A stretch of 64,000 nucleotides of DNA from an uncultured Ignavibacteriales bacterium (GCA_964630485.1 CAZVUZ010000002.1:689-64688); one strand, 5' to 3'. Numbered from the stretch's first letter, positions 1-64,000 are shown. Numbers and translations are program-made. Notes: generated by a model not told the origin, from the sequence alone.

Positions 1-1026
1 ATCGTGGTACTCACCATCGAGTATCTCCCACGAGAACTCTTCGTCATCGTCCCAGCGAACCTTGCCCTCGTAGCTCTCGCCGTCCTCGGTGTACACCGTG
101 CCATGCAGGGCCCGGCCGCCGTCGAAGCGGTCATACCTGAGCGTCCCGGGATCCTCTTTGAACTCCAGGCGATCGAACTCGTCCCAGTCGACAATAACCT
201 GGCCAAAAGCGAGGTCGGATATGACGATGCCGCGGTTGCTGTCGTCGACATCGTTCGACTCGCGCAGAACCACTTCGTCACCGTTCGTAAGCGTCAGCGT
301 CGCACCGTTCGAGCTGTAACGCTCGATAGCCTTGATTTTACCGAACTTGATCTTGCGGTCACGGCGCTTCTGCTCCCCGTCGAGGATATCGGCCGTGAAA
401 ACCTCATCGATATCCCAGCACACCCAACCGGTGAATTCGTCCCCTCGACGGCTGGTCAGGGTTCCGTAGAGGCGATCTCCGAAATTGGATTCCTTACCGG
501 ACGGCGTCGCCATAAAATCGATGCGCTCGAGATCGTCCCATACCAGACCTATCTCGCCCTCTGATTCGTCTTCGATTACTATGTCTCTTATCGACCCTCC
601 GATATCCGTTGAGCCGTTCTCCAACTCGACTTCCTCACCCGATTTCAACACCAGCAACACGGCGTCATCATCGATAACTTCCAACGACTTTATATGGCCA
701 AAACGAATCCCCGACTGGGCCGAACCGGACCAGTTCCATGAAGAGCCGCCCTTGGCAATGGTGATTCCGAATAGTTCGATGGATGATTCACGATCGCGGT
801 ATTTTTTGCGTTTCGACTTTCGGTCCCGATCGGGCAATTCCTTAGTACCGTCAAGGACATCACACCAGCTGGCTTCGTTCTTGTCCCAGCGTATCATCCC
901 CTCAAAAGTGTCCCCATCGACAGTCGTCAACTTTCCATAGATGCGGCCGCCGTTATCCGCCAGGGCTGCTATTGAGAAAACCAACAGCAGGAAAACACAG
1001 ATACCAGAAATCTTAAGAAGCCTCAT
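1..1026 (-). CDS. Secreted repeat protein of unknown function (C-terminal end runs off the window)
   Basis: Absent from the ORF track because it has no stop in the window. My reverse-strand translation from ATG 1026-1024 (AAGGAGGA 6 nt upstream) is open for all 342 codons down to position 1. It has a signal-like N-terminus MRLLKISGICVFLLLVFSIAALA. It carries three copies of xxYGxLTxxxG(D/E)xFxGxxxWDxxExxxxD(I/V)LDG. Confidence 0.6.
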   Translation of the reverse strand, partial: MRLLKISGICVFLLLVFSIAALADNGGRIYGKLTTVDGDTFEGMIRWDKNEASWCDVLDGTKELPDRDRKSKRKKYRDRESSIELFGITIAKGGSSWNWSGSAQSGIRFGHIKSLEVIDDDAVLLVLKSGEEVELENGSTDIGGSIRDIVIEDESEGEIGLVWDDLERIDFMATPSGKESNFGDRLYGTLTSRRGDEFTGWVCWDIDEVFTADILDGEQKRRDRKIKFGKIKAIERYSSNGATLTLTNGDEVVLRESNDVDDSNRGIVISDLAFGQVIVDWDEFDRLEFKEDPGTLRYDRFDGGRALHGTVYTEDGESYEGKVRWDDDEEFSWEILDGEYHD

Positions 1027-1232
1027 AGCAATTCCTCCTTGGGAAAACTCTCTATTGTTTTACGGTATAGTGTACGCAGGAAAAAACGAAAGGTTTCTTT
1101 GCGAGATCGATTAGTTAAAATCAACTCACGGGCAACTTCTTGGTAGACGGGGGATTCGGATCTGAATCTAAAAAAACGGCCGGCCCGGGCGTGTTAAGAC
1201 CACTACTTCGCCTGCGCTAAGAATCTCCGCCC

Positions 1233-1265
1233 AAAAAAATGCCCGTCCACAAATTGAACGGGCAT
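1233..1265 (-). terminator. Rho-independent terminator
   Basis: On the minus strand: ATGCCCGT, an 11-nt loop, ACGGGCAT, then U7. It lies 165 nt downstream of the stop of the small basic ORF at 1430. Confidence 0.7.
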
Positions 1266-1429
1266 CTCAATATACTGACAGATAATGTCTAACTCAACAG
1301 ACCGGCCCGCAATGCTCGGGCATTATCCACCACAACAAAGCACATCGCGATCAATGAAGAACCCGGCGGCATCTCCGTGGGCACTTCGCATAGAGGTCTT
1401 GAAACCAGTCGCCGTAATTTCTTTATCTG

Positions 1430-1525
1430 CTATTTAGTCTTCTTCTTATGACGGTTGGCGCGTCTGCGCTTTTTGCGCTTATGCGTCTTAATCTTCAACC
1501 GTTTTCTCTTCTTACCGCTCGGCAT
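1430..1525 (-). CDS. Small, highly basic 31-aa protein (bS22 / AURKAIP1-COX24-like ribosome-associated peptide)
   Basis: Too short for the ORF track. The minus strand reads ATG at 1525 and gives MPSGKKRKRLKIKTHKRKKRRRANRHKKKTK then stop. GGAGG lies about 6 nt upstream. The MPSGKKRKR..THKRKKR..NRHKKK pattern matches small basic peptides I recall from Bacteroidota-type genomes. Confidence 0.55.
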   Translation of the reverse strand: MPSGKKRKRLKIKTHKRKKRRRANRHKKKTK

Positions 1526-1551
1526 CAATCCTCCATAGCGAAGTTTGGCAC

Positions 1552-1836
1552 TTAGATTTCAAGTTTTGTTATCATGTTTTTGAACTCGTTAGACGGCTTG
1601 AAAACCGGCACCTTGCGGTCCGGAACCGGCACGACTTCACCCGTCCTGGGGTTGCGTGCCTTGCGGGCTTTGCGCAATTTCACCTTAAATGTCCCAAACC
1701 CTCTAATCTCAATATTGTGACCGCTTTCCAGCGACTTCTTCACAACATCAAGAAACGAGTCCACGACAACGGCAACATCCGTTCTGGTCAGCCCGGTCTT
1801 CTCGGCCACTCTTTCAACAAGATCAGCTTTTGTCAC
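1552..1836 (-). CDS. hup: HU/IHF-family nucleoid DNA-binding protein
   Basis: The 94-aa product has typical HU motifs: MTKADLVERVAEKTGLT, IEIRGFGTF, and RNPRTGE..VPV in the beta-arm. Confidence 0.9.
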   Translation of the reverse strand: MTKADLVERVAEKTGLTRTDVAVVVDSFLDVVKKSLESGHNIEIRGFGTFKVKLRKARKARNPRTGEVVPVPDRKVPVFKPSNEFKNMITKLEI

Positions 1837-2028
1837 AGCATCCTCCCTCTGGAATACTGTCTATGTCTACGTTTTGTTTTTTCGTATTCTACTCACCGGT
1901 TAAATTGGGGGCCAAATGCCCCAGATAACTTCATGGCGCACGTCAAGATACAGGCCGCAACCAAAAAAGAAAAGGAAAAAAAGCAATAATCCTGTAAATT
2001 TTCGGTTTTTGTGGCCAAAAACAGGCCC

Positions 2029-2931
2029 TCAACGGTACAAGTACATCAATTGCGGCCCGATAACCTGATAATTCACAGCCTCTTCGACCTCACCAAGCAA
2101 ACCTCCCAGGAGATCAAACAGACCCGCCTGCCGCCGCTCGTAAGGCCTCACCACCCGGGGATCATCCCCAAGATCGGCCAGGTCGGCCGCAAGGTCGATA
2201 GCTTCCTTAAGTCCCCCCAGGGTATCGGCCAGACCAAGATTGTATGCCTGCAGACCCGTGAACACCGAGCCATCGGCCAGAGGATAGACCTCTTCTTTGC
2301 CCCTTCCCCGCCCCCCGGCAACGACTTCCACGAATTGCTCGTAGGAATCCATCACGACCGAGCGGAGCATGGATTCTTCCTTGTCCGTCATGGGGCGCGA
2401 GTAATCACCGAAATTTTTCATTTCGCCGGATTTAACGGTTTCGGTTTCCACCCCGACCTTGCCCATAAGTCCCTGAAATGTATGGAACTTGACAATAACA
2501 CCGATTGATCCGGTCAGTGTGCCGGGATTGGCGATGATTCGATCGGCGCCGCAGGCGATGTAGTACCCCCCCGAGGCGGCTACCGACGCAAGGGCGGCCA
2601 CCACCGGTTTCTCCTGCCGGGCTCGCAAAATGGCATCGTATACTTCCTGGGAAATAGCCACCCCGCCACCTGGCGAGTTAATATGCACCACCAGGGCCTT
2701 AATCGAACTGCGCTCGGCCCATTTGTCAATCTGGTCGATCCACTTGCGACCCGAGGGTTCGTCGATAATGCCGAACACTTCGACGATGCCGATATTCCCC
2801 CCCAGCCCGGCCACATCCAGCTCGCCGCCCTCGGACATCAGACCTATGAAGACCAGCCCGAAGAAGCCGACCACCATCAGGAAGCTGAAGCCGATGACGA
2901 CGGCGATCACCACGTCTCTGGTGCGTGCCAT
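2029..2931 (-). CDS. sppA: Signal peptide peptidase SppA (36K type)
   Basis: 300 aa with an N-terminal TM segment, then a ClpP/crotonase-like peptidase core (VHINSPGGGV, AASGGYYIA, GSIGV). Confidence 0.85.
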   Translation of the reverse strand: MARTRDVVIAVVIGFSFLMVVGFFGLVFIGLMSEGGELDVAGLGGNIGIVEVFGIIDEPSGRKWIDQIDKWAERSSIKALVVHINSPGGGVAISQEVYDAILRARQEKPVVAALASVAASGGYYIACGADRIIANPGTLTGSIGVIVKFHTFQGLMGKVGVETETVKSGEMKNFGDYSRPMTDKEESMLRSVVMDSYEQFVEVVAGGRGRGKEEVYPLADGSVFTGLQAYNLGLADTLGGLKEAIDLAADLADLGDDPRVVRPYERRQAGLFDLLGGLLGEVEEAVNYQVIGPQLMYLYR

Positions 2932-2941
2932 ATTACCCCTG

Positions 2942-5194
2942 TTACTTCGTGTAAATCCTCAGATTGTCCCCCACTCTCAATTCGTCGGGGTCACTCAAAT
3001 CATTCGCGCTGATAATACGCTTTATCGTTGTTCGGTACTTCTGAGCGATGCGGCTGAGATTGTCGCCGCGCCGGACCTTGTGAATCACATAGTCGCGGCC
3101 GCCGTCGCCCACCGCCAGAACCTGACCGGGATAGATTCGGCTCGACCGACCCAGACCGTTCAACGAGCGGATCTTCGCCGAGGTAGTGCCATACTTGCGA
3201 GCGATATCCCAAACGGTGTCCCCCTTACGAACCTTGTGGCTGACCTTGCCGCTACCGGTGCTCTTGCTGTTACTACCGGAGGAAGCGTAGGTTTGCGGCT
3301 GGCTGGAGCCCTGGCTCTTGTTCTTGAGATTCCTGGCTGTTGAGGGAATCTTCAACTTCTGGCCGACGTAGATACGCGATCCGCGGCCGATATAGTTGGA
3401 ATTCCGCAAATCATCGACACTCGTTCCGAAAGCCCGGGCGATGTCCCACATGGTGTCGCCGGAGCGGACAACGTAAATGGAGTTCTTGGCGCTGTAGTCG
3501 TCGGCGCTACGAGAGCGTGAAGCTCCGCTGGAGCTACGATCCAGAGGCACCGGGACGATCAACTGCTTGCCGGCATATATCGTCGAGCGCCGGGAAAGGT
3601 TGTTGGCGTCGAGAATGGCATACTGCGAGACACCGTACCGGGAGGCGATGGTGCTTACGGATTCACCTCGACGAATCGTGTGGCGCACCCAGCTGGTCTC
3701 TTTCGGCGAGGGCATTTTTTCATATGCGGCCCAGAACTTATTCTTGGTGCCCACCGGGACCTTGAGCGTGTAGCCCTTAAAATCCGGCGGCGTATATTTG
3801 CGCAGAAGTTCCGGGTTCAGATCCTTCAGGTCGGCGACGCTGCAACCGAGTTCTTTGGCCACGGTGGATAGTTCCAGGCAACGGTCGATCTTGACCTCTT
3901 CCCAGACCACTTCCGATTCGTGCGTAATATCGGTAAAGCCGTATTTCTCGGGGTCCTTGGCAATTATGGCGGCAGCGTAGATGAGTGGGACATAGTCCAT
4001 CGTCTGCCTCTTGAGACGCATCTTCCAGAAGTCGTTGGTCTTCTGGCTCTTGATCGTGCGCCTCACCCGCCCCGGCCCGCCGTTGTACGCGGCCATGGCC
4101 AGTTCCCAGTCGCCGAATTCCTCGTACAGGTCCTTAAGGAAACGGCAGGCGGCGTGGGTGGCCTTGATGGGATCTTTGCGCTCATCAAGCCACCAGTTGC
4201 GATTGAGACCGTACATCTTCCCCGTGGACGAGATAAACTGCCACAGCCCCATCGCCCGGGCCCAGGAATAGGCGTGCGGATTGTAGCCGGACTCCACCAG
4301 CGACAGGTAGACCAGGTCCGAAGGCATCCCGTGCTCGGCCAGTATTCGCAACATCATGGGCCGGTATTTTCTCGAACGGGTCAGGTATTTCGTGAAGGCG
4401 TTCTTGGCCACGGTCTGAAAATAGACTATAGATTTTTTCACACGATCATTCATTACGACCGGCAAATCGTAGGTGATTTTCTCGGGGTGCTCGCCGCCGA
4501 AGACACGGATGGTGTCGGATTCGAGATTCTTCGCCAGATCGCCGAAGCGCTCCACGATGACACTCGAAGAAACATCGGACTCGAGGGTTCCCAGCGAACG
4601 AAGTGTCACCCGGTAATCGGCCACAAAATTATCAAGGAGGGCGTTGTACTTGCCGGCCTCCGGCGTTATCAGCGAGTCATCGTCGATATCGAGCTTGGCC
4701 AGGATTTTCAGGCCCTTCTCGAAATAATACTGGGCCTCCTCCCAGCTACCCTCGCGATTGGCCATCACGCCCATGGTATGGTACTCTTCGGCAAGTTCGA
4801 ACTTGCGCCAGATATCGTCATCGACGGCGGCCGCCGAGTCATCGATGTCGGTCAGGCCATAGGACAACATGCGGTTTTCCGGTGAAGCTTCATTGAGGGC
4901 GGCAGCTCGCTCGGGATCATCGATGTCCGGAATCTCGTTGGGATCGCTGGCGTCGGAACGCCGATCGTCCTGCCTGCCGGCGTTGCCATAAAGCCGAGGG
5001 GAATCATCGGGCAGAACCGGTTTTTCCCGGGTGGTCGTGTCGGCTTCGGCCTCAGAATCGGACCGATCACCATAAACCTGGGGTGAGGAAAGACCGGCTT
5101 TGCCGCCGCAACCGGCCATCAACAACAAGAGAACCATCCCCACACAAAACAGCAACGATGTAATAGACTTCGATGTCTCTAACACTTTGACCAC
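2942..5194 (-). CDS. Membrane-bound lytic murein transglycosylase (MltD-like) with four C-terminal LysM domains
   Basis: SLT catalytic region (LSLVESGYNPHAYSWARAMGLWQF, AAYNGGPGRV) followed by four LysM repeats. A lipobox-like LLMAGC is present. The track ORF extends to a TTG at 5305 with no SD. I prefer GTG 5194 (GAGGAA upstream) or ATG 5137, so the start is uncertain. Confidence 0.85.
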   Translation of the reverse strand: MVKVLETSKSITSLLFCVGMVLLLLMAGCGGKAGLSSPQVYGDRSDSEAEADTTTREKPVLPDDSPRLYGNAGRQDDRRSDASDPNEIPDIDDPERAAALNEASPENRMLSYGLTDIDDSAAAVDDDIWRKFELAEEYHTMGVMANREGSWEEAQYYFEKGLKILAKLDIDDDSLITPEAGKYNALLDNFVADYRVTLRSLGTLESDVSSSVIVERFGDLAKNLESDTIRVFGGEHPEKITYDLPVVMNDRVKKSIVYFQTVAKNAFTKYLTRSRKYRPMMLRILAEHGMPSDLVYLSLVESGYNPHAYSWARAMGLWQFISSTGKMYGLNRNWWLDERKDPIKATHAACRFLKDLYEEFGDWELAMAAYNGGPGRVRRTIKSQKTNDFWKMRLKRQTMDYVPLIYAAAIIAKDPEKYGFTDITHESEVVWEEVKIDRCLELSTVAKELGCSVADLKDLNPELLRKYTPPDFKGYTLKVPVGTKNKFWAAYEKMPSPKETSWVRHTIRRGESVSTIASRYGVSQYAILDANNLSRRSTIYAGKQLIVPVPLDRSSSGASRSRSADDYSAKNSIYVVRSGDTMWDIARAFGTSVDDLRNSNYIGRGSRIYVGQKLKIPSTARNLKNKSQGSSQPQTYASSGSNSKSTGSGKVSHKVRKGDTVWDIARKYGTTSAKIRSLNGLGRSSRIYPGQVLAVGDGGRDYVIHKVRRGDNLSRIAQKYRTTIKRIISANDLSDPDELRVGDNLRIYTK

Positions 5195-5314
5195 CTTATA
5201 CTTTTCCTCTTCATCTAAAGAGATTATCGGAACACAGCAATCCCCTCTTAAGCTCCCGAAACTCCCTGTTGGCTGACATATATCATATAGCCATTCATTT
5301 ATCAACTACAAATT

Positions 5315-6241
5315 CTACGCCGGCGGTCCGTCAAGAAATTCGCCCAGTTCGGCCCGCAGAGAATCCCTGTCCGGATATTGCCGGCAGGTCACCTGATTCC
5401 GGAACCAGGTCAACTGACGCTTGGCGTAACGCCGGGTGTTCTGCTTTATGAGATTAACCGCCTCAGGCAGGGTCTTGTTTCCATCTAAATGATCCAATAA
5501 CTCGGCGTAGCCGATAACCCGGGCCCGGCGTATGCCCGGTCCCAGGCCGCGCTGTATGAGCCCCCGCAATTCCTCGAGAAGGCCCATTTCCATCATACGC
5601 TCAACGCGGTCGTCAATAACCCGGTAAAGCTCTTCACGGTCGGGCATCAGGCAAAACGCCTCGAACTCAAAGGCCGGTTTTCGATAGGCTCCGGTGACGA
5701 CCAGTTCGGATTTGCATTTGCCGGTAACATGGAAAATCTCCAGGGCTCGAATAACCCGAACCTTGTTATTGGGATGCAATTTCGAAGCCTCAAGGGGATC
5801 GATTGCCTCCAGCCGCTCATACATCGCCCCGGGGCCCTGTTCTTCCATCTCGTTTTCCAAACGCCGGCGGATTTCCATGTCGTCGTCATCCATCTCAACG
5901 ACCCCTTCCATCAGGGCCCGTATGTAAAGGCCGGTACCGCCAACGATCACCGGCAAGCGCTTGCGGGCCGTTATTTCTGATACCGCCGAAACGGCGTCAT
6001 CGATGAAGCGAAAGGCGCTGTAGCGTTCACCGGGTTCAACAATATTGACGAGATGAGTGGGGGCAATGTTGCATTCCTGGGCGGTGGGTTTGGCGGTGCC
6101 GATATCGAGGTGGCGAATTATCTGGCGAGAGTCGGCCGAAATCACCTCCAGCGGATACTTTTCGGCCAGCGAGACGGCGATGCCGGTTTTCCCGGATCCG
6201 GTCGGCCCGCAGATAACGGGTATGCGCCGCAGATCAGCCAC
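5315..6241 (-). CDS. miaA: tRNA dimethylallyltransferase
   Basis: P-loop GPTGSGKT, then DSRQIYR-like DSRQIIRHLDIGTAKP and a conserved C-terminal YAKRQLTWFR. Confidence 0.92.
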   Translation of the reverse strand: MADLRRIPVICGPTGSGKTGIAVSLAEKYPLEVISADSRQIIRHLDIGTAKPTAQECNIAPTHLVNIVEPGERYSAFRFIDDAVSAVSEITARKRLPVIVGGTGLYIRALMEGVVEMDDDDMEIRRRLENEMEEQGPGAMYERLEAIDPLEASKLHPNNKVRVIRALEIFHVTGKCKSELVVTGAYRKPAFEFEAFCLMPDREELYRVIDDRVERMMEMGLLEELRGLIQRGLGPGIRRARVIGYAELLDHLDGNKTLPEAVNLIKQNTRRYAKRQLTWFRNQVTCRQYPDRDSLRAELGEFLDGPPA

Positions 6242-8084
6242 GGCCGAACTGCTTATCCAGATCCGACCGGCTTATTTTGATAAAAGTCGGCCGGCCATGC
6301 GGGCATGAGTATTTGTCGCGACATTCGAGAAGCATACGGAGTAAATGCACCGCCTCGTCATCGTTCAGACGGTCCCCAGCCATAACCGCCGAGCGGCAGG
6401 CAATCGACTGCGCCATCGCCTTTTTGAGATCGTAGCCTCCCTTGCGCAACGAGCCAATGTCGTCGAGGACTTTGACAAGAAGCTTCTCGGGTGCTCTTTT
6501 CGCCATGACGGCCGGCACGGCTTCAATATTCACCGTGCGTCCGCCGAAATGCGACACTGTGAAACCCGAGTGATTCAGAATCTCAAGGGATTCATCAAAT
6601 ACCGCCAGCTGGATCGGGGACAACTCCACCTGGGCCGGGAACAGCAAATTCTGGCCGTTGATGGACTGTTCATCGACGCGGCGCAGCATTTCCTCATAAA
6701 GCACTCGCTCGTGAGCTGTATGTTGATCGACGATGTAGAGATCCTCGCCGGCCTGCAACAGCAAATACAGATCGCTGAATCGGCCCACCAGTCGAAATCC
6801 GACGGATGGCCCCGGGGCCGCATCCTGCCCACCGGCGGCGTCAGATCGGTGTTCATGGTCCTCAAGTATCTCCCCCGTTTCCCGGTCCACGCGCGGGGGC
6901 GCGGTGTCGGGCCGAAGCGGCGCCGGGTCCGACTGCCGGTACAATTCCCGGACAAAGTCAACATTGGCCGTATCGCCGCCGCCTATTCCGGGGATGCGAT
7001 TGTCCGGGCCCGCACCTCGTGAAGGTCCGCCAGACGCGCCGCCGGAGTCCTCGGGGCGGTGGAAGGCCGGGATGATACCGTCCTGCCTCAGGGCCTCCTT
7101 GATCAACTTCCGGATAGCCTCATGGACATCGCGTTCGTGGGAGAGCCGGACCTCGGTCTTAGACGGGTGGACGTTGACATCGACCTCCGACGGATCCACG
7201 GTTACGAGAAGGGCCCCGATGGGGAACCGTCCCGCCGGGAGGAGTTCACCAAAACCGGCGGCGATGGCATGCGAGAGAACCGGCGAATAAATAAACCGGC
7301 TGTTGACGAAGATATACTGCCCGTTGCGATTGTTCTGGGTCATGTCGGGAGCGCCCACGAAGCCCGTCATGCTGACGGGACCGTACTCCCCGGAGACATC
7401 GACGAACTTCTTGCCGCCGAGGATACCGGCGACGCGCTCGCCGAGCGACTGGCCGGGCGGAAGCGCGAAGATATTGCGACCGTTCAGCGTGTACGAGAAA
7501 CCGACGTCGGCGCGGCCGATAGCCAGGGCGGTGGCAATGCGCGATATATGGCGGGCTTCAGTGGCCTCCGATTTCAGGAATTTGCGCCGGGCCGGAGTAT
7601 TGTAAAAGAGGTTCTCCACTTCGACACAGGTCCCCGGCGGCGCCGCAATCGGCTGCCGCGACTGAAGCACGCCGCCTTCATAGATCACTTCCGTGCCGAC
7701 GTCCTGACCGGACGGTCGGGAGACCATGCGCAGGCGGGCCACCGACGCTATCGACGGCAGAGCCTCGCCCCGGAATCCGAAGGTGTAAAGGTTTTCGAGG
7801 TCATCGAAGGCGGATATTTTTGATGTCGCATGGCGCCCGAAGGCTACCTCGACCTGCTCTTCGGGAATACCGCAACCGTTATCGACAATCTTGATTAGCT
7901 TAACGCCGGACCCCTCGATTATAATCTCGATCCGCTCGGCACCGGCGTCCATGGCGTTCTCGACCAGTTCCTTGACGGCCGCCGCGGGACGTTCCACGAC
8001 TTCACCGGCGGCGATTTTATTGACCACCCGTTCCGGGAGCGGACGGATCCATGGCGTGCGGGACTTCTCAGGATGCGGTTTCAA
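6234..8084 (-). CDS. mutL: DNA mismatch repair protein MutL (endonuclease-type)
   Basis: GHKL ATPase N-terminus (VVERPAAAVKELVENAMDAGA). The C-terminus carries DQHTAHERVLYE and CPHGRP endonuclease motifs. Its start overlaps the mutS stop by 4 nt. Confidence 0.95.
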   Translation of the reverse strand: MKPHPEKSRTPWIRPLPERVVNKIAAGEVVERPAAAVKELVENAMDAGAERIEIIIEGSGVKLIKIVDNGCGIPEEQVEVAFGRHATSKISAFDDLENLYTFGFRGEALPSIASVARLRMVSRPSGQDVGTEVIYEGGVLQSRQPIAAPPGTCVEVENLFYNTPARRKFLKSEATEARHISRIATALAIGRADVGFSYTLNGRNIFALPPGQSLGERVAGILGGKKFVDVSGEYGPVSMTGFVGAPDMTQNNRNGQYIFVNSRFIYSPVLSHAIAAGFGELLPAGRFPIGALLVTVDPSEVDVNVHPSKTEVRLSHERDVHEAIRKLIKEALRQDGIIPAFHRPEDSGGASGGPSRGAGPDNRIPGIGGGDTANVDFVRELYRQSDPAPLRPDTAPPRVDRETGEILEDHEHRSDAAGGQDAAPGPSVGFRLVGRFSDLYLLLQAGEDLYIVDQHTAHERVLYEEMLRRVDEQSINGQNLLFPAQVELSPIQLAVFDESLEILNHSGFTVSHFGGRTVNIEAVPAVMAKRAPEKLLVKVLDDIGSLRKGGYDLKKAMAQSIACRSAVMAGDRLNDDEAVHLLRMLLECRDKYSCPHGRPTFIKISRSDLDKQFGRG

Positions 8085-10687
8085 TCTATATCCTCTTTCA
8101 GCTCCCTCAGCAGGGCCAGGGCCTCAATAGGAGTCATGTTGTCGGGATCGATTTTCTTCAGCTTCTCCTCTACGGCCGACGGGCGCCGATCAAAAAGCGA
8201 CGGCTGCACCCGGTCCTGGTATATACCCTTCCCCAGCTCGCTCTGGTTGAACTTTCCGGACTCCAGCAGTCGGAGGATATGCCGGGCGCGATTAATCGTC
8301 TTACCGGGCAAACCCGCCAGCCGGGCCACTTCGATGCCGTAGGAATCATCGCAACCGCCCTCGATAATCTGGTGTAGGAAAATCACCCGGTCCTCCCACT
8401 TCCTGACCGCAACCTGGTAATTCTGGACATGGTCGTAAATCCGCGCCATCGATGTCAGTTCGTGGTAATGGGTGGCGAAGATTGTCCGCGCCCGACAACG
8501 CTCGTTGATGTATTCGACCACCGCCCATGCCACTGAGAGACCGTCGAAGGTGGAGGTACCACGGCCGACTTCATCGAGGAGTACCAGCGACCGGTCGGTG
8601 GCGTTATGCAGGATATTCGCCGTTTCCACCATCTCGACGAGGAAGGTCGACTGGCCACGGGCAAGGTTGTCGAGGGCGCCGACGCGCGTGAACACCCTGT
8701 CAACCAGCCCGATCTCGGCCTTGTCAGCAGGGACGAAAGATCCTATCTGGGCGAGGATTACGATCAACCCGGCCTGCCTCAGGTAGGTTGATTTACCTGA
8801 CATATTGGGGCCGGTGAGAATGTGTATGAGATTGCGATCGGCATCGACCGTCGTATCGTTGGCCACGAAAGATCCCGCCGGCAGGACGGATTCGATTACC
8901 GGGTGACGGCCGTTGGTGATGTTAAGCCGGGTGTCTTCGAAAATCTCCGGGCGAACGTAACCGCCGTGGACGGCCAGTTCCGCCAGGCCCGACACCAGGT
9001 CGATCTCGGCCAGAAGGTCGGCGGTGAGCATGAGATCCGCAAGGCGCCGTTCGAGCCTGTCCATCAATTCGCGGTACAGTCTCTCTTCAAGTCTGAAGAT
9101 CTTGTCTTCGGCGTTGAAGATGAGTTCTTCTTTTTCTTTTAATTCTGGTGTGATATACCTCTCGGCATTTACCAATGTCTGTTTGCGGATATACTCTTCG
9201 GGAACCGCCGCAGTCTGGGCCCTGGTAACTTCGACATAGTATCCGAAGACCTTGTTAAAGCCGACCTTGAGAGTGGTTATGCCGGTCCGGGCGCGCTCTT
9301 TTTCCTGCAAGGTTCCGATGTAGCGCCGGGCGTCACGAATGGAGTCGTTGAGGCCGTCGAGTTCGTCGGAGAAGCCTCGGCGGATGATGTCTCCCTTGTT
9401 CAGGGTCAGTGGCGGATCATCCGCGAGGGCGCCCTCAATCATTTCGATAATGTCGACGCATTTCGGAAGTGATCGTCCCAGCTCGGCCAGGTGCGGGCTG
9501 TGGGCTTCGCTGAGCAAACCGGCCATCTTTCCGGCCACGACGAGAGCATCTTTGACGGCCAGCATCTGGCGCGGGTTTATTTTGCCGATACCGAGCCGTC
9601 CGGCGAGTCTCTCGAGGTCGCCAAGCCCCTTCATCGAGTCCCTGAGCGAGGCGGCCAGTTCGCGATTCCTGACCAGTTCGGCAACGCCGCCGAGACGCTT
9701 CTCGATAGCCCCCCGGGCTTTGAACGGGCGCAGCAGGCTGTTCTTCAGGCGGCGGGCCCCGGCGGCCGTGCCGGTGCGATTGATCACCGCGAAGAGCGAG
9801 TTTTCCTCCGTACCATTGGCGACGTTTCGCGTTAGCTCGAGATTGCGAACGGTGCTGTAATCGAGCATCATGTATTCGCCCGCGTCGAAGCGAGTCAGGC
9901 GCTTTATATGTGAAAGACGATCACGATGATTTTCCCTGAGATAGCGATACACGGCTCCGGCGGCGGCCACTGCCGAACGAGCGCCGTGAACACCGAAACC
10001 ATCGAGCGTGGAGGTTCCGAAATGTTCGTTGAGTTCACGTTCGGCTGTCTTGTAATCGAAATTCCATTCGCCGAAAGTCGTCACCTGCGCGCCACCGTCA
10101 AGCAAACCCAGCTTCTCGGCCATGGCCTTCGAAGGTTCGCCGTCCGGGAGAATGATCTCCGACGGCTCCAGCACGCGCAGGCGTTCCACGACGCTCGCGG
10201 CCTCGCCCTCGTCGACGATAAAAACGCCGGTCGACAATTCGAGAACGGCCAGGCCCAGGTATCCCTTCTTTGCTTCCACAATTGCGGCCAGGGACGGCAA
10301 CCTGTCACCGGTGTCGATGCCTTCCACGGTGGCCGTACCGGGCGTGAGGATCTCGACGATATCGCGCTTAACGAGCCCCTTCGCGGTTTTGGGATCTTCC
10401 ACCTGTTCCACAATGACGACCTTTTCGCCGGCGGCCAGAAGGCGCGCGAGGTATTTCTCGGCGCTGTGATGCGGCACCCCCGCCAACGGGATACGTTCCG
10501 CCTCACCATGCGAACGCGAGGTCAGGGAAATACCGAGTATCGGCGCCGCCTTGATGGCGTCATCGCCGAACATCTCGTAGAAGTCCCCCATGCGAAAAAA
10601 AAGGATCTTGTCCGGGTGTTGCTGTTTGACGGCATGAAACTGGCGCATCAGCGGCGTCAGGGATGATTTCTTACCGGCGGGTGTCAT
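8081..10687 (-). CDS. mutS: DNA mismatch repair protein MutS
   Basis: 868 aa with the TPLMRQF..KQQHPD..LFFRMGDFYE mismatch-binding N-terminus, Walker A GPNMSGKST, and STFLVEM. Confidence 0.95.
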   Translation of the reverse strand: MTPAGKKSSLTPLMRQFHAVKQQHPDKILFFRMGDFYEMFGDDAIKAAPILGISLTSRSHGEAERIPLAGVPHHSAEKYLARLLAAGEKVVIVEQVEDPKTAKGLVKRDIVEILTPGTATVEGIDTGDRLPSLAAIVEAKKGYLGLAVLELSTGVFIVDEGEAASVVERLRVLEPSEIILPDGEPSKAMAEKLGLLDGGAQVTTFGEWNFDYKTAERELNEHFGTSTLDGFGVHGARSAVAAAGAVYRYLRENHRDRLSHIKRLTRFDAGEYMMLDYSTVRNLELTRNVANGTEENSLFAVINRTGTAAGARRLKNSLLRPFKARGAIEKRLGGVAELVRNRELAASLRDSMKGLGDLERLAGRLGIGKINPRQMLAVKDALVVAGKMAGLLSEAHSPHLAELGRSLPKCVDIIEMIEGALADDPPLTLNKGDIIRRGFSDELDGLNDSIRDARRYIGTLQEKERARTGITTLKVGFNKVFGYYVEVTRAQTAAVPEEYIRKQTLVNAERYITPELKEKEELIFNAEDKIFRLEERLYRELMDRLERRLADLMLTADLLAEIDLVSGLAELAVHGGYVRPEIFEDTRLNITNGRHPVIESVLPAGSFVANDTTVDADRNLIHILTGPNMSGKSTYLRQAGLIVILAQIGSFVPADKAEIGLVDRVFTRVGALDNLARGQSTFLVEMVETANILHNATDRSLVLLDEVGRGTSTFDGLSVAWAVVEYINERCRARTIFATHYHELTSMARIYDHVQNYQVAVRKWEDRVIFLHQIIEGGCDDSYGIEVARLAGLPGKTINRARHILRLLESGKFNQSELGKGIYQDRVQPSLFDRRPSAVEEKLKKIDPDNMTPIEALALLRELKEDID

Positions 10688-11679
10688 CGGGCTACAACTT
10701 GAAAAGTCTCCCCGAATTCGGCCTCGAGCCGGGTCTTGAACTTCGACGCCGAAGCATAGTCAGAGAAGCGGCCCACATACACCACGTGGTAGGAGACGTT
10801 GGAGATCTTCTTGCGGGCAATGTCCGTCGGCTGATCGAACTTGCTGAATTCCGCGACCTGCTTGTCGGCATTGGCCTTGACGGAAAAGACCCCCACCTGC
10901 ACCGAGTAATAGGTCCCGGTAAGTTTCTCGGCAGTATTGTCGGCGACATCCGATGTGGTCAGGTCCGCCATCAGGTCGATGAGGGCGTCAAGTCCGACAG
11001 CTCCGGGATAACTCTCGCGGAGCATATTGTAGTAAAAAACGGCATCGTCGGTCCGTTTCTGCATCACAGCATCGCGGCCGAGCAGATACAGGGCCTGGGA
11101 CACGCCCGGTCCCGAGGATCCACGCGAAAGTCGCCGTAGCAGCTTCTCGGCCCCGATCTTCTTCTTGTTCTCGAGCATGATGCGCGCTTTGTCGATGGTC
11201 ACCCACTGGCCGGTCTCGTCGTCGCCGAACTGCAGCAGGTAGCGGTCGGCCTGCCGGGTCGCGGATTCGTAAGCGCCGGCGTGTTCGTCGACGATAATCG
11301 AAAAACGCAGCATCTCCCTGCGATGGCGGCCGCTTTCCCACGCTGACAGGTAGTCGGCCACAAGGGATCCCAGACGCTCATAGTTGCCAACCATGAAGTA
11401 ATACTGGGCCAGACGATAATGAATGGTTTCACGGTGCATGACCGCCACCGAGGCATTGAGGGCCGCCTCCATCAACCTTACCGATTTCTCGCCGTCGGTT
11501 TCCAGCAGGCTGGCGTAAAACAGAAGGTTGCCGTCACGTAACCCGGCCGTAGTTACACTCGAAAGTGAGTCGGCGGCCTGATCCAGATCACCGTTACTTA
11601 TGAGCTCGAAAATACCGACCGCACTCGTCGGGGGGGCCGTGAGTGCCAGCGCCATGCATAGGAGAACAATAAGTCTCAT
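10684..11679 (-). CDS. SPOR-domain protein with a helical/TPR-like N-terminal region
   Basis: Signal peptide, then a C-terminal SPOR-like segment (YYSVQVGVFSVKANADK...YHVVYVGRFSDYASASKFKTRL). Confidence 0.7.
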   Translation of the reverse strand: MRLIVLLCMALALTAPPTSAVGIFELISNGDLDQAADSLSSVTTAGLRDGNLLFYASLLETDGEKSVRLMEAALNASVAVMHRETIHYRLAQYYFMVGNYERLGSLVADYLSAWESGRHRREMLRFSIIVDEHAGAYESATRQADRYLLQFGDDETGQWVTIDKARIMLENKKKIGAEKLLRRLSRGSSGPGVSQALYLLGRDAVMQKRTDDAVFYYNMLRESYPGAVGLDALIDLMADLTTSDVADNTAEKLTGTYYSVQVGVFSVKANADKQVAEFSKFDQPTDIARKKISNVSYHVVYVGRFSDYASASKFKTRLEAEFGETFQVVAR

Positions 11680-11704
11680 AGGTTCGGAAACGACCGGCGA
11701 CGGG

Positions 11705-12802
11705 TCACCTTTCGCCGATCAGGGTAGTATCGACCACGCCATCGTGGCGCGTACCCTGGCGTTTTTCCCTCTTTCGTGCGAGATTGCCGTAGAGTTCTTC
11801 AATTTTCTTGTAATCCGTCTTCTCGATATAAATACGCACCAGTTCCTGAATGGGTCGGGGCTTGTCCGGCTCATCCTCGATAACCTGCAGAAGCAGTTCT
11901 TCCGCCAGATCGAGATCGCCCTTCTTTTCGTGGAACTCGGCCAGAGTAAGACGCGCCACCAGGTCGCGAGGCGAGTGCTTGAGAATATTCTCGCAGATAT
12001 CGGCGATATCGCCGAACCGTCCCAGGTCAAAAAGTGTTTTCTTGAGCCGATCAATAACCCGATATCCCTCGGTCGGGACCGCTTCAATCAGCTTGTTCCA
12101 GAAATTGACGGCGTCCTCGTAGCGCTTTTCTTCATTGTAGGAATCCCCGATAGCGATATACGCCGGGGCGAATTCCGGGTTGAGTCCCAGGGCCTCTTTG
12201 AAAAGGATGCGGGCTTTGTGGTACTCGCGTTTGTCAAGCAGGTCCATGCCCTGCTGGTACTTGAAGCGAGCCAGCGGACGCTTGGATTTGCTCGATTCCA
12301 GTTTCAGCATCTGGGCCGCCGTGTCGTAGGCTTCGTCCCAGTTTTGAGCCTTCTCCTGCAGGTTCAGAAGCTCCTGGTAGGCCCAACGGCTGTTGGGATC
12401 GACTGAGATCAGTTCTTTCAGGGCCGCCTGGGCGGTGTCGAGCTCCCCCATGTCGGCGTAGTCGGCGACTAATTGCCGTAGAATCGCGGCCTTTTGCTGC
12501 CGTTCGAGGCCCCCGCGCAAAGTAAGGTCCTTGTGCACCTGGAGTGCGCGATCGGGCTTGCCGTGCTCGCGCAGTATCTTCCCAAGACGCAAGTATGCAT
12601 CGAGATTCGACGAATCCTCCGCAACCACCTGCCGCAACTTGGTAAAGGCGCTTTCCGGCTTGCCGTCGAGCAAATCGCGCAACGCCTCCACATAAATTGC
12701 CGCGTGAGGCTTCGGTGGGGGCTGAATATAGCGTGAATAGACGACGTAGAAGACGATCGCCGCAATCAGCAACACGAGGAACATCAATACGTATTCAGTC
12801 AT
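11705..12802 (-). CDS. LapB/YciM-like membrane-anchored TPR protein (no rubredoxin domain)
   Basis: N-terminal TM (YVLMFLVLLIAAIVFYVVY) followed by TPR repeats. It is paired with a LapA-like gene immediately upstream. Confidence 0.6.
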   Translation of the reverse strand: MTEYVLMFLVLLIAAIVFYVVYSRYIQPPPKPHAAIYVEALRDLLDGKPESAFTKLRQVVAEDSSNLDAYLRLGKILREHGKPDRALQVHKDLTLRGGLERQQKAAILRQLVADYADMGELDTAQAALKELISVDPNSRWAYQELLNLQEKAQNWDEAYDTAAQMLKLESSKSKRPLARFKYQQGMDLLDKREYHKARILFKEALGLNPEFAPAYIAIGDSYNEEKRYEDAVNFWNKLIEAVPTEGYRVIDRLKKTLFDLGRFGDIADICENILKHSPRDLVARLTLAEFHEKKGDLDLAEELLLQVIEDEPDKPRPIQELVRIYIEKTDYKKIEELYGNLARKREKRQGTRHDGVVDTTLIGER

Positions 12803-12804
12803 GG

Positions 12805-13167
12805 CTATTCCCTCTCCGGGAACATGGGTCTTACCCTGGCGGCCTCAGGGCCGTCCTTGATCAAATCGGCCGACTCTTCAATGGGCCGGTTGCGCAGCAC
12901 CGTAACCTCGCTCTCGAGCGCCCGGATGCGTTTGCGGCCGGTGCGAAGTTGCACCGACTGCTTTATATAACCCGTGACAAAAACCACAAAAGAAACCACG
13001 ACCCCGGTCAGAAAGGACCAGAAGACCACCGTGATCAGCGGCACATCGGACCGCTGCATCCAAATCAGGTTTACAAATACTTTCTGGTGGGCCTCGGAAT
13101 TATAGAAGGCAAAAGCCACGATACACACCACGAAAGCGATAATCAGTATCGCACGCACAGCCCACAT
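12805..13167 (-). CDS. LapA/YciS-like small inner-membrane protein (DUF1049-type)
   Basis: 120 aa with two TM segments plus a C-terminal coiled-coil (RIRALESEVTVLRNR). It lies 2 nt from the LapB-like gene. Confidence 0.55.
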   Translation of the reverse strand: MWAVRAILIIAFVVCIVAFAFYNSEAHQKVFVNLIWMQRSDVPLITVVFWSFLTGVVVSFVVFVTGYIKQSVQLRTGRKRIRALESEVTVLRNRPIEESADLIKDGPEAARVRPMFPERE

Positions 13168-13240
13168 AGAACCTCCATGCTTACTACTCCGTTAACGGCG
13201 AACCGATATTATACTCGCAGCGAAAGAAACCGTCAACATT

Positions 13241-13269
13241 AAAAAAAAGGCCGGAGTAACCGGCCTTTT
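13241..13269 (-). terminator. Rho-independent terminator
   Basis: GGCCGG, loop AGTAA, CCGGCC hairpin (13249-13265), followed by U8 on the minus strand. It starts 10 nt after the stop of the 13279..13989 gene. Confidence 0.8.
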
Positions 13270-13278
13270 GCCATCACG

Positions 13279-13989
13279 TTATTTCTTGTCCTTGTCCTTG
13301 TCCTTGTTCTTCTCGGCTTTAGAATCCCCCCATGACAGACTCTGGACCATGGCCATCACCTGAGCATCGACCTGCGGGTAATATTGCCATTCACACATCA
13401 TGTGAAACATAATCAGGAGATCGCCCTTCTTGACGGCCACGATGGTACCACCATAGGCTCCCCGGACACGCTTACCCGCCGAAGACGAGGCCGACAGGGC
13501 AACTTCCTTCATATAACGCGAGTAACCCACCCAGCGGACACCCTTCTCGCCGGCTATTTCCAGGGTCTTGCGGCCCTTGGGGATAAGCGACTCACGATCC
13601 GGGCTGTTGTGCAGAATCTCGAACTCTTTAAGCATATCACTCTTTTGATCGGAATTGAAACTGTCGCTGAAGAGGGAATCCAAAGCGGCAAATGCCCCCG
13701 CGCTCGAAGTATCCGCCCAGACAACGAGGCGCGGAACCTGAGTATAGTCTTCATTATCAAGATAATCCGGGGGAATCTCGTAATTCTTTTGAACCATTAT
13801 GAGGCGGAAACTATTATTGTTGTCCATTACCTTGGGTTTCCACCCTTCGTCGATGGTCAGCTGAAAGTCGTATTTCTTGTCAGTGAACACCTGGCTCTTA
13901 ATGCTACCGGATTTATCCTTTTTCCTTTTAGCCGCGATATTCGGCGCACAAAGGGCCAGCATCAAAAACAATAGTAAAAGCCTTCTCAT
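13279..13989 (-). CDS. Secreted hypothetical protein with a KDKDKDKK tail
   Basis: Signal peptide MRRLLLLFLMLALCAPNIAA. GAAGGAG lies upstream of the ATG. I recognise no family. Confidence 0.55.
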   Translation of the reverse strand: MRRLLLLFLMLALCAPNIAAKRKKDKSGSIKSQVFTDKKYDFQLTIDEGWKPKVMDNNNSFRLIMVQKNYEIPPDYLDNEDYTQVPRLVVWADTSSAGAFAALDSLFSDSFNSDQKSDMLKEFEILHNSPDRESLIPKGRKTLEIAGEKGVRWVGYSRYMKEVALSASSSAGKRVRGAYGGTIVAVKKGDLLIMFHMMCEWQYYPQVDAQVMAMVQSLSWGDSKAEKNKDKDKDKK

Positions 13990-14167
13990 AAACCCACTCC
14001 TTCAATATACTAAAACCGTCCTTCGTCATAACTTTTGACTTTATACGACTATAGTCAAGGAATAAAACGAAAAATCTCCCTTAAACAACAATGACTTAGG
14101 TGCCGGGCCGAACTATCCGGATGGCCGTTGGCCGGTTGCGGAGGAAATCCGGGGATCAGGATGCAAA

Positions 14168-15034
14168 TCAGCGGAATCCGATCGGACGCTGACGCGCCTG
14201 CTGTATATAGTGAGACATGTTTGTGAATTGAAAGTCCGTGAGGAGCCTTTCCAGCTTGTAGCCGAGAAGTTCCGTTGAGCCATACGACCGCAGTTTCTGA
14301 ACGGCGGAAAGCCCCTCGACCCGAGGCGGATCGGGATCTATTTCCCAAGGGTGAATATAAACGACAGCCGGCTGGCCTTCGCTGTTGAGCCGACGGATAA
14401 TGCGCCGGGTGTACCAGTACGGGCAATGGCGCAGGTAACCGCCGCCAGCCACCGGAATGTTTCGGCCAAGCATGCGGTACGTCGAAGCCGGTATTTCGTA
14501 GAGGGTCAGATCATTCTCGAATTTCATGCGGAAGAGATGGCGAGGCCCCTTAGGCATACCGTAAATATCGTGTTTTATAGGGAAAATGGAACTGTCATAA
14601 TCGAAACCGAGCTGGGCCAGTATTTCAAACGCCCAGGGAATACGGTCGTTTATGGACCAACTCGGTGCCCGGTAGCCGCGCGGCCGGACGCCGCAGGCCA
14701 TCATGATGGCATCGACCGAACGCATGGTGTCTTCCCGAAACTCATCCGGGTCCATCAAATCGACCCGGCGATGATAGTAGCTGTGGCAGGCTATCTCGTG
14801 ACCCTGGTTGTAGATTTCGGCAACGAGATCCTGGTGCCGCTCGGCGCACCAGCCGAGGACGAAGAAAGTCGCGGTGACCCGTTTGCGGCGAAACAGATCA
14901 AGCAGGCGCCTCGTGTTTTTCTCCAGGGTCGAGGGCAGATTTTCCCATTCCTGCTTCCCGTGTTTCCCCGTGAGGGCCTCGACCACGAACCATTCTTCGA
15001 GGTCAACTGTCAGGACATTGAAAGTGTCGGACAT
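14168..15034 (-). CDS. Polysaccharide deacetylase, XrtA/PEP-CTERM-locus type (DUF3473-containing)
   Basis: The N-terminus NVLTVDLEEWF, a NodB-like core (TFFVLGW..., CHSYYH), and the C-terminal DUF3473-like GGGYLR..P pattern. Confidence 0.8.
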   Translation of the reverse strand: MSDTFNVLTVDLEEWFVVEALTGKHGKQEWENLPSTLEKNTRRLLDLFRRKRVTATFFVLGWCAERHQDLVAEIYNQGHEIACHSYYHRRVDLMDPDEFREDTMRSVDAIMMACGVRPRGYRAPSWSINDRIPWAFEILAQLGFDYDSSIFPIKHDIYGMPKGPRHLFRMKFENDLTLYEIPASTYRMLGRNIPVAGGGYLRHCPYWYTRRIIRRLNSEGQPAVVYIHPWEIDPDPPRVEGLSAVQKLRSYGSTELLGYKLERLLTDFQFTNMSHYIQQARQRPIGFR

Positions 15035-15049
15035 ATTATGCGCTCATCA

Positions 15050-15859
15050 TCAGTTTCGGGAAGTCTGCGCCCCTTTGAGGGGATCAGGATCTCCTTTTCC
15101 GGTCTTACCGGTCGCCCGACCGCGTTTGCCGCGGGAGCGCGCCGCAGCCTTGTTCTTAATTGTACGATGGCCGTACTCGTAACCGTAGTATCGATAGTCG
15201 TAATAATGCGGCAGAGCATTGTCCATGTTGTTGAGGACAACACCGAGTATGCGGTTATGGTTGGGATCGAGGATATTGACGGCGCGTTCGGTGACTTCTC
15301 TCTGGGTTGCACCCGCTTTGATGACCATAACGATCCCATCCACTTTCGGGGCCAGCAGCATGGGATCCGACACCGGCAGAGCCGGGGCGGCGTCGAGCAG
15401 GATCAGGTCGTAGTAAAATTTCATTTCTTCCGCAAGGGTACCTATGGCCTCGGCGTCAAAAAGCGCCGTGGGGGTGTCGTTGTAGCGGCCGCAGGTAATC
15501 AGATCGAGTTTATCGATAGAGGTCTTCCGAACGGCATCGCGGGGGCTGAAGGCTTCACCAAGGATCTCGGCCAGACCGCGATCGCGTTCGATCGCAAAAG
15601 CCTTATGAATCGAGGGCCGCCTCAGATCACAATCGATCACGAGGGTCTTCATGCCCTTGTGCAGGGCCGCCGTGATGCCCAGAAACGAACACACCGTAGA
15701 TTTGCCTTCCGAAAGCATCGCCGAACTGATCATCAAGCTCTTGAGCGGCGGCTCCTCGCGAGCCGTCAGTAACTTGTGCAGGAGGCGGCGAAATTCGGTG
15801 GCAAAGGGAGACTCCAGCTGAAAGGTTTCTATAACCGAGAGACGTTTGCGCTTCATCAA
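15050..15859 (-). CDS. Bacterial tyrosine autokinase (CpsD/CapB-type cytoplasmic BY-kinase)
   Basis: Walker A SEGKST, Walker A' VIDCDLRRP, Walker B ILLDAAP, and a C-terminal tyrosine cluster HYYDYRYYGYEYG. Confidence 0.85.
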   Translation of the reverse strand: MMKRKRLSVIETFQLESPFATEFRRLLHKLLTAREEPPLKSLMISSAMLSEGKSTVCSFLGITAALHKGMKTLVIDCDLRRPSIHKAFAIERDRGLAEILGEAFSPRDAVRKTSIDKLDLITCGRYNDTPTALFDAEAIGTLAEEMKFYYDLILLDAAPALPVSDPMLLAPKVDGIVMVIKAGATQREVTERAVNILDPNHNRILGVVLNNMDNALPHYYDYRYYGYEYGHRTIKNKAAARSRGKRGRATGKTGKGDPDPLKGAQTSRN

Positions 15860-15860
15860 A

Positions 15861-16991
15861 TCATCCTTTTTCGGCGATGCGGCTGAGCACCCGACAGATA
15901 TTATCGTACTCGTCCCGGACCGCGTCCAGGTGGCCGCTAACCTTCGAGAGAGAGTTGTTCATCTGCAGTACCTGCCGGAACTGTTCGAGCCCCTTTTGCC
16001 AGGACAGCTTCGCCATTTCCAGATGACAATGGCCCAGCTCGGCGTACAGATCGACATAGGTAGGGTTCTTCTCGATCTCGCGGCAGAGATAGGAAATACG
16101 GTCACCCACCGCCTCTTCCGTAACCCACTCGGGAAACATCACGAATTTCATGTAAAAAGCGGCGGCTTCCTGGCGGTGGTGCTCTCTCTTTTCGTCGCGC
16201 ACGGACTTCAGGAGATTGAAGGCGCCTCGCAGGTCGGAGTTGCGCAGGGCCTTCAGGCCCTGTTCCAGAGTATCAGTCTTGTATTCGGGCGATATCAGCA
16301 CGGCTCGATTAAAATGATCCGTACACTTGCTCAACACCTGCTGAAACAGTCCGGTATCCTCGGCCTTGATGGCATTCAATATAAGGGCAAGGCCCAGATT
16401 GAAATAGGCATCCCCATAGTAGAGGTTCACCTTGATGGCTTCCTCGAACTCGATGACCGCCCGCCGGCAGGACTCCGCCGAAAGGAGCGCCTCACCGAGA
16501 GTGTTGCGATAGTCGGCGTATGACGGGCGCTGTCCCACAGCGGTCGAAGCCGCCTTCACCGCCTCGGCCCCGCGCCCAAGGACCATATAGGTCATGGCCA
16601 GGTGATTGTAGGCCTGGTGAAACTGCGAATCGAGCTGCGTTGCGGATTCGAACAGATCCAGCGCCTCGCCGTGGAGCCCCTTGTAATAGAAGGCCGTGCC
16701 CAGGTGATACATACGGCGGGCATCGCCCTTAGCCATAACCAGACGATAGGAATCGCGGAGCGCCTCAATCTCCCCCTTCATCTCATCGTGGCGCAGCTTA
16801 ACCAGGGAGAGTATTTCCTCGGAATCTATTTCGGCGGGATGCGGGCAGGTAACGACGTCCATGGCTTCACCGTTGACCTGAAGGACCGTCAGCACGGCCG
16901 ATCGTTCAGCATCATTGGAGGTCTGGATCGTATATTCTTTCTTGTTCTCGACCAGCTTACTCTTGAGACGATAGTTCTCCATGTCACTCAC
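15861..16991 (-). CDS. Cytoplasmic TPR-repeat protein
   Basis: 376 aa with no signal peptide and multiple TPR-like repeats. Its start overlaps the stop of the upstream chain-length gene by 4 nt. Confidence 0.65.
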   Translation of the reverse strand: MSDMENYRLKSKLVENKKEYTIQTSNDAERSAVLTVLQVNGEAMDVVTCPHPAEIDSEEILSLVKLRHDEMKGEIEALRDSYRLVMAKGDARRMYHLGTAFYYKGLHGEALDLFESATQLDSQFHQAYNHLAMTYMVLGRGAEAVKAASTAVGQRPSYADYRNTLGEALLSAESCRRAVIEFEEAIKVNLYYGDAYFNLGLALILNAIKAEDTGLFQQVLSKCTDHFNRAVLISPEYKTDTLEQGLKALRNSDLRGAFNLLKSVRDEKREHHRQEAAAFYMKFVMFPEWVTEEAVGDRISYLCREIEKNPTYVDLYAELGHCHLEMAKLSWQKGLEQFRQVLQMNNSLSKVSGHLDAVRDEYDNICRVLSRIAEKG

Positions 16992-18493
16992 CGATTTCGT
17001 GGAAGTTTGTCAATTTTCGGAATAGTCGCCAGTACCGGAAGCCCCAGGAATTCCTCGACATCATCAACCCGTTTGAAGGACTTATCCATGATCTCTATCA
17101 GGAACACGGATCCCCCACCGATAACCAATCCCAGCAGGAAACCCATTATTATGATCTTTTTCTTATCCGGCCAGGAGGGCGCCAGGGGCAGCCGGGCCGG
17201 CTCGATAACCTGGTACTTGGTACGATCTTTGGCCCGTTCCGACAGAATCTCGACTGTGCTCTCCTCGGATCTGAAGGCATCGCGGTATCGCCGGGCATCA
17301 CTCACCCGGCGCTCCAACTCGGCTATCTGAGTCTGCAATTTCGGGACCAGGTTTATGCGCTCATCCATCTTGTTCTGGCTCTGACCGAGCTCACTAACCT
17401 TGGAGTTAAGAATATCCAGGTTTTCCTTGACGACAAAATAGCGCTGAAGGAGCTGTCTTTGATTGGTTGGGTAGGACGCGAACTGGGCATCAACGGCCGC
17501 CGCAAGAGTCTGCTCCAGCAGGTGGATATTGTCGTTTAAGCGTATATTGACGTTGATCACATTGCGCTGGTCCCAGGCGTATTTCTCCATCATCGCCGCG
17601 AAAGTGGCTATTTGAGAATCAATATCCGCCCTGAGTTCCACGAGGGTATCGGTGTATTTCAACCGCGCGTCGCTGAGATCGAAACCGGCCAGGTTAGTCG
17701 CAATCCCGGACAGCTCGTTGCGAAAATCCGCAATCTCCAGCTGGGTTTTGTCTATGTCGGACTGTATCTCGCGCAGGTTTTCCCTGGAGCTGATACTCCC
17801 AGGCAGCTGCAACTTGGCCAGGGCCGATTGCGCCGAGGTCAGTGAATCCAGGGCCACCTGATATTCGAGTTGGGTGCGCTGCAACTGCAAATCGGCAAAA
17901 CTCTGGTTATCCAGAATTTTCTCCAGTTCGTAGCGACTTTTTTCCTGTTCCAGTATTTCGGCCAACCGGGTCACCATGTCCCGGGACTTGACCGGGTCTT
18001 TCGACTCCACGACGATCCGTATCTGGTCGGCGCCGACAAAGGAAACCTGGATCTGACTACGCAGTTTCTCCAGCAGGAGATGGAATTTCAACTCCTCCAG
18101 ACTCTGATCGGGATTGTCCTCGCGCATCTTGGCGGCCTGGCGCGTTAGCTCGAAATCTTTATCCAGGTTCAGGTCGCGGATGAGGTTGAACAGGTACAAC
18201 TGGGAGGTCAACTCGTTTTGAAGGGCCTGCAACTGCCGCCGCCGGTCGTCATTGCTCATGCGCGGCGAGCCCTCGCTGCCAATAATGTTGATCAATTCCC
18301 GGGAAACATTGTGAGGCTTGTCAATCCAGACGATTGTCGAGGACTCGTATATCGGATCGAGCACAAACGACGTCCCGTAGGCAACCGCGGTCACCAGTAT
18401 CAGTGGGGCGATAATCAGCCATTTGCGCTTGAGCGCAATACGGAAGATCTCAACAACATCTATGGATTTGCCTTCCCCGTTGGATTTCGTCAC
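16988..18493 (-). CDS. Polysaccharide chain-length determinant (Wzz/GumC/PCP family)
   Basis: N-terminal TM after IDVVEIFRIALKRKWLII, a long coiled-coil periplasmic region, a C-terminal TM and a proline-rich PARLPLAPSWPDKK motif. Confidence 0.8.
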   Translation of the reverse strand: MTKSNGEGKSIDVVEIFRIALKRKWLIIAPLILVTAVAYGTSFVLDPIYESSTIVWIDKPHNVSRELINIIGSEGSPRMSNDDRRRQLQALQNELTSQLYLFNLIRDLNLDKDFELTRQAAKMREDNPDQSLEELKFHLLLEKLRSQIQVSFVGADQIRIVVESKDPVKSRDMVTRLAEILEQEKSRYELEKILDNQSFADLQLQRTQLEYQVALDSLTSAQSALAKLQLPGSISSRENLREIQSDIDKTQLEIADFRNELSGIATNLAGFDLSDARLKYTDTLVELRADIDSQIATFAAMMEKYAWDQRNVINVNIRLNDNIHLLEQTLAAAVDAQFASYPTNQRQLLQRYFVVKENLDILNSKVSELGQSQNKMDERINLVPKLQTQIAELERRVSDARRYRDAFRSEESTVEILSERAKDRTKYQVIEPARLPLAPSWPDKKKIIIMGFLLGLVIGGGSVFLIEIMDKSFKRVDDVEEFLGLPVLATIPKIDKLPRNR

Positions 18494-18508
18494 GCCATCT
18501 GCCCCATT

Positions 18509-19501
18509 TTAGTTATCACTCGGCTTAACAGCCTCATAAATTAAAACGGCCGACGTCACCGCGCCCAGGACAGTTGTAATCGTCCCCAGCGAGCTTCCGA
18601 ATAAACCGCCCCTTTTGTACGGAATGACTATTGCATCCTCTTTACGCATTATATAACGCGCCGGGACTCCGGTTTCAGCGTATTCTTTAAGATCGAATCC
18701 AAGTGTCTGGGCGTAGGCACCGTCTTTGCTTATCACGCGCGTTTTCCTGAGATCGGCATTGTCGAGGTACCCACCCGCCATCGCCACCGCTTCAAGGACA
18801 TCGATATTGTCCTGGAAACTGCGCGGGCCGGGCTCCCTGACCGCGCCCAGCACGTAGATGATATTGCGTCGGTCAGCCTGGCCGGCATAGTCGGCCGGAG
18901 ACGTTCCCATGGGTGTCATGGGGATATCAATCGCGTCCTGGCGATTAATCTTCGGCAACTGATCGACGGATCTTTCGGCAATGGCGCGCGAAAGATCGAT
19001 CACCTCGATGTCGCCGGAGCGCTCCCCGCCTCGAATTATTGTCACGCGGCTGAGATCACCCGTTTCGGTGCTCCAGCCAGCCTCATTGAGGATGGTCAGA
19101 AGGTCCGGGATTTCCTCAAAGGTCTTCTTGCCCGGGCTGTTGACCTGACCGGTTACAAAGACATGCTGATAGTTGTACTCCGAGACCCGCACCACTGCCT
19201 GCGAGACATTCTTGTAGAGCCGCGACATCTGCCGCACAATTTCGCTTTGCAGCTGCTCAGCAGTCTTGCCCGCCGCTTCGATATCCCCGATAATGTCCAG
19301 GGTTATTCTGCCGTTGAGATCGACTCTCACGCTTGTGTTGAGCGTCGGATCCTGCCAGAAATTGACCTCCAGAACATCTTCGGGACCTATCTCATAGGCC
19401 GCCCAAGAGGGAGTGGCTACCGCCAGCAGCAGAGCCATGAAAATCGTTAATCGTAACATCCTGTCCATAAAACCATCTCTTATGGTATAAGTTCCATCCA
19501 T
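18509..19501 (-). CDS. Polysaccharide export outer-membrane protein (Wza-like, Poly_export + SLBB)
   Basis: Signal peptide, a YEIGPEDVLEVNFW poly-export motif, and SLBB-like segments. The start may be one of the internal Met codons (MDRMLRL...). Confidence 0.8.
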   Translation of the reverse strand: MDGTYTIRDGFMDRMLRLTIFMALLLAVATPSWAAYEIGPEDVLEVNFWQDPTLNTSVRVDLNGRITLDIIGDIEAAGKTAEQLQSEIVRQMSRLYKNVSQAVVRVSEYNYQHVFVTGQVNSPGKKTFEEIPDLLTILNEAGWSTETGDLSRVTIIRGGERSGDIEVIDLSRAIAERSVDQLPKINRQDAIDIPMTPMGTSPADYAGQADRRNIIYVLGAVREPGPRSFQDNIDVLEAVAMAGGYLDNADLRKTRVISKDGAYAQTLGFDLKEYAETGVPARYIMRKEDAIVIPYKRGGLFGSSLGTITTVLGAVTSAVLIYEAVKPSDN

Positions 19502-19575
19502 AGAATGACTTATATAGAAATCGGCAGATTCGCCGGATTTCCTTATAAATTAAGGGGGTGAATACGGCGGTGTAA

Positions 19576-19604
19576 AGCATAAAAAAAGCGGCCGGCATCG
19601 TCAA
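19576..19604 (-). promoter_or_regulatory. Candidate sigma-70-type promoter for the export operon
   Basis: The minus strand reads TTGACG-N17-TATGCT, about 70 nt upstream of the ATG at 19501. This is a pattern match only. Confidence 0.3.
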
Positions 19605-19615
19605 GAAAAGGACGG

Positions 19616-21253
19616 CTAAGCGTCGCCGCCGTGAAGGAGGGCCTGATTTCGCCCCGTATCCTTGGCCCTGAGCAGAGCCATATCAGCCGTATGGAGAAGC
19701 TCTTTGCCCTCGCCGGCGTGGTCGGGGAAAATGGCCCCGCCAAGAGAAACCGTGCATGTCAGAGGCTTTTCGAGCCCGTCTATCGGGAATTTCTCGCCGG
19801 CGATGTCTCGCTGAAGCCGTTGCATGAACCTGACACAGGTTTCTTTGTCGGCTTCGGGCATGATTACGCAAAACTCGTCCCCCCCGTAGCGAGCTACAAT
19901 GTCAATCGACCGGATCGATCCCCTCAGAATTTCGCCGAGGCGGCTCAGGACGGCATCCCCGGCAAGGTGACCGTAGGTATCATTGGTCGCCTTGAGTCCG
20001 TCGAGATCGAACATAATAAGCCCCAGTTTTCTGCGATATCGCTTGGCGCGGGCTATCTCCTCGTCGAGTCGGCGAAACAGGTAACGCTGATTGGCCAATC
20101 CGGTAAGGTTGTCCGTATAGGACATTTGCTCGACTTTTTCGTAATCCTCTGCATTGTCAATAAGATCCGCCGCCTGCGCCTGCCAATACCCCAGCCTCTG
20201 ATTTATCGCCTGAACCCGTCCGCCACCACTCCAGGCCAGGACACCGTTGCGCCCGGGCGCCATCGAGTAAGCGGCGACGTACCTGAAGCCCGACTTTCTG
20301 AGATTGCTCAACCAGCTTGACTTGCGTCCGGGATCGGACTCAAGACTCTCCAGAGTCTGGGCAGATCCACCTTTGAGCATGGCTGCAATCTTCTTGAATT
20401 CCTGTTGTGGGGGCAATTCCGGAGTCTTTTTGAGTCCGTCGCCGGCCAGCTGCGGGCCGTTACCTCCCGACTGATCCTGCTGGTAAAAATAGGCGACGCG
20501 CTCCAACCCCAGATCGGCCTTCATCGTCTCGACTATCCTGGGCACAATAGTTTCCGTATTGCGATGGCGCACCAGTTTGAGGACGTTATTGGGTTTTTCA
20601 GAGTGATCGTGGAGTTGGTCGGTTTTTTCGACTTGTTGCTGCAACCGTCTCTGTAAATCGTCGTTCCTGGTCTCGTGCCACTTGATATGATAGGCCGCCG
20701 ATAGTGCCTGAGCCAGGCTGGCAATGAGCAGGTTAAAGGCCGGCTCGCCTGTCTTGAGGGTACTGCGGATGAAATACAGACCATAAATGTTGTTGCGCCA
20801 GAAGATTGGGAAGAAAGTATCGACCCCCGTGGCCTGCAGACTTTCGTAAAAAGAATCTGTGATGGTGCCCTTCAAATCCGACACCGGTCGCGGCAGATAC
20901 TCCGACTCTAGTTTTTCCGCCAGTTCCCGGCTGAAAGCCATGCGAAACTCATTGCGATTGAATTGCTCAAGACCGTAACTGAAATTGTATTTGAAAACTC
21001 CGCGTTTCTTACGCAGGAAAATGATCAACTCACAGCCGAAAGACCGGGTCAGAAGGCCGGAAACCTGACCCGCGACCTGACCGATCACCCCATCTTTGCT
21101 ATTCGTTTTGAGCAAATCGGAGAATTCAGTCAGGCTCAGCTGCCGGACAGCCGCCATTTCATACCGCTCCCGACGGATACGAAAGATCAGCAGGAGCGCC
21201 AAAACCACGGTTGCCCCGACCAGCGCCACTATGAGTATCGTCTGGTACATCAT
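19616..21253 (-). CDS. Membrane-anchored diguanylate cyclase (GGDEF with I-site)
   Basis: N-terminal TM and a central GAF-like region. The C-terminal GGDEF domain carries RYGGDEF, preceded by RSID five residues upstream (RxxD I-site spacing as in PleD). Confidence 0.85.
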   Translation of the reverse strand: MMYQTILIVALVGATVVLALLLIFRIRRERYEMAAVRQLSLTEFSDLLKTNSKDGVIGQVAGQVSGLLTRSFGCELIIFLRKKRGVFKYNFSYGLEQFNRNEFRMAFSRELAEKLESEYLPRPVSDLKGTITDSFYESLQATGVDTFFPIFWRNNIYGLYFIRSTLKTGEPAFNLLIASLAQALSAAYHIKWHETRNDDLQRRLQQQVEKTDQLHDHSEKPNNVLKLVRHRNTETIVPRIVETMKADLGLERVAYFYQQDQSGGNGPQLAGDGLKKTPELPPQQEFKKIAAMLKGGSAQTLESLESDPGRKSSWLSNLRKSGFRYVAAYSMAPGRNGVLAWSGGGRVQAINQRLGYWQAQAADLIDNAEDYEKVEQMSYTDNLTGLANQRYLFRRLDEEIARAKRYRRKLGLIMFDLDGLKATNDTYGHLAGDAVLSRLGEILRGSIRSIDIVARYGGDEFCVIMPEADKETCVRFMQRLQRDIAGEKFPIDGLEKPLTCTVSLGGAIFPDHAGEGKELLHTADMALLRAKDTGRNQALLHGGDA

Positions 21254-21315
21254 AAACTTAGGCCTACTAAGTTCAAGGTAACCCCTCCTGAAAATATGTC
21301 AATTAAAACCGTTCG

Positions 21316-21624
21316 CTACCGATTGCCCCGACAGAACCGGAATCGGGATCGTTTCTTCAGCAATTTGTGCTTGCGGAGGATGCCGAAGACTCGAAACCAG
21401 CTCACCGGAGGAGACTCGGGACTCCTCCTGATATCCCGGACGATCTCGAGAATCGATGCAAAAGGATCGTCTTTGACGAGCCGCAGAACGGCGCTGACAA
21501 GATCGCCAGAGTCCCGGGCCCATGCGTCTGAAATTTCTACATGTGGTGAATCAGTCTCGGTTGCGGTCGCCTCAAAGCGGTCAACCACGCTCAGGCGCGT
21601 CGACTCCGAGCTTTTTTTTTTCAC
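21316..21624 (-). CDS. Hypothetical 102-codon frame with a basic C-terminus; possibly a frameshifted extension of the STAS gene
   Basis: It has a GTG start with no SD and begins inside an A10 tract. It overlaps the STAS gene by 44 nt. Third-position GC is coding-like. The C-terminus VSWFRVFGILRKHKLLKKRSRFRF is basic and HTH-like. Confidence 0.25.
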   Translation of the reverse strand: MKKKSSESTRLSVVDRFEATATETDSPHVEISDAWARDSGDLVSAVLRLVKDDPFASILEIVRDIRRSPESPPVSWFRVFGILRKHKLLKKRSRFRFCRGNR

Positions 21625-21997
21625 CGGTTGGCCCGGCCACCGGCGCGAAATCAGAGCGCGCTTCCTCTACCGACCCGAAGGCCTTGAGGACATTGTCGAA
21701 CTCCAGTAACTCGTATATCTCGTATACATTGGGAACGAGGTTGGACAGCTTGATATCGCCGTCATTGGAACGGACATCGCGGATATTAGAGATGAAAATA
21801 CCCCATCCGGCCGAAGAAATATAGTCAACACCGGCGAGATCCACAACCACCCGGTAGCGACCGCGTTTGACCAGCGAATCAATGACCTCTTCCAGCTCGC
21901 CGGCGGTATTGGTGTCAATCACACCATCCACCCGCACCACGCTGAGGTCACCGGGGCTGCTTTCATTCAGAGAAATAGAGATGTTGTCCTTAACCAA
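21581..21997 (-). CDS. STAS-domain protein (anti-sigma-factor antagonist, SpoIIAA/RsbV-like)
   Basis: 138 aa. VDLAGVDYISSAGWG contains the conserved phosphorylatable Ser context (DYISSAG). An extra tail of about 28 aa follows the STAS fold. Confidence 0.85.
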   Translation of the reverse strand: MVKDNISISLNESSPGDLSVVRVDGVIDTNTAGELEEVIDSLVKRGRYRVVVDLAGVDYISSAGWGIFISNIRDVRSNDGDIKLSNLVPNVYEIYELLEFDNVLKAFGSVEEARSDFAPVAGPTGEKKKLGVDAPERG

Positions 21998-22124
21998 TTG
22001 TCAGCCTCATCCTAAGTACGGCGTTCGTCTGAATAAACGAGCATCTCGGCTCCCAGGCAAGGAAAATGTTGCCATTCGGTAGCCTTGAGATCCCGCGCCT
22101 GGCGGCCATTTGCGGCGCCTTGAG

Positions 22125-24170
22125 TCATAAGCTCTTCTTATCCGTCAGGGCGTTCTCCTGCCCCACCGGTATTGACTCGATCTGTCCGGGTTTTCCGGCC
22201 CCGGCCGTTTCTACAGCCACCCCGACCCTGGCAACAATGAAAGTGATATCATCACCGAGTTTCGAGAAACCGGCGAATTCATCGAGTTCGGCAATAAGGT
22301 TCGCGGTTAAATCCGGCAGTTTGACGGCAATCCCCCGATTGTTCGTTTCCATGAAAGTCACCAGGCGGTCGAGGCCGAACTGGCGGCCTTCCCTGTCCGT
22401 CGCCTCGGTGACACCATCGGTATACATGAGGAGCAGGTCACCATCGGCCAGCGACAGATTTATCTCTTCGAGGCTTTCTTCAAATCCACCCTTGAGAACC
22501 ACCGGCATCCCCAGCGGCATACCTGCCGGGTTTACGCGGTGCACGGCCTTTGCGTCACGAGAGCAGAGCAAAAGCGGGTTATGTCCCGCCGAGACCAGGC
22601 CCAGATTCCGTTCGGCGGCATCGTATATGGCCAGCATGACCGTGATAAACATACCCGACGGGATATTTCCGTCGAGGTAACGGTTTACGCGAGTCAACAG
22701 CCCTTTCGGCGACACCGCATCGGCCGAGTATATCCTGATCACCGTCCGCAACATGGACATTACCAGCGAGGCGGGCACGCCCTTGCCGGAGACATCGGCC
22801 ACGACCAGACAGTATTTCTCGGGGCCGACCTCAAAGACATCGTAGAGATCCCCCCCGACAACGGTGGCCGGCCGGTAGAATGCACCCAGGCGAAGCCCCT
22901 CCGGTTCCGGCAGTTTGCGAGGCAGAAGGGTGTGCTGAATCTGTGAGGCTACCTCGATTTCCTTGGCCATTTTTTCCCGGGCGGCAATGTTCTTTTTGTC
23001 CTGGCTGAGGCGCGTCATGACCTCGTTAAAGGCCCGGGATATCTCGAAGAACTCCTCCGCTCCCTCAAGCGGCAATTCCGATTCGAGATCCCCGGAAGCG
23101 AAGCGCCGAACGCGACTCGTGATCTTGACGATCGGCCGCACGAAATAGTTCGAGAGCATGTAGATTCCGAACACTCCGAACAACAGCAACAGGAGGGTGA
23201 GAAACAAAACTCTCCGACGGGCATCGGTCAGAGGACCCGAGATAGTCTCGGACGTATACGTCACATAGGCCTGACCGACTTTAGTACTGCCCCACGTGAT
23301 CGGTTGCACCAGATAGTAAACCCGTTCACCGTCAATTTCGAGCGACGCCGGCTCGCCGACCACGACCGGCCCGATCGACTCCGGCGCCCGGTAGGGGGTA
23401 CGAATGAGGCGGGTGCTGTCTGAATGGGCAATGATAACCCCGCCGGCGTCGGCCAAAACGACCCTCCGGAGCTCCGGGTTGGCCCGGGCATAGCTCGCCA
23501 CCAGCTCGGCAAACTCGATATCGGAGCGACTGCGAACCATGTATCCCGCCGCCTGGTCGGCGATCGTTCGCGTAAGAGAATTCACGGTTCGATGCAACCG
23601 CGCATAAAGCTGCTGAGTGGTCTGGCGATCCATGTAGTAAAAAGCCCCGCCGACAATGACCAACACGATAATGAATGTCCACACCGAAAACTTGGCCCGG
23701 AGGGTGAACATCCGGCGCAGGAGACCGCGACCATCGCCACCACTGCGATGCAAACGCTTGATCATGCGCAGTTCATTGCGACCGGCGGCCGAGATGTATT
23801 CGACCGAATCCATGATCTTCTGGATCATGTAGAAGCCCAGGCCACCCTTGCGACCCGATTCGACCAGCTTCGCCAAATCTATAGTACCCGTGGAATTGGG
23901 CTGAAAGGAGCGTCCGAAATCGATAAGCGAGAAAACAACGAGCTTTTTGTACAGCACGATGCGAAGCCGCAAAACGCCCTTTTCGTAGAGGTAAGCGTGC
24001 CGGATGATATTGGTCGCCGCCTCCTCGGTCGCGAGCAACACCGACGAAGTCTCCCGGCGGGACATACCGGCCGCAATGCAACTGTCATGGACGGTTCGCT
24101 GGATACTGTCGAGGTATTTCTCCTCGGCCGAGAACTCGGCGTTAATCTCTTTCAGCGCGCTACGAAACAT
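22125..24170 (-). CDS. Fusion protein: RsbW/SpoIIAB-type serine kinase, TM, periplasmic sensor, TM, HAMP, PP2C (SpoIIE) phosphatase
   Basis: Residues 1-140 carry the GHKL motifs EEAATNIIRHA, IDFGRSF and GGLGFYMI. TM segments are at about 161-180 and 321-343. HAMP spans about 344-395. PP2C motifs are VVGGDLYDV, ADVSGKGVPASL, GHNPLLL, MYTDGVTEA and DDITFIV. Confidence 0.85.
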   Translation of the reverse strand: MFRSALKEINAEFSAEEKYLDSIQRTVHDSCIAAGMSRRETSSVLLATEEAATNIIRHAYLYEKGVLRLRIVLYKKLVVFSLIDFGRSFQPNSTGTIDLAKLVESGRKGGLGFYMIQKIMDSVEYISAAGRNELRMIKRLHRSGGDGRGLLRRMFTLRAKFSVWTFIIVLVIVGGAFYYMDRQTTQQLYARLHRTVNSLTRTIADQAAGYMVRSRSDIEFAELVASYARANPELRRVVLADAGGVIIAHSDSTRLIRTPYRAPESIGPVVVGEPASLEIDGERVYYLVQPITWGSTKVGQAYVTYTSETISGPLTDARRRVLFLTLLLLLFGVFGIYMLSNYFVRPIVKITSRVRRFASGDLESELPLEGAEEFFEISRAFNEVMTRLSQDKKNIAAREKMAKEIEVASQIQHTLLPRKLPEPEGLRLGAFYRPATVVGGDLYDVFEVGPEKYCLVVADVSGKGVPASLVMSMLRTVIRIYSADAVSPKGLLTRVNRYLDGNIPSGMFITVMLAIYDAAERNLGLVSAGHNPLLLCSRDAKAVHRVNPAGMPLGMPVVLKGGFEESLEEINLSLADGDLLLMYTDGVTEATDREGRQFGLDRLVTFMETNNRGIAVKLPDLTANLIAELDEFAGFSKLGDDITFIVARVGVAVETAGAGKPGQIESIPVGQENALTDKKSL

Positions 24171-24248
24171 ATAAAAACACTACGGCGGGAAAGCTCGGCA
24201 GTCTACTAAAAAAGGTCTCCGGGGCGGCCCATCAGGTCGGAATATCAG

Positions 24249-26255
24249 CTATCTACTCCGGCTCCAGGCATTGTAAAATGATATAAGTACCTCAAGGTCT
24301 TCGGGATATTTCTTGAGGACTTTATCCCACTCGACCATAGCCTTCTCGTAATCCTCGTTCTGGTATGCCTCCAGGCCGCTCTTGTACAATTCGTCGTACT
24401 CGGCATCGCGCTGGCGATCCGACACGGCATCAGGGGCGGTACGAAGCGAAATGAATCTCTCTTCGATGGCGGGACCAAGGACCTTGAAAGGATTCCCCTC
24501 GGCCATAGCCTGTTTGAGCGAATCTATCCAGATCCTGTTCAACTCATCCACGGCTTGAAGGTCGGCGCGCCTCTCTTCCGGTGTCCCGGTGTAGGCGTTT
24601 GCCGCAAGGGTGTCGAGTAACCGCAACCGGGTCTCGGCCTCGGCGTATGTGGGGTCAAGTTCGAGGACGTGTAAATAGGCCTCAATGGCCCTCGAATACA
24701 GGCCCTCTTTTTCAGCACTGCTGGCGACTACGAGACTGAAGACCTTGTCGAGGTCGCGGGAATCTTTGATATTCATTTCGAGCGTGTCGGCCTTCGACCG
24801 GTTTCGGGCACCGGGAGGAATATTCTGTAAGCGGGCCAGCGCCTGAGCGAATTTTCGTTCACCCGACAGGGCCTCCGCCTGCTCATAATTACTTTCGGCG
24901 AGACTGTCGCTGAGAGCCCGGCGCACACTCTGTTCTCGATTGCTCAATAGACCCGAATAGCGTTGATCGTTAGCCCCGGCCAGCCCCGCCCGGGCGGAGT
25001 CGAGAAGGGCGCTGACGGTGTCGACTTCGCGCTCACTCTCGGTAAAGGCCATCGCCCGCCAGGCATAGCCGAGAGCGCGGTCGAAGCGATCTTCCTCCGA
25101 ACCGGCCATCAAACGACCGGCCTCGGAAAGATATTCCTCGTAACTCGCGCGCCGATATCGCTGCAGGGTATCCCTCCTGGCCTGCCACAGGTCCTCGTCG
25201 GAAACCTCAGGCTGCACCAGGACAGTGTCGCGGACGGTGATCGTCTCAACGGGGCGTCTGGTTCTGGCTCGATCGAGCGGAACCGAGACCGACAGGTTAA
25301 TGCCGCCATTATTATCGTATTGGTCCGAGTCATAGAACCACGAATAGGAAAGGTCCACATCGATGCCTTTGTAAACAGCCCCCGCCCCGAGGGCGAAGGA
25401 ATTGTCGTTGGCATCGAGCAAGCGACTAAAGCCGGTCCTGACAGCCAGGCTGAGATCGGCATCTATGGTGCGAACCGCCTCGGCGCCGAGATGTACCCGA
25501 TCGGTGCTGTCGTCAACGAGTACGTATTCGCCGCTGAAGGTTCCGTTCCACATCTTCGCAAGATCGACCGACCTGGCGGAGATCCCAAAGGCCAGCGAGA
25601 TCGGAGTAATATCGTCCATGCCCCTCAGCTCGATATCGCGAACCGACGCCCCGACGGTAAACATTGTGTCAATCGGGTAGATCGCCGAGAGGTCGGCGCC
25701 AACGCCCCAGGTGGTATCGCGGCCAAACTCATTTCGGACTATCTTAAAACTGCCGCCGAACCAGACCTGGTCATACAAACCGCGGCGGTGTCCATAGGAG
25801 ACAATCATCTGTTGTCGGGAATCGTCGGTCGTATAGCGGGGGCCGTCGTTGATCCGCACCCGGTCCCGAACACGCACAGAGGTTGCCCCGAAGCCAATCA
25901 TTCCGCCGAAGACGCTGTCGGGAAGAACAGCAAAGACAGAATAGCCATCGGTGGATCCCGAGAGTTGCGAGAAACCGGCGGTGAGGCGGCTCGATTCGAT
26001 CACGCCCAACCCGGCCGGATTATAGAGTACCGTTGTCGGCTCATCGAAGAGCGCTACGAAAGATCCTCCCATGGCCAGGGAGCGACCTCCGAAACCGGTA
26101 TTAAACAGGGGCTCACAACCGGCACCGGTCCCGGCCGCGACCGGCACGGCCGCGAGAACCATGACGGCCAATACCGTCACCGACAGAATATGAAGTCGTG
26201 CGGAAGTTCGCCGCTTCGGATCTACAAAACGCATCTTTACTGACACCCTTCCCAT
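24249..26255 (-). CDS. Putative outer-membrane beta-barrel protein with a C-terminal helical/TPR region
   Basis: Signal peptide, then the N-terminal motif GGRSLAMGGSFVALFDEPTTVLYNPAGLG, which is typical of PorV/FadL-like barrels. Alternating beta-strand patterns run to about residue 330. The remainder is a helical, TPR-like half. Confidence 0.55.
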   Translation of the reverse strand: MGRVSVKMRFVDPKRRTSARLHILSVTVLAVMVLAAVPVAAGTGAGCEPLFNTGFGGRSLAMGGSFVALFDEPTTVLYNPAGLGVIESSRLTAGFSQLSGSTDGYSVFAVLPDSVFGGMIGFGATSVRVRDRVRINDGPRYTTDDSRQQMIVSYGHRRGLYDQVWFGGSFKIVRNEFGRDTTWGVGADLSAIYPIDTMFTVGASVRDIELRGMDDITPISLAFGISARSVDLAKMWNGTFSGEYVLVDDSTDRVHLGAEAVRTIDADLSLAVRTGFSRLLDANDNSFALGAGAVYKGIDVDLSYSWFYDSDQYDNNGGINLSVSVPLDRARTRRPVETITVRDTVLVQPEVSDEDLWQARRDTLQRYRRASYEEYLSEAGRLMAGSEEDRFDRALGYAWRAMAFTESEREVDTVSALLDSARAGLAGANDQRYSGLLSNREQSVRRALSDSLAESNYEQAEALSGERKFAQALARLQNIPPGARNRSKADTLEMNIKDSRDLDKVFSLVVASSAEKEGLYSRAIEAYLHVLELDPTYAEAETRLRLLDTLAANAYTGTPEERRADLQAVDELNRIWIDSLKQAMAEGNPFKVLGPAIEERFISLRTAPDAVSDRQRDAEYDELYKSGLEAYQNEDYEKAMVEWDKVLKKYPEDLEVLISFYNAWSRSR

Positions 26256-26449
26256 TATCTCCCGAATCCCATGGAGAAGCTACCCTCGTACGGACATTGC
26301 CTTGCCGTTAAATTTACGTCGGCCATGTCATGCATCCCCCGCATTCGACAGCCCAGCTGTGGCGCCCGGACACACTCGGGACAAAATAAGTCCCAAATAA
26401 CGACCGCCAGTCTGCATCAGAGGTTACTCTGAATTACGCGGAATATAGC

Positions 26450-26480
26450 ATAAAAGCCCGGAAATTCAAACGATTTCCGG
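26450..26480 (-). terminator. Rho-independent terminator after folD
   Basis: The minus strand has CCGGAAAT, a 7-nt loop, ATTTCCGG, followed by GCUUUUAUGCUAUAUU. It lies 63 nt after the folD stop. Confidence 0.6.
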
Positions 26481-26542
26481 TATCCGAGACCAATAGATTA
26501 GACCGAAAGCCGGTGTTATCAGGTTTCAAGAGTCGGGTATGC

Positions 26543-27436
26543 CTACCTGCCGGCGCTGCAGATCAGTTCGGCGGCCGTCACGGTATTGAACATGAGCATC
26601 GCGATTGTCATCGGTCCAACGCCGCCGGGAACGGGGGTAATGCCGGAGGCCTTCTCGAGGCAGCTGTCGAAGTCGACATCGCCGACGAGGCGATAACCTT
26701 TTTCCGTCGAGCTATCCTCGACTCGGTTGACGCCGACATCGATGACCACGGCGCCCGGTTTGATCATATCACCGGTGACGGTGCCGGGGTGCCCCACCGC
26801 CGCAATCACAATATCGGCTCGGCGCGTTATCTCGGCCAGATTCCTGGAGCGCGAATGCGCCACGGTCACAGTGGCATTGGCCATGGGCCCCTTCTGCACC
26901 AGAAGAGCGGCCACCGGCTTGCCAACGATGTTCGAGCGGCCGACAATTACCACCTCCCGCCCGGCGGGATCAATTTCATAGAATTCCAGAAGCTTGATGA
27001 TGCCGTAGGGCGTGCAAGGCAACAATCCCGGCCGGCCGAGAAGCATCAAACCGACATTGTGGGGGTGGAAACCGTCCACATCTTTGCGCGGATCTATGGC
27101 CAGGGTAACCTCGAGTTCCTCAATGTGCTTCGGCAATGGTGACTGAACCAGGATACCGTGGATCCGGGGATTATCGTTCAGGCCGGCGACGATTTTCATC
27201 AGATCCTGTTGAGAAATATCGGCGGGCTGCCGAATCACTTCGGAGTAGAGCTTCAGCTTCTCGCAGGCCCGGGCCTTACTGCGGACATAGGTCTCGGAGG
27301 CCGGGTCATCACCGACCAGCACCGCGGCCAAGCCGGGAACGGTCCCCTTTTCGGCCAGGGCCGCGATGCGCGATTTGAGTGACTTGCGTACTCTTTTCGC
27401 GACTTCTTTGCCGTCTATTATCTGCGCACTCATCAC
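26543..27436 (-). CDS. folD: Bifunctional methylenetetrahydrofolate dehydrogenase/cyclohydrolase
   Basis: 297 aa with a typical FolD sequence (IIDGK, PGLAVVLVGDDPAS..YV..K, GRSNIVGKP, TPVPGGVGPMT). Confidence 0.95.
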   Translation of the reverse strand: MMSAQIIDGKEVAKRVRKSLKSRIAALAEKGTVPGLAAVLVGDDPASETYVRSKARACEKLKLYSEVIRQPADISQQDLMKIVAGLNDNPRIHGILVQSPLPKHIEELEVTLAIDPRKDVDGFHPHNVGLMLLGRPGLLPCTPYGIIKLLEFYEIDPAGREVVIVGRSNIVGKPVAALLVQKGPMANATVTVAHSRSRNLAEITRRADIVIAAVGHPGTVTGDMIKPGAVVIDVGVNRVEDSSTEKGYRLVGDVDFDSCLEKASGITPVPGGVGPMTIAMLMFNTVTAAELICSAGR

Positions 27437-27439
27437 GGC

Positions 27440-28372
27440 TTACTCCTCCGATTTTTCGCCGGCGTCTTCCGCAGGGTCTTCGGCGGCATCTTCCGCGGGC
27501 TTTTCGGCGGCATCTTCCGAGGGTTTCTCGACTCCGACACCCTGGGGCATCCGACCGGTGATATCCTCCGGCTTGAAACTTTCGAGGTCGAAATCAAGAC
27601 GGAGCCTCTCGATGCTCTCGGCCGCACCGTTTTCAGGATTTATCCGGAGGATTGCGCCGGAAAGCTTGACGTCGTCGGTGGCCGTTGTAAATCGCTTCGG
27701 CAATCCGGTCAGGAACCTTCCCAGAGACGGACCTTTCTGCATCCCGATGATGGAGTCATGGGGACCGGTCATTCCGGCATCGGTGATGTAGGCCGTCCCC
27801 CGGGGGGTGACGTGGTTGTCAACGGTCTGGACATGGGTATGGGTCCCGACCACCGCAGAGACCTTCCCGTCGAGATACATAGCCAGAGCCTGCTTCTCCG
27901 AGGTGGCCTCGGCATGGAAGTCAACGATGATCAACTCGGTGTGTTTGCGCAGGGCGGAGACCTCGCGTTCACCTACCTGGAAAGGACAGTCGATGTCCTT
28001 CATATAGGTTCGTCCCTGAAGGTTCAGGACACCGATCTTGACATCACCGACGGTGTCGAGGTAGGCCCCGGTACCGGGTACTCCCCAGGGAAAGTTCGCC
28101 GGCCGAAGGAGTTTCGGCTTGTTCTCGAGGTATTCGAGAATCTCCACGCGGTCCCAGATGTGGTTTCCGGAGGTTTGCATATCGATGCCGTAGGTGAACA
28201 TCTTCAGCGACATTTCCGGGGTAACACCGAAACCGCCGGCGGCATTCTCGACATTGGTTATGCAGTAATCGACGTTGTATTTTTCGCGCAGGGGTTTAAT
28301 CATGTGAGCGCAGGCCTGGCGACCCGGCCGGCCGCAGACATCGGCCACATACAAAACTGTAAAAAGTGCCAT
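27440..28372 (-). CDS. ymdB: YmdB-family (TIGR00282) metallophosphoesterase with an acidic repeat tail
   Basis: The conserved N-terminus starts at ATG 28372 (MALFTVLYVADVCGRPGR). The track ORF extension to 28489 has no family support. Motifs include GNHIWD and DFHAEATSEK. The C-terminus is EKPSEDAAEKPAEDAAEDPAEDAGEKSEE. Confidence 0.85.
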   Translation of the reverse strand: MALFTVLYVADVCGRPGRQACAHMIKPLREKYNVDYCITNVENAAGGFGVTPEMSLKMFTYGIDMQTSGNHIWDRVEILEYLENKPKLLRPANFPWGVPGTGAYLDTVGDVKIGVLNLQGRTYMKDIDCPFQVGEREVSALRKHTELIIVDFHAEATSEKQALAMYLDGKVSAVVGTHTHVQTVDNHVTPRGTAYITDAGMTGPHDSIIGMQKGPSLGRFLTGLPKRFTTATDDVKLSGAILRINPENGAAESIERLRLDFDLESFKPEDITGRMPQGVGVEKPSEDAAEKPAEDAAEDPAEDAGEKSEE

Positions 28373-28453
28373 AACAAAACTTTCTAAGGTGGAAACAAAA
28401 CAAACAACCGCCACTATCCACCGATCGACAAGCGGCCGCATTCCTCCAATACA

Positions 28454-28481
28454 AAGGTGGAGTTTACTAAAACTCCACCTT
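28454..28481 (-). other. Perfect 10-bp stem-loop in the rny-ymdB intergenic region
   Basis: AAGGTGGAGT, an 8-nt loop, ACTCCACCTT. No U-tract follows on the minus strand, so it is not a canonical terminator. Confidence 0.3.
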
Positions 28482-28513
28482 GCAAGCAACCGTCCAGACG
28501 CAAAAACGTCCGG

Positions 28514-30079
28514 CTATTTTGCATATTCCGTTGATCGCATCTCCCGGATCACGGTTACTTTAATCTGTCCGGGGTACTGCATTTCGCTCTCGATCTTGGA
28601 AGCCAGATCGGCCGCCAGTATGGAACTGGCCAGGTCATCGAGGGTTTCGTTTTCAACGATAACCCGAATCTCGCGACCGGCCTGGATAGCGTAGGCTTTG
28701 GACACACCCTTGAAACTGTCAGCCAGCTCTTCGAGCTGCTGCAGGCGCTTGATATAGGCCTCGAGAGGTTCGCGGCGGGCGCCGGGACGGGCACCGGATA
28801 TTGAATCGGCAGCCTGAACCAACACCGGATACGGGCTCAGCATGGGCACGTCACCGTGGTGTGCCTCGACGGCATTGATCACGTATTCGTTCTCTTTGTA
28901 CCGACGCAGATAATCGGCGCCGATTTGCGTGTGCGTACCCTCGGTCTCGCGATCAATGGCCTTACCGACATCATGGAGCAAACCGCAACGTTTGGCCATG
29001 ACGGCATCGAGTTCAAGCTCGGCGGCCATCAGGCCGCACAGCAGGGCCACTTCCTTGGCGTGGGCCAGCACATTCTGGCCATAAGACGTACGGAAGTTGA
29101 GCTTGCCGAGCTGAAGGGTAACATCGGGATGCAAACCGTGTATACCCAGTTCGAAACAGGCTTGTTCGCCGGCCTCGCGCGTGATGACCTCCATCTCCTT
29201 GGCCGACTTATCCACGACCTCTTCGATGCGCGTGGGATGAATGCGACCATCGGTTATGAGCTTCTCAAGAGCCATGCGAGCGATCTCGCGACGGACGGGG
29301 TCATAACCGGACAGAATCACGGCCTCGGGCGTATCATCGACGATGACATCAATACCGGTGGCGGTTTCAAAGGACCGGATATTGCGGCCCTCGCGTCCGA
29401 TAATCCGCCCCTTCATCTCGTCGTTGGGAAGATTGACCACGGACACCGTCGACTCCACCGTGTGGTCCGCCGCACAACGATAAATGGCGGACAGGATGAT
29501 TTCTTTGGCCTCTTTTTCGGCCTCGCGCTCGGCCTTGTCCTTGATCTCCTTAACATGCACCGCCGCTTCGGCCCTGGCCGCGTTCATCATATTGTCCATG
29601 AGTTGCTTTTTGGCCTCTTCGGGAGTCATCTGGGCTATCTTCTGCAGTTTTTCGTTCTGGCTGCTGATGATCCCGTCAAGTTCGGTCTCACGTAGAGCAA
29701 TGCCTTTCTCGCGACCCTGCATCCCCTTTTCCCGCTTGACCAGGTCGGCGTCCCTCGAACCGAGCAACTCAAGCTTTTTCTGAAGCGAGGCTTCGGTCTC
29801 GACGAGGCTCTTTTCCCTCGATTCAAGGTCCCGCCGCTTGCTTTCCGCCTCACGCTCGAAATCACCTTTCAGTTTCAACCATTCTTCACGAGCTTCAAGA
29901 ACGGCTTCCTTTTTCTTTATTTTAGCTTCGTTCTGCGACTCGGCTACTATTCGCTCGCCTTCTTTCCTGGCATGTAACAACTTCTGCTCACTGGCCCGCA
30001 GCGCAAAATGGCGTGCCAGCAGAAAGGAGACTACTGCAACAATAACCGCGATCGCAACGAAGATTACTACATCAGTCAT
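28514..30079 (-). CDS. rny: Ribonuclease Y
   Basis: N-terminal TM, a coiled-coil, KH (GRIIGREGRNIR) and HD (LLHDVGKA) domains. Confidence 0.95.
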   Translation of the reverse strand: MTDVVIFVAIAVIVAVVSFLLARHFALRASEQKLLHARKEGERIVAESQNEAKIKKKEAVLEAREEWLKLKGDFEREAESKRRDLESREKSLVETEASLQKKLELLGSRDADLVKREKGMQGREKGIALRETELDGIISSQNEKLQKIAQMTPEEAKKQLMDNMMNAARAEAAVHVKEIKDKAEREAEKEAKEIILSAIYRCAADHTVESTVSVVNLPNDEMKGRIIGREGRNIRSFETATGIDVIVDDTPEAVILSGYDPVRREIARMALEKLITDGRIHPTRIEEVVDKSAKEMEVITREAGEQACFELGIHGLHPDVTLQLGKLNFRTSYGQNVLAHAKEVALLCGLMAAELELDAVMAKRCGLLHDVGKAIDRETEGTHTQIGADYLRRYKENEYVINAVEAHHGDVPMLSPYPVLVQAADSISGARPGARREPLEAYIKRLQQLEELADSFKGVSKAYAIQAGREIRVIVENETLDDLASSILAADLASKIESEMQYPGQIKVTVIREMRSTEYAK

Positions 30080-30196
30080 GAGAACCTCCCACTCGATCCG
30101 AGTTCAAATCGAGCGTGCAATCTATGTGAAAATGTCGTGGTTAGATATAACGACTTCGATGGCGGGGAAATTAGGATAAGAAAACGACGCCGGAAT

Positions 30197-30496
30197 TTAA
30201 TCGCGAACAGCTATGTCAATCATGGAACAGATGTTCTCAGCCCTGGTTTCAACTGAAGTTTCAAGGCTTTCGACCTCATCCTGCTTCTCGAGCAATTCCG
30301 AGGCGATTGACATGGCTGCCAGAATTGCGATGCGGTCCCGACTCGTCGTCCGACCGCTACTCGCGACTTCACGCATTCTGGCGTCTACGTACTCAGCGAC
30401 CTTTGTAATGTATGCGGCGTCAGAGGCTCCCGTAATCGGATACTCTTCACCATATATATTTACTACGGTCATATTCTCAACCTGAGGATCAGACAT
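30197..30496 (-). CDS. zapA: Cell division protein ZapA
   Basis: 99 aa. It shows V.IYGEEYPI.G...YI..VA.YVD..M and a ZapA-like pattern of LAAM.IA.EL. Confidence 0.75.
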   Translation of the reverse strand: MSDPQVENMTVVNIYGEEYPITGASDAAYITKVAEYVDARMREVASSGRTTSRDRIAILAAMSIASELLEKQDEVESLETSVETRAENICSMIDIAVRD

Positions 30497-30587
30497 TACT
30501 ATCCTAAATTACCTGTCTTGCCGTGCTACCTATCCAACTAATTAGCAATATCTTAACGAAAGTCGGCCAGTCGTGTCAAGAAAAAAC

Positions 30588-30830
30588 TCAGCCGCCGATG
30601 TGCTCAAGTTCGTCAAGGCGACCGAGCAGGCCCTCAAGACGCGTGCGAACGGTTTCGCTGCGGTCGGCATCATCAAGCTGCATCTTGTGAATCTGCTTCT
30701 CAAAGCCCTGGATTTGGCTGGTCAAGGACTGGTTGGTCATCTTCAATTCTCGGTTCTCGGCCTTGAGGGCCTCCAGAACCGTCACGAGCTTTTCGACTTT
30801 TTCTTCTATCTGTTCGAGCTTCTGCTCCAT
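30588..30830 (-). CDS. Small coiled-coil protein (ZapB-like)
   Basis: 80 aa with heptad-repeat character throughout (LEQIEEKVEKLVTVLEALKAENRELK). It sits just upstream of zapA. The assignment rests on context and composition only. Confidence 0.45.
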   Translation of the reverse strand: MEQKLEQIEEKVEKLVTVLEALKAENRELKMTNQSLTSQIQGFEKQIHKMQLDDADRSETVRTRLEGLLGRLDELEHIGG

Positions 30831-30831
30831 C

Positions 30832-33216
30832 TCAACTATCCCTTATGTCGGCCCCGAGCTTTTTTCTCAAGCTGGCAATGACTTTCTGTTGAACTTTCTC
30901 GACAACGTCACTGCTCAGATTCCCGGTGCGCGATCGATAATTTATCGACAAAGCAATTGATTTCTTGCCTTGTTCTATCTGCTTGCCGGTATAGAGATCG
31001 AAAATCTCTACCGACTCGGCCAAGTCACCGGCAGCCTTGTGGACAGTATCGAGGATGTCGCCGGCCGGGACCCCCGTATCGACCACTACCGCCAGATCAC
31101 GAGGTGCCGCCGGATAGACAGGTAGTGGCTCAAAGGCCGCCAGGTCACGCGAGACGGCCATCAAAGGCGCCAGGAGGAGCTCGGCCGTCAATACCTGCTG
31201 TTTGATGTCAACTTTGCGGCAAATGGTCTCGGTCACACTCCCGGCCCAACCCGCCAGGGTATCGTCACAATACAACTCGAACGAGAGCTGATCATCAAGA
31301 TAACTCACCGGAGCGGGCTTGAACTCTATCGACGGCCAGTGGAAATGCTCGGCCAATCTCGACAATGCGCCGATCAAATCATGCAGGTCAAACGGGCGCG
31401 GGCGATCACGCCAGGTACGCTCGGTATCACCACTCAGGGCCACCACAAGGCGGTCCTCTTCCCGCCAATCGTTCTTGTCATCGGGCGGGAAATAGGCCTT
31501 ACCAACTTCAAACAACCTCAAATCCATATTGCGGTGGGCAATGTTATGGCTGACAACCGTAAGTACGTTGTGCGTTAAACAATTGCGCATCACGTTCAGT
31601 TCCTCCGAAGCCGGGTTGGCCAGGCGGACCTGGGGCAAATCCGGATTCAGGAGTGTTGCGAGGCGGCCGTCGGCCAGACCGTGACCAACCATCTCATCGA
31701 ACCCAACGCCGGTCAGGATTGACCGTATCTGCCGACGGAAGGCATCGTCGGGCATGGTGCGCGTGTAAAGCGGGCCGATATTGGTTATGGCGTTCTCGAC
31801 GGCATCGAATCCCTTGATCCGAACGACTTCCTCAATCAGGTCTATTTCGCGTTCGATGTCGGGTCGGAAGGTCGGCACGGTAACTTCAAGTTTCTCCCCA
31901 TCCGCGACCTCGAAACCCAGGTCGAGGAATATCTGCTTCATATCGGCGGCGGCGAAATCGGTACCCAGAACGGCGTTGCAGCGTTCCGGGCGAAAAGTGA
32001 TCGTCAAAGGCTTGATCGCTTCGGGGTAGCAATCGACAATACCCTGTTGAACTTCTCCCCCGGCCAGTTCCGCCAGAAGATAGGCGGCCCGATCGACGGC
32101 GTATTCGATGCTGTTGGGATCGGCGCCCTTCTCGAAACGGGTTGATGATTCGCTGACGATGTCGAGTTTCTTTCGAGAGCGCCGGATCACGGAGGCATTG
32201 AAATAGGCCGCTTCCAGCAAAATGTTGCGGGTGGTGTCTTCAACTTCCGATTCAAGACCACCCATAACGCCGGCGGCGGCGACACCAACCTTGCCGTTGG
32301 TGATCATCAGGACGTCTTCATCAAGCTCATGCTCACGCCCGTCGAGGGTAGTGAATTTTTCTTTGTCCTTCGCGCGGCGAACGACGACCTCGCTGGAGCC
32401 GAAGCGATCCAGATCGAAAGCGTGCAGGGGCTGGCCGCACTCGAGCATAACCAGGTTGGTAATGTCGACAATATTGGAAATGGGGCGCATGCCGGCGGTA
32501 ATCAGTTTCTTTTTGACCCACCAGGGGGACGGTCCGACCTTGACATTCTTAATCACCCGGGCGGCATAGCGCGGGCATCCGACAGGATCATCGATTTTTA
32601 TGCTGATACAATCGGAAGCCGGAGCGGAACCTTCTCTCACTTCGAATTCCGGACGCTTCACCTTGACGCCGGTAAGAGCCGCCAGGTCGCGCGCAATACC
32701 GATGGCCGACATGGAGTCGGGCCGGTTCGGCGTCAACTCGAAGGTTAGTATGTAATCGTCGAAGTCGAGATATTCCTTCAGGGGCGTTCCGGGGACGGCA
32801 TCCTCCGGGAGCACCATAATGCCCTCATGATTATCGGAGAGGCCCAGTTCCCTTTCGGAACAAATCATACCGAAGGACTCGACACCACGGATTTTTGCTT
32901 TCTTGATAGTGAAATCACCGGCCAGTTTGGCGCCGATGGTTGCTACCGGGACTTTCTGCCCGACGGCCACGTTGGGCGCCCCGCAGATTATGACCAGTTT
33001 CTCGGCGCCCGTATTGACGAGGGTGCGCTGGATTTTGTCGGCGCCTTCAACGGCGCCCACTTCGAGCACCTCGCCCACGACAACGCAATCCATGTATCTG
33101 GCAATCGGCTCGATATATTCACAGGCGGTACCGCACAGGGTCAGGCGTTCGCCCATCTCATCGGGCGGCCATTCCAGGCCGGTAAGTTCCTGCAACCATT
33201 TATAGGAAATTTTCAT
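30832..33216 (-). CDS. pheT: Phenylalanine--tRNA ligase beta subunit
   Basis: 794 aa with the MKISYKWLQE N-terminus, the tRNA-binding, B3/4 and B5 regions, and the FDX-ACB C-terminus. Confidence 0.95.
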   Translation of the reverse strand: MKISYKWLQELTGLEWPPDEMGERLTLCGTACEYIEPIARYMDCVVVGEVLEVGAVEGADKIQRTLVNTGAEKLVIICGAPNVAVGQKVPVATIGAKLAGDFTIKKAKIRGVESFGMICSERELGLSDNHEGIMVLPEDAVPGTPLKEYLDFDDYILTFELTPNRPDSMSAIGIARDLAALTGVKVKRPEFEVREGSAPASDCISIKIDDPVGCPRYAARVIKNVKVGPSPWWVKKKLITAGMRPISNIVDITNLVMLECGQPLHAFDLDRFGSSEVVVRRAKDKEKFTTLDGREHELDEDVLMITNGKVGVAAAGVMGGLESEVEDTTRNILLEAAYFNASVIRRSRKKLDIVSESSTRFEKGADPNSIEYAVDRAAYLLAELAGGEVQQGIVDCYPEAIKPLTITFRPERCNAVLGTDFAAADMKQIFLDLGFEVADGEKLEVTVPTFRPDIEREIDLIEEVVRIKGFDAVENAITNIGPLYTRTMPDDAFRRQIRSILTGVGFDEMVGHGLADGRLATLLNPDLPQVRLANPASEELNVMRNCLTHNVLTVVSHNIAHRNMDLRLFEVGKAYFPPDDKNDWREEDRLVVALSGDTERTWRDRPRPFDLHDLIGALSRLAEHFHWPSIEFKPAPVSYLDDQLSFELYCDDTLAGWAGSVTETICRKVDIKQQVLTAELLLAPLMAVSRDLAAFEPLPVYPAAPRDLAVVVDTGVPAGDILDTVHKAAGDLAESVEIFDLYTGKQIEQGKKSIALSINYRSRTGNLSSDVVEKVQQKVIASLRKKLGADIRDS

Positions 33217-33218
33217 AG

Positions 33219-34232
33219 CTAGATGAACTGCCTCAGAAAGCGGACATCGTTGTTGAAAAAATGACGAATATCGTTGATACGGTATTTCAGCATCGCCGGT
33301 CGTTCGACGCCAATGCCGAAGGCATAGCCGGTATACTTCTCAGGATCATGCCCGGCCATGGCCAGGACATTGGGATCGATCATACCGCAACCGAGAATCT
33401 CCAGCCAGCCCGATTGCTTGCATACCGGACATCCTTTGCCGCGGCACAGGAAGCACTCGACATCAACCTCCGCCGAAGGCTCGGTGAACGGGAAATAGGA
33501 CGGCCGGAACTTGAGTTTCAGGTCCTCGCCGAAGAAGGCCTCGCAGAACGCCACCAGGGCGCCCTTGAGGTCGGCCATGGTAACGCCTTCGTCAATCAGG
33601 AAACCGTCAACCTGGTGAAAGGAGACGTGGGCCCTCGAGGATATAGCTTCGTTGCGAAAGCATTTACCGGGGGTAATGATCTTAATCGGTGGTTTTGAGC
33701 GCTCGAGTTCGCGGGCCTGCACCGGTGTCGTATGCGTGCGTAACACGCGCCCGCCCTCAACAAAGATAGTATCCTGCATATCCCGCGCGGGATGGTCGGG
33801 CGGGAAATTGAGAGCTTCGAAATTGTAATAATCGGTCTCGACATCCGGACCGCGGGCGATTTCGAATCCCATGCCGTAAAAGACATGGCAAATTTCGTCG
33901 ATGGTCTGATTGACAATGTGAGCGGCGCCCAGCCGTCCGGCGGTTCCGGGAAGGGTGGGGTCGATGGCTACCTGCTGTCGGGGACCAGTCAGCTTTTCGG
34001 CAGCGACCTTAAACTCCTGCTCCAGGGCCGCCCGACCTTTGTTGGCAGCGGCCCCGACTTGCTTGCGCTCGTCGGGAGCAATGTCCTTGAGACCTTTCAG
34101 AATGGCCGTAAAGCGACCTTTACGCCCGAGATAGGCAACCTGTAGCTCCTTAAGAGAAGCGAGCGAATCGACACCGCCGATCCGCTCCAAAGCTTCCTGT
34201 CTTAACCGGTCAACTTCCTCCAGAAGCGACAT
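33219..34232 (-). CDS. pheS: Phenylalanine--tRNA ligase alpha subunit
   Basis: Class II motifs (HPARDMQDTF, FRNE, GFAFGIGVERPAML). Confidence 0.95.
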   Translation of the reverse strand: MSLLEEVDRLRQEALERIGGVDSLASLKELQVAYLGRKGRFTAILKGLKDIAPDERKQVGAAANKGRAALEQEFKVAAEKLTGPRQQVAIDPTLPGTAGRLGAAHIVNQTIDEICHVFYGMGFEIARGPDVETDYYNFEALNFPPDHPARDMQDTIFVEGGRVLRTHTTPVQARELERSKPPIKIITPGKCFRNEAISSRAHVSFHQVDGFLIDEGVTMADLKGALVAFCEAFFGEDLKLKFRPSYFPFTEPSAEVDVECFLCRGKGCPVCKQSGWLEILGCGMIDPNVLAMAGHDPEKYTGYAFGIGVERPAMLKYRINDIRHFFNNDVRFLRQFI

Positions 34233-34251
34233 TAATGTGCCTCCTGTTGAT

Positions 34252-34602
34252 CTAGTTACCGGATGCTATCTTGGCCAGGTTACTGAAAGTCGTCATGTCG
34301 CGAGCGGCAATATCCGCCAGCGCCTTGCGATTGAGGTTCACACCGGCGTTTTTCAACCCTGCGATGAAGCTGGAGTAATTGGTGTCACACATTTTGGCCG
34401 CAGCCGAGATGCGTGCGATCCAGAGCGAACGGAAGACGCGTTTTTTGGCGCGACGATCCCGGTAGGCATACTTCATGCCCTTGTTGACCGTCTCCAGCGC
34501 CGTCCGATACAAGCTCCGACGGCCACCATAGTTACCGCGGGCCTTCTTCAGGACCTTCTTGTGACGCCGGTGAGCGGCGACGTTATTTTTTGCACGAGGC
34601 AT
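34252..34602 (-). CDS. rplT: 50S ribosomal protein L20
   Basis: MPRAKNNVAAHRRHKKVLKKARG.. is typical of L20. Confidence 0.95.
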   Translation of the reverse strand: MPRAKNNVAAHRRHKKVLKKARGNYGGRRSLYRTALETVNKGMKYAYRDRRAKKRVFRSLWIARISAAAKMCDTNYSSFIAGLKNAGVNLNRKALADIAARDMTTFSNLAKIASGN

Positions 34603-34639
34603 CTGTCATTATCTCCTGTTAAACAATATCGCTGCCGGC

Positions 34640-34834
34640 TTAATACGGCACCATTTTTTCTACCCGGGGCTGATCGGCTTTGGAGACCAGGCCCGACTTG
34701 CGCAACTGGCGGCGACGCTTGGGACTCATCTTGTTCAGGATGTGCGTCTTGTACGCTTTAAAGCGTTTGAACTTGCCAGAAGCCGTGCGCTTAAATCGCT
34801 TCGCGGCCGCTCGCCGTGTCTTGATCTTGGGCAT
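34640..34834 (-). CDS. rpmI: 50S ribosomal protein L35
   Basis: [24 protein letters not shown].. is typical of L35. Confidence 0.95.
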
Positions 34835-34869
34835 CTATTTCCTTCTTTCTAAGCGCCACCGCCGGGAGG

Positions 34870-35514
34870 TCACTCGGCCTCTTTTGACGGCGTCGCACTT
34901 TCTTCTATATCAGGGACGGCCTCGGGAGGCTTGCTCTTTTTCGCATCCGGCTGCTTCTTGGCCTCCTGGACCGACGCGGCGGTTTTGACCTGTTTCAAAA
35001 CTTCCGAAGTCGGACTGAGAACCATACTCATGTTGCGCCCTTCGCGCTTGGGAGCCATATCGACCACAGCTATGTCAGCCATGTCTCCGGCGATGCGTTC
35101 CAGCAATATACGGCCGCGATCGGTGTAGGCTAGCTCCCGCCCGCGAAACATCACGTAAACTCTCACTTTACTGCCGGATATCAGGAAATCTCGGACATGG
35201 TTACACTTGAAATCGTAATCATGCTGGTCCGTCTTGGGACGATACCGCATTTCCTTCAATTGGAAGCTGTGCTGCCTTTTCTTGGCCGACTTATCCTTTT
35301 TCGACTGCTCGTACTTGAATTTGCCAAAATCAAGGATGCGACAGACGGGCGGACGACTGTTGGGGGAAACCTCAACCAGATCCAATTCATATTCGTGGGC
35401 CCGGTCGAGAGCCTCTTTTATCGGCACAATACCAAGCTGCTCGCCTTCGGGACCGATGAGCCTGACCGGAGTTACCCGAATCCGCTCATTGACCCTTAAA
35501 TTCTTGCTACTTAT
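34870..35514 (-). CDS. infC: Translation initiation factor IF-3, with a non-canonical ATA start
   Basis: The track ORF starts at GTG 35427. The conserved IF-3 N-terminus (RVNERIRVTPVRLIGPEGEQLGIV) is encoded in frame upstream of that GTG. The frame opens after TAA at 35527-35529. The only plausible initiator there is ATA at 35512-35514, 4 nt after GGAGGG. Confidence 0.85.
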   Translation of the reverse strand: MSSKNLRVNERIRVTPVRLIGPEGEQLGIVPIKEALDRAHEYELDLVEVSPNSRPPVCRILDFGKFKYEQSKKDKSAKKRQHSFQLKEMRYRPKTDQHDYDFKCNHVRDFLISGSKVRVYVMFRGRELAYTDRGRILLERIAGDMADIAVVDMAPKREGRNMSMVLSPTSEVLKQVKTAASVQEAKKQPDAKKSKPPEAVPDIEESATPSKEAE

Positions 35515-35529
35515 GTAACCCTCCTCTTA

Positions 35530-37476
35530 TCACCGATTCTCACTCTCATCCAATCCTTTGCTTTCTATCTCTTGCTTGAGGAACTCAAGAGCTTCCTCAA
35601 CAGACTTCACGCCAATGTCGCCGGCCTGGTGTTTTCTGACCGACACCGAACCGGCATCGGCCTCCCGGCCGCCGATGACAAACATATACGGCACTTTGAG
35701 AAGCTCGGCATCACGAATCTTCGAATTGACCTTCTCACTGCGCAAATCAACTTCCGCCCGTATGCCAGCCTCCTTGAGACGCTGCACCACCGACGAGGCG
35801 TACTCATTCACCTGATCGGTGATGGGCAACACCTTAACCTGGACCGGCGCCAGCCACAGCGGAAACTTTCCGGCATGGTGTTCTATAAGCACGCCGAAAA
35901 ACCGCTCGACGGAGCCGAGCAAGGCTCGATGAATCATAAACGGACGCTTCTGCTGACCGTCCGGGCCAATATAATGCAAATCGAAGCGTTCCGGCAAGGA
36001 AAAATCGAACTGAATGGTCGAACATTGCCAACTTCGATTGAGGGCATCTTTAATCTTAATATCGATTTTGGGGCCGTAAAAAGCGCCGCCGCCCTCATCG
36101 ACGTCGAATGCCAGCCCGGCCTTATTGAGCGCCTCGCGCAAGCCGTCCTGGGCTCGATCCCAGTCTTCCGGATCACCGATGGCTTTTTCCGGGCGAGTCG
36201 ACAGAAATATTTCGTAATTGGAGAAGCCGAACGACCGGAGCATATACACGCAGAAATTGAGCAGCCAGACCAGTTCCTCTTCCATGCCCTCCTGGGTCAC
36301 AAAATGATGGGCATCATCCTGCGTGAAGCCGCGCACACGCATCAGGCCGTGGAGCACCCCGGCTTTCTCGAACCGGTAAACCGTACCCAGCTCGGCCCAG
36401 CGCAACGGCAGGTCGCGGTAAGACCACAGCCTGGCCTGATACATGGCAATGTGGAAGGGGCAATTCATGGGCTTCAGTTGGAATTCGCGGCCCTCGACCT
36501 TCATCGGCTCAAACATATCTTCTTTATAATGGTCCAGGTGGCCGCTTTTATCCCAGAGCGACAGATTGGCCACGTGGGGGCTAAACACCAACTCATAGCC
36601 GTGCTTGAGGTGCTCCTCGCGCCAGAAATTCTCGATTTCATTGCGCACTCGCGCCCCGCGCGGAAGCCACAGCACCAGGCCGGCGCCGACTTCGTCGGAA
36701 ATGGTAAATAGCTCCAGCTGTTTCCCCAAAACCCGGTGGTCGCGCTTTTTGGCTTCCTCAATGCGCTCCAGGTACTCCTCGAGCATGGCCTTCTTCGGAT
36801 AGGACACACCGTAAATTCGCTGCAACATAGTGCGGTTTTCATCGCCGCGCCAATAAGCGCCGGAGGAGGCGGTCAGTTTAAAGGCCTTGATAATGCCTGT
36901 TCTGGGTATATGCGGTCCACGGCAAAGATCTTCAAAACGGGAGTGATTGTAAAACGACACTTTGTCGTCCTCAAGCCCGTCGAGAATCTCGACCTTGTAA
37001 TCGTTACCGCTGGAGCGATACTTTTCAATCGCTTCCTGCCGCGAACATTCGTGTCTCTCGAAGATGGCGTTTTCCGCGATAATCCTGGACATCCTTTTTT
37101 CGATCTGCTCAAGATCCTCGGGTGAGAAGGGCTTATCGACCTCAAAATCGTAATACCAGCCCTCGGCGATGGCGGGGCCGATTGCAAGTTTGGCGCCCGG
37201 AAACAACTCCTGCACCGCCTGGGCCATGATATGCGAACTGGAATGCCAGAAAACCTGGCGTCCTTCGGGATCGTCAAAGGTGAGAATCTCCAGGGGGACG
37301 TCGGTAAGTATACCTGCCCCGAGATCGGTCACATTGCCGTTGGCCCGGACCGCAATAGCGGCCTTGGCCAGGCGTGGCGAAATCGAATGGGCGACATCGT
37401 ATCCCGAGACGCCTTCCTCATATTCGCGGGTACTACCGTCCGGGAAAGTTATGGCAACCTGAGCCATCGAAGACAC
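35530..37476 (-). CDS. thrS: Threonine--tRNA ligase
   Basis: 648 aa with TGS N-terminus, the editing domain, class II core and the anticodon-binding domain. The start may be the Met three codons in. Confidence 0.95.
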   Translation of the reverse strand: MSSMAQVAITFPDGSTREYEEGVSGYDVAHSISPRLAKAAIAVRANGNVTDLGAGILTDVPLEILTFDDPEGRQVFWHSSSHIMAQAVQELFPGAKLAIGPAIAEGWYYDFEVDKPFSPEDLEQIEKRMSRIIAENAIFERHECSRQEAIEKYRSSGNDYKVEILDGLEDDKVSFYNHSRFEDLCRGPHIPRTGIIKAFKLTASSGAYWRGDENRTMLQRIYGVSYPKKAMLEEYLERIEEAKKRDHRVLGKQLELFTISDEVGAGLVLWLPRGARVRNEIENFWREEHLKHGYELVFSPHVANLSLWDKSGHLDHYKEDMFEPMKVEGREFQLKPMNCPFHIAMYQARLWSYRDLPLRWAELGTVYRFEKAGVLHGLMRVRGFTQDDAHHFVTQEGMEEELVWLLNFCVYMLRSFGFSNYEIFLSTRPEKAIGDPEDWDRAQDGLREALNKAGLAFDVDEGGGAFYGPKIDIKIKDALNRSWQCSTIQFDFSLPERFDLHYIGPDGQQKRPFMIHRALLGSVERFFGVLIEHHAGKFPLWLAPVQVKVLPITDQVNEYASSVVQRLKEAGIRAEVDLRSEKVNSKIRDAELLKVPYMFVIGGREADAGSVSVRKHQAGDIGVKSVEEALEFLKQEIESKGLDESENR

Positions 37477-37549
37477 GAACTCCTATTCATAGTCAAAATG
37501 CGGATTGCAGAGTGGACACCCACATCCGAAACCCGCTCAGAAAACAAAA

Positions 37550-37626
37550 TGGTGGGCGATACTGGAATTGAACCAGTGACCCCTTGCATGTCAAGCAAGT
37601 ACTCTAACCATCTGAGCTAATCGCCC
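37550..37626 (-). tRNA. tRNA-Val (anticodon GAC), CCA encoded
   Basis: I folded the minus-strand sequence GGGCGAT-TA-GCTC..GAGT-A-CTTGC-TTGACAT-GCAAG-GGGTC-ACTGG-TTCAATT-CCAGT-ATCGCCC-A-CCA by hand into a cloverleaf. The anticodon loop TTGACAT gives anticodon GAC. Confidence 0.9.
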
Positions 37627-37882
37627 ATCAACCATAAATCGTTACCCGTGAATAATTACCACCGGGCAACCACCTATTTTATATAACCTTACTTGATACG
37701 GGAGTTGTTCCTGTTTGTCAAGCCCATTTTGGGCCGAACACGCCAAAAAATGGTGTGCAGATCGACGACTTCCACCCTCGGCCGAAGGTAAAACGTCCCG
37801 ACTACCAATCTTATCGATCCGTTTGCGGGATTTATAACCATGGGGGAAAGATCTGAAGCCGGCGTGACGCCCCGATAAACCC

Positions 37883-38806
37883 TCAGCCCAGGCCGGCCAT
37901 TTGCATGAAAGTTTCGGCCTTGACATATTCCTCGCGGAGCAAGTCGTTGAAAACGGACAGGCTTTCATGATTCACCTGCATATATTCGAGAACGTTTTCA
38001 TCGACGGTGCCGATCCGGTAGGCTTCGCTCGTGTCGTAGAACGTGTCTTTGGCGATATAGTCGGAGAGGTAAACGATATAGGCCATGGGCGTATCCATGT
38101 CGCTCAGTTGCGGTCGGTGATGAAAAGCAATGGCCTTCATGGTATTCTCGGGCAATTTCCACTGGGCGGCCAGAACCCCGCCAAGTTGAGCGTGATTGTA
38201 GCCGAGTACGCGTTGCTCAATCTCCAAATCCGACGACTCCTGATCGTTCTCGCGGTCGCTCTTAAGCCGCGCGTTTTCGTCGGGAACGTAGCATGAAAGA
38301 ATCATCTTGCCGACATCATGTAGAAGGCCGGCCGAAAAGGCGGCATCAGGATCGACGACTCCGCGTGATTTGAGGTTTTTGGCCACCACACGGCAGCAAA
38401 AAGCAGTGGCCAACGAATGCCGCCAGTAGGCATCCTGGAATTCGCTGTCGAGTTCAGTGTTTTTGAACATACCCATGACGGAAGCGGAAAGCACGAGATT
38501 CTTAACTGCCTCCAAACCGACCATCACAACGGCTTGCTTAACGGACTCCACCTCTCGAGTGAGTCCGTAGTAGGCCGAGTTGGTAAGCTTGAGGACTTTG
38601 ACGGACATCGCCGGATCCTCGGAGAGTACTGCCGCCACCCGTGCCGCGGAGGCATTGGGGTCGTTAACAACTTTTTCGATCTGGTGAAATACAATTGGTG
38701 GCGTCGGCAGGTTTCTAACATTAGCAATGACCTGCTGCACCTTGTTGTCGATAGTCGCGATGTCCATCTTACGCTCGCTGCCCCTAACCTGTGTTGTCGT
38801 TTCCAA
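37883..38806 (-). CDS. HDOD-domain signalling protein
   Basis: LPTPPIVFHQI..V.DPNASAARVAAVLSEDPAMSVKVLKLTNSAYYG, plus the HD-like GLLHDVGK. The start may be ATG 38767 (MDIATID), which would remove the 23-nt overlap with the upstream ORF. Confidence 0.8.
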   Translation of the reverse strand: METTTQVRGSERKMDIATIDNKVQQVIANVRNLPTPPIVFHQIEKVVNDPNASAARVAAVLSEDPAMSVKVLKLTNSAYYGLTREVESVKQAVVMVGLEAVKNLVLSASVMGMFKNTELDSEFQDAYWRHSLATAFCCRVVAKNLKSRGVVDPDAAFSAGLLHDVGKMILSCYVPDENARLKSDRENDQESSDLEIEQRVLGYNHAQLGGVLAAQWKLPENTMKAIAFHHRPQLSDMDTPMAYIVYLSDYIAKDTFYDTSEAYRIGTVDENVLEYMQVNHESLSVFNDLLREEYVKAETFMQMAGLG

Positions 38807-39188
38807 ACTCTGACTCAGTAAGCTTATCGACTATTTGCTCGCGAATCTGAAGTTGCTCGTAGAAGCCGGACACTACTCTCTTCCTGACCAGCGCCAGCCG
38901 CCACACGCGGTACTGTCGCTCCAGGTCGTCCTCGGCAACATCTTCCCCGCCGAATTCCCGACCTTCGAGTCCGATACCCTCTTCGTAGCAATCGTCGAGG
39001 CTGATACCGGCGGCCAGCAGTTCACTGCGACCGGCATCGGCCAGAGTCATCAACTCTGCCCTCGTTCCAAGGGCCTTTGCGCCCGGCTCCGAATTTCGGC
39101 CGTCCCGCCTTCCGGTCAGGGCCGGCGTTCGCTTCGGCTCCCGGGCATTCTCCAACGGTTCACCGTTCGGCCTGGATCCCATTTGCAT
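38784..39188 (-). CDS. Hypothetical protein, possible FlgM-like anti-sigma-28 factor
   Basis: GAGGTG lies 5 nt upstream of the ATG. The N-terminal half is low-complexity and disorder-like. The C-terminus LVRKRVVSGFYEQLQIREQIVDKL loosely resembles the FlgM C-terminal pattern (..I..G.Y.vd...IAdkl). The flagellar context supports this. Confidence 0.35.
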   Translation of the reverse strand: MQMGSRPNGEPLENAREPKRTPALTGRRDGRNSEPGAKALGTRAELMTLADAGRSELLAAGISLDDCYEEGIGLEGREFGGEDVAEDDLERQYRVWRLALVRKRVVSGFYEQLQIREQIVDKLTESEFGNDNTG

Positions 39189-39270
39189 TGACGCACCTCA
39201 TTTCAGTTCCTATTGATGGTGACAGCCAAACCAATTACGTCATCGATCGCTCTATGCGATAGTGCCCCTT

Positions 39271-39738
39271 CTACTTCTTGTCATCCACGAACTGGGGTGA
39301 AGGATCGGCTTCACTGACGTACTGCATAATCTTATGACTATTCTGAAGCTCCCCCAGTTCCTCCTTAATACGCTCGTAGCGGTCATCGAGGTATTCACGG
39401 CTCTCGTTCACCAGGATCGTGTTTTTCCTGACCATGGTGGCGATGCTGTTGACCAGTTTTTTCACCTCGGGTTTAACGGCCGCCACCTTGAACATCTGAG
39501 GATTACGCGCCTTGAGAGCGGCGATTCTCTCCTCCGACTTCTTGATTCGCTGATGACAGCGTTCGACCTCCGCGAACAAATCCAGCAGGTGCTCGTCATT
39601 CTTAAATTTGATCGAGTCACGCTGCTTGTCAAGCGTTATGTAAAGCGACTGATAGAACGAATACTCTTCTTTGAGAACGAAAATCAACTCTCGTTCCAGC
39701 TGACTTATAGCGTTGTAGTCCATATTCTCCGAACTCAT
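39271..39738 (-). CDS. FlgN/FliT-like flagellar export chaperone paralogue
   Basis: 155 aa, all-helical, and similar in pattern to the FlgN at 52153..52638 (LxxExxxYxxLxxxLxxQxxxI, and a shared SREY segment within N.SREY). It overlaps the fliS stop by 4 nt. Confidence 0.5.
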   Translation of the reverse strand: MSSENMDYNAISQLERELIFVLKEEYSFYQSLYITLDKQRDSIKFKNDEHLLDLFAEVERCHQRIKKSEERIAALKARNPQMFKVAAVKPEVKKLVNSIATMVRKNTILVNESREYLDDRYERIKEELGELQNSHKIMQYVSEADPSPQFVDDKK

Positions 39739-40172
39739 GCCGACACTGTGAACCCATCGCCGATCGTCGGGGTCGTTTCCGACGCGGTCTGTTTTCCCTG
39801 CGGCCCTTGCTGTTCTTTCAGACCTGACCAGCCCCCGCGCAGGTTTTCGAATATGTGTATGATCTCGTCAATCTGCTCAAGGTCTTTCGTGGCCTGGACC
39901 ATGTTCGTCTGGTTGAGGGCAAAAGCGTACAGCTTGCCCAGTTGCTCGGCGATCTGACCACCCTTTTCGAAGTCAAGAGTGGTGTAGAGATGCGTCACGA
40001 AACGCTTCGCCTTCTCGAGTTGATCGAAGGCGGCCGCGGTATCCTTGCGGCGGCAGGCCTCGGAAGCGGCGCGATAGGCGCCAAGTAAACCATCGTAAAC
40101 CTTAAGAATCAATTCCAATTGCGACATCCCGATCGTGTCCATCGTCCGATAAGTATCCAGGTTGTTTGCCAC
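39735..40172 (-). CDS. fliS: Flagellar export chaperone FliS
   Basis: The pattern is LELILKVYDGLL.....A.......D.....L.KA..FV..L..TLDFEKGG.IA..L..LY.F. Confidence 0.9.
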   Translation of the reverse strand: MANNLDTYRTMDTIGMSQLELILKVYDGLLGAYRAASEACRRKDTAAAFDQLEKAKRFVTHLYTTLDFEKGGQIAEQLGKLYAFALNQTNMVQATKDLEQIDEIIHIFENLRGGWSGLKEQQGPQGKQTASETTPTIGDGFTVSA

Positions 40173-40189
40173 TCATTCCCTCTCTGTTG

Positions 40190-42532
40190 TTAATTTCCTC
40201 GACCGAAATTCCAGTTGTTGTTCAATAGTTCGATTTGAGACGAAAGGAAATCGGACTGGGAGTTCAACTCACTGAGAGCCAGTTCCATCTGGTAGAACTG
40301 CTCGTTGAGCGTCTCCCGCTTGAGTTCGAGCAACTCGTCCATATCCTCAATTCTCTCCACCAGCTCCTCGATCTGGGTTTCATAGGCATTGATGCGGCGG
40401 GCGAAAGTGCCGTCAACAGTGTCGGTGAGGCCGTCAATATAGTTGCCCACCCGCGACGCTATGCCCTGTGAGAGGGTAATGGAACCGTCCGCGCCGATAT
40501 TGTTCACCTGGGAGCTGTCGAGGGTGACCTTCAGAACCAGGCCGGCGGTATTCGGATTGTCGTCGGCGCCGGTCAGCAGTTGGCCGCTGCCTTCGGCCTT
40601 CTCGCCGTTAATCGTCCCCGCGACATCCTTACCAACGACGCTCATACCCTGCACCAGGCCCAGGGTCGAATATGCCGAGTCGGATATCGAGGTCATCATT
40701 TCGACTTTTGAACCCGAGCCGTAGGTGGAACTCTCGAACTGCAAATACCCCGATCCCGCCCCCGTGTCGACCCACTCGACCGCCACACCGCGACTGCCGA
40801 TTTTGCTGTCGGCGTCGATCTGGGACTGTATCTCGGAAACCAGTTGGGCAGACGAGTTATAGGTACCGGGCGTGAGCGTGAACTCCTCGGAAACAACCCC
40901 GTCGACCTTGATTTTGATGGTGTTGTTGGACTCGGTCAGGATCAGGGGAGTGAGCGCCGGGTCACTGGTATTGGTTCCGGCAAAGCGACCCTGACTGGCC
41001 GCCTGAGTAATATTTACTTCGTACGTCTCCCCCATTTTGGTATCGGTGCCGGCGGCCACGAATTCGATGTAGCCGTTGGTCGAGGCTCCCGAATTCGTGA
41101 ACAGTTTCGTCACACTCTCGAGGTTGTCCTCGATGGCTTCGGTCAGGCGGCTGGAGTTGACGATGCTGAGAGTTCCGTCGGAGCCGGTCCTGATCCCTAT
41201 CGAATAAAGCTGGTTATACCGTCCGGAGAGACCCTCCACCGTCGAAGTCACCGAGTTCCTGAGGGCACTCTGCATGCTCCACAGAGTGACATCTCCGAAA
41301 AGGATGCCAGACGCACCGGTATCAGAATTGAAAGTGTTCTGCGTATCGATGAAACCCACCACGGAATTGTAGGCGCTGATAAAACTATCGATATTATTCT
41401 TTATGGAAGACGAATCGATAGCCGTGTTGACGGTAATAGATTCGCCGGCGTCGGTCACTTTGACGGCCGTGACATCGAGGCCGCCGATAACATCGGCAAA
41501 GACATTGGTGTCCGAGGTTACCGTGATCGGCGACCCGACACCACCGCTGGAGCCCAGTGAGATCTGCGCATCGGCCGCCTCCTGCAAGGTGGTGCCGAAG
41601 GCTGTTACCTGAAACTCGTCGCCGCCGGATAGGATGCCGCTCCCGAGATTGAGCGACAGGCCATCGGCACCGTCGCCTTCAAGGAACACCTCTTCATCGG
41701 CCTGGCTCACTTCTATCGTCCCCGAATTGGTGCCGTCGGACCAGTTGAGCGTAATGGTATCAGCACCCACCGTCTGCTGACCCGAGCCGGCCACGGTGAA
41801 GGTATATATCTTGTTTTCGTTGGCGCTGAAAGCCGCCCCGGCGCCCAGTGAGATCGCGGCGCTGGAAGCGGGATCCATCGTGATCGCTTCCACGTCGTCG
41901 AAGGAACCCGCCGTATAATTCAGATCCGGGCCGCCGGTCAGGTCGCTCTGGATATGGATCTCGTTGCTGCGGCCGGTTTCGTTGGCGCTGAGAATGAGGC
42001 GATAGGCGTTCGAGGACGAACCATCATTAACGATCGTGGCACGCACCCCTGCACCGGAATCATTGATGGCATTCTTGATGCCGATCAGCGAGTTGTTGTT
42101 GGCATCGACGGTTATGGTCTTCGTGGCGCCTTCCCCGACGCTCAGCGAAATCGTGCCGCTGCCGAAAAGGGCCTCGGACTGCGATTCGAATCCCTGGCTG
42201 GCAATCTGGTGGTTGCGGGCCAGCGAAAGCACCCTCAGATCGTAAGAGCCGGATCCCACCGTTCCCGTCCGCGTGGCCGTCAGGTAGGAATCGTCAGAGA
42301 CGTTGACGGTTGCGGCATCGAAGCTGGAGGTTTGTTCGAGTCTGGCCAGAGCCGCATTGAGAGACAGAAACTGGGCCTCAAGGGCCTGGTAGGTGGAGAT
42401 TATGTTGGTGGTCTCGACCTGGCGCTCTTCGAGCAGGACAACTTCCTGACGCTCGATCTCGATCAGGGAATCGACGATCGAGGCGGTATCCATGCCCGAC
42501 GTAATACCGACGGTTGACTGTGTGCCCGGCAT
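40190..42532 (-). CDS. fliD: Flagellar filament cap protein FliD (HAP2), enlarged at 780 aa
   Basis: The N-terminus is ITSGMDTASIVDSLIEIERQ. The C-terminal coiled-coil has the FliD_C pattern (YETQIEEL...RYYQMELALSELNSQ-like). Confidence 0.9.
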   Translation of the reverse strand: MPGTQSTVGITSGMDTASIVDSLIEIERQEVVLLEERQVETTNIISTYQALEAQFLSLNAALARLEQTSSFDAATVNVSDDSYLTATRTGTVGSGSYDLRVLSLARNHQIASQGFESQSEALFGSGTISLSVGEGATKTITVDANNNSLIGIKNAINDSGAGVRATIVNDGSSSNAYRLILSANETGRSNEIHIQSDLTGGPDLNYTAGSFDDVEAITMDPASSAAISLGAGAAFSANENKIYTFTVAGSGQQTVGADTITLNWSDGTNSGTIEVSQADEEVFLEGDGADGLSLNLGSGILSGGDEFQVTAFGTTLQEAADAQISLGSSGGVGSPITVTSDTNVFADVIGGLDVTAVKVTDAGESITVNTAIDSSSIKNNIDSFISAYNSVVGFIDTQNTFNSDTGASGILFGDVTLWSMQSALRNSVTSTVEGLSGRYNQLYSIGIRTGSDGTLSIVNSSRLTEAIEDNLESVTKLFTNSGASTNGYIEFVAAGTDTKMGETYEVNITQAASQGRFAGTNTSDPALTPLILTESNNTIKIKVDGVVSEEFTLTPGTYNSSAQLVSEIQSQIDADSKIGSRGVAVEWVDTGAGSGYLQFESSTYGSGSKVEMMTSISDSAYSTLGLVQGMSVVGKDVAGTINGEKAEGSGQLLTGADDNPNTAGLVLKVTLDSSQVNNIGADGSITLSQGIASRVGNYIDGLTDTVDGTFARRINAYETQIEELVERIEDMDELLELKRETLNEQFYQMELALSELNSQSDFLSSQIELLNNNWNFGRGN

Positions 42533-42595
42533 GTGAACTCCTGTCGCTTATGACATCAATGTCCATGACCGGCCGTTTTGGACCGGAAATAACTC

Positions 42596-42617
42596 GGGGG
42601 GAGAATATTCTCCCCCC
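42596..42617 (-). terminator. Stem-loop terminator after fliC
   Basis: A perfect 22-nt palindrome GGGGGGAGAATATTCTCCCCCC lies 32 nt after the fliC stop. The downstream U-tract is weak (GAGUUAUUU). Confidence 0.5.
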
Positions 42618-42649
42618 CAGTTAAGATATCGGCTAAATCAGAGAATGGC

Positions 42650-44854
42650 TTAACCGAACAGCGACAGAATAATCTGCGGAACCTGGTTGGCCTGAGCCAG
42701 CATGGAAGTACCGGCCTGCATCAGGATCTGGTTCTGCGTGAACACTGACATTTCCTCGGCCATGTCGGTGTCGCGGATCTGCGACTCCGAGGAGGTCAGG
42801 TTCTGCGCCGAAATGCGGAGGTTGCGCAGGTTGGATTCCAGAGTGTTCTTCTGGAAACTTCCCAGCGTACCACGAGTGGTGGAAACCTCGTTAATCGCGG
42901 CATCGATTATCGACTGAGCGTCCTGGGCGCCCTGTACGGAGGTCACGTCAATCTCGGCAAGAGACTGGAACATGTTGCTGGCCAGGTTGTTACCCAGCGA
43001 GGAAGCAGCCATGTTACGGAGCGAGACCGAAGCGGTCTGGCCGACATTACCGCCGATCTGGAAGACCAGTGAACGATCGCTGTTGTTGATCGTTTCCGAA
43101 CCGCCCTGCGAGGTCAAGTCATAGTTGACATTGATAGACTCGCTGCGATCGGCATTGTAGATGGTGGAATCGATACCGGCGGTCACGGAAGTGGCCGGGC
43201 CGCCATCGAGACGGACGCTGTAGCGAGCGGCGCTCACGTCGAGCAACAGGTTACCCAGATTGACACCGTTCTGAGCCGTGGCAACGGTCAGATCGATGGT
43301 GCCGCGACCTTCAACGCCATCGGCCTTGTTACCGAGGGTGGCAGTGGTGGTCGTAGCGTACTTGACGGAACTGATGGCGGTGGTGAAGTTGTCGAAGCTC
43401 ACCAGAGCATCGGTACCGGTGTTGTACAGTGAATCCGGAGTCAGATTAAGAGCATACTGGAGTTCACCGGTGGCCGTACCGGTCGCGTCGGTGTTGTCCA
43501 GGCGAATCTTGTAATCCGAACCTTCATCCCAGGTCTTAAACTGCAGCTTATCAGAGTCGAAGATGGCCGCATCGATATCGGTCGGGTTACCGGCACCGGC
43601 AGCAACCGAACCAAAGGCCGTGGCCAGTGCTGTATCCAGAGCCGTCGTCAGGCCATCGAGCGACGTGTAAGTCGCTGCGGCCAGAGTAACGGTCTGGGTA
43701 TTGTCAGCCGCCTTGGCGGTGGTAGACGTTACCGAAAGCGTGTTCTTGGAAACACCACGAGCGGTGTCGCCGGCGCTGTGCGAAATCCAGGCCGAGCCAG
43801 TACCTGTATAGGAACTGCTGACGGCCTTAAGGGAGTACTGGGCACCTTCGTTGGCGGTGCGGAACACCAGGGCCTCGTCGCCACCACCGTCGGTGGAGGA
43901 GAAGGCTTCGACCTTACCGGCCAGAGCGGAGTTGAGCGCGATCTGCTGATTGAGATCGGAAACAACATCGGCAATGGTGTCGGTCGCTTCGGTGTTGATA
44001 GTCAGGACCTGTTCACCGGTCGGAGACTCGCCGTTTTCCTGGTAGTTCAGGGTCCAGGAATAGCTTCCGGCGTTGGCGCCGGCCGTAGCGGTGGCGGCAA
44101 CGGTGCCGGCCGAGAAAATTTCCGCACGCGTGGCGGCGGCGGCGACGGTCAGATTGTTACCGAACGCATCCGCGATGGCAACCGTACCGGAGTTCTTGGA
44201 AGCAACTTCGGACGCCTGGACGACGTCGAGATTGTGAATACCTTCGGTCAGGCTGTACGGATCGCCATCAACGTTCGCAAGGCTGACGCCCAGCGAGGTC
44301 GTATTCAGGCTGGCCGTAGAGTCGGCCGTCTTGGTAGCCGCAATGGAGTGGACGCCATCAGACAGGCGCGAATCGGAGATCGCGACCTGGGCGCTGTTGG
44401 CGCTGGTGATGGTGGCCATGTTGGACTTGGAACCGTCCAGAAGCAGTTTCGTGCCAAACTGGGTGTTGGCGGCGATACGGTCTATCGTCTGGATGGCATT
44501 GTCAATTTCAGCCTGATCGGCAGCCAACTGGTCGGCATCGTTGAAGCCTTCGTTGGCAGCATGAATGGCCAGTTCTCTCATCGACACCAGAAGGTTGTTG
44601 ATCTCGGTCAAGGCACCCTCAGCGGTCTGAATCATATTGACAGAGCCCTCTGAGTTTTCGATAGCCTGATCAAGACCGGCGATCTGGGCGCGGAACTGTT
44701 CGGAAATCACCAAACCGGCCGGATCGTCCGAACCCTGGTTGATGCGATAGCCGCTGGACAGCTTCTGCATCGAGTTGTTCAGAGCCTCGGTCGTGTTGAT
44801 CAAATTCCGGTGAGCGTTCATCGCCGAAAGATTGTGATTGATGGTCAGTGACAT
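42650..44854 (-). CDS. fliC: Flagellin (large, 734 aa)
   Basis: Conserved D0/D1 N-terminus (MSLTINHNLSAMNAHRNL..LSSGYRINQGSDDPAG) and C-terminus (TRGTLGSFQKNTLES..IRDTDMAEEM..QAGTSMLAQANQ.PQ). The central region of about 450 aa is rich in Thr, Ser, Ala and Gly. Confidence 0.95.
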   Translation of the reverse strand: MSLTINHNLSAMNAHRNLINTTEALNNSMQKLSSGYRINQGSDDPAGLVISEQFRAQIAGLDQAIENSEGSVNMIQTAEGALTEINNLLVSMRELAIHAANEGFNDADQLAADQAEIDNAIQTIDRIAANTQFGTKLLLDGSKSNMATITSANSAQVAISDSRLSDGVHSIAATKTADSTASLNTTSLGVSLANVDGDPYSLTEGIHNLDVVQASEVASKNSGTVAIADAFGNNLTVAAAATRAEIFSAGTVAATATAGANAGSYSWTLNYQENGESPTGEQVLTINTEATDTIADVVSDLNQQIALNSALAGKVEAFSSTDGGGDEALVFRTANEGAQYSLKAVSSSYTGTGSAWISHSAGDTARGVSKNTLSVTSTTAKAADNTQTVTLAAATYTSLDGLTTALDTALATAFGSVAAGAGNPTDIDAAIFDSDKLQFKTWDEGSDYKIRLDNTDATGTATGELQYALNLTPDSLYNTGTDALVSFDNFTTAISSVKYATTTTATLGNKADGVEGRGTIDLTVATAQNGVNLGNLLLDVSAARYSVRLDGGPATSVTAGIDSTIYNADRSESINVNYDLTSQGGSETINNSDRSLVFQIGGNVGQTASVSLRNMAASSLGNNLASNMFQSLAEIDVTSVQGAQDAQSIIDAAINEVSTTRGTLGSFQKNTLESNLRNLRISAQNLTSSESQIRDTDMAEEMSVFTQNQILMQAGTSMLAQANQVPQIILSLFG

Positions 44855-44862
44855 GTGTCAAA

Positions 44863-44976
44863 TCCTCCTTGAGTGATTTGGGGTATCCTTACCCTTTTTC
44901 TTGTCATATACATGCGGTGTTTACCACCTTGTCACTTCCCATGTAAGGATAGCAAAGAGTCTACATTCCTATGTAG
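44863..44976 (-). promoter_or_regulatory. Candidate CsrA-binding sites in the fliC 5' leader
   Basis: Minus-strand hairpins are CTACAT-AGGA-ATGTAG (44961-44976) and GGGTA-AGGA-TACCC (44881-44894). The SD is AAGGAGGA (44863-44870), 8 nt before the ATG. GGA presented in a loop plus GGA in the SD is the classic CsrA target layout. Confidence 0.5.
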
Positions 44977-45074
44977 CCCTGTTTTCTGATCGTGTGCTTT
45001 GCCTCCTCCTTTCCTACAACGTTGACATTTTGTCAAAAAGTACTCAGTCGCTTTGATTGCTTTCTTAAGTGAGA

Positions 45075-45101
45075 TAATCGGCTAAAACTCTCACAACTTT
45101 A
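45075..45101 (-). promoter_or_regulatory. Sigma-28 (FliA)-type promoter of fliC
   Basis: The minus strand reads TAAA-N15-GCCGATTA, against the consensus TAAA-N15-GCCGATAA. This implies a leader of about 210 nt. Confidence 0.7.
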
Positions 45102-45142
45102 CACTTGAGACAAAAAACATGCTCTGTTTTGTCCGCCTCCGA

Positions 45143-47860
45143 TCAGGCGTTTGGCGGCTCCACAACCTCTTCGGCGTTCGGAGTCAATTGTTCCACCCGG
45201 GCCTGGGCCGGGGCAAAATCGGGATCTTTCTGCAATACCCGGCGATAGCCCATTACTGCTGACTCGAAATGCCCCAGATGGCGATAACACTCAGACAGGT
45301 TATAAAGGGCCAACGGATCATCGGGGCTGGCCAGCAGAAATCTCTCATAGTATTTCATGGCCTGTTTAAAATCACCGGTGCGGGAATACAGGTCGCCCAT
45401 AAGGTGCTCCACAGCAATATCTTCCGAGTTTAACTCGCGATACTTCAGGAGCGCCTCAATGGCCTCGGCCGGTTCTTCGAGACGAGCCCTGGCCAGGGCC
45501 AGATTCCGGTATGCCAGCGCCGGACAACCGCTCATGGCGAGCGCCCGTTCATACGCCTCAGCGGCCTCGCGGTCATGGCCAAGCCTGAAGCGGCAGTTGC
45601 CTAAGTCATTGAGAATTTGAGGGGTAGCCTCATAATCTTCGAGAATTCGTTGATACCAGACCTGAGCCTCATCAATACGTTCCATTTGAAAACACAGGGA
45701 CGCCAAACGAGTCAGAGCGGTTTTTGAGGCCTGCCCCAAATCGACAAGCTGCTCAAAACACGTCAGGGCCTCGGCGTTGCGGCCAATCTCCAGATTGACC
45801 TGACCGTACTTTTCGAGGACCTCGCAATTATCCGGCTCAATCCCGAGCGCCTTTTCGAAGCAGTTGATGGCGCCGTCGAACTCATTTCGCCGAAAATGCA
45901 CATCGGCCATTCCCATCAACGCCGGTAAGGATTCCGGATCTCTTTCGAGTTGCTTCTCGAAACAGGTTTCGGCCAGACCAATCCGGCCATCCTGCAGGTA
46001 CAGCAATCCGAGTCGGTAATTGGTATCCAGAAATCCGTTCACGGTTTTCAGGGACTTCTCGAACATTTCCATCGCGGTGGCCGAATCGTGCTCCTGCTCG
46101 GCAATTACGCCCAGCCCGTAGTAGGCGCTTTCGGCGGAATCGGGGTTGAGCAGCATGATATTGTCGGTCTCCAGCGATTCATCGTACGCCGCCTGCATCT
46201 CCAGATACTCTGAATACGAATCTTTGGCCTGTTCGAGTTTCCCCTGCTTCATGCAGGCGTGCCCGAGCAGGAGGATCGCGTCCAGGTAATTGGCTTTGAT
46301 CGATATCGCCCGCCGGCAGAAATCCTCGCCAACATTATATTCCCCGGTCACGAAATTCACCCAGGCGAGCTGATGCAGGGCCATGAGGTGGATGTGCCGA
46401 GTATCTCTACCCTCTGGGTTGGCCAGTTCCATGGCCCGAGACGCCGAATGAGCGATTAACCCGGCGAACTCCGGGTGTCCTTTCAAACCCACCCCACGCA
46501 GGAGCTGAGCATAGTTGAAATGAGCGTGAAAGTTGTCGGGGTTCTCGGCCAGCTGTTTTTCGAGCAGCGCGCGCGAACGTTCAATCTTGGCTGCCATTTT
46601 CTCCGGCGACAGACCGTAGCCATAGTGCTTGAGACGAATCCCGGCCCTCAGGGGGGTTTCCCCGGATGGGACTTTCAAGAGATTGTGAACGATACCTTCG
46701 TAGCGGAGATTCAACTCTCGCTTAAAAAACCTGATGGAGGGCAGAAAAGTAACCGTCTCTTCTTTATCACCGCTGACGTTGTAAACGTTAATCGAGACAA
46801 CTCGGAATTTGTCCTGGTTGAGCACGCGCCGGATCAGGGGGATATCTTCCTGATATATGCGCTCGTCGGCGTCGATTATGAATATCCAGTCGCCGCTCGC
46901 CTGTTCCAGGCTGTAATTGCGATGTTTGGAGAAATCTCCTTCCCATTCCTGGAAGAACATTTTGGCACCGTAGGACTCGGCGATTTCGACGGTCCGATCG
47001 GAAGAGCCCGTATCGACAACTATGATCTCGTCTACCCAGTCGCGGATGGACTCGAGGCAACCGGGAAGCATCTCCTCTTCGTTTTTAACTATCATACAGA
47101 CCGAGACACTGGCTCCGGATTCGAGCGATTTCCGGTACATCCTGAGTTCGTGGATCTGGGCGCAGGCCTTGATCCCACGATCGACAACACGGCGCTCCAT
47201 TTCCATTTCCCGGCGACGCCGGTGCAGACGGGCCAAATTGAGATATGGCTGGTGGTCGGTCGGGTCGAGTGCAATTGATTTTTCGAAGGCCTCGGCGGCA
47301 ACATCAAAGTCGCCCGACTCCAGGGCGGCGGTGCCGCCGAAATTGTGAAGACGGGCCGGGCTGGCCACGAACATCGACGGTGGAGAGGCATGGTCGAGAA
47401 TACCCAGGAAGCGATTGGCGGTTTCGCGGGCTGCCCTGTACTCTCGCAGGGATAATTGGACGTATGTGAGAATGTACAGGAAATCGAGACTGTCCGGGTT
47501 GTCTTCGAGACCCCGGTGGGTGATACTATCGGCCTCGGCCAGGTTACCCCGGATGGCATTGCCGTAGGCCGTCAGGACCTCAAACCGGTATCTCAGAGAA
47601 TTATTGGCAAAAGGGTAGTCATCGCCAATGCCGTCAAAGGCGTCGACGATTTTCGCGTCGAGCCCCTGGCGCAGATAGTATTCGGCCAGGGCAAGGCGGG
47701 CCTCGATATCCTCCGGGGCGTTCCGGACGGCAGTAAGCAACACGTCAAGACGTTTGGTGGTTGTTTTCTGTGAGTTATTGGTGGTGATTTGGCGACGCCT
47801 TTTAGGCGCTGATTTGCGCGGGCTCCGTCTTTTCTTTGTTCTGGCCATAATTGTCCTCAT
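45143..47860 (-). CDS. TPR / family-2 glycosyltransferase / TPR protein (candidate flagellin glycosyltransferase)
   Basis: 905 aa with a basic N-terminus and TPR repeats. The central GT-A domain has SVCMIVKNEEEMLPGCLESI..DEIIVVDTGSSDRT and the DxD motif IIDADE. About 420 aa of TPR follow. Confidence 0.8.
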   Translation of the reverse strand: MRTIMARTKKRRSPRKSAPKRRRQITTNNSQKTTTKRLDVLLTAVRNAPEDIEARLALAEYYLRQGLDAKIVDAFDGIGDDYPFANNSLRYRFEVLTAYGNAIRGNLAEADSITHRGLEDNPDSLDFLYILTYVQLSLREYRAARETANRFLGILDHASPPSMFVASPARLHNFGGTAALESGDFDVAAEAFEKSIALDPTDHQPYLNLARLHRRRREMEMERRVVDRGIKACAQIHELRMYRKSLESGASVSVCMIVKNEEEMLPGCLESIRDWVDEIIVVDTGSSDRTVEIAESYGAKMFFQEWEGDFSKHRNYSLEQASGDWIFIIDADERIYQEDIPLIRRVLNQDKFRVVSINVYNVSGDKEETVTFLPSIRFFKRELNLRYEGIVHNLLKVPSGETPLRAGIRLKHYGYGLSPEKMAAKIERSRALLEKQLAENPDNFHAHFNYAQLLRGVGLKGHPEFAGLIAHSASRAMELANPEGRDTRHIHLMALHQLAWVNFVTGEYNVGEDFCRRAISIKANYLDAILLLGHACMKQGKLEQAKDSYSEYLEMQAAYDESLETDNIMLLNPDSAESAYYGLGVIAEQEHDSATAMEMFEKSLKTVNGFLDTNYRLGLLYLQDGRIGLAETCFEKQLERDPESLPALMGMADVHFRRNEFDGAINCFEKALGIEPDNCEVLEKYGQVNLEIGRNAEALTCFEQLVDLGQASKTALTRLASLCFQMERIDEAQVWYQRILEDYEATPQILNDLGNCRFRLGHDREAAEAYERALAMSGCPALAYRNLALARARLEEPAEAIEALLKYRELNSEDIAVEHLMGDLYSRTGDFKQAMKYYERFLLASPDDPLALYNLSECYRHLGHFESAVMGYRRVLQKDPDFAPAQARVEQLTPNAEEVVEPPNA

Positions 47861-47926
47861 CCCATGAAACTGTGTAATTCCGGCCTCCCCAGGCAGGCGA
47901 TAATCACCGCCTCCTGTACCTGCGCT

Positions 47927-48400
47927 TCAGACCCCGACTGGTTCGGCCATGCCGGGAGAAGCACATACCGCTTCCGCAGCATCCATAACCGAGTGCTTGA
48001 CCCGATAATCCGAGTTGACCAGCACAAGTTGCTTGGCCAGGCAGTTGTCGGTGTTAATCAGCACCGGCCCCTGCAGGTTGGCCGTCATCTGGGACGGATC
48101 ATCGGGAACGGTTACGATTACGTAGGTCTCGACGGCCTCCAGGCGTTTGATCTTGAGTTCGGCAATCTCTTTCGGATTGACGACAATGCGATAGTCCGGG
48201 AAGAACACCGCCGGGTTCATCACGATAAACGCCACCGCCGGATCTTCGGTCGAGTGCAGCCACAAAAAGGGTTGGACGTCGTCACGCTCGATCAGGCAAA
48301 ATGTTTCGAGATGTTCAAACCCCAGAATCGGCCGTTTCATGGTAATGATCTTGTTCTCGGGGATCTCCATCGGTCCGAATTTCAAACTGTTCAACAGCAT
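47927..48400 (-). CDS. fliW: Flagellar assembly factor FliW
   Basis: G.MEIPE..II....PILGFE.L..F.LI......PF.WL.S.EDP.VAF.V.NP..FFP.Y and ANL.GP.LIN.... Confidence 0.9.
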   Translation of the reverse strand: MLLNSLKFGPMEIPENKIITMKRPILGFEHLETFCLIERDDVQPFLWLHSTEDPAVAFIVMNPAVFFPDYRIVVNPKEIAELKIKRLEAVETYVIVTVPDDPSQMTANLQGPVLINTDNCLAKQLVLVNSDYRVKHSVMDAAEAVCASPGMAEPVGV

Positions 48401-48422
48401 ATATCCTATCCCTGTTAGGCGC

Positions 48423-50342
48423 CTAGCTCAAAAAGTCCAATAGAGTTGGCTGTATTATTTTCGCCGTCGCCATAAGCGACGCCTGGTAGTTATTCTCGTA
48501 AGTGGCCAGATCCGTGACGAGCTGCGTCAGGTCGGCATCCTCGGTGTCCGAGAGCAGTTCCGTGAACTTCAGTTCCAGGTCACTCATACGGGCACTGGTC
48601 GTTTCTAAACCGATCGTCTTGGCTCCGACCGAGGCCCGGGACGTCAATAATTCCTGGATCGATTCATCGAGATTTTGAAGCAAAAGCTCGATGGCGGGCC
48701 GGTCGTCACTGTGCATGGCATCGGACAGAAGCATCATCGAACCCATCATGTCGGTGGAGCCGTATATGCCCAGGAGCCGGCTGACCTCCGTCCCCTCGGG
48801 GTCCTTAATGGTCAGCGAGCTGTACGGATCATCATTCACGATCTGGATGCCCGTCCCCGCTTCATTGAGAGAGGCCGTAATGTCCAGTCCGGAATTGTTG
48901 AAAGTATCGATGAGATCCTGCACCGTGACGATTCCGGGATCGCTGAGGTTGAGGGTGCGGCTGGCGTTTCCCTGCCAGATCTGTATATCGCCCAGTTCGA
49001 GCCCGAGACCGTTATTGAGATCCGCGATATTGGCCGTGAGCGACAGGGCCGGATTAAGATCGTTGCCGGTGAAGTCACCGAAAAAGTCGCCGTCGATGCC
49101 CAGGTCGGCCGCCGTGGTGCCCGAAACTTCGGCAACGGAGAAACTGACGGTCGGTTGAAGGCCGGTTCCGGCGAGTGTCGGATCGACGCGGCCAACGATA
49201 CCGAGATTGGCGGCCGTCGATTCGGTGCCGGCGACATCGGAGATACTCAGCCCCAGCGGGACGCCGTTGGTATCGTTTATTTCGAAACCCGTCCCGGCGG
49301 CGTTTATTTGCATCGTTACATTAGCGACTCCGGCCGCAGCCATTTGGCTGTTGAACAAAGTGACGACATCGCCAATCGTACTCGCCCCGGACAGGTCAAC
49401 CTCGACGCTCGTCGCGCCGCCGTCGCTGACCAGGATAGATCCCGGCTGGAGATCAATGCCGTTGCCGGAGTTGAGAACACCCAGGTCGGTCACGTTGGAA
49501 ATGCGGCCGCTGGCCGTGGTGTCCAACATGATGTTGTTACCGTCCGGCCCCAGGGCCGCCACGACATCGGTTATACCGTCCATGGCCAGCTGAACATTGA
49601 TCGTATTAATAGCGTTTTGCACCGTACCGGCGCCGCTGATGTTTATCGTCGAGGTAAGGCCGAGGTTTCGGTCGGTGATGGTAAAGGTACCGGGCAACTG
49701 GTCGATACCGTCACCGCCATGAAGATCGGCCAGAAGCGTATTCGCCGCAACACCGAGATTGAAGTCGGCCTCGCTGCCGAGGGGACTCAACTGGGCCAGG
49801 AATACGTCGGCACCGTTGAGGTTGACCGTCTGGCGGGAACCGGACTCGATAGCGAAATCGATCTGACCGTTATCGCCCATGTAGGTCGCCCCGTAGGCCG
49901 TGGCCACCAGGGCCTTGGCATCGGTGCGGAAGCCGGAGAAGACGCTTTTCCCTTCCAGTTCGCTGTTGGCAAGCTGAATCATCCGATCGAAAATGGAGTC
50001 GATCTCGCTGGCCGCCGCCGCCCGCTCAGTATCGCCGTAGGTATCATTGGCCATGGCGATGGCAAGTTCCTTGGCGTCGGTGGTCATGTTTTTCAAATCG
50101 GCCAGTATGGTCTCATAGTTAGTCTGCCAGGTGAGACCGGAACTGATGTTCTTCTGATATTGCTCGATCTTGGCCAGTTCCGTCCGATAGTCGAGATCAC
50201 GGATGGTTCCCATGGGATCATCCGAAGGCGCGTTGATCTTTCGCCCGGTCGACATCTTTGACTCGAGATCGAGATAACGCGACAGCGATCTCTGGGTGTT
50301 GAAGATGACCGTATTGGCCACCATCGCATTGGTCACTCGCAT
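48423..50342 (-). CDS. flgL: Flagellar hook-associated protein 3 FlgL (enlarged, 639 aa)
   Basis: Flagellin-like N-terminus MRVTNAMVANT...LSTGRKINAPSDDP and C-terminus DADLTQLVTDL...YQASL. The central insert holds three repeats of about 70 aa. Confidence 0.9.
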   Translation of the reverse strand: MRVTNAMVANTVIFNTQRSLSRYLDLESKMSTGRKINAPSDDPMGTIRDLDYRTELAKIEQYQKNISSGLTWQTNYETILADLKNMTTDAKELAIAMANDTYGDTERAAAASEIDSIFDRMIQLANSELEGKSVFSGFRTDAKALVATAYGATYMGDNGQIDFAIESGSRQTVNLNGADVFLAQLSPLGSEADFNLGVAANTLLADLHGGDGIDQLPGTFTITDRNLGLTSTINISGAGTVQNAINTINVQLAMDGITDVVAALGPDGNNIMLDTTASGRISNVTDLGVLNSGNGIDLQPGSILVSDGGATSVEVDLSGASTIGDVVTLFNSQMAAAGVANVTMQINAAGTGFEINDTNGVPLGLSISDVAGTESTAANLGIVGRVDPTLAGTGLQPTVSFSVAEVSGTTAADLGIDGDFFGDFTGNDLNPALSLTANIADLNNGLGLELGDIQIWQGNASRTLNLSDPGIVTVQDLIDTFNNSGLDITASLNEAGTGIQIVNDDPYSSLTIKDPEGTEVSRLLGIYGSTDMMGSMMLLSDAMHSDDRPAIELLLQNLDESIQELLTSRASVGAKTIGLETTSARMSDLELKFTELLSDTEDADLTQLVTDLATYENNYQASLMATAKIIQPTLLDFLS

Positions 50343-50366
50343 AACCGTGTTCCTGTTCTACGGCAT

Positions 50367-50711
50367 TCAGCCATTTAGAGCGTTGCCGGAGCCGGGCCCC
50401 TTGCGCGGGCGGCGGCGCGTCCGGTCGTCATCTTTGTAATCAATCTCAGGCGGTTTCGCCTTATCGACGTCCTTACCCTTGATCTTGCCCCTGATCATGC
50501 TCACCATGCCGATAAAGTCTTCCTTGATCGACTTTGAGGCCCGGCGATTCTCGGCCTGGATTTTGACATACACCTCTTCCCTGTGTACGACGACGTCCAA
50601 TGGCGCATCGATACCGATTCGCACCTGCCGACCGTGGATACCCAGTACGGAGACCTTGATATCGTCTCCAATGGTGATGGACTCACCCAACTTCCTTGTT
50701 AATATCAGCAA
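50367..50711 (-). CDS. csrA: Carbon storage regulator CsrA with a long charged C-terminal extension
   Basis: [45 protein letters not shown] is canonical CsrA. The product is 114 aa versus the usual 60-75 or so. Confidence 0.9.
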
Positions 50712-50758
50712 CGTAACCCTCCGTGGTTTTCTATGTTAAGCTGCCGGTGATGGTTGCC

Positions 50759-52153
50759 TTAACGGCCGACCACACCCATTCCTTTGATCACCGTATCAAG
50801 GGCCTCATCCATGGCCGTGATGATCCTGGCAGCAGCATCGTATGCATGTTGCGAGACGACCATATTGGTCATCTCTTCATCCAGGGAAACTCCCTGGACC
50901 GATTCCCGGGCGGTATCGATCTGTTGCACGAGCAACTCATAGTTGCTCGTAAACGACTGAGCTTCGCTCGATTGAATGCCCAGCGTACCCACCAGGGAGT
51001 TGTAGTAGCTGTTTATCGTTTCCGTACCATCGTTCATCATCTTCTTGTCGCGCAGGTCCTGCATAGCGAGGGCGATGGTGTTATCACCGATTTCTCCGGA
51101 GGCGGAGGCAACGATTCTCGACGGGTTGGCAGTAATTTCGGTATTGATCCTGACCGTTGACGCATCGGTATAGCGAGGATCGAAGAAATTGACGCCGGTG
51201 GAACCGTCGAGGCCGTAGCCGCTGCGGTGCAGGGCATTGACTTCGTCCACGAGCGTTTTCGTAATCGTGTTCAGCTCATCAATGTATGACGGGATAAGGT
51301 TGTCACGCGAATCCATCAGCCCCTTGAGCTGACCGTTCATGTTCTTGAAACTGAAATCCGTGCCCATCCAGACCAGATCGGTCCTGAGGGAGCCTTTATT
51401 ATTCGTCGTTTCGGCATCGATTTTCAGGGCCGTGTCGCCGTCGACCAGCACCATTCCGCCGACGTAAACGGCGATGCCGCCGTCTTTCCTGTCAACGGTG
51501 TTGACATCGACGAGAGTCGACAACTGGTCAATCAATAGATCCCTGGAGTCGCGCAGGTCGTTGGCGTTGGCCGTCCCCAGCTCACTGCGTTTGATCTGCC
51601 CGTTGAGTTTGGCAATCTCGGTCGACATCTGGTTGATTTCGCTTGTGAGCTGATTCGTGTCGGCGTCGATCGAAGTCTGCAAATCCTGCAACTGGGTGGC
51701 CATGCTGTGGAGGCCGTTAACCAGGAGATTGGCCTGCTGTAAAATCGCGGTCCGGCTGCTCGCCGAATCGGACATGGTCGAAAGGTCGGCCCAGCTATCC
51801 CAGTACTGGTTCAGCAAATCCGAGAGGGTGTTGTCATTGGGCTCACCAAAAAACGACTCGATCTGGGTCAGGGTCTTTTCTTTATAGGCCCACTGGCCGA
51901 GGGATTTGCTTTCCTGGCGAAACTGGTTGCCCAGGAAGAGGTCACGGACGGCGGTGATATCGTTGGCCTGGACACCGGTGCCGATCATCCCCTTGGTATT
52001 GTACTCGGGCAATGTCGCCGAGATGGACACGCGCTGCCGGGTATAGCCCGGAGTGTTAACATTGGCGATGTTGTGGCCGGTGGTTTGCAGAGAAACCTGG
52101 TGCGTCAACAGCGCCCGTTTGCCCAGTTCGAGGGTTTGAAATAGTCCGGCCAT
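50759..52153 (-). CDS. flgK: Flagellar hook-associated protein 1 FlgK
   Basis: N-terminus L.LGKRAL...Q..L.TTGHNIANVNTPGYTRQ. C-terminus GVSLDEEMTNMV..Q.AY.AAAR. Confidence 0.92.
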   Translation of the reverse strand: MAGLFQTLELGKRALLTHQVSLQTTGHNIANVNTPGYTRQRVSISATLPEYNTKGMIGTGVQANDITAVRDLFLGNQFRQESKSLGQWAYKEKTLTQIESFFGEPNDNTLSDLLNQYWDSWADLSTMSDSASSRTAILQQANLLVNGLHSMATQLQDLQTSIDADTNQLTSEINQMSTEIAKLNGQIKRSELGTANANDLRDSRDLLIDQLSTLVDVNTVDRKDGGIAVYVGGMVLVDGDTALKIDAETTNNKGSLRTDLVWMGTDFSFKNMNGQLKGLMDSRDNLIPSYIDELNTITKTLVDEVNALHRSGYGLDGSTGVNFFDPRYTDASTVRINTEITANPSRIVASASGEIGDNTIALAMQDLRDKKMMNDGTETINSYYNSLVGTLGIQSSEAQSFTSNYELLVQQIDTARESVQGVSLDEEMTNMVVSQHAYDAAARIITAMDEALDTVIKGMGVVGR

Positions 52154-52638
52154 TATGCCCTCCTGTCCACGGCCACGACACCATCGCAGCGACCACTGCC
52201 GCCGGCGGCGTTATACTGGCCCGAAGGGGTGTCTATTCTCGACAGCATTTCCATCATCTTGCCGATATATTCGCGGGATCGGTTTAAGAGCATGGCGTTC
52301 TGGTTGCGCACCTGCTCAATCTTGTCGTTGAGACTGTAAATCAGGTTACGCAGCCTGAGCAGCCGGTCGGCCTGGTTGGCATCAATAATCTCCAGCAGCC
52401 GGGTGACATTGAGATCGCCCTCGACGGCGTTGGTGATCTTAATCTGCTCGATAAGTTCCTCGCGTTGTTGATTTAACAAACGGCTTTCGGTCAGCTTCTC
52501 GCGCAGACCTTCCGTCACCTCGTTGAGGCCGCGGACGTCATTAGCGACCAGCAGCGACTGCTGTTTCTCTAACAATTCGAGGAAGGACTCGAAGAGTGCG
52601 GCTTCCTTGCCAATGATCTCGATTAACCGGTTTACCAT
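52153..52638 (-). CDS. flgN: Flagellar chaperone FlgN
   Basis: A 161-aa helical protein immediately upstream of flgK, with a TAATG overlap. It shows the FlgN-like pattern E..L...LLELLEKQQ..L. Confidence 0.7.
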   Translation of the reverse strand: MVNRLIEIIGKEAALFESFLELLEKQQSLLVANDVRGLNEVTEGLREKLTESRLLNQQREELIEQIKITNAVEGDLNVTRLLEIIDANQADRLLRLRNLIYSLNDKIEQVRNQNAMLLNRSREYIGKMMEMLSRIDTPSGQYNAAGGSGRCDGVVAVDRRA

Positions 52639-52681
52639 TTCCTATCCCAGTCTTATTCGTATCAGTTCTATCGACTTAAAG

Positions 52682-53623
52682 CTATCGTACTTTAGCTTCA
52701 TTGCCGGTCTTCGCATCGTGCAGGGCCCGCATGGTGTCCATCACCTTGCCGACATACTGCTCTGTCTCTTCGAATGGCGGGATGCCGTTATATCGTTTCA
52801 CATTCCCCGGCCCGGCATTGTAAGCCGCCAGGGCAAGTTTCAGGTCGCCAAAGCGATCTTTTAAATCTTTCAGGTATTGACTTCCGGCGCGGATATTCTG
52901 GGCCGGGTCGAAAACGTCGGTCACCTTGTAGTCGGTGGCAGTGGAGTCGGCCAGTTGCATCAGTCCCTTGGCTCCTTTGTGCGAGACAGCTTTGGGATCG
53001 CCCGCCGATTCGGTCTTTATTATGGCGACCAAAAGCGCCGGATCGAGTTTAGCCGCGCGAGCCGAGGCATAGATCTGCTCGCCATATTCTTCAAGGATAC
53101 TATTGTCACCGACGGAGAGGGCGTGCCGATTGATCTGCATCGGCCGTCTTTCAACGGGCGCGATCCTGAACACCCGCCCCGTTTGACTTATCGAGGTAAA
53201 CCCGTCGGGGTCGAGAATCAGGGGCCCGGCCGGTGCCGAGTGCAAAGGTTTCAAATCTACCTCTCCCGAGCGTTCGCCGTACTGCGCTTCAACCAGCCCC
53301 TCCATCGAGCGATAGAGCATATCGGAGATGGAGTTGTCCTTGCCGCTGGTAATATTTCGAGCCAGTTCCATGTCGAACATATCCGTGTAGATGTCCTTGC
53401 CGGAGCTGGCATTGAGCGGGGCGCCTTCGGCGAGACCGGTCTCCGGTACCGTTTTGCGCATGGCTTTCAGCATGGAATGGGTAAAGAACGACTCAAACTC
53501 GCGGGTTACGCGGCGCAGGCGATCCTTGGCGGATGCCAGCGTCTCTTCCCCATGGCTTCGCAGACGCTCGATATCGGCATTGGGCAAAGCCGCCCCCGCC
53601 GGTTTGAAGGTCACGTTCGACAT
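52682..53623 (-). CDS. flgJ: FlgJ-type rod-binding domain fused to an SLT lytic transglycosylase
   Basis: The N-terminal rod-binding motif is EFESFFTHSMLKAMRKT. The C-terminal SLT motifs are IIKTESAGDPKAVSHKGAKGLMQL and AAYNAGPGNV. Confidence 0.8.
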   Translation of the reverse strand: MSNVTFKPAGAALPNADIERLRSHGEETLASAKDRLRRVTREFESFFTHSMLKAMRKTVPETGLAEGAPLNASSGKDIYTDMFDMELARNITSGKDNSISDMLYRSMEGLVEAQYGERSGEVDLKPLHSAPAGPLILDPDGFTSISQTGRVFRIAPVERRPMQINRHALSVGDNSILEEYGEQIYASARAAKLDPALLVAIIKTESAGDPKAVSHKGAKGLMQLADSTATDYKVTDVFDPAQNIRAGSQYLKDLKDRFGDLKLALAAYNAGPGNVKRYNGIPPFEETEQYVGKVMDTMRALHDAKTGNEAKVR

Positions 53624-54759
53624 TACAATATCACCAGCTCCGATCTCAGCGCGCCCGCCTGCTTGAGGGCTTGGAAAATCGCTATGATATCGCGCGGGGT
53701 GGCGCCGATTCGGTTCAAAGCTTTGGTTATGTCACCAAGATGCACGGCCCCCTTGATATGCGTTACGCGGGCCGGCTCGGTGTTTACATTCACGCGGGAT
53801 TGCTGAGTCACTACCGTCTCTCCCCCGCTGTAAGGCATGGGTTGCGAGATAATCGGCGTCGACTGAATACTCACCGTGATGGTGCCGTGCGCAATTGCGA
53901 CCGGCTCGATAGTAACGTGCTGACCGGCCACAATAGTGCCGGTTTTCTCGTTAATGACAACCCGGGCGGTGGCATCCGGGACCACCTGCAGCTGACCGAT
54001 ATCGGCCACGAAGCGGATTCGCGTCGAGGGATAGGCCAGGGAATCGGGGATTACGACATTGACCGTGCCGGCATCGACGGCGAAGGCCGTCAGGCCGTAC
54101 TTGATATTTATTCGTTCGGCAATGCGGTGGGCGGTGGTGTAATCCGGGTCGAGCAAAGCCAGTCTTATATTGTGGTCGTCGGCCGGCTGATCGGCCAACG
54201 GCGCGGTGACTCGCGCTCCGCCGGGCACCCGCCCGACGAGAGTGTAGTTTTCGACAATTTTATTGCCGTCATCGACCTGGACGTTGAAACCGCCAATAGA
54301 CACCGGACCCTGGGCCGTTGCCCGGACGGTCCCGTCGGGATCGGAAAGCGGCGTCAGGAGCAGGGTGCCGCCCTGCAGCGATGAAGCATCGCCGACACTC
54401 GAAACCGTAACATCAAGAGTGGCGCCGCTGGTGTAGTGGCTTGATACTTTCGCGGTCACCATGACCGCCGCAACGTTCTTTGTCTTGACCTTGCTTTTGT
54501 CAACGGTCAGTCCCATCCGCTCCATCATATTCGTCAGCGACTGGACGGTGAACTGGGTGCCGGTGCCGTCACCAGTACCGTCGAGACCGACAACGAGGCC
54601 GTAGCCGATCAAGTCGACCTGCTGCATGTTCTGGAACGAGCAGATATCCTTAACGCGCACCTTGGCGGCGTCGGCGGGAACCCACAAAGCCACCATTATG
54701 GTCATGAGAATGACCAGCAGCGTCGGGGTCGATATCCGCGTATTAAACAAAAACGGCAT
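53623..54759 (-). CDS. flgI: Flagellar P-ring protein FlgI
   Basis: RVKDI......Q..L.GYGLVVGL.GTGD. C-terminus V...L..LG..P.D.I.I.QALK.AGAL.AEL.. Confidence 0.95.
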   Translation of the reverse strand: MPFLFNTRISTPTLLVILMTIMVALWVPADAAKVRVKDICSFQNMQQVDLIGYGLVVGLDGTGDGTGTQFTVQSLTNMMERMGLTVDKSKVKTKNVAAVMVTAKVSSHYTSGATLDVTVSSVGDASSLQGGTLLLTPLSDPDGTVRATAQGPVSIGGFNVQVDDGNKIVENYTLVGRVPGGARVTAPLADQPADDHNIRLALLDPDYTTAHRIAERINIKYGLTAFAVDAGTVNVVIPDSLAYPSTRIRFVADIGQLQVVPDATARVVINEKTGTIVAGQHVTIEPVAIAHGTITVSIQSTPIISQPMPYSGGETVVTQQSRVNVNTEPARVTHIKGAVHLGDITKALNRIGATPRDIIAIFQALKQAGALRSELVIL

Positions 54760-54769
54760 AGCTACCCCC

Positions 54770-55357
54770 TTAGAAGAGCCAGTTGATCAGTCGCGTAATG
54801 AAACCCGGGCGAGCGCCGGTTGAGGCCGCTCCCTTACCGGTGTAATGAATCTCGGCATCGGCTATTAAATAGGAATCGATAGTGTTCTGCGGGCTGATGT
54901 CTCGTTGCCGGGCCACTCCGGTGAGCTTGAGAACTTCCCGGTCGCCGGAGATCCCAACCGTGCGGGCGCCCTCGATAACCAGGTCGCCGTTGGGCTTAAC
55001 GCCCACCACCGTCACCGACATCTTGGCCCGGAGACTTCCGTTGCGCAGGTTCTCTCCCTTACCGTCATGGCTGTGTTGGGCCGATCCTTCGGCTCCGAAC
55101 AACGGGATAAAATCAAGCGGACCGATTCCGGGGCCGCCGGAGGCGGAGAAATCGGTGCTCTTTTCGGTCGATGTTTCCACCTGCTGGGTGGCCTGACTCT
55201 GCTCATAAATGAGTACCGTCAGAATATCACCAACCTGGTTGGCCTTGATATCCGAGAACAATGACTGGGCCTGTCCGAAGTTCTGGCCTTTGACCTTGAT
55301 GGCAAAGGGCACGAGCAGCAGGACCAGGAGTATTAAGATTACCTTCCGATAGTTCAT
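54770..55357 (-). CDS. flgH: Flagellar L-ring protein FlgH (no cysteine)
   Basis: SLFSD.KA..VGDILTV.I.E. and the core L.A.....V..V.PNG.L.I.G.R.......E.....GV.R..DI...N.I.S..IA.A.I.Y.G.G. There is a signal peptide but no lipobox Cys. Confidence 0.9.
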   Translation of the reverse strand: MNYRKVILILLVLLLVPFAIKVKGQNFGQAQSLFSDIKANQVGDILTVLIYEQSQATQQVETSTEKSTDFSASGGPGIGPLDFIPLFGAEGSAQHSHDGKGENLRNGSLRAKMSVTVVGVKPNGDLVIEGARTVGISGDREVLKLTGVARQRDISPQNTIDSYLIADAEIHYTGKGAASTGARPGFITRLINWLF

Positions 55358-55381
55358 CTTTTTACCTCTCGGTTAGAGCAA

Positions 55382-56077
55382 TTACGGATCGATCGCCACC
55401 GCCGTCTGGTCCACCACACGGGCAATGACAATTTTTCGCGATCCCTTGTTTTTCACTTTGACATATTCGCCGGCCATGCCGGCCTGCAGAGCCGTTCCTT
55501 CGGCCGTTACCCGGCAGAGGCCGTCGTCGTAGACAATGGTCACATCCCGGCCGACTTCGACATCGGGGACGGGTTCCACGTCGCCGGAGGTCAGGATCGA
55601 TCCGCGGCGCAGATTGCGACGTGCCCGCAGGCCCTCGAGTTCGGCCACGGACAGAAGCGGCAGTTCGTGCAAATCGGTAACATCCATGCGGCGTAGCGCC
55701 ACCTTGTCGAACGAAAGCTCATCGCCGCGACCGATTCGGTCGAGCGACACCAGGACCTCCCGGAACTTTCTGATTCTCAGACGCACCTGGTCGCTCTCGA
55801 CCATCCGGCCGTCCTTCATGACACTGACCTTGACGGAATAGAGTCCGAGAGGCTGTTTCTGCGTCATGGGTGTCAGCGACAGGTCTTCCAGATCGACCTC
55901 GGTAGACTTGAGGCGGTTGGAGACCAGTTCGAAGCGGTAGTTGGCCGTATCCAGGTCGAACAGCTCGGCCATGCGGATACAAATGGCATCGTCAAGCGCA
56001 ACGGCGCCGGCGGGGGCCGGAGTCATCAGCCAAACGAAGGCAATGGCGCAAACAACTGTTATGATTCTGGCAAACAT
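55382..56077 (-). CDS. flgA: Flagellar P-ring assembly chaperone FlgA
   Basis: Signal peptide, a SAF-like region, and the C-terminal A..AG..GE.V.V.N..S.K...A.V. Confidence 0.85.
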   Translation of the reverse strand: MFARIITVVCAIAFVWLMTPAPAGAVALDDAICIRMAELFDLDTANYRFELVSNRLKSTEVDLEDLSLTPMTQKQPLGLYSVKVSVMKDGRMVESDQVRLRIRKFREVLVSLDRIGRGDELSFDKVALRRMDVTDLHELPLLSVAELEGLRARRNLRRGSILTSGDVEPVPDVEVGRDVTIVYDDGLCRVTAEGTALQAGMAGEYVKVKNKGSRKIVIARVVDQTAVAIDP

Positions 56078-56080
56078 GAT

Positions 56081-56869
56081 TTATCTCTTAAGGTTGTTGG
56101 CGACGCCGGCCATATCGTCGGCCGTCTGGATCGCCTTGGAGTTCATTTCATAAGCCCGCTGGGCGACGATCATATTGACCATCTCATCAACGACCTCGAC
56201 ATTGGACATTTCCAGGTATCCCTGGTCAAGCTGTCCCATGCCGCCCTGGGTCGGGATGTCCGTGATGGGATCACCCGAGGCTCCGGTGGCTACGTAGAGG
56301 TTGCGGCCGATGGCCGAGAGACCGGCCGGGTTGACAAAGCGGGCCAATTCTATCTGCCCCACATCCACGGGGGTATCATCGCCATAAAGCAGGACCTGGA
56401 TGGTGCCGTCGGTCCCGACCGAGACGCTGGTCGCATCTGTGGGGATGGAAATTTCCGGCTGCAGGAAGAAGCCGTCGGCGTTGACCACCTGGCCTTCGGC
56501 CGAGAGCTTGAAACCCCCGTCGCGTGAATAAACCGTCGAACCGTCGGGGTACTGAATCTGGAAGAAGCCGTCACCGGAGATGGCCAGGTCCAGGGGGTTG
56601 CCCGTCGAGGACAGACTGCCCTCGGTGAACTGCCTCACCGTCGAAACGGCCTTGGTGCCGTAACCGATGGCCAACTCGTTGGGCACTTCGGCGCCAACCG
56701 CGGTGGCGGTGCCGGCCCGACGATAGTTCTGGTAGAGGACGTCCTGGAACTCAACCCGGCTCTTTTTGAACCCGGCCGTGTTGATATTCGACAGGTTGTT
56801 GGCAATGTTATCGACGTTCATCTGCTGGCCGATCATGCCCGAGGCGGCGGTCCGCATCGCTTTGAGCAT
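56081..56869 (-). CDS. flgG: Flagellar distal rod protein FlgG
   Basis: MLKAMRTAASGM.GQQ...D.IANNL.N.NT.GFK. C-terminus LE.SNV....EM..MI.AQRAYE.N.K. Confidence 0.92.
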   Translation of the reverse strand: MLKAMRTAASGMIGQQMNVDNIANNLSNINTAGFKKSRVEFQDVLYQNYRRAGTATAVGAEVPNELAIGYGTKAVSTVRQFTEGSLSSTGNPLDLAISGDGFFQIQYPDGSTVYSRDGGFKLSAEGQVVNADGFFLQPEISIPTDATSVSVGTDGTIQVLLYGDDTPVDVGQIELARFVNPAGLSAIGRNLYVATGASGDPITDIPTQGGMGQLDQGYLEMSNVEVVDEMVNMIVAQRAYEMNSKAIQTADDMAGVANNLKR

Positions 56870-56896
56870 ATTAGCCTCCTATGCAAAAATACATTT

Positions 56897-57628
56897 TTAG
56901 CTCTTCTCTCCCACCCGGTTGAAGAGGTTATCAAGGGACTGGTCCTGGGTCTGGACCGCCTTGGAATTGGCCTCGTAAGCGCGGTAGGATGCGATCATGT
57001 CGATCATCTCACGCACAATGTCGACGTTGGAGGTCTCCAGGTAACCCTGGCGGATGGTGGCGTTTTCGACCGTGATCAGTTCGACTCCTTCGGGAACGAC
57101 GAAAGTGGAACTACCGGCTTTTTCAAGCTGATCGAGATTGGCTACTGTACGCGGGACGATCCGGGCCGCGACAACACCGTCGACCTGGATTTCTCCGATC
57201 TGCGAAACCGTAACCTGACCGTCACCGACCTCAATCGGTCCGCCTTCACCCATAACAGGGACGCCGCCGGGATAAACCAGCAGGCCGTCGGCGTTGACCG
57301 TAAAGGAACCGGAACGGGTCAGAAGCGTCATACCGTCTCCCCCGTCGAGCGTGAAGAAGCCATCGCCTTCAATGGCCATATCGAGCGAGTTGCCGGTGTG
57401 ATCGAAAATCCCCGGAGTGTAGTCGGTGTAAATCTGATCGACCAGGGGTGTTTCCCAGTCCGATTTACGTGCCGACAGACTCTTCTCCGCCCGCGACAGC
57501 TCGCGGGTGAAGATCTCGTCCTTTTTGAAACCGGGGCTGGAGGCATTCGCCAGGTTGTTGGCGGCCGTCTCCTGCTTCTTAATGTGGGGCAACATGCCCG
57601 ACGCGGATGTATAAAGTCCCTTTATCAT
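56897..57628 (-). CDS. flgF: Flagellar proximal rod protein FlgF
   Basis: MIKGLYTSASGM...... with GGAGG 5 nt upstream of ATG 57628. The track start at 57646 has no SD. The C-terminus is LE.SNV....EM..MI...RAYEAN.K. Confidence 0.8.
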   Translation of the reverse strand: MIKGLYTSASGMLPHIKKQETAANNLANASSPGFKKDEIFTRELSRAEKSLSARKSDWETPLVDQIYTDYTPGIFDHTGNSLDMAIEGDGFFTLDGGDGMTLLTRSGSFTVNADGLLVYPGGVPVMGEGGPIEVGDGQVTVSQIGEIQVDGVVAARIVPRTVANLDQLEKAGSSTFVVPEGVELITVENATIRQGYLETSNVDIVREMIDMIASYRAYEANSKAVQTQDQSLDNLFNRVGEKS

Positions 57629-57649
57629 ACTTTCCTCCGGTCTCATATA

Positions 57650-57664
57650 AGCAGGGACCGTGCC
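57650..57664 (-). promoter_or_regulatory. Candidate sigma-54 (-24/-12) promoter upstream of flgF
   Basis: The minus strand reads cGGCACGgtccCTGCT with exact GG-N10-GC spacing, against the consensus TGGCACG-N4-TTGCW. The -12 element is only about 20 nt from the ATG, so the leader would be very short. Confidence 0.4.
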
Positions 57665-57842
57665 GGAAACCCTTCCGCATAGCTAAGCGTCTGTTGTAAA
57701 TACACTTACAGGAGTCGAGAGGACCCTATCAAAGGGCCTGTAAGGGCCGAAATGGGAAGCTTTTGTCGGGCGTCGGAAGAAAAATTTTCTCCCGGTCGCT
57801 GACTTGACTGACTATTGAAGAATTGTGAAAAACACGCGGTAC

Positions 57843-58154
57843 TTACGGCACCTCGTATTTGGCAAGGGTCTGGTTTATCAGCTTATCCATAGCTTCGTTG
57901 AAGCGTTCTTCCGTGCAGTATTCGCCATTCGACTTCTGGTACAGGGGACAATCCGTCTTGTAACCGAAACATTTCAGTTCGCTGGCGAGGTAGCAAGCCT
58001 TGACGTAGGCGCAACGTTCTACTTTCAATCGGGTGTCATTGGTGCTCATGGTGAAGTAATCGGCAAAACCACGAGAAAATGAAGATTCTTCTGGTTTGAT
58101 TCCGTTATCCTGCTCCGGGTCCCGACTTTTCCCTTCCTTTGCAGTATTTTGCAC
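57843..58154 (-). CDS. Small cysteine-rich hypothetical protein
   Basis: A 103-codon frame with a GTG start and no SD. It may instead start at the internal ATG (MSTNDTRLKVER...), giving 68 aa. The cysteine pattern is C-x5-C-x8-C-x6-C-x10-C. Codon usage is coding-like. Confidence 0.35.
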   Translation of the reverse strand: MQNTAKEGKSRDPEQDNGIKPEESSFSRGFADYFTMSTNDTRLKVERCAYVKACYLASELKCFGYKTDCPLYQKSNGEYCTEERFNEAMDKLINQTLAKYEVP

Positions 58155-58325
58155 AGTTTGTCGGAACCCAGAAACATGTTGCCTTTATGGCGATCGCTAC
58201 GTATATTATGACGAGTCGAAGAGAAGCTATTTCACATACTTACGAAGGTGTACTTACTAGCGCATTTACTGCTAATTTCGCACAGATTTTGCTTTATCGT
58301 TCGACAAAGTAAAAGAGGAAAGAAC

Positions 58326-59090
58326 ATGCGCAATCGTATTACGACTTTGCCAGCCCTGTTGGCCATGGCAGTTACGTTGTTGTTGGTGCCAATGTCACTA
58401 ACAGCCCAGATGACCGATCCGAACAGCCCCGATACCGTATTCATCGAGGATGTCGAAGCTTTCTCGGGTGGAAGCGGTGTCGTGCCGGTGTATTTCAGCA
58501 ACGATGAATCGCTGGCCGGCATTGAGATTACGCTCCGGTACAACAGCCCGGACATCAATATCGATTCATTCTCCTTCGAGGATTCGCGTCTGGAAGGGTT
58601 TGCGGCCGCCGGATGGGCAACGCGCTCCGACGGCATCTCTATCTATTGCATCGCTTACGAGAACCTGATCCCGGCGGGAAGCGGTCTGCTGGGTACGCTC
58701 CATATGGGTTACCTCTCCACGATATCCCCGCAGGTCGTCACCATTGATTCGCTGACGATCGAAGATAATCAGGTGATGTACTCGACGCTGTTTTCTGACG
58801 CTTTCGCCCGGCAGTTTGCGCCACAATTCGATGGCGGCACCCTGACTATCCTGGCCGGCGGATGTTGCCTGGGTGACCGGGGCAATATCGACGACTCCGC
58901 GGATGATGCCCTTGATATTTCGGATCTGATCTATCTCGTAGATTACATGTTTACCCAGGGACCGGCGCCGGTGTGTACTGACGAAGCTGACCTTAACAGC
59001 AGTAATGACGGCATCATCGACATCAGCGACCTGATCTACCTCGTCGACTATATGTTCACCGAGGGTCCTCCCCCGCCCCCGTGCTACTAG
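58326..59090 (+). CDS. Secreted protein with a cohesin-like N-domain and a duplicated dockerin-like C-terminal module
   Basis: It starts at ATG 58326 (AGAGGAAAGAAC upstream; the track start at 58248 is unlikely). The signal peptide is MRNRITTLPALLAMAVTLLLVPMSLTAQ. A cohesin-like segment (VVPVYFSNDESLAGIEITLRYNSP) follows. Two EF-hand-like repeats end in the identical DISDLIYLVDYMF. Confidence 0.75.
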   Translation: MRNRITTLPALLAMAVTLLLVPMSLTAQMTDPNSPDTVFIEDVEAFSGGSGVVPVYFSNDESLAGIEITLRYNSPDINIDSFSFEDSRLEGFAAAGWATRSDGISIYCIAYENLIPAGSGLLGTLHMGYLSTISPQVVTIDSLTIEDNQVMYSTLFSDAFARQFAPQFDGGTLTILAGGCCLGDRGNIDDSADDALDISDLIYLVDYMFTQGPAPVCTDEADLNSSNDGIIDISDLIYLVDYMFTEGPPPPPCY

Positions 59091-59142
59091 GTGTCTGAAT
59101 CCGACCAGCCTTAACAGGCCGGTTAATATCGAATATGCAGAA

Positions 59143-59163
59143 GGCCTCCCGAATCGGGAGGCC
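59143..59163. terminator. Bidirectional stem-loop between convergent genes
   Basis: GGCCTCCC, loop GAAT (imperfect), CGGGAGGCC. It is flanked by TTTTCT on the plus side and lies between the 59090 stop (+) and the fliJ stop at 59192 (-). Confidence 0.6.
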
Positions 59164-59191
59164 TTTTCTGCGATTGGCGCGGGCGTGAAAA

Positions 59192-59650
59192 CTATTTCTT
59201 TTTGCGGGTCCCGGAGCGTCGATAGCTCGTAATGGCGGTCTCGTCATTGTCTTTGGTCTCGAGAGCTTTGGCGGCCTGCTGGTATCTTTCGATCTGACGC
59301 TCTTTGAGATTTTCGTAGGGCTTGCGCTCCTTGGAGGCTTCGACCAGGTTCAGTCTTTTACCTTCGGCTTCTTTTTCCAGAGCGCGCAGCATTTCCCTGC
59401 CGACGGCGCGATCGCGTTTGATTTTGTGCAGATACCTCGAGTAAACGAGCATCTCAGCCACGGTGATGCCGCCGGTCATCCGACCGCGCTGTTTGCCGAC
59501 CGTTGTCAGGCGGTCTTGATCGATTTGCTCCAGCTCTGTCAGTTGCCGATCGACATTGGCCCTGGCCAGGGCGTGTTCCTTCTGCCGTTCCTTTTCGATA
59601 TGATCCTTGAGTTTGAGCAGGGCTTCGAGCCGGTATTTGAACTTCTTCAT
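59192..59650 (-). CDS. fliJ: Flagellar export protein FliJ
   Basis: A 152-aa coiled-coil starting MKKFKYRLE.LLKLK...E directly after fliI. Confidence 0.8.
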   Translation of the reverse strand: MKKFKYRLEALLKLKDHIEKERQKEHALARANVDRQLTELEQIDQDRLTTVGKQRGRMTGGITVAEMLVYSRYLHKIKRDRAVGREMLRALEKEAEGKRLNLVEASKERKPYENLKERQIERYQQAAKALETKDNDETAITSYRRSGTRKKK

Positions 59651-59667
59651 ATTATCTGCGCTCCGAA

Positions 59668-60984
59668 CTAATCGGCAAGAATCTCGGCCAGTCGCGACCG
59701 GGACTCCTCATGATCTGCTTTTTCGAAGATTCCCTGGCGGAAGAACCCGTTGAGGTCGTCCATTTTCGATATGGCCCGATCGATGCGCGGATTGGAGCCT
59801 CTGACATAGGCCCCGATATTGATCAGGTCCTCAGCTTCCCGGTAGGCGGACATCAACTCTCGCACCTCGCCGGCGAGTCGCTTCTCTTCCTCGGTGGCAA
59901 CATCTTTCATCAGGCGGCTGATCGAATCGAGGACATCGACGGCAGGATATTGGTTGAGTGAGGCCAGCTTGCGTGAAAGGGCGACATGGCCGTCAATAAT
60001 CGAGCGGACGGCGTCGGAGATGGGTTCATTGAAATCGTCGCCTTCCACCAGCACCGTATACAGGCCTGTTACCGACCCGCGTGACGAGATACCCGCCCGT
60101 TCGAGCAAACCCGGCAGCAGGGCGAAAACCGACGGCGTGTAGCCCTTGGTCGTCGGCGGTTCGCCAATGGCGATACCGATTTCGCGCTGGGCCATGGCTA
60201 TTCTCGTCAGTGAATCCATCATGAGCATGACGTCCATACCCTGGTCGCGGAAGTATTCCGCGATAGTCGTGGCCACCATAGCGCCTTTGACGCGAATAAG
60301 AGCCGGCTGATCCGAGGTCACCGCCACCATAACGGTGTTTTTCATACCTTCCGGTCCCAGGTCGCGCTCTATGAACTCCCGGACCTCGCGCCCGCGTTCG
60401 CCGATCAGGGCGACCACGTTGACATCGGCCTTGGACCCGCGCGCCATCATACCCGGAGTAACCGATTTGCCGACACCGCTGCCGGAGAAGATACCCATGC
60501 GCTGACCTTTGCCGATGGTCGCGGTGAGATCCACGACGCGGATGCCGGTTCGGAGCGGTTCTTCGATGCGGCGCCTTTGAAGGGGCGGTATCGGTTGATG
60601 ATTGACCGATCGGGTTACACTCGTAGTGATTGAACCCTTGCCGTCAATAGGTTGCCCCAGGCCGCCGACAACGCGACCGATGAGCTCTTTGCCTACCGGC
60701 ACGCGCAACTGCTCGAAGGTGGAAGTAACAATGGCGCCCGGCGTGATCCCGGAAATAGGCCCCAGCGGCATGAGCAAAATGCGGTCGTCGCGAAAGCCCA
60801 CGACCTCCGCCTTGACTTTGGTGCCGTTATCGAAATTTTCTATCTGGCAAATGCGGCCGATGGAAATGGCCGGACCGGCGGACTCGATAACCAGGCCCAC
60901 GACCTGGGTGACTTTTCCGAAGTGTTTGACCGTGCGCGCATTTTCGATGCGGTCGGCATACATATCGTAGGCTACGTAGCTCAC
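59668..60984 (-). CDS. fliI: Flagellum-specific ATPase FliI
   Basis: Walker A GSGVGKS and Walker B MLMMDSLTR, with F1-beta-like architecture. Confidence 0.95.
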   Translation of the reverse strand: MSYVAYDMYADRIENARTVKHFGKVTQVVGLVIESAGPAISIGRICQIENFDNGTKVKAEVVGFRDDRILLMPLGPISGITPGAIVTSTFEQLRVPVGKELIGRVVGGLGQPIDGKGSITTSVTRSVNHQPIPPLQRRRIEEPLRTGIRVVDLTATIGKGQRMGIFSGSGVGKSVTPGMMARGSKADVNVVALIGERGREVREFIERDLGPEGMKNTVMVAVTSDQPALIRVKGAMVATTIAEYFRDQGMDVMLMMDSLTRIAMAQREIGIAIGEPPTTKGYTPSVFALLPGLLERAGISSRGSVTGLYTVLVEGDDFNEPISDAVRSIIDGHVALSRKLASLNQYPAVDVLDSISRLMKDVATEEEKRLAGEVRELMSAYREAEDLINIGAYVRGSNPRIDRAISKMDDLNGFFRQGIFEKADHEESRSRLAEILAD

Positions 60985-61682
60985 GGCTCGACCTCGCCGC
61001 CGCAGAGAGTGTCGGCGATAACGTCGAACTGTGATTCCAGGCGGGCATCAATATCGCCGGTCGGCGTTTCAATGAAACAGCCGCCGTGCTTTACCCTCGG
61101 ATCGGATTCAACAGTAAGCTCCTTAATGGTCGTGGATCCCTCCAGAAAGCGGTCGATATTTTGTTCGACTATGGGCAAATGGTCGGGATGGACTTTGATC
61201 TTGAGCCGCGAGCGATCGATAAGACTGTCGATAACACCGCGTATCATGTCCAGAGTTGTTTCGGGATCCACGCGGATGGCGTCATAGGTAACTTTTCGAC
61301 TGATCTGTACGACGAGTTCCAGGACCTTTTCCCGGGCCTCGCGCAGGAGGTTTTCCCTCTGGCTGACGGCATCTTTGATGGCGCGGTCGAATTGCTGCAG
61401 GACTTCCCGGGCCTTTTGCAGTCCTTCCTGCAAACCGCGCTCATGACCCTCGTCATAACCCTCGCGGCGGGACTTTTCCCGCTCATCGAGCAGAACGCGC
61501 TCGAATTTCTCGACTTCCCCGATCGGGATCAGCTTGGCGCCGTCGGGATCCGTGATAACCGAAACCAACGGCAGCAGGATCTCGAGTCGTTTCTCGGCGA
61601 CCGACTCTCTTTCGCGGTCGAGATGTTTCTCGCCGATATAAATCGCCGGCCCCGAGGCGATATGGCGTATTACTCTAGACAA
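60981..61682 (-). CDS. fliH: Flagellar assembly protein FliH
   Basis: 233 aa with a charged coiled-coil and the FliH C-domain (V.VHPDHL..V.......L......L.V..DP....GGC.IET..G.IDA). Its stop overlaps the fliI start. Confidence 0.85.
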   Translation of the reverse strand: MSRVIRHIASGPAIYIGEKHLDRERESVAEKRLEILLPLVSVITDPDGAKLIPIGEVEKFERVLLDEREKSRREGYDEGHERGLQEGLQKAREVLQQFDRAIKDAVSQRENLLREAREKVLELVVQISRKVTYDAIRVDPETTLDMIRGVIDSLIDRSRLKIKVHPDHLPIVEQNIDRFLEGSTTIKELTVESDPRVKHGGCFIETPTGDIDARLESQFDVIADTLCGGEVEP

Positions 61683-62685
61683 TTATATCCTCTTTACCGC
61701 CGCGACCGGAGACGATTATCTGGCCTTCCTCCTCGAGCCTGCGAACAGCCTCGACAATACGAGTCTGGGCGGCCTCGACATCGGACAGGCGGGTCGGTCC
61801 CATGAATTCCATTTCTTCCTTGATCATTACCGCCACACGTTCCGAGACATTGGTGTAAATCTTGTTCTTAACGTCATCGCTGGCGGCCTTGAGCGCCAGG
61901 GACAGGTCCTTGGTCTCGACTTCCTTGAGAAGTCGCTGAACGGAACGATCATCGAGGAGAACGACGTCGTCGAAGACAAACATCATGTTCTTGATTTCCG
62001 CCGCCAGGTCGGGATCTTCCGCTTCCAGCGACTGAAGGATATTCTTCTCGGCAGTGGTATCGATCAGGTTGAGCACTTCGGCAATGGCTTTGGCGCCGCC
62101 GGAGGCGGACATTTCACCGCCGACCGACTGCTCGAAGTGTCCTTCCAGCGTCTGTTCTATCTCGCGCAGCACTTCCGGGGCGATCTTCTCCATGGTGGCG
62201 ATTCGCAGGGCAACCTCCGACTGCAACTCCGGCTGCAACTCGGAAAGCACCGCCGACGCCTGATGCGATGAGAGCTGCGTCAATATCAGGGAAATCGTCT
62301 GCGGGTGCTCGCTCTGAATAAAACTTGCCAGCTGCTTGGGATCGATGTCCTTGAGCAGCGAAAAACCGGTGGATCTGAAGGAGGATTCGAGGCGATGCAG
62401 GATTTCCCGTGCTTTGACGGCCCCGACAGCCTTTTCCAAAATCTGTTCGGCAAAGTCAATACCACCCTGTGACACGTACTGGCGAGCCATAAAAATCTGG
62501 TGGCATTCATCGATCACCGCTTCCTCGACGTCGGCGGGAACGTCACCGAGGTTGGCGATTTCGATAGTGACGCGCTCGAGATCCTGTTCGGGCATCCCCT
62601 TCAGGACCAGGGCCGAAACCTCGGGTCCGAAGGCCACGAGGGCTACGGCCGCTTTCTGCATCGGTGACATCTCATCGTACTTCAT
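61675..62685 (-). CDS. fliG: Flagellar motor switch protein FliG
   Basis: KAA.ALVA.G.E.SA.VLK....E.......IA; MFVFDD....DDRS.Q.LL.EV; R.SDVE.AQ..IV...R.LEE.G.I. Confidence 0.95.
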   Translation of the reverse strand: MKYDEMSPMQKAAVALVAFGPEVSALVLKGMPEQDLERVTIEIANLGDVPADVEEAVIDECHQIFMARQYVSQGGIDFAEQILEKAVGAVKAREILHRLESSFRSTGFSLLKDIDPKQLASFIQSEHPQTISLILTQLSSHQASAVLSELQPELQSEVALRIATMEKIAPEVLREIEQTLEGHFEQSVGGEMSASGGAKAIAEVLNLIDTTAEKNILQSLEAEDPDLAAEIKNMMFVFDDVVLLDDRSVQRLLKEVETKDLSLALKAASDDVKNKIYTNVSERVAVMIKEEMEFMGPTRLSDVEAAQTRIVEAVRRLEEEGQIIVSGRGGKEDIIV

Positions 62686-62692
62686 AAATCAC

Positions 62693-64000
62693 CTATTCCA
62701 CCATCATAGTCTTAATAACGCGGGCGATTTCTTCCGGCTGGTCCTTCGCCGTTTCCTGCATTTTATCGACCAGGCGCAGTTTACGTTTTTCGGCCATTAC
62801 CGGTTCCACTTCCTCATTGTTGTTCTCCGCGACCGCCGTCTCCTGCCGAACCGCCGATTTGCGGGGAGCTGGCGTCAGACGGCCCAGTGACGAAAAGAGC
62901 TTTTTGGCCTTTTTGCGGAAGTACAGGAACAGCACCGCCACCAGAAGGAAATATCCCAGTTTGCGGGCAATGTCGAGGTAGAAATCACGCATGTATATGG
63001 AGTCCAAAAGCTGTTGATCCTGTTCGATATTTTTGCGGTCGAAAGCGATATTGACTATTTCGACCTGGTCGTTGCGCTCACCGTCAAAACCGATGGCATT
63101 CTTGACGATGGCCTCCAGGCGATTGAGTTCCTCCGGGGAGCGCGGCTGGTAAACCGATTCCATCTCCCCGCCTTCGCCTTCCACCGGGGCATAGACACCG
63201 TCCACGAGGACGGCCACAGTCAGGCGATCAATCGTTCCCACCGCATCGACAATGTGCTCAACCGTCTTGTTAAGTTCATAATTCGTGATTACAGTTTCGC
63301 TGTTGTCGTCGGCCGAGCTCTCGCTCGCTTCGGTTTCTTTATCGGTCGTCGAGCTTGAAGTCTGGGTTCTTTCTTCGCTTCGCACCGAAGGGGCATTGGG
63401 GTCAAACATTTCGGCCGTCCGTTCGAGTTGCTGAAAGTCGAGTTTGGCGGTTACCCTGACGACCGATTTCCCGGAACCAAGAACCTCGTCAAGCATCGAC
63501 TGGGCCTTGCCTTCCAGGTGCTTCTCCACCTGCCGTCCCACTTCGATCTGGGAACCGCTCAGGCCCGCGAGGAGATCACCATCCTGCCCGGAAGAGAGGA
63601 GATTGCCGTTGTAATCAACGATGGTGATGTTGTCCGGGGTCAGCCCCTCGACGGAGGAGGCAACCAGGTGCGAGATGCCGGCAATCTGCGGCCGCGAGAG
63701 GCGGTCATTGCCGGTCAGCTTGAGTACTACCGAGGCGGTGGCGTTCTTTTGGTCTTCCTTGAAGAGACGTTCCTTGGGCATGACGATATGCACCCGGGCC
63801 GCCTTCACTTCGCTCAACTGCATAATCGTCCGGGTCAGTTCGCCCTCGAGCGCCCGGCGGAAGTTGAGGTTTTGCAGGAAGTCGGTCATGCCGAGGTTGT
63901 TCTGGTCAAAGATCGAGTACCCCATGGTGCCGCCTCGCGGCAAACCCTGGGTGGCCAGGGATATCCGGGATTCATATACCCGGTCCGAGGGGATCTCGAT
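62693..64000 (-). CDS. fliF: Flagellar MS-ring protein FliF (N-terminus beyond the window)
   Basis: The frame stays open to position 64000, upstream of the track Met (..IEIPSDRVYESRISLATQGLPRGG). It has the FliF periplasmic region, a C-terminal TM and a FliG-binding tail. Confidence 0.9.
   Translation of the reverse strand: MEIPSDRVYESRISLATQGLPRGGTMGYSIFDQNNLGMTDFLQNLNFRRALEGELTRTIMQLSEVKAARVHIVMPKERLFKEDQKNATASVVLKLTGNDRLSRPQIAGISHLVASSVEGLTPDNITIVDYNGNLLSSGQDGDLLAGLSGSQIEVGRQVEKHLEGKAQSMLDEVLGSGKSVVRVTAKLDFQQLERTAEMFDPNAPSVRSEERTQTSSSTTDKETEASESSADDNSETVITNYELNKTVEHIVDAVGTIDRLTVAVLVDGVYAPVEGEGGEMESVYQPRSPEELNRLEAIVKNAIGFDGERNDQVEIVNIAFDRKNIEQDQQLLDSIYMRDFYLDIARKLGYFLLVAVLFLYFRKKAKKLFSSLGRLTPAPRKSAVRQETAVAENNNEEVEPVMAEKRKLRLVDKMQETAKDQPEEIARVIKTMMVE

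What the first reader, a model, noticed from the sequence alone, without database searches (positions are those of the whole stretch)
21581..24170. One transmembrane polypeptide carries both an RsbW-type serine kinase and a PP2C phosphatase, next to a STAS substrate
The 681-aa product of 22125..24170 begins with a complete SpoIIAB/RsbW-like GHKL kinase domain (EEAATNIIRHA, IDFGRSF, GGLGFYMI). It then crosses the membrane at about residues 161-180 and exposes about 140 aa outside. It re-enters at about residues 321-343 and continues through HAMP into a SpoIIE/PP2C phosphatase.

The very next gene is a STAS protein with the DYISSAG phosphorylation context. Both opposing activities of a partner-switch are therefore fused and placed under one extracytoplasmic sensor.

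The fused examples I know (P. aeruginosa HsbR, M. tuberculosis Rv1364c) are cytoplasmic and place the kinase after the phosphatase. The order here, kinase / TM-sensor-TM / HAMP / PP2C, looks unusual to me. No sigma factor gene is adjacent, so the output of the switch is not obvious.
Basis: partly seen in the sequence, partly recalled or inferred. Interest (0 to 1): 0.62.

Follow-up and report, generated by a model that had tools for sequence, protein, structure and literature searches.

The report
Membrane kinase-phosphatase switch with slippery STAS gene
A Zixibacteria membrane sensor carries both the kinase and the phosphatase that act on a neighbouring STAS switch protein; it probably controls a c-di-GMP synthase and slime-export genes next door, and the STAS gene appears to make a second, longer protein by slipping at a run of ten A's.

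Summary
ORF 22125..24170 (-) encodes RsbW-type kinase / TM / single-Cache periplasmic domain / TM / HAMP / PP2C. Catalytic residues are intact in both enzymes, and a STAS gene with the phosphorylatable Ser62 follows.

- The kinase-first order is already characterised in Vibrio fischeri SypE.
- The exact membrane architecture is not rare. 96 of the best 150 cluster representatives (50% identity) have it, and 20 genome loci do, under labels including Zixibacteria, Ignavibacteria, Latescibacterota, Calditrichia, KSB1, Eisenbacteria and Omnitrophota. No paper describing it turned up in my two keyword searches.
- A likely output exists. A GGDEF diguanylate cyclase follows in conserved synteny (32 of 42 loci), then XrtA/PEP-CTERM-type exopolysaccharide export genes. 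This resembles HsbR-HsbA-HsbD and SiaABCD.

The "gap" after STAS encodes a conserved ~60-aa helical, HTH-like domain ("X").
- In 46 loci without an A-run, X is always in frame with STAS.
- In a 41-locus group that always carries an A9/A10 run, X is out of frame in 29, including this window (+1).
- This suggests transcriptional slippage producing STAS and STAS-X isoforms.

Verdict: new variant of a known kind, of moderate to good interest.

The parts
22125..24170 (-). Gene for the 681-aa bifunctional sensor: kinase / TM / sCache / TM / HAMP / PP2C.
   Evidence: ORF. Pfam domains. At least 120 full-length homologues at 56-66% identity, those that carry a name mostly Zixibacteria.
23757..24134 (-). 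RsbW/SpoIIAB-type GHKL serine kinase domain, residues 13-138.
   Evidence: PF13581, 73.6 bits. Aligns with RsbW 6m36, E 1.6e-7. E50, N54, D84 and G112 are invariant.
23631..23690 (-). Transmembrane helix 1, about residues 161-180.
   Evidence: Hydropathy peak; 5 K/R residues on the N-terminal flank.
23211..23630 (-). Periplasmic single-Cache (PDC) sensor domain, about residues 181-320.
   Evidence: sCache_3_2, 21.4 bits, below cut-off. AF2 pLDDT 88. Foldseek hits to WalK, DcuS and CitA sensor domains, E 8e-6 to 8e-4.
23142..23210 (-). Transmembrane helix 2, about residues 321-343.
   Evidence: Hydropathy peak; 5 K/R residues on the C-terminal flank.
23004..23156 (-). HAMP domain, residues 339-389.
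   Evidence: PF00672, 36.1 bits.
22224..22823 (-). PP2C/SpoIIE-type serine phosphatase domain, residues 450-649.
   Evidence: PF07228, 157 bits. Aligns with Rv1364c, SiaA and SpoIIE structures. D441, D459, D585, D640 and D641 are invariant.
21581..21997 (-). STAS gene, zero-frame product of 138 aa. Predicted phospho-acceptor Ser62 at codon 21812..21814.
   Evidence: PF01740, 63 bits; TIGR00377, 61.6 bits, above its cut-off of 53.45. Alignment to SpoIIAA and TM1442.
21612..21621 (-). A10 run (T10 on the + strand) in the STAS linker, encoding KKK. Candidate transcriptional-slippage or frameshift site.
   Evidence: It is the only A/T run of 9 or more in the 64-kb window. An A9/A10 run is present in all 41 loci of one group. 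Run length is identical in 6 of 6 near-identical contig pairs.
21316..21611 (-). +1-frame continuation after the A-run: conserved TRLSVVD motif, linker and X domain. The X core is 21319..21498 and the stop is 21316..21318. It gives a STAS-X product of about 226 aa if one A is dropped or two are added.
   Evidence: The frame is open from the run to the stop, with no canonical start near X. Conserved as protein in 24 out-of-frame loci, with codon-position differences 0.54/0.44/0.69. In frame with STAS in 46 run-less loci. AF2 four-helix model, pLDDT 85.
19616..21253 (-). Membrane-anchored diguanylate cyclase of 545 aa, the candidate output. N-terminal hydrophobic segment read as a TM helix, then about 350 aa of unknown fold, then GGDEF (19643..20119) with a GGDEF active site and an RSID I-site.
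   Evidence: PF00990, 152 bits. Aligns with solved cyclases. Conserved position in L001, L003, L005, L013 and L028, and in 32 of 42 metagenome loci.
14168..19501 (-). Exopolysaccharide genes of XrtA/PEP-CTERM type, the probable physiological target. They are a Wza-like exporter (18509..19501), a chain-length determinant (16988..18493), a TPR protein (15861..16991), a tyrosine autokinase (15050..15859) and a polysaccharide deacetylase (14168..15034).
   Evidence: Pfam. NCBIfam TIGR03006, 327.5 bits (cut-off 276.2), and TIGR01007, 139.6 bits (cut-off 108). Same order in L001 and L003.

Best explanation
The 681-aa protein is a membrane-embedded, bifunctional partner-switch enzyme.

Architecture. 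A periplasmic single-Cache domain sits between two transmembrane helices. An RsbW-type serine kinase hangs on the cytoplasmic end of TM1. A HAMP-PP2C phosphatase hangs on the cytoplasmic end of TM2.

Mechanism, with shown and inferred steps marked:
- Shown: both enzyme domains are present with intact catalytic residues, and the STAS protein encoded next has the phospho-acceptor Ser62.
- Inferred: an extracytoplasmic ligand shifts the balance between the two activities. This sets the phosphorylation state of Ser62.
- Inferred: one phospho-form of STAS binds and controls the membrane-anchored GGDEF diguanylate cyclase encoded just downstream, as HsbA does with HsbD and SiaC with SiaD.
- Inferred: the resulting c-di-GMP governs the XrtA/PEP-CTERM-type exopolysaccharide export genes that follow.

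A second layer. The STAS gene has two products. Standard decoding gives the 138-aa STAS protein. Slippage at the A10 run, most likely by RNA polymerase, joins STAS to a ~60-aa helical, HTH-like domain X, giving a protein of about 226 aa. In other phyla X is fused in frame to STAS, to the C-terminus of the kinase-phosphatase, or to both. X is therefore an integral module of this switch, either a docking domain or a DNA-binding domain.
For: Domain content, topology and catalytic residues.

Conserved operon-like order, kinase/PP2C - STAS - X - GGDEF - Wza - Wzz - TPR - tyrosine kinase - deacetylase:
- Seen in two large Zixibacteria contigs of 3.6 and 3.8 Mb and in further loci.
- GGDEF lies within 2.6 kb downstream in 32 of 42 loci that have enough sequence.
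- The GGDEF active site and RxxD I-site are intact.
- The exopolysaccharide genes are of XrtA/PEP-CTERM type.

Precedents:
- SypE, a kinase-REC-PP2C enzyme acting on STAS SypA in a polysaccharide locus (PMC3610818).
- HsbA (STAS) binds the cyclase HsbD (PMC5085249).
- SiaABCD (PMC8457831, PMC7647112).

Slippage:
- In an NJ tree of 87 loci, X is in frame with STAS in all 46 loci without an A-run. All 41 loci of one contiguous group carry an A9/A10 run, and in 29 of these X is out of frame (27 at -1, 2 at +1). In-frame and out-of-frame states are interspersed within that group.
- The shifted frame is open from the run to X in 28 of 29 loci.
- A peptide motif, (T/R)(R/K)(L/V)(T/S)V(V/I/L)D, is conserved in the shifted frame directly after the run. 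Codon-position differences are coding-like at 0.54/0.44/0.69.
- The window and L001 have no canonical start codon near X.
- The phase of the run relative to the STAS frame varies (0, 1 or 2). No consistent downstream hairpin is predicted.
- It is the only A/T run of 9 or more in the 64-kb window. In 399 kb of related loci there are 42 such runs, and 41 of those loci carry the STAS-linker run.
- Run length is identical in 6 of 6 pairs of near-identical contigs, including two separately assembled records, L001 and L002.
- Runs of nine A's are established slippage sites: T. thermophilus dnaX and Shigella mxiE (PMC1088944).

X as part of the system:
- X is found after the PP2C domain in about 50 of the longer family members.
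- X is present on both the enzyme and STAS in L017, L018, L019, L021 and L040.
Against: - Nothing here shows phosphorylation, STAS-cyclase binding, c-di-GMP synthesis or mRNA heterogeneity. All functional steps are inferred from homology and synteny.
- 10 of 42 loci lack a GGDEF gene downstream, so the cyclase is a frequent partner rather than an obligatory one.
- SiaC is not a Pfam STAS protein, and NCBIfam SiaA/SiaD matches are far below equivalog cut-offs.
- X has no significant structural match (best Foldseek E 1.5) and only sub-threshold Pfam HTH hits. Its role is open.
- In some lineages a start codon exists near X (L003 has an ATG; gene callers called X-only ORFs P0270-P0272). Separate translation cannot be excluded everywhere.
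- One out-of-frame locus (L092) has a stop between the run and X.
- The window needs -1A or +2A, whereas most relatives need +1A.
Confidence: 0.6

Rival explanations
1. The main output is transcriptional rather than c-di-GMP. STAS-X is a phosphorylation-controlled DNA-binding protein. The membrane-tethered kinase domain sequesters unphosphorylated STAS-X at the membrane, in an anti-sigma-like way, and the neighbouring cyclase is only a co-regulated gene.
For: - X gives weak hits to transposase-type HTH families in 20 of 43 members.
- The best, non-significant, fold match is the RED HTH subdomain of the Sleeping Beauty transposase, followed by several winged-helix regulators.
- In long family members an HTH_28 domain (P0125) lies just before the region that matches X in related members (P0127, P0128), like a paired bipartite DNA-binding domain.
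- 10 of 42 loci have no GGDEF gene but keep STAS, most with X.
Against: - HTH assignments are all below significance.
- X on both enzyme and substrate fits a docking or dimerisation role at least as well.
- No operator or target is known.
- In out-of-frame lineages the long isoform would be the minor product.
Confidence: 0.25
2. It is a classical sigma-factor partner switch. The N-terminal kinase domain is also an anti-sigma factor that holds a sigma factor encoded elsewhere in the genome at the membrane, and unphosphorylated STAS releases it.
For: The kinase domain is closest to RsbW and SpoIIAB. The STAS protein passes the anti-sigma-antagonist superfamily model TIGR00377.
Against: - No sigma gene is near the locus in the window or in the syntenic loci L001 and L003.
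- RsbW and SpoIIAB equivalog scores are far below cut-off (56.6 vs 145; 25 vs 135).
- The conserved neighbours are a cyclase and polysaccharide genes.
Confidence: 0.1
3. The frame break at the A-run is not programmed. It is an assembly error, a decaying fusion, or X is translated on its own from an internal or non-canonical start.
For: - Homopolymers are error-prone.
- L003 has an in-frame ATG at the start of the X core, and gene callers produced X-only ORFs.
- L092 has a stop between the run and X.
Against: - Identical run lengths in 6 of 6 near-identical contig pairs.
- In the one pair compared (L137 in frame, L139 at -1), both have A10 and the indel lies beside the run, not in it.
- A break occurs in 29 of 41 run-bearing loci and in 0 of 46 run-less loci.
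- Coding-type conservation holds in the shifted frame right from the run, including a motif upstream of any possible start.
Confidence: 0.15
4. The A-run is a DNA-level phase-variation switch. Slipped-strand mispairing during replication turns the STAS-X fusion on and off in subpopulations.
For: A9-A10 tracts are hypermutable (PMC1088944). All three frame states occur within the run-bearing group.
Against: No run-length difference was seen in 6 of 6 near-identical contig pairs. In the one pair compared (L137 vs L139) the frame difference comes from an indel next to the run while A10 is kept.
Confidence: 0.1

Closest known systems
SypE-SypA of Vibrio fischeri (PMC3610818)
   Same: - One polypeptide with an N-terminal RsbW-like serine kinase and a C-terminal PP2C phosphatase, with a sensory or regulatory module between them.
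- The substrate is a single-domain STAS protein.
- It is encoded in a polysaccharide/biofilm locus.
- A conserved Asn is present in the kinase N-box (SypE N52; here N54).
   Different: - SypE is cytoplasmic and its middle module is a REC receiver fed by a phosphorelay.
- Here the middle module is TM / single-Cache / TM / HAMP, so the input is extracytoplasmic and the two enzymes hang on different transmembrane helices.
- The SypA target is unknown, and I did not check the syp locus for a cyclase.
HsbR-HsbA-HsbD of Pseudomonas aeruginosa (PMC5085249)
   Same: A STAS anti-anti-sigma factor (HsbA) that binds a nearby-encoded GGDEF cyclase (HsbD) to control biofilm and motility (PMC5085249). From my own knowledge, HsbR is a bifunctional kinase/phosphatase acting on HsbA.
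   Different:
- Its input is the HptB phosphorelay.
- HsbA also acts on an anti-sigma factor.
- No X domain and no slippery run are reported.
SiaABCD of Pseudomonas aeruginosa (PMC8457831, PMC7647112)
   Same: - A membrane HAMP-PP2C phosphatase (SiaA), a kinase (SiaB), a small phospho-switch protein (SiaC) and a cyclase (SiaD), which SiaC activates.
- The best NCBIfam hit of the C-terminal half here is SiaA. SiaD ranks third among hits for the cyclase.
   Different: - Kinase and phosphatase are separate proteins.
- SiaC is not a Pfam STAS protein and is phosphorylated on Thr.
- Scores here are far below the equivalog cut-offs (74 vs 700; 141.8 vs 290), so these are analogues, not orthologues.
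Rv1364c of Mycobacterium tuberculosis, and RsbU/RsbV/RsbW
   Same: The same three catalytic and switch domains. The PP2C domain's best solved-structure match is Rv1364c, and the kinase's is RsbW.
   Different: - Rv1364c is cytoplasmic with the phosphatase before the kinase and STAS fused (own knowledge).
- The Rsb proteins are separate and control a sigma factor.
Programmed transcriptional slippage at A/T runs: Thermus thermophilus dnaX (A9) and Shigella mxiE (PMC1088944)
   Same: - A run of 9-10 identical bases inside a coding region, with a stop soon after in one frame and a conserved C-terminal extension in another.
- mxiE likewise needs slippage to make the longer product.
- dnaX makes a short and a long product from one gene.
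   Different: - Slippage has not been demonstrated here.
- It occurs in a signalling STAS gene of an uncultivated phylum.
- Related lineages keep the run but place the extension in the 0, -1 or +1 frame.

Membership tests
RsbW/SpoIIAB-type GHKL serine kinases (Pfam HATPase_c_2) | Match to PF13581 above the gathering score. | tested here: met
   73.6 bits vs 27.4, residues 13-138.
RsbW/SpoIIAB-type GHKL serine kinases (Pfam HATPase_c_2) | ATP-binding N-box (E..N..H), G1 (DxG) and G2 (GxG) motifs. | tested here: met
   E50, N54, H58, D84, G86, G109, G110 and G112 align with RsbW and SpoIIAB. They are invariant or nearly invariant in 20 members.
RsbW/SpoIIAB-type GHKL serine kinases (Pfam HATPase_c_2) | Orthology to RsbW or SpoIIAB (NCBIfam equivalog cut-offs) and binding of a sigma factor. 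| tested here: not met
   RsbW scores 56.6 vs 145 and SpoIIAB 25 vs 135. No sigma gene is nearby. Binding itself is not testable here.
PPM/PP2C SpoIIE-type serine phosphatases | Match to PF07228 and conserved metal-binding aspartates. | tested here: met
   157 bits vs 25. D441, D459, D585, D640 and D641 are invariant.
STAS anti-sigma-factor antagonists | STAS fold model above cut-off, with a serine at the SpoIIAA Ser58-equivalent position. | tested here: met
   PF01740 scores 63 vs 22.6 and TIGR00377 scores 61.6 vs 53.45. Ser62 aligns with the phospho-serine position.
SypE-type dual kinase/phosphatase | N-terminal serine kinase and C-terminal PP2C on one chain, with the STAS substrate gene in the same polysaccharide locus. 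| tested here: met
   PMC3610818.
SypE-type dual kinase/phosphatase | Central REC receiver domain. | tested here: not met
   There is no REC match. The middle is TM / Cache / TM / HAMP.
STAS-controlled diguanylate cyclase modules (HsbA-HsbD, SiaC-SiaD) | A GGDEF cyclase with an intact active site encoded next to the switch protein. | tested here: met
   PF00990 scores 152 bits; GGDEF and RSID motifs are present. Conserved in 32 of 42 loci.
STAS-controlled diguanylate cyclase modules (HsbA-HsbD, SiaC-SiaD) | Physical binding of the switch protein to the cyclase, with a change in c-di-GMP output. | not testable with these tools
   Needs two-hybrid or pull-down experiments and enzyme assays.
SiaA / SiaD orthologues (NCBIfam equivalogs) | Score above the equivalog cut-off. 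| tested here: not met
   SiaA scores 74 vs 700 and SiaD 141.8 vs 290.
Single Cache (sCache_3_2 / PDC) extracytoplasmic sensors | Pfam model above the gathering score. | tested here: inconclusive
   The window scores 21.4 vs 28.4. Many close homologues carry precomputed PF17203 hits, and P0125 scores 34.3 bits.
Single Cache (sCache_3_2 / PDC) extracytoplasmic sensors | PDC fold: a long N-terminal helix and a five-stranded sheet, lying between two TM helices. | tested here: met
   AF2 pLDDT 88. Foldseek hits WalK/YycG at 8e-6, DcuS 3by8 at 3.7e-4 and CitA 1p0z at 8.3e-4. PMC4822843 lists 1P0Z and 3BY8 as sCache_3_2 structures.
Genes using programmed transcriptional slippage | An A or T run of about 9 or more inside the coding region at the frame junction. 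| tested here: met
   A10 at 21612..21621. A9/A10 is present in all 41 loci of the group.
Genes using programmed transcriptional slippage | The downstream alternative frame is conserved as protein-coding and contiguous with the run. | tested here: met
   Open in 28 of 29 loci. Conserved motif and coding-type codon-position pattern. The same domain is in frame in 46 run-less relatives.
Genes using programmed transcriptional slippage | mRNA heterogeneity in run length and detection of both protein products. | not testable with these tools
   Needs transcriptome reads and proteomics or reporter assays.
HTH DNA-binding domains (for domain X) | Significant sequence or fold match to an HTH family. 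| tested here: inconclusive
   20 of 43 members give sub-threshold HTH_Tnp_Tc3_2 hits, best 3.8e-4. The Foldseek best hit has E 1.5.

The most novel reading that the evidence does not exclude
A large, unstudied family of membrane partner-switch enzymes uses a small helical domain X as its working handle.

In this Zixibacteria group a strictly conserved A9/A10 run is a programmed slippage site that sets the ratio of plain STAS to STAS-X. Lineages tune that ratio by moving X between the 0, -1 and +1 frames while keeping the run.

The membrane-tethered kinase would then hold or release a STAS-X regulator, either DNA-binding or docking. That would be a sigma-free version of anti-sigma control, working alongside control of a diguanylate cyclase.
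Probability: 0.3. Interest if true: 0.8.

Novelty: new variant of a known kind. Interest (0 to 1): 0.6.

Why it matters
Partner switches are usually studied as soluble sigma-factor regulators. This locus shows a widespread family in poorly known phyla in which one extracytoplasmic Cache sensor carries both opposing enzymes, one on each of its two transmembrane helices. That gives a simple system for asking how one receptor reciprocally controls a kinase and a phosphatase.

The conserved link to a diguanylate cyclase and exopolysaccharide export genes gives a testable route from an outside signal to biofilm matrix in Zixibacteria, which have no cultured model.

The A-run is a fresh, comparatively well-supported candidate for programmed slippage in a signalling gene. 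Automatic annotation currently splits the gene or misses the extension. The domain it hides, X, also marks the C-termini of many related enzymes.

Tried and rejected
- Rfam scan of 19400..24400 at E up to 1 found nothing. The STAS-GGDEF "gap" is not a known riboswitch or RNA.
- The promoter/terminator scan gave counts within shuffle expectation and no clear operon boundary.
- Searches for X in the 5.8-billion-protein index returned only 1 and 6 short ORFs, because the index needs shared words and X is mostly uncalled.
- Foldseek of the X model against the PDB found no significant match.
- Pfam on X gave only sub-threshold HTH hits.
- Downstream RNA hairpin as a ribosomal-frameshift stimulator: of ten loci folded, only one had z below -2. 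With the variable codon phase of the run, I rank classical -1 ribosomal frameshifting below transcriptional slippage. The A_AAA_AAG heptamer is in phase in some loci, including L001 and the window.
- Homopolymer assembly error was rejected.
- Independent initiation of X was judged unlikely for the window and L001, which have no start codon and have a conserved motif upstream.
- PDB sequence search of the cyclase N-terminal 370 aa found no match outside the GGDEF domain.
- Literature searches for this exact architecture found none.

Full report
**1. Observation**

The two ORFs exist as described: 22125..24170 (-) of 681 aa, and 21581..21997 (-) of 138 aa.

Pfam finds the following in the large protein:
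- HATPase_c_2 at residues 13-138 (73.6 bits, cut-off 27.4).
- HAMP at 339-389 (36.1 bits).
- SpoIIE at 450-649 (157 bits).
- A sub-threshold sCache_3_2 at 180-316 (21.4 bits, cut-off 28.4).

The small protein matches STAS (63 bits).

Hydropathy shows only two membrane-spanning peaks, at about 161-180 and 321-343. Positive charges lie before the first and after the second. Both enzyme domains are therefore cytoplasmic and about 140 aa are outside.

An AlphaFold model of that outside part has pLDDT 88. It matches the extracellular sensor domains of WalK/YycG, DcuS and CitA, with Foldseek E from 8e-6 to 8e-4. DcuS (3BY8) and CitA (1P0Z) are listed as sCache_3_2 structures (PMC4822843).

The kinase ATP-binding motifs E50/N54/H58, D84-x-G86 and G109-G110-x-G112 align with RsbW and SpoIIAB. 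The PP2C aspartates D441, D459, D585 and D640/D641 align with Rv1364c, SiaA and SpoIIE. All are invariant or nearly invariant in 20 family members at 25-62% identity.

STAS Ser62 aligns with the phosphorylated serine position of SpoIIAA and TM1442.

**2. Organism and spread**

At least 120 full-length homologues of 56-66% identity share the same Pfam set. Those that carry a name are mostly labelled Zixibacteria/GN15.

A search of 1.84 billion cluster representatives shows that 96 of the best 150 have the same layout. That layout is kinase at about residues 1-140, a hydrophobic segment near 160, about 150 aa, a second segment near 325, and PP2C at about 400-650. Identity runs down to 27%.

In species-representative genomes, 20 loci encode one ORF with kinase, at least two hydrophobic segments, then PP2C. 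Their labels include Zixibacteria, Ignavibacteria, Latescibacterota, Spirochaetia, KSB1, Calditrichia, Eisenbacteria, Cytophagia and Omnitrophota. Only the best 80 of at least 597 matches were kept, so this is a lower bound. MAG labels may be imprecise.

Many members are longer, with C-terminal HTH_28, TPR or three fused STAS domains. The architecture is common. Two literature searches found no description of it.

**3. The "unusual order"**

SypE of Vibrio fischeri is a characterised dual enzyme. It has an N-terminal serine kinase, a central REC domain and a C-terminal PP2C. It phosphorylates and dephosphorylates the STAS protein SypA within the syp polysaccharide locus, and its kinase requires Asn52 (PMC3610818).

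The order kinase / sensor module / phosphatase is therefore known. What is new here is the module in the middle. A TM / Cache / TM / HAMP unit places the two enzymes on different transmembrane helices of an extracytoplasmic receptor.

**4. Surroundings and likely output**

Downstream of STAS lies a 545-aa protein (19616..21253) with:
- an N-terminal hydrophobic segment that I read as a TM helix,
- about 350 aa without a known domain,
- a GGDEF domain with an intact GGDEF site and an RSID I-site five residues upstream.

After it come a Wza-like exporter, a chain-length determinant, a TPR protein, a tyrosine autokinase (TIGR01007, above cut-off) and an XrtA-system polysaccharide deacetylase (TIGR03006, above cut-off).

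The order RNase Y - YmdB - FolD - ... - PorV-like/TPR - kinase/PP2C - STAS - GGDEF - Wza - ... - deacetylase is kept in two large Zixibacteria contigs of 3.6 and 3.8 Mb. Among metagenome loci with enough sequence, 32 of 42 have a GGDEF gene within 2.6 kb after STAS.

No sigma factor is nearby.

The closest working precedents are HsbA, a STAS protein that binds the cyclase HsbD (PMC5085249), and SiaABCD (PMC8457831, PMC7647112). NCBIfam SiaA and SiaD scores are far below equivalog cut-offs, so these are analogues and not orthologues.

**5. A hidden domain and an A-run**

The 327-nt "gap" between STAS and the cyclase is not empty. It encodes a conserved peptide, X, with consensus LE..L..V..DPF.SI.E...EL.........GWW..F.ILR...LL..RSRFR.

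In more distant relatives (L006, L013, L028 and many metagenome contigs), STAS and X form one ORF of about 215-245 aa.

In the window and its closer relatives the STAS frame stops 6-31 nt after a run of nine or ten A's. X lies in another frame that is open from the run onward.

In a first count of 76 loci with both STAS and X, 47 were in frame, 27 at -1 and 2 at +1 (the window and L115). Every out-of-frame locus has an A9/A10 run, and 28 of 29 have the shifted frame open from the run to X.

A more sensitive X profile raised the total to 87 loci. In a neighbour-joining tree of these:
- all 41 run-bearing loci form one contiguous group in the ladderised leaf order;
- every member of that group keeps the run;
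- in-frame and out-of-frame states are interspersed within the group;
- none of the 46 loci outside the group is out of frame. One of those 46 (L126) has an A8 run.

**6. Is the frame break real and used?**

- Independent near-identical contigs have the same run length in 6 of 6 pairs. One pair is an NCBI genome record and a separate read-archive assembly.
- In the one pair compared (L137 in frame, L139 at -1), both have A10 and differ by an indel next to the run.
- In the shifted frame a motif, (T/R)(R/K)(L/V)(T/S)V(V/I/L)D, is conserved directly after the run (window: STRLSVVD).
- Pairwise differences by codon position are 0.54, 0.44 and 0.69, which is a coding pattern.
- The window and L001 have no canonical start codon near X.
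- The run is the only A/T run of 9 or more in the 64-kb window. In 399 kb of related loci there are 42 such runs, and 41 of those loci carry the STAS-linker run. Only 42% of Lys codons in the window's genes are AAA.

These points argue against assembly error, decay or independent translation as the general explanation. Independent initiation may still occur in some lineages: L003 has an ATG, and callers produced X-only ORFs.

**7. Mechanism of recoding**

The codon phase of the run relative to STAS varies between 0, 1 and 2. Of ten downstream segments folded, only one had z below -2. Both points fit RNA-polymerase slippage better than a fixed X_XXY_YYZ ribosomal site. The A_AAA_AAG heptamer is in phase in several loci, including the window, so ribosomal frameshifting is not excluded.

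Runs of nine A's are established slippage sites. T. thermophilus dnaX makes two products from one, and Shigella mxiE needs slippage for its long product (PMC1088944).

In the window, dropping one A or adding two joins STAS (through about residue 128) to 98 further residues, giving about 226 aa. Most relatives need one extra A.

**8. What is X?**

AlphaFold gives a confident four-helix model with pLDDT 85.

Foldseek finds nothing significant. The top hit is the RED subdomain of the Sleeping Beauty transposase (E 1.5), followed by several winged-helix regulators. Twenty of 43 members give sub-threshold HTH_Tnp_Tc3_2 hits.

X also occurs about 70-150 residues after the PP2C domain in about 50 of the longer family members. 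In P0125 an HTH_28 domain sits in the corresponding stretch. In Calditrichia, Eisenbacteria and Omnitrophota loci both the enzyme and its STAS partner end in X.

X is thus a signature module of this family. Whether it binds DNA or serves as a homotypic docking handle between enzyme and substrate is open.

**9. Verdict**

The finding is real, but the reasons given for its novelty do not hold. The order has a characterised precedent, the architecture is widespread, and a plausible output sits next door.

It remains an unstudied membrane variant of dual kinase/phosphatase partner switches. The slippery STAS gene and the X domain add a new layer.

I rate it a new variant of a known kind, with interest 0.6. 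All functional steps are inferred: phosphorylation, cyclase control, slippage and the role of X. The experiments that would settle them are listed under next steps.

Noticed in passing
window 21612..21621 (-) and 21316..21611 (-): An A10 run near the 3' end of the STAS gene, followed in the +1 frame by a conserved ~60-aa helical domain (X). This is a candidate programmed slippage site giving STAS and STAS-X isoforms. In 87 related loci the frame break occurs only where the run exists (29 of 41 vs 0 of 46).
   Followed up: yes
P0125-P0215 (about residues 720-800); L017, L018, L019, L021, L040: Domain X is fused after the PP2C domain in about 50 longer family members. P0125 has an HTH_28 domain in the corresponding stretch. 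In several phyla both the enzyme and its STAS partner end in X, which suggests a docking or shared-target role.
   Followed up: partly
L008 5938..10344, L011, L016; P0150: Some relatives (a Latescibacterota-labelled MAG and unclassified MAGs) fuse three STAS domains to the C-terminus of the kinase-phosphatase and have two more STAS genes downstream.
   Followed up: no
window 24249..26255 (-): The gene directly upstream (78-nt gap, same strand) encodes a 668-aa protein with a PorV/PorQ-like N-terminal part (sub-threshold) and C-terminal TPR repeats. A TPR-bearing protein of about 605-609 aa occupies the same position in L001 and L003. It is possibly an outer-membrane partner of the sensor.
   Followed up: no
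window 19616..21253 (-), residues 1-370: The cyclase has a 370-aa N-terminal region (an N-terminal hydrophobic segment plus an unknown fold) with no Pfam or PDB sequence match. It is conserved in 21 of 42 related loci and is a candidate STAS-binding region.
   Followed up: partly
window 13279..13989 (-): A 236-aa ORF inside the exopolysaccharide cluster has no Pfam or NCBIfam match. A 229-aa gene without any family hit sits at the same place in L003.
   Followed up: no
window 26256..26542 vs L001 2358..6113 and L003 3113..6127: The two syntenic Zixibacteria contigs carry a 1000-1250-aa gene between FolD and the PorV-like/TPR gene. That gene is absent from the window.
   Followed up: no
L004, L005 (genome contigs): Two contigs with 61% identical orthologues and full Zixibacteria-type synteny are labelled "uncultured Ignavibacteriales". 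This is probably a taxonomic label problem in those MAGs.
   Followed up: no
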